Shown here: in pieces, positions 1 through 20,000 of the stretch | How the letters are laid out: the number at the start of each line of letters is the position of its first letter | Position numbering within the stretch: the stretch's first letter is position 1 | IMG/VR virus record: IMGVR_UViG_3300020047_004915 | Direction: 5' to 3' (one strand) | DNA: 20,000 nt | From: an uncultured virus (IMG/VR IMGVR_UViG_3300020047_004915) | Taxonomy: Duplodnaviria; Heunggongvirae; Uroviricota; Caudoviricetes; Schitoviridae | The notes under the pieces: generated by a model | Told to the model about the DNA's origin: nothing | Seen by the model: only the letters and a program-made list of their open reading frames with translations | Databases searched by the model: none | Translations under genes and position numbers: made by a program

Positions 1-1
1 C

Positions 2-412
2 TCTGAACAGGATACTGAACAAAAGGTAGTGAACCTATGGTCTTCTGATGCCAAGGCAGAGGTACCTACCAAGGTAGATATGTTCATGGATTTGATTGGC
101 AAGGAAATCATTGCCGGTGTACTGAAACAAACCGTGGATAAGACAACCAAGGATGCTACAGGGGCTTACGTAGCTACAGGTGAAACCAAGGAAGAGAATG
201 AAGTAGATAAGTTCTTCCGTGCAGAAGACCGTATGACTACTGCTGAGATTCGTGCCAAAGCAGAAAGTGCAGTCTTCATTGACCAATGGGAAACCAAGTG
301 GGCTGGTAAGGTCAAAAACAAGGCTAAAGGTGCTGGTGAAGGCGGAGCTAAGGCTGGTGCACCAAAGCCTGCAGGAGCCTCTACGAAGCCATCCAGCAGC
401 CTCTTTGGTTAA
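2..412 (+). CDS. N4-type single-stranded DNA-binding protein (gp45-like), 5'-truncated by the window edge
   Basis: The frame is open from position 2 (SEQDTEQKVVNLW...) to TAA at 410-412. The C-terminal half resembles N4-like SSBs (ENEVDKFF...TTAEIRA...FIDQW...W.GKV) and has a Gly/Ala/Lys-rich flexible tail ending SSSLFG. Its position a few genes from the convergent vRNAP matches N4 gene order. Confidence 0.75.
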   Translation, partial: SEQDTEQKVVNLWSSDAKAEVPTKVDMFMDLIGKEIIAGVLKQTVDKTTKDATGAYVATGETKEENEVDKFFRAEDRMTTAEIRAKAESAVFIDQWETKWAGKVKNKAKGAGEGGAKAGAPKPAGASTKPSSSLFG

Positions 413-429
413 TACCCATCCCAACACAT

Positions 430-452
430 AGCCGCTGCAAAGCGGCTTTCTA
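430..452 (+). terminator. Stem-loop after SSB; probable weak intrinsic terminator or mRNA-stabilising hairpin
   Basis: AGCCGCT-GCAA-AGCGGCT (7-bp stem, GNRA tetraloop) followed by TTCTATT, starting 18 nt after the SSB stop. Confidence 0.6.
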
Positions 453-468
453 TTGCCCGGAGAAACGT

Positions 469-780
469 ATGACAGATGAACCAGAAATTACCTTCGTATC
501 TGCAGATGATCCCAACTGTGTGAGTATGCTCATAGGTAGCATCCTTGAATGGCACTCTCATGGTATGGACACTATCCAACATCTGTTGGATGTTCCTGAG
601 AATACTGAGACTGTGATCATCATGGAGGGTGTAGAACATCCTATGAATCTTAGTGGAGATATGCGTAAAGCATTTATTGCTGGAGTTGTTGCAGCATCCT
701 CTGCATTTGTGGAACTTCCTTTTGTTCCATCAAGTAAAGAGGACAGTACTGATGAATCACAAGTCAACACTCTTCAATAG
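469..780 (+). CDS. Hypothetical acidic phage protein, 103 aa
   Basis: ATG at 469 is preceded by a GGAGA RBS. The ORF fills the gap between SSB and the resolvase. No motif recognised. Confidence 0.75.
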   Translation: MTDEPEITFVSADDPNCVSMLIGSILEWHSHGMDTIQHLLDVPENTETVIIMEGVEHPMNLSGDMRKAFIAGVVAASSAFVELPFVPSSKEDSTDESQVNTLQ

Positions 781-1357
781 TGGTTTACGTGTAGTGGGGT
801 TTGATCCTTCGCTACGTAACTGGGGCATTGCTTCAGGAATGTACTATCCCAATGAAGATGGGAGACTTTCAATAGAATTATTGGAAGTTACACAACCAGT
901 ACTTCCCAAAAGCAAGCAAGTAAGGCAGAATAGCCTCGACTTGTTAGCAGCAGCAGCTTTAGCAAAAGCAGCATTCGATAGTATCATTACTGCCGATGCT
1001 GTATTTGTTGAAGTACCCGTAGGAAGCCAAAGTTCTAGGGCAATGGCTTCATACGGAATATGTGTTGGTATACTAGGTGCACTAAGATCAGGAGGAACTC
1101 CTTTCTTTGAACTTAGTCCAGAAGAAGTAAAAAAAGCATCAGTAGGTATTAAGACTGCCACTAAAGCTCAGATGATTGAGTGGGCAGTAGCAAAACATCC
1201 TGAAGCCAACTGGCCAACACATAAGAAGAATGGAGAAATCCATGTTACTGAATCTTCTGCAGAACACATGGCAGATGCTATTGCTACCATATATGCAGGG
1301 TTATCCTGTCAACCGTTCCAACAAATGCTGGCCCTAATTAAAAGGTCAGCAACTTAA
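752..1357 (+). CDS. ruvC: RuvC-like Holliday junction resolvase (RNase H fold), ~201 aa
   Basis: RuvC-type motifs are VVGFDPSLRNWG (catalytic D), VFVEVP (catalytic E), P.EVKKASVG..TATKAQMI.WA, and EHMADAIA (C-terminal acidic residues). I moved the start from 653 to the in-frame ATG at 752, which has GAGGA upstream and gives only a short overlap with the previous gene. Confidence 0.85.
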   Translation: MNHKSTLFNSGLRVVGFDPSLRNWGIASGMYYPNEDGRLSIELLEVTQPVLPKSKQVRQNSLDLLAAAALAKAAFDSIITADAVFVEVPVGSQSSRAMASYGICVGILGALRSGGTPFFELSPEEVKKASVGIKTATKAQMIEWAVAKHPEANWPTHKKNGEIHVTESSAEHMADAIATIYAGLSCQPFQQMLALIKRSAT

Positions 1358-1370
1358 CCGAGGAAGTACC

Positions 1371-1646
1371 ATGAAAATTGCATTGAATCAAAGTGAAGTT
1401 GTTGCTGCTATCCGTGGCTATGTTGCAGCCCAAGGTATCGACATGGCCGGTAAGCAACTGGATGTTACCTTTACCTCTGGTCGTAAGGGTAATGGTTTGA
1501 CTGCTGATCTGGACATCTACACCCAAGCTGAAGCTTCTGCTGTTGTGGTTGAAGATGTTGTAGTGGAAGACGTTGCTGAAGTCCCTGCTCCTGAAGCTCC
1601 GGTAACAGTTGCTACGACTGAGGAAACCGGCAGTCTGTTTGGTTAA
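1371..1646 (+). CDS. Hypothetical phage protein, 91 aa, with an acidic low-complexity tail ending SLFG
   Basis: GAGGAAG RBS before ATG at 1371. The N-terminal part looks globular (MKI.L.Q.EV..AI..YV..QGID...V.FT.GRK.NGL.AD.DI) and is followed by an E/V/A/P-rich tail. Confidence 0.85.
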   Translation: MKIALNQSEVVAAIRGYVAAQGIDMAGKQLDVTFTSGRKGNGLTADLDIYTQAEASAVVVEDVVVEDVAEVPAPEAPVTVATTEETGSLFG

Positions 1647-1652
1647 GACACC

Positions 1653-1832
1653 ATGCAGGCATTCTTCAATGTTGTAATGGTGATGTTGGCGGTAACAGTA
1701 GCGGCAATTTGTGTGATGGTAGTAGTGTATGCTGGTGCCATTATTGCAATCGTAGGTTCAGCACTCCTCATAGGATTCTTGATCTACTACTGTGCCAAAG
1801 AGTACATCCTGTACAAAAGAGAAGAAGACTGA
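1653..1832 (+). CDS. Small membrane protein, 59 aa, probably two TM helices (not in the ORF track)
   Basis: Hand translation gives MQAFFNVVMVMLAVTVAAICVMVVVYAGAIIAIVGSALLIGFLIYYCAKEYILYKREED*. It has ~48 uncharged residues then a charged C-terminus, and fits between the 1646 stop and the terminator. Confidence 0.75.
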   Translation: MQAFFNVVMVMLAVTVAAICVMVVVYAGAIIAIVGSALLIGFLIYYCAKEYILYKREED

Positions 1833-1838
1833 TGCAGG

Positions 1839-1869
1839 AGAAAGCCCCCAATTAAGGGGGCTTTCTTTT
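1839..1869. terminator. Bidirectional intrinsic terminator between the convergent middle and late transcription units
   Basis: AGAAAGCCCCC-AATTAA-GGGGGCTTTCT is an 11-bp inverted repeat with T-rich runs on both strands. It lies between the + strand stop at 1832 and the vRNAP stop at 1874. Confidence 0.85.
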
Positions 1870-1873
1870 GACC

Positions 1874-4800
1874 TTACAAACCCAACATCCTTAGAGTTGC
1901 AATGTTATCCACAACCCCAGGATATTCCAAAGCCCCTGCATGTAACAAACCACCCCCATAAGAATCCCCAAACACACCAGAATCATAGATCATCGGCAGA
2001 GCATCAATGTACTGATTCAACAGCAATGTAGTCAGTGAACTCAAAGGATGATTACGAGCAAGATACAAAATCACCTTCTGAATCCGAATCAAGTACTTCG
2101 TGAACATCACAAAACCCATGTCATTAGCCCACTGCAACTTACGATGTGAAGGTATGTCATAGTTGATGAATGCATCTGAAGCAGCTTGAATAGCAGCATC
2201 ATGTGTCATGGGATTACGCGCCTTATTCGTCATGTGTTGATACAGAGCATACCTAGCTATAAAGTCACTATGCTGAGTCACAGAGCTAAGTGTTTGATAC
2301 ATCCAACCATCTCTAGACATGTACAAGAACTTAGCAACTTTCTGTACATTCTTGTGCTTATCCAAGTGCTTGTTCACCTTAGCAGTCAATCCACTCTTGT
2401 ATGAGTAAGCATCTTCATCTGAAGCCACATCCTCAACAATAGTCGGCATCAAACCTTCCTCAATCAGCTTGCTCACTGGGTTACGTGCAATATCATTTTC
2501 CAGCAAAGCAATCTGTCTCCGTGTTTCAGCCTCATCCCTTACATATCCAACTTCCAGTTGATGCTTCAAGTAAGCCAACTTATCTGCATCACGATGATAA
2601 GCACGAGCGCCTAGTATTGCAGTTCTCCAGTACTTCCAGATTTCAAACGGAGTCAACCCATACGCTATCAATTCAAAGTAGTTACTGGTGATGTTATTAA
2701 GCATAACGATCCCAGTCTTCATCACAATGATATCCTTGGTTTCAGCAACAATCTCTTCCCATACATCACCTACATTATTCAACCAGCGTTGTGCACGCTC
2801 TCTCGCAATTGTTCTATCACCTTCATGGCTTGTGCGTGCAAACATGATTGAGAAAACATCAGTGATGATCTTTGCATACATATTCCCTTCAGCAGCATTA
2901 CGGAATACAGCATCAGTAGCACTGCTCTTACGATAACCGAAGAGCAAGTCCAGAGTGTCATAACGAACCAACATACCTTGTGGCCCCCAAACCTTGAGAA
3001 TGGCTTCACGAGTTTCCTTAGGCAACTTCAAGGCAATCTCTCTAATCTCAGGATCAGAACTCAAAGGACTCACACGTACATATGACCTAGCATCTCCTGC
3101 TTTGTTGGCATGGTAGAAGTCATACAGTTCACGTACTACCTTCTCATTTAGTTCAAGGCTGCTGTCACTATCAAACACATTACTAGCAAGAGTACCCAAC
3201 AACTGACTGAAGTTATTGTTACGCTCTTGCACACTATCCTTGATATGCCCCGGAAGCACTTGCTTGTAATCAATAATCTTCATCTGATCATTGATAGTAG
3301 GTCTAGCCCATAGTTGGGTACCCACTGTAGGATCGAAACCAGTGTAAGCAGTACTCAGTAATTGGTTTACATACGGTTCCCTTAGCATAACCTGGTTATC
3401 AATACCTACTTGCTCAATCTGACCAGACACAGTGTTAGGGTTAATACGCTTCATCAGCTTACCTACATAACGTGTAGACAAACCAGAGTAGGAGAACACA
3501 CCACTTAACCAAGGACGCATACCGCTACCTTTGATGGTGTAGATACGTGCATCACTGCTGTTGTCATATCTATCCAGTTCCACAGGTGCAGACTTAGAGT
3601 ACCCAAGCTGTCTAAGTCGCTTATCTTCCTGCATTCCAGCAACCATAACCTCTACGTGTGGGTTTAGCACTTCAGGTACAAATCCCTTAGGTACAAGGTA
3701 AGTTTTACCCTTGAACATCTTCTTGGTAGCTTCCTCAATGTAGTGTTTATGAGCTAACAGTGTCATATGCACACCATTACCCTTATCACCACGCGAGAGT
3801 TGTTCACGCATGATGTTAGCCACCATCTCCCGTTGTTGGTCAGCAACATTACCTGACAAGATAGCTTGCAGGGTAGCCAACTTATCAATCATAGGTATGG
3901 CTTGAGTAGTAATAGCACTAGGCACCTTACCTGACTTCTCTGTACCAGCAAGAGTAGAAATCTGGATTGCATTACCCAAGACATGTTGAGTCTTGTCTTC
4001 CTCTGTCATCAAGCTATGCCCCAAAGCCTTGGCAGTAGTAATGTAGAAGTTAGCCAGTCCAGGAATACCCTTCACTTTCAAACCATTCAGTGATTGCTCA
4101 ATCTTGGTAATCTCAGCCTTGAGGTAAGACTCATCAGAGAACAGTTTCTCAATCTCTTCCAGAGACATGGTATCCAGCAACATGAAGGCACCTGACCGAA
4201 TCAGATACTTGGTCATGGCTTCACTTTCTTTCTTGGAGAAAGAACGCTTACCAAAGGAAGCAAGCACAGTATTGCTAACCGTAGTCATAATACCTTTACG
4301 CTGATTCTCCAAACGTTTGCTAATACGACCGAGTTTATGCAATGGAAGAGTGGCTTCAGTAGCTCCCCGCATCTCATTCAACACACCCATAGCCAAGCCA
4401 TACTGATGCTGGCCAGCCTTGCTATAAACCTTGCGAGTAGCCTCAGCCATTGCTTCTACTTGATCTTGTGCAGTGACTCTCACAGCAGTTCCCAAAGCCC
4501 CTACAAAGGCATTCTTGCTCTTGGTGAATACTCTGCTATTCCCAAACTTGTACAGGGCTTGCTTGCCCTTGTTGGTGAGGTATTCAGTACCTGCTTCAAT
4601 ACGATCACCAAGCTTGTCCGGTTGCATGAGACGATGACGCTTCTTCATCTCAATACCCACCAAAGTCTTCAGCAGAGATTCCATCTTCACATCTGCTTTC
4701 TGACCAGAGTAAGTCTTGGTAGCACGACTCTCAAAAGCATTGAGCACCTTGTTAAACCATGACAGCAGACGTTCTGTAAATGTTGTAGGCACAGGAGTAG

Positions 4801-7800
4801 CTTCACGATTCTGAGAGCCATACTGGAATAGTGCATTGACCTCTTCTACACCCAAAACCATGGCAGCAAAGCGAGCAATGTGATTGGACTTACCATCAAC
4901 ACCATTCTCTACTTTGAACAGGAAAGCATGGAGAGCTTCAGCACGCTGCTGTTCAGTCTTAGTTGCAGCAGCAAAGTTAGGCAACATGGCTTGTGCATTG
5001 GGATACTTCTTGTATGCCTCATTGAACATCCGAGTGAGTTGGGTGTATGCAATGGTGGTATGACCTTCATTGTCTTCGATGGCAGCACGTACAGTAGCTT
5101 CAATCTGTTCTGCAACAAACTGCTCTTGCTCACTCACCACGAAACCAGAGGCAATGATGTCAGACACAAAGGGGAATGATTGATCATTCACAGCCTTGGC
5201 ATATACATCTAAAGGAGACAATGCAGAGCTATCAGCAACTGCCTTGGCAAGCGTACCAAACGGGCCATGAAGGGTGTTCACGATACCATTCAATATACCT
5301 TTGAGGTGTGCTTCAAAAGACGCCTGCAAAGTGCCTTTAGATAAACCATCAAAGATTTCTACTGTAGTGTACTTACGTACCGTAGCAGCAGGAGAATGAC
5401 TACGAATAATCGTGTCAGATACTGCCTTGGTAGTATTGGTTTCCTGTTCTGCAATCAAGCCAGACACATTGTTGATCAATGCGCCAAAGACTGTTTGAAG
5501 TTTATCTTGGGTTAATCCAAGAGCTTTAAACACTGTCCGTACAAAGGCTTTGAATAGTCCTTCAGTGGTGTAAGCAATACCCTGAAGGTCAATCATGAAC
5601 TCTTTATTGGTAATACCATAAGTGATAAATTCATCCAGATTCTGTATCAAGTCTGGTGATCCAAACACCCTAGAGTACTTGGCTTCAAGGGTTACTTTAG
5701 CCAATTCATACATCTTGGTAATTTCAGCAATAGCAGCTTTTTGTACGTCTGTTTGGTTCTTGGAAACCAACGCAGCAGACAATACAGAGTGAACCAGTTC
5801 ATGCAGAATAGTCTCTGGAGTAACAGAACTATTCTTGTACATGTGACCACGTACATAGAGAGTGGCCTTACCTTCATCCAAAACAAATTGAGCAAACTCG
5901 TTGCCAGTCATAACCTTTTCAGGTACATCACTACGTTTTACATCTTCAGTAAGATACACCACCTTAAAGTCAGGAATAAGCTTCATGATGCTATTCAATA
6001 GCATATCGAAGTAAGGAATCTTGGCTTCAGAAGTAATAGCTTTCAGTGCTTGTACCAAAGAATCTTTGGTTACATTAGGCTGTGAAAGTGCAGCCACTAA
6101 CCCAGGGAATTTAGCAGGTGCAGTAGTCAATTCTCCCCACGCAGCAGCGTTAGCTTTAGCGGTCTGAAGTTCACTGACAATACGTTCAAAAGTAATAATC
6201 TGAGCTGTTACATCAATCCCTGCCAAAGCAGTCTTATCTCCCTTCTCTGAAGCAATAATAGCTTCAATCACAGCAAGAATTGTTGCATCTGTTACTGGAT
6301 TCAACAGAGTCTTCAATGCTTTGATAGCACCTGCACGTTCAGATTTACCAAAGTAGGTGTAGGACGCCTTAGCCTCTTTAAGTAGGATACTTAAGTGGGG
6401 AGTTAATCCTACAGCAGTATTAGGTGGTGAGCTTTGCGTAGTAGGTGTGAGTACATTCACCAATACATTCTTGACAAAGACACCCAAACCTTTAGCACTG
6501 CTTTCCCTATTACCAGCAATATTCAAGGTAGCGGGTTTGTGTTCTTCAAGGAAAGCTTTTACTTGTGCAGCAGCTACACTCCCTTTCTTGGTAGAAACCA
6601 CAAGGTAAGGTTTGCCGTGTTTCTTGGCAAGACGTACTGTCGAATCAGAACCTGGAGACTTCTCAGCTACATTGAAAATGATAGTAGCATCACTGTTCAC
6701 TACGTTATCTTCTGTACGTCCCGGATAACTAGGAAGTGCATGTTCGGTTACACCGAAGTCTTTAAGAGATGCATCATCTCCAGTTTCTGTTCTATACCCT
6801 TTAGGTGCAGTACCTCCAGTTTGAAGCCCAAGTGCTTTACCTGCTTCCAATCCACCTCGATCACCGCCAGTCTGTCCACCGCTGATGATCTTAGTTACTC
6901 CATAAGGAGTGCCTGTGTTAGTGGTACTAGCTTTCTTGGTTTGAAGTAATGGTTTGGTAGCTAAGATAGCTTGCTGTTGTTCAGGTGTGAATGCCTTATC
7001 TACAGTCATCAGCTTAGCTGAAGCAGCTTGACGCATAGCATCTGTAACTTCCAGAGCACCACCTTCATAAGCATATTGACTCAGGTAAGCCATGTTAGCC
7101 ATGAAGCCAAGTTTCTGGGTATCTGCCTGTGCTGCATAACCGTACAGAGCAGTCATACTCTCTACAATCTGAGCATAGGCATCTTTGCTGTTAGCCTTTC
7201 TGCTAGGATCAGGTTGCTTAAGATGTGCAGCCAGCATACTGATATAAGCATCAGCCTCTTCCTTGGTCATGGAAGCCACAACAACAGGAATAGCTTGGAT
7301 AGTACGCATCAAACCATTGGCTACTTCACGTACAGGAGAGTATTCAAGCAAAGCATTCCAAAGGTTTGTATTCAAACGATGTGCTTGATCAACAATCCTA
7401 CCCACACCAGTTAAATCAGCATCGTGGATATTGAGAGCTTCAGTACCTTTCACTGCACCATGGGAGGTTCTGCTATCCAGAGAGTGAGTAGGCATAGCCA
7501 CCATACTGACACTAGGAGAGTCATCCAGATTCTCATAGCCATAGGTAGTCATGGTAGACAGTGAAGTACCATCTTCCAATTGGAATGGTTTGAAACGAAG
7601 TACTGATCTATATCCCGGACGACGTGATTCCCTACGATTACGCTTACCCATCATAGGAATACGAGCATCAGCACCATTGTCACTTTCCTTGGAGAACTGA
7701 GTAGCTACAGTAGGCAACATCCCTTTGATACGCTCACGGATAGCTTCCTCTTGTTCAAAGGTAATACTGTCACCAATCATATCTCTGAGGTACTGGTACG

Positions 7801-10800
7801 TAGCATTGTAGATATTGAATGCCAAGTTACTCCCTGTAGTGATGGCATCCTTTACCTTAATGACCTTTTGAAACTTGTCATTAAAAGTAGCCTCAATAGC
7901 ATCTCCCAAAGTATCTTGAAAAACAGAAGCCATAGCATTCAATTGCTTGTCTGAGAACTCAAACTCTACCCAGAACTTGGTTCTGTCTTCTTCATAGGCT
8001 TTGGTTGTGGTGTCAATCTTCAGCCCTTCAGGAAGCAAACCATTGATATGAGTTACCAATGTCTGCATGGCTTGAGCACGTTCACCTGCTTCAGCATTAG
8101 CCACATCTTCCATCTTGTCATACATACCACTGAGGAATTCATTGAACATCCCAGTGACCAGCGTCTCCATACCAGAACCAAAGTGGAACTGAGTAGTAGA
8201 TGTCTTTACGATCTTACGTGCAGCAGAAGTAGCCGTACCATCTTCCTTGATCAATGGTTTGGTGAAGTAGTACACATGGTTGAGTTGCTGTTTGAACGCA
8301 TCACCAGCAGCCTTCATACGTCTTGTGAGGTGTTCTACCATCCCTTTAGCGTTATCTTCATACAAGTCATTACGACCCTCTACACCACGCCATACGTTGT
8401 AATCCTTGTGCTGTTCTTGAGGATTCAAACCAAAGAAACCACCTCGCTCAAGGAATGCAGGAGTGCCATAAGTACCCCATAGAAGATTGGTCAGCATAGG
8501 CCCATTAGTAACACCATCAGCTTCAGCAATGAGGTGTACAGTGAAACTATCAAGGTCTGTGCGTTGAGCATGAAGCATGTTTGCCAAGGCAATCAGACCC
8601 TGTAAACCATGGAGTCTAGTCTTTGTCTTGGCAACAGCATTCACAATGCTACGTTGCTCAGCATCAGTGAGATCAGCATCAGAGTAGATACGATCATAGA
8701 TAGCTTCTACAGCAGCACTGAATACAGGATTGGTAATGGAATACACACCATCCTTAACAGTCAAACCAAGTGCTTTAGTGACATCATTCAAGGCTGCTTC
8801 ATGACTCTTCTTGTCAATATCAATATCCAGAGCCAAAGCTACAGCAATCAACAAAGCATTCACTTCTTCAGTGTTGTTTCTGTCGATAGTGGTCTGCCAC
8901 TCTTTACGAGTCATCAGGAAACGTGCACCAGCCTTGTCTGCCTGAGGATTGAAGATTGTCTGTTCAATACCAGCACGATTCTGACTCCAAGGAACATTCT
9001 TCAGAAAGAAAGGAACACTAAAGTCATTCTTCAAAGTCTTGTTAATGAAGTCTTTCATACCAAACCAGCTACGTTCAAGACCTTCATTAACAGCTTGAAT
9101 AGCGAGTACCTTAGTCTTCTGGGTACGCTTGTTGTTACCATCAACAATAACCTTACCCATCATTTCCAAAACATATTCAGAATCCATACCATCAAGCACT
9201 ACGAAACCTTCTTCATAGGCAAAATTCTCAATCTTGTTGCTCTCATTGAGAGTATTCAGTAATTCACTAGGAGAATCCTGGAACTTACTACCAAGATCAG
9301 CAGAAGTGGTTTCAACAGGCTTTAAGGAAGGTTCCTTAACCTTCTCTTCCACACCCATCATCTTGGATACAATACTTTGACTACCTTGACCAGACACAGC
9401 AATCATTCTGTTCTCAGTATCTGCATCAACCATCTTGCGTAGAATTTCATAGTCAATAGTTTCCTTCTTAGCTTTTTCTTCCAAAGTACCAACCATTACA
9501 TTAGCAAAGCGAATGAAGTTCTCTCCAGATGCTTTAGCAGACTCAAAGCTCATGGTTTTGGTATGACCAGTTACTGCACCAATCTCAAACATCAGACGTA
9601 GGGCAATATCTCCCAATTGATTCTGCAACCGAGAATCCATGACTACTGGGGTATCTTTATTGGCTTTAACACCAAGAGACTCTACAACACGTTGTCCAAG
9701 ATCATTAACCACAGCACCCCTACGTTCACCAATCAAAGAGAACTTCTTGTACTCTGCAGGAGACACTGGGAAGTCTTCCTGACGTTGAAGCAAAGCATTG
9801 ATCTCTTTGGGGGTACGCCTGTACGTCATCCCACCTGCATTCTGAATGAAAGAGAACACAGCATAAGCAATAGCTGCTTTCACATTCTCTTCCAGTTCAT
9901 AAGAGACAATTTTACCGTTCTCACGTACTGGAAGCATGAAGGATTCATACAAGTACTGGCTTTCAAACTTAGCATCCTGCTTAACCAACAAACCATCAAT
10001 CATAGGCATCCATTCAGTTACCTTACGCAACAGAATACCCAGAGCATGGTTCTGCTCAGGAGTACGATCCTTTTCCTTTATGAACTCATCAATAATGTTT
10101 GGAAAATCTCTCCATGTACTGAAAAAGTAGGGTACTGAAGCCAATGGTTTAGTAGTGGCACCCTTACCTTTGTTCTGAGTGAACTTACCAGACAGAAAAC
10201 TTACTCCCCTACTTAAGGAGTACAGAACACCCGAACCACTATAATGTTCCTCTTCTCTGTACAGAGATTCTAGTGCCAGAGTACGTTCTTCTCCTTTCAA
10301 TCCTTTTACTCGTTCTGCCTTACTAGGTGCTTTAGGTGTTGGAGTAACATCCTCAATTACAGGGTCTTCAGTAACTTCAATGGTAGGTTCAGTACGGATT
10401 TCCTGTGTATCCTCCTGCACAACATCATCTTCCAAACCATTGAAGTTTTGGAGTGCAGCCAACTTAGACTGTAAGTACGCAAACGTCTTAGGTGCTCTAG
10501 TATCAAGCTGTGCAAGTCCAGTACCTAAGCCAGCAGTAGGAACTGCTATCTTTGTATTAGGAGGTATCTTTGCAAACGCAGCATCAATGGCTTTCACATT
10601 CTCTTCATACGTAGCGTCAGAAAAGAAAGCATTACTTTGCATAGAAGGAGCGCGCTTTGTGGGAATACCAATTGCATTAGGCTCTCCCCGCATCTCTTTG
10701 GCTTGTCCACCAAAACCTTTACCAAGCAGATTGTCCCCAAACAAGAAGATAGTATCAGGTTCAGCCTGTACCATTGCCCGAGTAATACGATCTCGCTTCT

Positions 10801-13800
10801 CCACTTTAGGTTGAGTACTGCTAGTGGCTTCTACCGTATCTGTAGCAGGGGAGATAGGCATATCCTTACGTACAGGGATAGGAGAAACAGGCTCTGGAGT
10901 TACAGCCGGAGGAGTTTCTTCAGTCACTGTGTTATCTACACCGACTTTACGTGCTTGAAGATACAAAGCACTAAAAACAGTACGTGCTGTTGTTAGCTCT
11001 TTAAGGCTGGAATCTTTACCTTTAGGTAAGACAGTACTGAGTATTTGAGGGATTAACTTCTCAAGTGTATCCAATGCATTGTTTCTATAATTAGGCTGTG
11101 TTCTTCCTGCCATTAAATAAGAAAGTGCATTAAGCATTGGCTGTGTAACGATAGTACCAATAGGTAAACCAACTTGAGTAGGTGTAGGCTTAGCCTCACT
11201 AACCTCAGGAGCCTGTTCTGCAGGGGTTTCAGCAACCACAGGTGCTTGGGTAGCCTCCACTTCAACAGGGGCTTGTTGGGCTTCATTGGGGCTTACAGAG
11301 GCATCCGTGGTAGCAGCCACAGGAGTTGCTACATCAAAGCCAACAGCAATCATGTCTGCTGTCTCAAGACTAGCTGCTTGGAGTGCATCAGCTTCAATCT
11401 CAATAGCAGCGATCAGCTTTCCAGAACCCTTGGATACACTGAAGCCACCATTGATACGGAGATCGGCATCAGACCATTCGTCAGTAGTGCTTTCCCAAGT
11501 GTTGTCTGTCTTACGAATGATATTGATCTGCTTCTTAACAGAACCATCCAGACGAGCATTCAAGGCTTCACGACCAAGCTTGGCACGTTGCAATTGGTTT
11601 GCTGCCCACTTCTCAATACCACGTTGTAAAGCCATAGCATGAGTAAAGTTGTTCTCACGAATAGCTTGAGCAATACCATTACGGTAGTCAGTGATACTCT
11701 TGTTCTTGTTTGCCTTGTCTCCGTTGATCACAGTACGAGTAACTGAAGCTACATCTTGCATAGCATTATAAGCTACCCGTGCAGCACTGAACTTACGAAG
11801 GTAGTTACGCTCCTTTTCAGTAAGATCAACAGAAGTGTCATCAGCAATAGCCAATGCTTCTTCAGGTGTCATACTGCCCAGATCACCCATAGAACGAATA
11901 AGACTGATCTTCTCTGGAGATACAGTTGTCTTACCTTTGGCTTTCTCAGCCAAGATGAGTTCAGTCAATGTGTTACGTTTTTCCCAAGCTACTGTAAGAG
12001 CATCTGAAGCTGCATTGTATGCAGCTTCTTTTTCAGGAGTACCGTCTTGGGCTTTCCATGCTGCATGGTTTTCTTCTTCTGCTTTGTCGTAGGCTTCAGT
12101 GACTGCTTTGAAGTCATCATAGCGAGCTTCTCCGGGTTTCACAGTGACACTAGGAGTTACTTGCTGGTCAGCATCGGAGTACCAATCCAAATTATTCTGT
12201 GCTTCAGTTTGGTCTGCATGTGCTTGTTGTAACCCATCCTCCAAGACTGCTTTAGCATCAGCATCTGTAGTAGCAGCAATAGTCTTCTCTAACTCACTGA
12301 TCTGTGTGGTTATTTCTTGAAGACGCTCTTCAGCCTCTTTCCTTGCCTTAACATTGAGATCAACAACATCTTGAGACGAACCTTTTTTCACTACCAATTC
12401 ATCAGTAGTATTAGTGGTATCTTGAGTACCTTGAAGCTCAGCAATATAAGCTTCATAGGCATCCTTGACATTGGATTCATTGATACTGGTTACAGTGTCT
12501 GTAATAGACTTAACCTTCTCAGGAAGCTCTGCCAATGTGTTTATAGCATTCTGTACGTCTGTGTCATCCATGGCTGTACGGAAGCCATTAAGCTTATCCA
12601 AGAGTCCTTGGATGTTTGTGGTGTCCTTACCTTTGGATGTCCTATCTGCAAGAATAGCTTGAGCATCAGATTCTGCTTTGTTCAGGTAATCAGGTACACC
12701 ATCCATCTTCTTCAGAACATCAGGGGTAAGTCCCTTAGAGTTCAGAAGTTCTTCAGCAGCAGCAATACGAGACTGCATGTCATCATAGATTGCTTGAGCC
12801 TTGTTAGATGCTTCCATACGCACATCAGGAGCAGCATCCTTATTGGTGACAATACCATGAAGGATTTCCATCCCCTTATTGAGATCATAAGTCTTGGACG
12901 TAGGATCAAGGAATGCATCTGCATTACCAGAAAGAATGGCATCGTTCACTGCCTTACGTTCAGCAATCTTGGCTTTACGTTTAGCCACACTTGCCTCTGT
13001 ATTGCCTGTGAGAGCAGCTACGGTAGCAAAGGGTGCAGTGATACCTCCAGAAGCCAAACCACCAATGGTAGCTCCCTTGTATATCTCAAGATCAGAGGCA
13101 GGCTTACCAAGCAACTGACCTTCAGCGTAGGTCTGGTAGCCCTCAGTACCTGCTTCACCAAGAGTGGATTTGAGTACATTCTTTGTCACATCAAGGGTGC
13201 CTACTCCAGCACCCTTCAGCATAGACTTCAGGCCCAATTCCCCGGCTTCTTTGACAGCAGTGGTACCAGCAGCCTTACCCATCAAAGCCAAGGGTGTAAC
13301 AGCCTTATTGAGGCCCATAGCACTAACAGACATCATAGTGCCTACGTACTCAGCACCTGCCAGACTGATAGCATCCCTAAGCATCTCAGCACGTTGTTCT
13401 TCAGGGGGGTACTCACCCCCATTCTTGGCTTTGTACGCTTGCATCCCTTTGTTGTAGTACTCACCTGCATACCCCAAGGTAGTTTCAGCAAGGGCAATCT
13501 TACCAATAAGACCGGCACTACCAAGTGCCAACATAGGCACCTGTTCACCCATATATTCCATGGTTGCTACAGGATTGTCTGCACCAACTTTAACCGCATT
13601 GGCAATAAGATTACCTATGGATGCAGAAGCAGAGATTGCATGAGATATTTTATAAGCCAAAGGTGCAGTATCAGAAGACGTACCTTCAACACTGATACGC
13701 AAAGAAGCCAAGTCTGCTCTACCGCCATCAGCAAGTTCTTTATCAAAAACCTTACGTGCACCTTGCTCAACATACATGCTGTAGTCTTGGCTATCACCAA

Positions 13801-14296
13801 TGGAACTTACAATGTTTTCAAGGTCTTGTACCTGTGCAAAGACATCCTTGGGAGACATCTTTCCATAGTCACTGTCATATTGCTTAGCATTGAAGTAAGC
13901 CACTTCTTCAGGAGTAGCTTTACCTGTATTGATCTTGTTGAAGACTTCATAATCTTTGGGTTGAAGCTTGTTAGTGTAACTTGCTGTACCCAAACTGAAA
14001 GGCATAGACCATGCATTACCACCCATACGCATAGCACTGGAACCGATGGAAGCTGCAAGGTTAGCTACATTTGCAGGCACACTATCTAACTCCAAACCAA
14101 ACACATCAACAGTTGTTCCTTTGGCTTCAGCAAGACGTTGACGATGTTCCGCTGCCAATTGCTTGAGCATGTCTACTTTTTCTTGAGTAGCTGCAAGCAC
14201 TTCATCTGTTTTCGTTGGAGGACTATCTACGAAAGGGCCAAGCAAGCCAAGAGAAGTAGGGTCTTGAACAGAAGCAAACGGATCGTAAGTAGACAT
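1874..14296 (-). CDS. Virion-encapsidated RNA polymerase (N4 gp50-like vRNAP), 4140 aa, with accessory macro-like, cpYpsA/SLOG and zincin modules
   Basis: Motif A EADGVTNGPM (D1927, nt 8516-8518) matches N4 vRNAP. Motif B is RKIVKTSTTQFHFGSG (8171-8218), motif C is LNIHDAD (D2292, nt 7421-7423), and an NPQADK segment is present. The C-terminus is N4-like (LIEEGLMPTIVED...SDFIARYALY...FINYDIP...GFVMFTKY). No Cys was seen. A GAGG RBS precedes the ATG. Confidence 0.95.
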   Translation of the reverse strand: MSTYDPFASVQDPTSLGLLGPFVDSPPTKTDEVLAATQEKVDMLKQLAAEHRQRLAEAKGTTVDVFGLELDSVPANVANLAASIGSSAMRMGGNAWSMPFSLGTASYTNKLQPKDYEVFNKINTGKATPEEVAYFNAKQYDSDYGKMSPKDVFAQVQDLENIVSSIGDSQDYSMYVEQGARKVFDKELADGGRADLASLRISVEGTSSDTAPLAYKISHAISASASIGNLIANAVKVGADNPVATMEYMGEQVPMLALGSAGLIGKIALAETTLGYAGEYYNKGMQAYKAKNGGEYPPEEQRAEMLRDAISLAGAEYVGTMMSVSAMGLNKAVTPLALMGKAAGTTAVKEAGELGLKSMLKGAGVGTLDVTKNVLKSTLGEAGTEGYQTYAEGQLLGKPASDLEIYKGATIGGLASGGITAPFATVAALTGNTEASVAKRKAKIAERKAVNDAILSGNADAFLDPTSKTYDLNKGMEILHGIVTNKDAAPDVRMEASNKAQAIYDDMQSRIAAAEELLNSKGLTPDVLKKMDGVPDYLNKAESDAQAILADRTSKGKDTTNIQGLLDKLNGFRTAMDDTDVQNAINTLAELPEKVKSITDTVTSINESNVKDAYEAYIAELQGTQDTTNTTDELVVKKGSSQDVVDLNVKARKEAEERLQEITTQISELEKTIAATTDADAKAVLEDGLQQAHADQTEAQNNLDWYSDADQQVTPSVTVKPGEARYDDFKAVTEAYDKAEEENHAAWKAQDGTPEKEAAYNAASDALTVAWEKRNTLTELILAEKAKGKTTVSPEKISLIRSMGDLGSMTPEEALAIADDTSVDLTEKERNYLRKFSAARVAYNAMQDVASVTRTVINGDKANKNKSITDYRNGIAQAIRENNFTHAMALQRGIEKWAANQLQRAKLGREALNARLDGSVKKQINIIRKTDNTWESTTDEWSDADLRINGGFSVSKGSGKLIAAIEIEADALQAASLETADMIAVGFDVATPVAATTDASVSPNEAQQAPVEVEATQAPVVAETPAEQAPEVSEAKPTPTQVGLPIGTIVTQPMLNALSYLMAGRTQPNYRNNALDTLEKLIPQILSTVLPKGKDSSLKELTTARTVFSALYLQARKVGVDNTVTEETPPAVTPEPVSPIPVRKDMPISPATDTVEATSSTQPKVEKRDRITRAMVQAEPDTIFLFGDNLLGKGFGGQAKEMRGEPNAIGIPTKRAPSMQSNAFFSDATYEENVKAIDAAFAKIPPNTKIAVPTAGLGTGLAQLDTRAPKTFAYLQSKLAALQNFNGLEDDVVQEDTQEIRTEPTIEVTEDPVIEDVTPTPKAPSKAERVKGLKGEERTLALESLYREEEHYSGSGVLYSLSRGVSFLSGKFTQNKGKGATTKPLASVPYFFSTWRDFPNIIDEFIKEKDRTPEQNHALGILLRKVTEWMPMIDGLLVKQDAKFESQYLYESFMLPVRENGKIVSYELEENVKAAIAYAVFSFIQNAGGMTYRRTPKEINALLQRQEDFPVSPAEYKKFSLIGERRGAVVNDLGQRVVESLGVKANKDTPVVMDSRLQNQLGDIALRLMFEIGAVTGHTKTMSFESAKASGENFIRFANVMVGTLEEKAKKETIDYEILRKMVDADTENRMIAVSGQGSQSIVSKMMGVEEKVKEPSLKPVETTSADLGSKFQDSPSELLNTLNESNKIENFAYEEGFVVLDGMDSEYVLEMMGKVIVDGNNKRTQKTKVLAIQAVNEGLERSWFGMKDFINKTLKNDFSVPFFLKNVPWSQNRAGIEQTIFNPQADKAGARFLMTRKEWQTTIDRNNTEEVNALLIAVALALDIDIDKKSHEAALNDVTKALGLTVKDGVYSITNPVFSAAVEAIYDRIYSDADLTDAEQRSIVNAVAKTKTRLHGLQGLIALANMLHAQRTDLDSFTVHLIAEADGVTNGPMLTNLLWGTYGTPAFLERGGFFGLNPQEQHKDYNVWRGVEGRNDLYEDNAKGMVEHLTRRMKAAGDAFKQQLNHVYYFTKPLIKEDGTATSAARKIVKTSTTQFHFGSGMETLVTGMFNEFLSGMYDKMEDVANAEAGERAQAMQTLVTHINGLLPEGLKIDTTTKAYEEDRTKFWVEFEFSDKQLNAMASVFQDTLGDAIEATFNDKFQKVIKVKDAITTGSNLAFNIYNATYQYLRDMIGDSITFEQEEAIRERIKGMLPTVATQFSKESDNGADARIPMMGKRNRRESRRPGYRSVLRFKPFQLEDGTSLSTMTTYGYENLDDSPSVSMVAMPTHSLDSRTSHGAVKGTEALNIHDADLTGVGRIVDQAHRLNTNLWNALLEYSPVREVANGLMRTIQAIPVVVASMTKEEADAYISMLAAHLKQPDPSRKANSKDAYAQIVESMTALYGYAAQADTQKLGFMANMAYLSQYAYEGGALEVTDAMRQAASAKLMTVDKAFTPEQQQAILATKPLLQTKKASTTNTGTPYGVTKIISGGQTGGDRGGLEAGKALGLQTGGTAPKGYRTETGDDASLKDFGVTEHALPSYPGRTEDNVVNSDATIIFNVAEKSPGSDSTVRLAKKHGKPYLVVSTKKGSVAAAQVKAFLEEHKPATLNIAGNRESSAKGLGVFVKNVLVNVLTPTTQSSPPNTAVGLTPHLSILLKEAKASYTYFGKSERAGAIKALKTLLNPVTDATILAVIEAIIASEKGDKTALAGIDVTAQIITFERIVSELQTAKANAAAWGELTTAPAKFPGLVAALSQPNVTKDSLVQALKAITSEAKIPYFDMLLNSIMKLIPDFKVVYLTEDVKRSDVPEKVMTGNEFAQFVLDEGKATLYVRGHMYKNSSVTPETILHELVHSVLSAALVSKNQTDVQKAAIAEITKMYELAKVTLEAKYSRVFGSPDLIQNLDEFITYGITNKEFMIDLQGIAYTTEGLFKAFVRTVFKALGLTQDKLQTVFGALINNVSGLIAEQETNTTKAVSDTIIRSHSPAATVRKYTTVEIFDGLSKGTLQASFEAHLKGILNGIVNTLHGPFGTLAKAVADSSALSPLDVYAKAVNDQSFPFVSDIIASGFVVSEQEQFVAEQIEATVRAAIEDNEGHTTIAYTQLTRMFNEAYKKYPNAQAMLPNFAAATKTEQQRAEALHAFLFKVENGVDGKSNHIARFAAMVLGVEEVNALFQYGSQNREATPVPTTFTERLLSWFNKVLNAFESRATKTYSGQKADVKMESLLKTLVGIEMKKRHRLMQPDKLGDRIEAGTEYLTNKGKQALYKFGNSRVFTKSKNAFVGALGTAVRVTAQDQVEAMAEATRKVYSKAGQHQYGLAMGVLNEMRGATEATLPLHKLGRISKRLENQRKGIMTTVSNTVLASFGKRSFSKKESEAMTKYLIRSGAFMLLDTMSLEEIEKLFSDESYLKAEITKIEQSLNGLKVKGIPGLANFYITTAKALGHSLMTEEDKTQHVLGNAIQISTLAGTEKSGKVPSAITTQAIPMIDKLATLQAILSGNVADQQREMVANIMREQLSRGDKGNGVHMTLLAHKHYIEEATKKMFKGKTYLVPKGFVPEVLNPHVEVMVAGMQEDKRLRQLGYSKSAPVELDRYDNSSDARIYTIKGSGMRPWLSGVFSYSGLSTRYVGKLMKRINPNTVSGQIEQVGIDNQVMLREPYVNQLLSTAYTGFDPTVGTQLWARPTINDQMKIIDYKQVLPGHIKDSVQERNNNFSQLLGTLASNVFDSDSSLELNEKVVRELYDFYHANKAGDARSYVRVSPLSSDPEIREIALKLPKETREAILKVWGPQGMLVRYDTLDLLFGYRKSSATDAVFRNAAEGNMYAKIITDVFSIMFARTSHEGDRTIARERAQRWLNNVGDVWEEIVAETKDIIVMKTGIVMLNNITSNYFELIAYGLTPFEIWKYWRTAILGARAYHRDADKLAYLKHQLEVGYVRDEAETRRQIALLENDIARNPVSKLIEEGLMPTIVEDVASDEDAYSYKSGLTAKVNKHLDKHKNVQKVAKFLYMSRDGWMYQTLSSVTQHSDFIARYALYQHMTNKARNPMTHDAAIQAASDAFINYDIPSHRKLQWANDMGFVMFTKYLIRIQKVILYLARNHPLSSLTTLLLNQYIDALPMIYDSGVFGDSYGGGLLHAGALEYPGVVDNIATLRMLGL
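5560..5960 (-). other. Zincin-like metallopeptidase module inside vRNAP
   Basis: TILHELVHSVL contains HExxH at nt 5789-5803 (H2832). It is preceded by beta-strand-like segments (AQFV...ATLYV) and followed by LDEFITYG, which offers a candidate third Zn ligand (Glu). Confidence 0.7.
6450..6903 (-). other. Circularly permuted YpsA-type SLOG ('putative molybdenum carrier') domain inside vRNAP (aa ~2465-2616)
   Basis: The family signature is nearly complete: KIISGGQTGGDRGGL..G...G..TGG.APKGY.TE.G...Y..RT..NV..SDATIIF...GS..T...AKKHGKPY...LNIAGNRES. Confidence 0.85.
10450..10800 (-). other. Macrodomain-like module inside vRNAP (aa ~1166-1283)
   Basis: The sequence IFLFGDNLLGKGFGGQAKEMRGEPNAIGIPTK...FFSD...KIAVPTAGLGTGLAQL has two Gly-rich loops positioned like the macrodomain ADP-ribose-binding loops. 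P/T/E-rich linkers bound it on both sides. Confidence 0.65.
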
Positions 14297-14313
14297 GTAT
14301 ACACACCTCAGAT

Positions 14314-14340
14314 AAAGAAAACGAAGGCATAGCCTTCGTT
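14314..14340 (-). terminator. Terminator-like hairpin directly upstream of the vRNAP gene
   Basis: The - strand reads AACGAAGGC-TAT-GCCTTCGTT followed by TTCTTT: a 9-bp stem and U-rich tail ending a few nt before the vRNAP RBS. Confidence 0.6.
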
Positions 14341-14390
14341 ATGTGACACAAGCATATCAGAATGACTGTACACCTTATAGATGCTTACTT

Positions 14391-15872
14391 CTATTTTACT
14401 GCTTTCTTGAGGTTAGCTGCTCCGGGTTGTACAGCTTTAGAGTTGTTAGCCCTAGTGAGTTGCATTCTTGTTTCATACGCCTTAGCTAAGGTGCCATCCG
14501 CAATTGCATTACTCACTAAAGTAGACAGTGTATCAGCAGGTGTTGTATCCCAGTATGCATCCTGAGATTGAAGCATAGCATCCTTAATCAATTCAGGAGG
14601 AACTTCAATACGCACATCTTCCCCATCCTTGTTCTTAAAAGTTATTCCTTTAGCTATCTCTTTAGCCATAGCTTCTGTAACCTGTGCAGAGTTAGTAGCA
14701 CCCCCTGTAATCCCCCATGAAGAATCCTTATTAGCTTTATGCCATGCAGGCATAAGGGTATTCAGGGTTTCTATACCATCAATAGCCCTACCTGCCACTA
14801 CACTAGGAAATCTACCTCCATTTTCTGTATAGGATTTAACTCCTGCTTCTAATCTAGCAGCATTCTGTTGACTTACAGAAGCATCCCTACCAAACAGTGT
14901 CGTAGGCATACCTGTCAATGCTTGCTGGAAGTAAGACATGTTTGTCTGAACATCTGTAGGTGTTAAACCATAGTTACCTGCATTACGTATAGCATCTTCC
15001 ATGTATTTGGTAGATTGAGGAGCGGCAAGTGCTGGATTATTAGCTACAAGACTATTCCACCTCTTTTTCATCTCAGGAGGAAACTCATCGAATTTTACTT
15101 TACCATCATCTGACACTAAATAGTCATTCGCCTTAGCCTCTTCATACACAAGCTTTTCATGTGCTGCAACATCAGCCAAATACTTTGCACCAACAGAATC
15201 TGCATAGTTACGCGCCTGTTGCTGTCTTTGATAGTCCTGTAGTTGAAGGTTAGCCAATCGCTTAGCAGGAGCACCATCATCTAATGCTTGCTTTCTGAGA
15301 CGTAGTTCAGCCTCTGCTTGAGTTTCTTTAAACTCTCTATCATGGTTTTCAACTTGAATCTGTCTCATCAAGTCCAGGATTTCAGGTTTCTGTGGGAAAT
15401 CACCAACCTTCTGCAACTCATCATTAGCAGTCTTAATATCACCTGCATAAACCATGTTACGTACTTGGTTTGCGAAAGGAGTCCATTGAATCTCATCCTG
15501 TTTGGTCTTGTAAGCATCTGCAGTCAAATCCTTACGCATAAGGGTTTCACCACGAGTATCAATAAATTCACGCACCTTCTTTCTATCAAAACCTTTGGCA
15601 CCATATAAGCCAGTAAGTTGCTGCTCCAAGGCACCAGAGTCTTGTGCTTGTTGGAGTTCAGCAGCAGTATTGAAGTTACTAGCAATATCCAGGGCACCCT
15701 CAGTACGGGTGTCAAATGCGTCAGTAGCGATCTGTTGGTTTAGCCCGTGCTTTTGCTTGAGGATATTCAGAAGACCTGTCAAACCAGCATCTACGCTAGT
15801 TTGAGCACCTTCCATCATACGTCCTACCCCCTCAAAGGAGGGGGAGTTTACATTCTGCCATGTGATAGCCAT
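14391..15872 (-). CDS. Putative internal virion/ejection protein (N4 gp51 position), 493 aa
   Basis: Immediately upstream of vRNAP. The MAITWQNV N-terminus is typical of this position in N4-like phages. Ala/Gln-rich and helical-looking, with no Cys seen. Confidence 0.7.
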   Translation of the reverse strand: MAITWQNVNSPSFEGVGRMMEGAQTSVDAGLTGLLNILKQKHGLNQQIATDAFDTRTEGALDIASNFNTAAELQQAQDSGALEQQLTGLYGAKGFDRKKVREFIDTRGETLMRKDLTADAYKTKQDEIQWTPFANQVRNMVYAGDIKTANDELQKVGDFPQKPEILDLMRQIQVENHDREFKETQAEAELRLRKQALDDGAPAKRLANLQLQDYQRQQQARNYADSVGAKYLADVAAHEKLVYEEAKANDYLVSDDGKVKFDEFPPEMKKRWNSLVANNPALAAPQSTKYMEDAIRNAGNYGLTPTDVQTNMSYFQQALTGMPTTLFGRDASVSQQNAARLEAGVKSYTENGGRFPSVVAGRAIDGIETLNTLMPAWHKANKDSSWGITGGATNSAQVTEAMAKEIAKGITFKNKDGEDVRIEVPPELIKDAMLQSQDAYWDTTPADTLSTLVSNAIADGTLAKAYETRMQLTRANNSKAVQPGAANLKKAVK

Positions 15873-15874
15873 GA

Positions 15875-16486
15875 TTACTTAATCCTGTTCCGAGCCATGT
15901 AACTTTCAGGAGATTCAACCTTTGAACTAGCTGAAGCTCTTGCTCTTGCCTTATCTTCCATTTGTGTATTTAACAGTTGTCTCTGATTATTGTAGTTCAT
16001 ATTGAACTGGTCTTTTTGAGTACGTAGTTGATCCTTAGCCAAACCATAGTTCTTCATTCCAAGATACATGTTACCAAGACTACTCAACCCTTGGAGTGCA
16101 GGCATACCCCAACCCATAGTCTCCATCTTGCCTGTCTCAGGATTGATCTTAGGCATGAAGCTACCTGCTAGATCAGAACCTCCTTGTTTAAATTTATCCC
16201 ACATAGTAGGGTTAATTTCAAAGGAGGGGCCACCTACATCTGCCATAGCAGCCATATGATCAAACTCAGGAGGTTGCCATCCGTCCATTGCCATGTCTGT
16301 ATCTATGTTACCTAAACCATTTAATACAGGTAGGGATGGTTTGGTAAATTTTGCCATACCAAGAAGAGATTCAATATACGCTTGTGGGGTAATAGTTCCC
16401 TGTGTAGACATCAAATCTAATGGGGCAGTAGGAGAGGTGTTACCCAAACCATTGTTTACATTTCCGTAAGGACTAGGATATGCCAT
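15875..16486 (-). CDS. Virion structural/ejection protein (N4 gp52-like), ~203 aa
   Basis: The C-terminal pattern GWG..ALQGLSSLGNMYLGMKNYGLAKDQL..QK.QF..NYNNQRQL.NT..ED..RAR...Y...N resembles gp52-like proteins, and synteny agrees. I moved the start to the in-frame ATG at 16486 (MAYPSP), which overlaps the upstream gene by 14 nt. Confidence 0.7.
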   Translation of the reverse strand: MAYPSPYGNVNNGLGNTSPTAPLDLMSTQGTITPQAYIESLLGMAKFTKPSLPVLNGLGNIDTDMAMDGWQPPEFDHMAAMADVGGPSFEINPTMWDKFKQGGSDLAGSFMPKINPETGKMETMGWGMPALQGLSSLGNMYLGMKNYGLAKDQLRTQKDQFNMNYNNQRQLLNTQMEDKARARASASSKVESPESYMARNRIK

Positions 16487-18662
16487 GTTCTTTACTCTCA
16501 AAAAAGCCATCAAATTCCGGTAAGGTTAGCATGGTTTTAACGTACTTGCTAACCGTCTCATACACCTTCACACCTATGTTACCTGAGTGTACTGTACGAT
16601 TATAATATTCATCAGGCGTCTCCCCAAGCAACATCAATGGATTCAATACATTGGATTGATTCATCTCCTTACTAAGTTTTTCCAGCTCATCCATCTTTGC
16701 TTTCATATCTGTGCTGAACTGCAACATCTCATCTGAGATATCATCTATCAACACTTTAGTCATATCAGAGATACCCCCAATAAGACCACTAGCGTACATA
16801 AGTAATTTTTCTGCAGACATGAGTCCTTGTTTTAAGGTTTCTGCACTAAATACTACTTTACCTGTATACAAGGATAAGATTAGAAGAACAATGAGAGAGT
16901 TCTCTAGCCCCAATACATCAACAAGTTCTTTAAATATAAGAGGAACACCTACTACTTGAAACACAAAAGCAGCAATGACATATAGAATACTAGCGCCAGC
17001 TTCTATCAGTGCAAGAGATACTTGAAACGCTTCACCTACAGAGAATACGAACACTGCAATAGCGAGCGCAGTTAAAAAGAAACGAAACCATGCTGTTTGA
17101 TACCATTTAACTTTAACTACTACAGTACTGTTAAATACAAAGTGCATTGCTCTAGCGTATAAAGCCTCCTTATCCAACATGTTAAACATACCAATTACTG
17201 CTAAGTCTAGAGGCACTAAAATGATATTGGTATCATCATCAGTATCTCCAGTAGTATAGTAACCCCCAATAACTTTATAATTACAGGTTAAATCCAATAC
17301 CTGAATTTCCTCATATTGGGTAAGTGATACTTGTTTCCTATATAACATAGAAGATACAGACTGACTCACAGGTACCATCGTAGAACCGTCTTCAGTGTAT
17401 TCCATAGATGTTATTGAAAAAGAAGAAGAAGTACTCCCATACACACCTACAGCACCTATAACACCAGTAACCAATCTACGATATAAGCCACGATTAGTAA
17501 GGGATGTGGTTAATTTAGCATCTTTTATTACAATGCTCTTCTTAACTAAGTTTTCTATTGTTAAGGATGCAATAAGAGCAGTTGCATCTAGATATGTGAC
17601 TTCCCCTCCTAAGCCAAGGAACATATTATTGAAGTACTCATAGAGATACTTCTGTTCTAAAGGATTAGTGGTTTCTGGAGGTACTCCAAATAGGAGTACT
17701 GCTTGAATAACGTCACCTATATCTGGATTCTCAGATATGCTATCAGATAAGGTATCTAAGTCTAAACCGATACGTTTAGCTAATCGTTTAGACGTTATGT
17801 ACTCTTCTGACTCAGTGTCTGCAGTAATTGGTGTGAAATTATTACGAAAGTGAATCCAAGGGTAATACGTACCTGCACTTATAGCCTCACCATCAAATAA
17901 ATCATCCAGAAGAGGATATGTGCCTGCACCTTTCTTGTACATAAAGTATTTAGTTACACCACCAATAACATATTGTGCGTGGAAGTACTCATCTGTAACT
18001 ACATACCATGTAGGAGTTAAGTCTGTAGTTATGATCAGAGTTTCAGTATGAGATTCATACGTATCAGGTAATGGGTAGTTATTGATAGTCACTCTCCATG
18101 TGTAATTGATTTCTAAGCCAATAGCAGTAGCTCCAGCATCTACACGTAACCTGCAATTCCCCTCTAGGTTTCTTAAAGATTCTTCAGAAGTATTGTCTAA
18201 CATGTCTTGAGTAAGAATCAGAGATTTATAGGTAAGTGTAACAGGCCACCCTTTTGAAATGGTAAGCACACTAAGTTCTTCAGTAGTAGCATCATAACCA
18301 TAATCTTCTAACAATAGGGTGTTAGCCACATGGTAATAGTTAAGATCACCAAAAGTAGAATAAGACATGACTACTTCAGCCTCCTCAATAACATCCTGGA
18401 TTACAGTCTCTACTTCAGCAGCACCAGTTACAGAGGTGAGTGGGTACCCTTGAGGTAAACCATGGGTATACATGTTCTTACCATAGGTGTAATAGTTACG
18501 TCCTTTGAATGCCAACCCATCAGTCATAGCAGTATTGATAGACTCCATTATATCTTTGTTCAACAAAGCTGCCTCAGCAGCACCCTTCTTTATGGCAGAT
18601 GGTATAAGGTCATCTGTGATTACCCTAGAGATGGAAGTACCAACGTATCTTTTTCTGGACAT
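16473..18662 (-). CDS. N4 gp53-like virion-associated protein, 729 aa, with C-terminal hydrophobic segments
   Basis: Synteny between the gp54-like and gp52-like genes. KVKWYQT.WF is followed by several hydrophobic stretches and a terminal GETPDEYYNRTVHSGNIG...L.LP motif. Confidence 0.7.
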   Translation of the reverse strand: MSRKRYVGTSISRVITDDLIPSAIKKGAAEAALLNKDIMESINTAMTDGLAFKGRNYYTYGKNMYTHGLPQGYPLTSVTGAAEVETVIQDVIEEAEVVMSYSTFGDLNYYHVANTLLLEDYGYDATTEELSVLTISKGWPVTLTYKSLILTQDMLDNTSEESLRNLEGNCRLRVDAGATAIGLEINYTWRVTINNYPLPDTYESHTETLIITTDLTPTWYVVTDEYFHAQYVIGGVTKYFMYKKGAGTYPLLDDLFDGEAISAGTYYPWIHFRNNFTPITADTESEEYITSKRLAKRIGLDLDTLSDSISENPDIGDVIQAVLLFGVPPETTNPLEQKYLYEYFNNMFLGLGGEVTYLDATALIASLTIENLVKKSIVIKDAKLTTSLTNRGLYRRLVTGVIGAVGVYGSTSSSFSITSMEYTEDGSTMVPVSQSVSSMLYRKQVSLTQYEEIQVLDLTCNYKVIGGYYTTGDTDDDTNIILVPLDLAVIGMFNMLDKEALYARAMHFVFNSTVVVKVKWYQTAWFRFFLTALAIAVFVFSVGEAFQVSLALIEAGASILYVIAAFVFQVVGVPLIFKELVDVLGLENSLIVLLILSLYTGKVVFSAETLKQGLMSAEKLLMYASGLIGGISDMTKVLIDDISDEMLQFSTDMKAKMDELEKLSKEMNQSNVLNPLMLLGETPDEYYNRTVHSGNIGVKVYETVSKYVKTMLTLPEFDGFFESKEHGIS

Positions 18663-18681
18663 GATGATTACTCGTAAAGAT

Positions 18682-18708
18682 AAAAAAAAAGGAGCCTAAG
18701 CTCCTTTT
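18682..18708 (-). terminator. Intrinsic terminator after the gp54-like gene
   Basis: The - strand reads AAAAGGAGC-TTAG-GCTCC followed by a 9-T run, starting 16 nt after the stop at 18724. Confidence 0.85.
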
Positions 18709-18723
18709 AGTGTACATGAAAAA

Positions 18724-19344
18724 TCAAGGCTCAGGAGGCGGAGGCACGGTAGGCATGGTAGTAATACCAATACCATTCAGTAGTTTCTCTACTGATACCC
18801 CCAAGAATACATCATGCAGCTTATTCTCTTCATTGGAAGGAGTGAGTTCATCTGTAGTACGGCGAATATTCCAAGTATTCAACAGAAGCTGTGTGGCTTT
18901 ATGTTCTGCATCCCTAGCAAATCCTTCTGACTGAGCAAGATACAAAGCCTTTTGACGCCCAATAATACTATCAGCATCCACACCTGTAGACTCTACCTGA
19001 GCCAACTCTGTAAGACGTTTCTGTTCCAACACTTCAATCTCTTTGTTGGTACGAGTAACTTGTTGATCCCGCAACAGCAGTTCCTTCTCAAGCACTTGAA
19101 TCTCAAGATTAGTCTTTTCTTGTGCTAAAACCATCTGCAACGAGGTCTGTAGTACTGCCTGTAAGGAACCCAGATATACCGTAGCATACTCAGAACCTTT
19201 GATACGATTGGCTTGGTACTCAGCATCAAGCTGTGCCTTAACACTCCGCATCAATACATCAAACACACCAACTCCTGCGGTACTAGCAGAGGTAAGCTTA
19301 TCTAATGTAATTGTGTTATCACTTCCTGAAGCTACGGTAATCAT
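18724..19344 (-). CDS. Virion structural protein (N4 gp54-like), 206 aa
   Basis: The pattern G.GVFDVLM.SV.AQL..EY..NRI.G.EYA.VY...GRQK.LY..Q..GF.RDAE.K is typical of gp54-like proteins, and synteny agrees. Confidence 0.75.
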   Translation of the reverse strand: MITVASGSDNTITLDKLTSASTAGVGVFDVLMRSVKAQLDAEYQANRIKGSEYATVYLGSLQAVLQTSLQMVLAQEKTNLEIQVLEKELLLRDQQVTRTNKEIEVLEQKRLTELAQVESTGVDADSIIGRQKALYLAQSEGFARDAEHKATQLLLNTWNIRRTTDELTPSNEENKLHDVFLGVSVEKLLNGIGITTMPTVPPPPEP

Positions 19345-19362
19345 GATTTTTATCCAGTCAGA

Positions 19363-19929
19363 TTAATCAATCGAATTTGCCATGGCTTGACGTTGAGCCA
19401 AATCATGCAACTCTTCAGGGGTAAGTTGTGGCATCACTTCAATGGCAAACTCTTTGATCAGTTTACCAGTACGGGAAGTATTACCACGACCATCCTTCTT
19501 GTTCACAAACACTTGGCACTGACGAGCAACCAACTGATTATAGATGATACGAGGAACATGCCAGCCTTCATCAGCATTGAAGGGGATGTACTTCTTGAAG
19601 GTACCCACCGTAGCATTACTTACGGTAAAAATCTCACCTGCCCACTCTTTCTTAGCAGGGTTCATACAGGTAACACGAATACGGATAAGCTCACCAGCTT
19701 CTTGCTTTTTACGCAGTCTACGTTGACCATCAGTTTCCTTTGCAACTACAGGAGCAGCTACCGTGGTTTCTTCTTCTTTGTCTGCAGAAGTGTTCAATAC
19801 TGCAGCAATCTTCTCACGCAACTTCTCAACACCAATAGACGGATGGTAGGAAATACCCATCAAGTCTGCACGCTTCTTTAGGCTGACAATTTCATCAGGG
19901 ATAGGCAGATCATCATAAGACTCTTGCAT
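19363..19929 (-). CDS. N4 gp55-like protein, 188 aa
   Basis: The pattern LK.RADLMGI.YHPSIG.EKL.EKI...L.RIRVTCMNP.KKEW.GEIFTV.N..VGT.KKY.PF...GWHVP...KEFAIEV...LT..EL..LA..QA is typical. GGAG RBS. The position is directly downstream of the expected capsid gene. Confidence 0.8.
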   Translation of the reverse strand: MQESYDDLPIPDEIVSLKKRADLMGISYHPSIGVEKLREKIAAVLNTSADKEEETTVAAPVVAKETDGQRRLRKKQEAGELIRIRVTCMNPAKKEWAGEIFTVSNATVGTFKKYIPFNADEGWHVPRIIYNQLVARQCQVFVNKKDGRGNTSRTGKLIKEFAIEVMPQLTPEELHDLAQRQAMANSID

Positions 19930-19947
19930 TTTAGTTCTCCAAGGGAC

Positions 19948-19975
19948 AAAGGAAAGGGGAGGTTTCCCTCCCCTT
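19948..19975 (-). terminator. Hairpin terminator downstream of the upstream (probable major capsid) gene
   Basis: The - strand reads AAGGGGAGG-GAAA-CCTCCCCTT (9-bp stem, GNRA loop) followed by TCCTTTGT. Confidence 0.7.
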
Positions 19976-19989
19976 AGTGGTGTTACAGA

Positions 19990-20000
19990 TTACAGGGTGG
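19990..20000 (-). CDS. Probable extreme 3' end of the major capsid protein gene (...T-L-stop)
   Basis: Only (n)CC ACC CTG TAA is visible on the - strand. The call rests on N4 synteny (gp56 precedes gp55) and the hairpin that follows. Confidence 0.35.

Follow-up and report, generated by a model that had tools for sequence, protein, structure and literature searches.

A cpYpsA (SLOG) domain as an exchangeable cassette in a linker of an N4-like virion RNA polymerase

The virion RNA polymerase (vRNAP) of phage N4, gp50, is described in PMC13434306 as beads on a string, packed in about 4 ± 1 copies per capsid. A linker of approximately 100 residues (907-1007) lies ahead of the polymerase and a disordered linker of 23 residues (2102-2123) joins it to the C-terminal domain, which autoinhibits the polymerase. 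In Iyer et al. 2017 (PMC5512222) the N4 vRNAP is counted as an injected polyvalent protein, i.e. as one of the giant virion-delivered proteins in which unrelated domains are combined. N4-like vRNAPs with an ART domain are included there and a metallopeptidase domain is described in the N4 vRNAP. The main text of the same paper contains 0 occurrences of SLOG, YpsA, NADAR and DUF4326, and it reports no allelic series of cassettes at two linkers. Viral YpsA-like SLOG domains, which belong to the same superfamily as the domain studied here and have the same partners (NADAR, DUF4326, helicases), are predicted in Iyer et al. 2022 (PMC9503650) to act on ADP-ribose-derived host molecules. According to this survey the Macro, NADAR, SLOG and Nudix examples from viruses are typically standalone proteins, and its list of likely head-packaged domains names Macro, NADAR and Nudix, without SLOG.

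We analyzed a window of 20,000 nucleotides, by which we mean the whole stretch of DNA under study. It carries a large gene with the following parts:

1874..14296, minus strand: vRNAP gene, an ORF of 4140 aa without internal stop (protein P0001)
10388..11152, minus strand: variable slot 1 (aa 1049-1303), from the N-terminal domain to the core, without counterpart in the vRNAP of Litunavirus Ab09
6980..10387, minus strand: RNA polymerase core (aa 1304-2439), from the alignment to the Ab09 vRNAP
1883..6166, minus strand: C-terminal domain (aa 2711-4138), aligned by blastp to Ab09 aa 1971-3395 with 28.7% identity
5789-5803, minus strand: HExxH motif HELVH (aa 2832-2836) within the C-terminal domain, in the region corresponding to the metallopeptidase domain of the N4 protein

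In a PHROGs profile search P0001 matched phrog_2206 'virion RNA polymerase' with E 0 over aa 168-4111, and four collinear blastp segments were shared with the Ab09 vRNAP. The core was aligned by blastp to aa 791-1879 of the latter; with N4 gp50 the stretch 1355-1706 was aligned. Its identity is about 28% to Litunavirus and 20-24% to N4. By tblastn with aa 1300-2460 a total of 253 GenBank phage records were matched (~28% identity, aa 1304-2441 aligned). Pfam models for the N4 polymerase domains gave no match at E 0.1 on P0001; they are on record for its orthologues P0003 and P0004. Comparison with the gene maps of Ab09 and N4 identified the gene neighbourhood as that of N4-like phages, with an SSB gene (phrog_743) on the opposite strand and structural-type genes upstream (phrog_2050, phrog_2220, phrog_2130). 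By these homologies P0001 is an N4-like virion RNA polymerase (Schitoviridae vRNAP) which shares its three-part build and gene neighbourhood with N4 gp50 and the Pseudomonas Litunavirus vRNAPs. That it is packed into the capsid and delivered to the host cell would follow from its homology to gp50. With a polymerase, an HExxH region, cpYpsA and DUF7831 in one ORF and delivery presumed as in N4, P0001 can be placed among the polyvalent proteins, which likewise include the combination of N4-type polymerase and HExxH. Since megablast of window positions 5500-8000 against GenBank phages gave no match, no close sequenced relative is available there. No related DNA was found among viral contigs, and a scan of metagenomes for related DNA yielded two loci.

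P0001 is 640-740 aa longer than N4 gp50 and the Litunavirus vRNAPs, and the surplus is located in three places. Two of these correspond in position to the flexible linkers of gp50; they contain DUF7831 and cpYpsA, respectively. The segment from the core to the C-terminal domain comprises 271 aa in P0001 compared to 91 aa in Ab09. Here the following features were found:

6383..6932, minus strand: in-frame cassette of 550 nt (~aa 2455-2638), delimited by DNA homology breakpoints against the contigs L006 and L007
6905..6937, minus strand: N-side linker KKASTTNTGTP (aa 2454-2464)
6452-6889, minus strand: cpYpsA (SLOG) domain (aa 2470-2615), assigned by Pfam PF12694, an AF2 model and the match to 3imk
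aa 2472-2479 of this domain: motif SGGQTGGD
aa 2494-2500: motif GGTAPKG
aa 2527-2541: motif RTEDNVVNSDATIIF
aa 2560-2563: motif HGKP
aa 2591-2599: motif LNIAGNRES
6416..6448, minus strand: C-side linker TPTTQSSPPNT (aa 2617-2627)

A preliminary description of this DNA, made from the sequence alone, had reported an intact cpYpsA domain with the family motifs immediately after the core of an injected polymerase. The match to PF12694, which had been named there beforehand as the test that could refute it, reached E 7.1e-33 and 113.8 bits (cut-off 26.2) over profile positions 1-144 of 145. The quoted motifs and both linkers were found as described, on the minus strand, which had been left unstated. 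The position directly after the core, ending at aa 2439 and followed by the C-terminal domain from 2711, was borne out by the Ab09 alignment, and the phrog_2206 match together with the 253 phage records supports the homology to the injected N4 enzyme. The description was silent on the exchangeable cassette and on DUF7831 in the other linker.

The closest known structure of the family is 3imk of Syntrophus aciditrophicus (PF12694), with which the P0001 domain has the full-length profile, the fold and the conserved residues in common. The family is usually standalone; the P0001 domain is instead embedded in a 4140-aa virion polymerase. In a phmmer search of the PDB 3imk_A alone was matched (E 2.8e-12). 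The AF2 model of the domain (mean pLDDT 94.4) matched 3imk with E 6.9e-15 and TM 0.80/0.88 in Foldseek, and with Z 25.1, rmsd 1.5 and 32% identity over 152 residues in VIA-align. The next nine chains, all of which we take to be members of the SLOG superfamily, reached moderate VIA Z values: 1rcu 9.1, 3maj 8.7, 3uqz 8.4, 1weh 8.4, 2iz5 8.1, 2nx2 7.8, 4ljk 7.7, 9us2 7.2 and 1wek 7.0. The model shows the Rossmann-like SLOG fold common to LOG, DprA, YpsA and MCP. The name 'molybdenum carrier' is a label given by the depositors of 3imk; 2iz5, at Z 8.1, is the MCP of Chlamydomonas. No evidence for binding of molybdenum cofactor by cpYpsA was found.

Of the columns in an alignment of 99 family sequences 11 were invariant and 16 nearly so, and all 27 were kept in P0001 and three orthologues. 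Among the conserved residues are S19, G20, Q22, D26, G42, G53, R74, T75, N78, G96 and G142 as well as R144 and E145 (family numbering, +2453 for P0001). The catalytic motif of LOG-type phosphoribohydrolases is PGGxGTxxE. Opposite to it the cpYpsA consensus reads SxGxxLTxxxC, with no conserved Glu, as far as the correspondence can be read from the consensus of the 99-sequence alignment; hydrolase chemistry of cpYpsA is thus not assured. None of the PADLOC models matched the domain at E <= 1 and NCBIfam gave nothing meaningful. In the literature no substrate was found to be reported for cpYpsA, as had been stated previously, and searches for 'molybdenum carrier' together with phage and for PF12694, PF25176 or DUF7831 gave no result. 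Among the papers listed none ties vRNAP to SLOG either; one of them, a jumbo-phage review, contains both, unconnected.

DNA homology to L006 and L007 ended at nt 7364 of the gene and restarted at nt 7915, with flanks of 93-96% identity. The breakpoints were sharp and identical in both sibling contigs, which carried 676 nt of a DprA-like module in place of the cassette. Besides cpYpsA, the cassette takes in the T/S/P-rich linkers on either side of the domain and another 11 residues. In total, nine vRNAPs with flanks more than 90% identical and C-terminal domains 92-97% identical could be compared at this junction: four carried cpYpsA (P0001-4), three a DprA-like module of about 204 aa (P0194/196/198) and two were empty (P0195/197), the empty junction reading LLQTKKDE(A/V)DTAV. 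Among the four cpYpsA orthologues 26 of 174 columns varied, 14 of them in the linkers (5 of 11 positions in the N-side linker, most positions in the C-side linker) and 0 at the 27 conserved positions. We regard cpYpsA as a discrete, exchangeable in-frame cassette in the flexible linker between polymerase and C-terminal domain, at the place which in alignments corresponds to the short disordered linker of N4 gp50. Of the earlier suggestion of an active and selected domain, the part on selection is supported by the unchanged conserved positions.

A passive bead or decaying passenger, a neutral insertion tolerated in the flexible linker without selected activity, could explain why the slot accepts very different contents and also none, and the GC content of the cassette (0.447) is nothing special next to the gene (0.438), giving no sign of foreign origin. 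The pattern of variation, with freely varying linkers around fixed residues, the full-length PF12694 match and the repeated capture described below make this very unlikely.

The alternative module at the junction corresponded to phrog_768 'DprA-like' (E 4e-41). Among the PADLOC models it matched two antitoxins of defence systems, PsyrA (E 5.9e-6) and ShosA (E 0.0042), in both cases with an alignment limited to about 55 residues at the GSR...SGGxxGxD motifs, and it gave weak matches to DprA models. In the PDB phmmer found nothing at E <= 1, and in the Atlas the module gave no more than leads (0.82-0.89) to the DprA, LDcluster4 and YAcAr clusters. The cpYpsA model matched ShosA (8zva) with VIA Z 6.9; it is the DprA-like cassette, not cpYpsA, that matches the ShosA and PsyrA sequence models. 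Sequence homology between the two cassettes was considered and not demonstrated: the cpYpsA profile aligned with the 11-residue SGGxxGaD motif alone, at ~0 bits, and our claim is therefore limited to a common superfamily and common motifs.

In eight vRNAPs nearly identical to P0001, slot 1, ahead of the core, holds other sequence, is reduced in length or is missing. In P0001 it contains one assigned domain:

10466..10798, minus strand: DUF7831 domain (aa 1167-1277) within slot 1, Pfam PF25176, E 3e-38

DUF7831 has 1503 standalone homologue clusters. Its AF2 model (pLDDT 92.9) gave best VIA matches to Poa1p (Z 5.3) and the DarG macrodomain (Z 5.2), and six of the top ten were named macro, X or ADRP domains, all Z values being below the noise guide of 7-8. 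Foldseek found nothing at E <= 0.001 and no PDB sequence matched better than E 0.78.

The cpYpsA family comprised 6138 cluster representatives at E <= 0.001 (phmmer). The best 150 of these were mostly standalone proteins of ~155 aa, 102 being of 230 aa or less. In this polymerase family the domain is rare: it was present in five of 120 polymerase relatives among the matches listed, and none was seen in GenBank N4-like phages. In six other phrog_2206-type polymerases cpYpsA is located ahead of the core; P0011, P0014, P0019 and P0276 were assigned by the PHROGs scan, P0018 and P0020 by BLAST and stored Pfam records. Including P0001, 47 giant proteins carried cpYpsA (46 further ones), 22 of them with no other Pfam domain. 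The partners were DUF7831 (6), NADAR (5), ART-PolyVal (5), DUF4326 (3) and AlkB-like domains (2), and the tandem orders cpYpsA-NADAR, cpYpsA-NADAR-DUF7831, DUF7831-cpYpsA, cpYpsA-DUF7831, AlkB-cpYpsA and cpYpsA-DUF4326 were observed. Fusions to SF1/Dda-like helicases were present in P0057 and P0276. Relatives with ART-PolyVal were P0263, P0265 and P0017, and P0106 carried an LPD38 domain. When 12 further giants with cpYpsA were compared with PHROGs, no polymerase was named and five gave no match at all; two had 'virion structural protein' C-termini.

The nearest cpYpsA domains beyond the orthologues were at most 57% identical and mostly located within other giant proteins. In a FastTree phylogeny of 195 domains 21 of 192 branches were starred and the deep branches were mostly unsupported. 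The P0001 clade had no close outside relative in this tree, and the donor which a phylogeny had been proposed to reveal could not be named. Giant virion-type proteins have acquired cpYpsA more than once, in independent events. A related arrangement exists in the crAss-like IAS virus, where gp055 (837 aa) carries cpYpsA at aa 268-415 (E 7e-27) and its gene lies directly upstream of a giant RNA polymerase gene. Here cpYpsA is in a separate gene, not a fusion, and the polymerase type is unrelated to P0001; the crassvirus polymerase is mentioned in passing as virion-packed in PMC13434306.

To the reading that the cassette is an autonomous anti-defence cargo domain, which hydrolyses or locally captures a nucleotide or ADP-ribose-type moiety, either free or attached to single-stranded DNA, we give about an even chance. 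The polymerase would leave the capsid together with the DNA, as is the case for N4, and a few tethered copies of the cassette would then be present in the cytoplasm of the host from the very start of infection, next to the incoming genome where the DNA enters. As an anti-defence bead of a polyvalent protein it would act independently of transcription; the position ahead of the core in six other polymerases and the empty alleles are counted as support for such autonomy. The pocket (SGGQTGxD, R-T-x-x-N, G-N-R-E) would bind a ribose-phosphate or nucleotide moiety. The most likely target of hydrolysis or local capture would be a molecule derived from NAD+ or ADP-ribose, or a base in single-stranded nucleic acid that carries ADP-ribose or another modification, and this action would keep host immunity from interfering with genome entry and early transcription. 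The link to ADP-ribose is suggested by domain co-occurrence, against which stand the 22 giant proteins with no second Pfam domain. The ideas put forward previously, cleavage of an immune signal or action on modified nucleic acid, agree with the predictions for viral YpsA-like SLOG domains in PMC9503650. Against an anti-defence role, many immune signals arise late, and four tethered enzyme copies may then have little effect.

The best surviving alternative, possible but unlikely, takes both cassettes as non-catalytic ssDNA binders. They would assist the polymerase in gripping or shielding the incoming genome or its hairpin promoters, or would load the recombination proteins of the host or turn them away. 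The DprA-like module in the same slot points to nucleic-acid binding, since the studied members of the DprA-like proteins which it resembles bind ssDNA and not small molecules; ShosA binds ssDNA and RecA. In the fold comparison of cpYpsA, DprA chains rank high after 3imk (Z 7.7-8.7), two of the giant proteins are helicase fusions and both cassettes are basic (pI 9.3-9.4). However, the empty alleles in near-identical polymerases indicate that the cassette is dispensable for transcription, the dense invariant polar residues of cpYpsA are typical of a small-ligand pocket, the family is mostly standalone, and NADAR, DUF7831 and ART are its most frequent named partners.

Improbable, in our view, is a ligand sensor, in which cpYpsA would detect a host NAD+/ADPR-type nucleotide and shift the polymerase between a tight and a split state. 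It is suggested by the autoinhibitory C-terminal domain of N4, which is joined via the linker equivalent to the cassette site (PMC13434306), and by the sensor role proposed for SLOG domains fused to nucleic-acid enzymes in Iyer et al. 2022 (PMC9503650). Yet cpYpsA also occurs ahead of the core, in many giant proteins without polymerase match (BLAST or PHROG checks) and not at all in the empty alleles, and such freedom of position speaks against tuned allosteric control.

Just as unlikely as the passenger discussed above is an injected effector of host physiology, disturbing e.g. division or NAD metabolism and not immunity. Overproduction of Bacillus YpsA blocks cell division via a predicted nucleotide-binding GxD/E site, as described in PMC6459960, and a GxD motif is present in the P0001 domain, but cpYpsA forms a family of its own, with circular permutation, to which YpsA (2nx2) matches only at Z 7.8 and 15% identity, and about four tethered copies make stoichiometric action on a division protein unlikely. 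The idea of a stoichiometric sponge for an immune signal, like Tad1, Tad2 or Acb2, has next to no credit with us: SLOG domains can bind cyclic ADP-ribose (ThsA SLOG with 3'cADPR, 7uxs, at Z 6.3) and signal sponges are encoded elsewhere in N4-like phage genomes, but the copy number per capsid is too low for the sequestration proposed earlier and favours a catalytic or cis-acting role, and the polymerase is a late structural product, which puts sponge-like abundance early in infection out of reach.

Returning to the autonomous anti-defence cargo domain, a more far-reaching joint reading, which we hold to be rather doubtful, would make the two flexible linkers of N4-like vRNAPs plug-and-play slots for anti-defence enzymes. 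Here cpYpsA would be a ribose-phosphate N-glycosidase acting in cis on the entering genome, the DprA-like cassette its non-permuted functional equivalent and DUF7831 a minimal macro-type partner. Within this joint reading the adducts that cpYpsA removes from ssDNA bases could be ADP-ribose (DarT-type) or other ribosyl groups; alternatively, cpYpsA could reverse what PRTase-type abortive-infection toxins (Shosta, PsyrTA) produce.

The cpYpsA domains form a large orphan family, and the allelic series of cpYpsA, DprA-like module and empty junction in a near-identical, presumably injected protein resembles an isogenic experiment on what the domain protects against. The two disordered linkers of N4 gp50 lie where the cassettes are found, which suggests a general rule by which giant ejected proteins may gain functions at linkers without disturbing the polymerase. 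The same sites also suggest themselves for engineered cargo in N4-like phages.

The virion RNA polymerase (vRNAP) of the window, here referred to as P0001, is phrog_2206 'virion RNA polymerase' over aa 168-4111 (PHROGs, E 0). Its polymerase core (aa 1304-2441) gave tblastn matches in 253 GenBank phage records at ~28% identity, and the ten host genera named for these records are typical of N4-like phages. The gene neighbourhood, with an SSB on the opposite strand and structural-type genes upstream, fits an N4-like phage as well. On the plus strand two overlapping ORFs in different frames (469-780 and 653-1357) each had a PHROG match, the matches being Mu Gam-like end protection (E 3.5e-13) and a RuvC-like resolvase (E 1.6e-36); the true start of the second ORF is probably downstream of 653. 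The features of the vRNAP gene considered here are:

1874-14296, minus strand: vRNAP ORF, 4140 aa, no stop inside
10388-11152, minus strand: variable slot, aa ~1049-1303, varying among close relatives (local BLAST, printed junctions)
10466-10798, minus strand: DUF7831 (PF25176), aa 1167-1277, Pfam E 3e-38
6452-6889, minus strand: cpYpsA (PF12694, 'circularly permutated YpsA SLOG family'), aa 2470-2615, Pfam E 7.1e-33

The PF12694 match scored 113.8 bits, the cut-off being 26.2, and covered profile positions 1-144 of 145. The only sequence match of the domain in the PDB was 3imk_A, a 'putative molybdenum carrier protein' (E 2.8e-12). An AF2 model, calculated from an alignment with 98 standalone homologues, was confident (mean pLDDT 94.4) and superimposed on 3imk both by Foldseek (E 6.9e-15, TM 0.80/0.88) and by VIA-align (Z 25.1, rmsd 1.5 across 152 residues). 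The next nine chains in VIA-align (Z 7.0-9.1) were LOG-like proteins, DprA, the Chlamydomonas Moco carrier, YpsA and YgdH, and the ThsA SLOG domain with bound 3'cADPR followed at Z 6.3; all of these we take to be SLOG members. The motifs and linkers quoted in the preliminary description are all found at their assigned places in the minus-strand frame, and the cpYpsA domain proposed there is borne out far above chance by the Pfam, PDB and AF2 fold evidence. Its identity, fold and conserved pocket residues are demonstrated.

Alignment with the vRNAP of the Litunavirus phage Ab09 (3398 aa) resulted in four collinear segments:

aa 77-523 here, Ab09 75-476
aa 790-1036 here, Ab09 579-816
aa 1304-2439 here, Ab09 791-1879
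aa 2711-4138 here, Ab09 1971-3395

The surplus length of the window protein is confined to the three stretches in between. The last one, aa 2440-2710, comprises 271 aa compared to 91 in Ab09 and contains cpYpsA past the end of the core, so that its placement immediately after the polymerase core was right. The stretch aa 1037-1303 is without Ab09 counterpart. The first stretch, aa 524-789 (window 12728-11930 region, minus strand), has 266 aa compared to 102 in Ab09; it contains much charged and coiled-coil-like sequence, with weak, sub-threshold Pfam matches only (TSNAXIP1_N, KIF21A_4th).

With the C-terminal domain as query, 164 relatives were obtained at E <= 1e-10; of the 120 listed, 5 have PF12694 among their stored Pfam hits. 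In nine relatives the C-terminal domain was 92-97% identical, and local BLAST with printed junctions revealed three states between ...LLQTKK and AVGLTPHLSILLK... in such proteins. P0001 and its orthologues P0002-P0004 carry cpYpsA, the near-identical vRNAPs P0194, P0196 and P0198 carry an unrelated module of ~204 aa at the same junction, and in P0195 and P0197 the junction is empty and reads LLQTKKDE(A/V)DTAV.... The DNA of two sibling metagenome contigs, L006 and L007, matches the window gene with 93-96% identity up to gene nt 7364, not at all thereafter, and again from nt 7915. Between the breakpoints there are 676 nt in L006/L007 versus 550 nt in the window, both in frame. The cassette holding cpYpsA and both linkers therefore spans window 6383-6932, slightly wider than given in the preliminary description. 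In GC content the cassette (0.447) does not stand out from the gene (0.438).

The distance from the BLAST-aligned core to the BLAST-aligned C-terminal domain had a median of 92 aa among the 120 listed relatives; alleles with cpYpsA have 272-279 aa there, and those filled otherwise 316-323 aa. Gaps of 213-252 aa, and also of 680 and 998 aa, were seen at this place among the other vRNAP relatives P0203-P0206, P0302 and P0303; these may hold further cargo modules. Variation among the four cpYpsA orthologues affects 26 of 174 aligned positions: 14 lie in the two T/S/P-rich linkers and none is one of the 27 family-conserved sites. Constraint acts on the folded domain, not on the linkers.

The module replacing cpYpsA is DprA-like: aa 2471-2643 of P0194 match phrog_768 'DprA-like DNA recombination-mediator protein' (E 4e-41, profile 2-182 of 191). 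Weaker matches in agreement with this, all under the curated cut-offs, were obtained with Pfam DprA (E 0.0016-0.0038), TIGR00732 dprA (E 0.003) and the PADLOC models PsyrA (E 5.9e-6) and ShosA (E 0.0042), and the Atlas leads were DprA, LDcluster4 and YAcAr clusters (scores 0.82-0.89). Direct reading shows two motifs common to both cassettes in permuted order, SGGQTGGD and AGNRES in the window and IGSRET and SGGAKGAD in P0194. Since a profile test aligned only an 11-residue SGGxxGaD stretch at ~0 bits, we limit our claim to membership of the same superfamily with similar motifs, and do not claim homology as proven. A phrog_768 module also precedes the core in P0200 and P0202, polymerases 45% identical to that of the window.

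The variable slot between N-terminal domain and core, where DUF7831 lies in the Ab09-less stretch, behaves as follows in the close relatives:

P0198: DUF7831 kept
P0002 and P0194 (aa ~1046-1300): another module of ~254 aa, without Pfam or PHROG match
P0003: DUF7831 alone missing, first half of the stretch present
P0004, P0195, P0196 and P0197: whole stretch absent

DUF7831 belongs to a highly conserved, mostly phage-borne family of ~125-aa proteins (1503 clusters, the best 120 with 55-68% identity to the query). Its AF2 model was confident (pLDDT 92.9) and had no Foldseek match at E <= 0.001. Six of the ten best VIA rows carry the name of a macro, X or ADRP domain, with Poa1p (Z 5.3) first and the DarG macrodomain (Z 5.2) next; no Z value reached the tool's noise guide. 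We treat a possible macro-like fold as a lead rather than as a result.

The cpYpsA family is large (6138 representatives at E <= 0.001) and mostly standalone: among the best 150, 102 do not exceed 230 aa. A tblastn search against 50,697 phage records found it in 11: the crAss-like IAS virus, Virus Rctr197k, and Maribacter phages, in which it is a standalone gene of ~150 aa; the ten genera named for the polymerase records include none of them. The IAS virus (L001, NC_049978) encodes at 5236-7749 an 837-aa protein with cpYpsA at aa 268-415, and the gene for its giant RNA polymerase follows directly downstream. Here cpYpsA is linked independently, for a second time, to the virion-packed polymerase type.

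In a collection of 5.8 billion proteins 46 other cpYpsA proteins of 2277-7245 aa were present. According to stored Pfam lists of these 47 giants, the window's own included, cpYpsA co-occurs with DUF7831 or N4 polymerase domains (6/47 each), NADAR or ART-PolyVal (5/47 each), DUF4326 (3/47), an AlkB-like oxygenase (2/47), a histidine phosphatase or helicase domains (1/47 each), and alone in 22/47. Our own domain scans showed differing tandem orders: cpYpsA-NADAR (P0009), cpYpsA-NADAR-DUF7831 (P0035), DUF7831-cpYpsA (P0019), cpYpsA-DUF7831 (P0160), AlkB-cpYpsA (P0027), cpYpsA-DUF4326 (P0076) and cpYpsA-helicase (P0057); P0106 has an LPD38 polyvalent-protein domain. The large proteins P0048 and P0052 carry two tandem cpYpsA domains each. 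In six other polymerases cpYpsA lies ahead of the core (P0011, P0014, P0019 and P0276, phrog_2206 by scan; P0018 and P0020, by BLAST and stored Pfam hits). None of 12 further giants was called a polymerase in a PHROGs scan; two had a 'virion structural protein' C-terminus and five no PHROGs match. A FastTree of 195 domains placed the four orthologues in a supported clade without close outside relative, and on its starred branches the copies in giant proteins require at least six origins. Support was lacking for most deep branches, and no donor could be named from this tree.

A 2026 structural paper on gp50, the vRNAP of coliphage N4, describes a 'beads-on-a-string' build with a linker of ~100 residues (907-1007) between N-terminal domain and polymerase, and one of 23 residues (2102-2123), not visible in the map, between polymerase and C-terminal domain (PMC13434306). 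Our alignment to gp50 is weak (aa 1709-2070 to gp50 1355-1706; aa 2776-4088 to gp50 2169-3446), and by extrapolation the latter linker would approximately correspond to aa 2465-2730 here. Relative to the literature reached, the presence of cpYpsA as a fusion in N4-like polymerases, its nature as one allele of an exchangeable slot and the coincidence of the two slots with gp50 flexible linkers appear to be new. Papers on cpYpsA biochemistry, DUF7831 or SLOG domains in virion polymerases were not found in our searches. Iyer et al. 2017 defined polyvalent proteins and included N4-like polymerases, for which they describe ART domains and a metallopeptidase region (PMC5512222). SLOG, YpsA, NADAR and DUF4326 do not occur in its main text, and its 131-domain list may bear on novelty. 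In the 2022 survey the viral exemplars of SLOG, Macro, NADAR and Nudix are described as 'typically standalone', and Macro, NADAR and Nudix are named among those likely to be head-packaged (PMC9503650).

By homology to N4 the vRNAP would be packed in the capsid and ejected with the DNA, and the cassette would therefore arrive with it, in few copies and near the entry site. For gp50, 4 +/- 1 copies per capsid are reported; its polymerase and C-terminal domain refold in the cytoplasm, membrane-tethered, and the latter autoinhibits the polymerase (PMC13434306). So few copies would not suffice for a sponge, and the role would therefore be catalytic or cis-acting. In Iyer et al. 2022, NADAR, DUF4326 and macro domains are linked with ADP-ribose derivatives, and 1'-ribosyl N-glycosidic bonds are the predicted target of viral YpsA-like SLOG domains (PMC9503650). 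Together with the partner domains, these predictions suggest an ADP-ribose-type ligand class. A nucleic-acid substrate is equally open, given that the alternative cassette is DprA-like, that fusions with helicase and AlkB-like domains occur, and that the DprA-like antitoxin ShosA has been shown experimentally to bind ssDNA (PMC11961720, PMC12961424). NADAR enzymes reportedly reverse ADP-ribosylation of DNA bases. For cpYpsA, the candidate targets would be either free ligands or DNA adducts. The domain of the preliminary description is real, and the functional reading given there is broadly reasonable as a prediction.

A HELVH (HExxH) motif lies ~200 aa past the cassette (aa 2832-2836, window 5789-5803, minus strand); its counterpart in the alignment with the Ab09 polymerase is HELLH. 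For N4 vRNAP, Iyer et al. 2017 take this region to be a metallopeptidase, possibly one acting on polyvalent proteins (PMC5512222), and such cleavage could free the cassette at its linkers. According to a 2026 preprint, N4-like genomes carry anti-signalling genes and a cADPR sponge elsewhere, which shows that N4-like phages are under pressure of this kind. Our preferred reading of cpYpsA is an autonomous anti-defence cargo domain that would recognise a ribose-phosphate or nucleotide moiety; the autonomy follows from the empty alleles and from the differing position of the domain in other polymerases.
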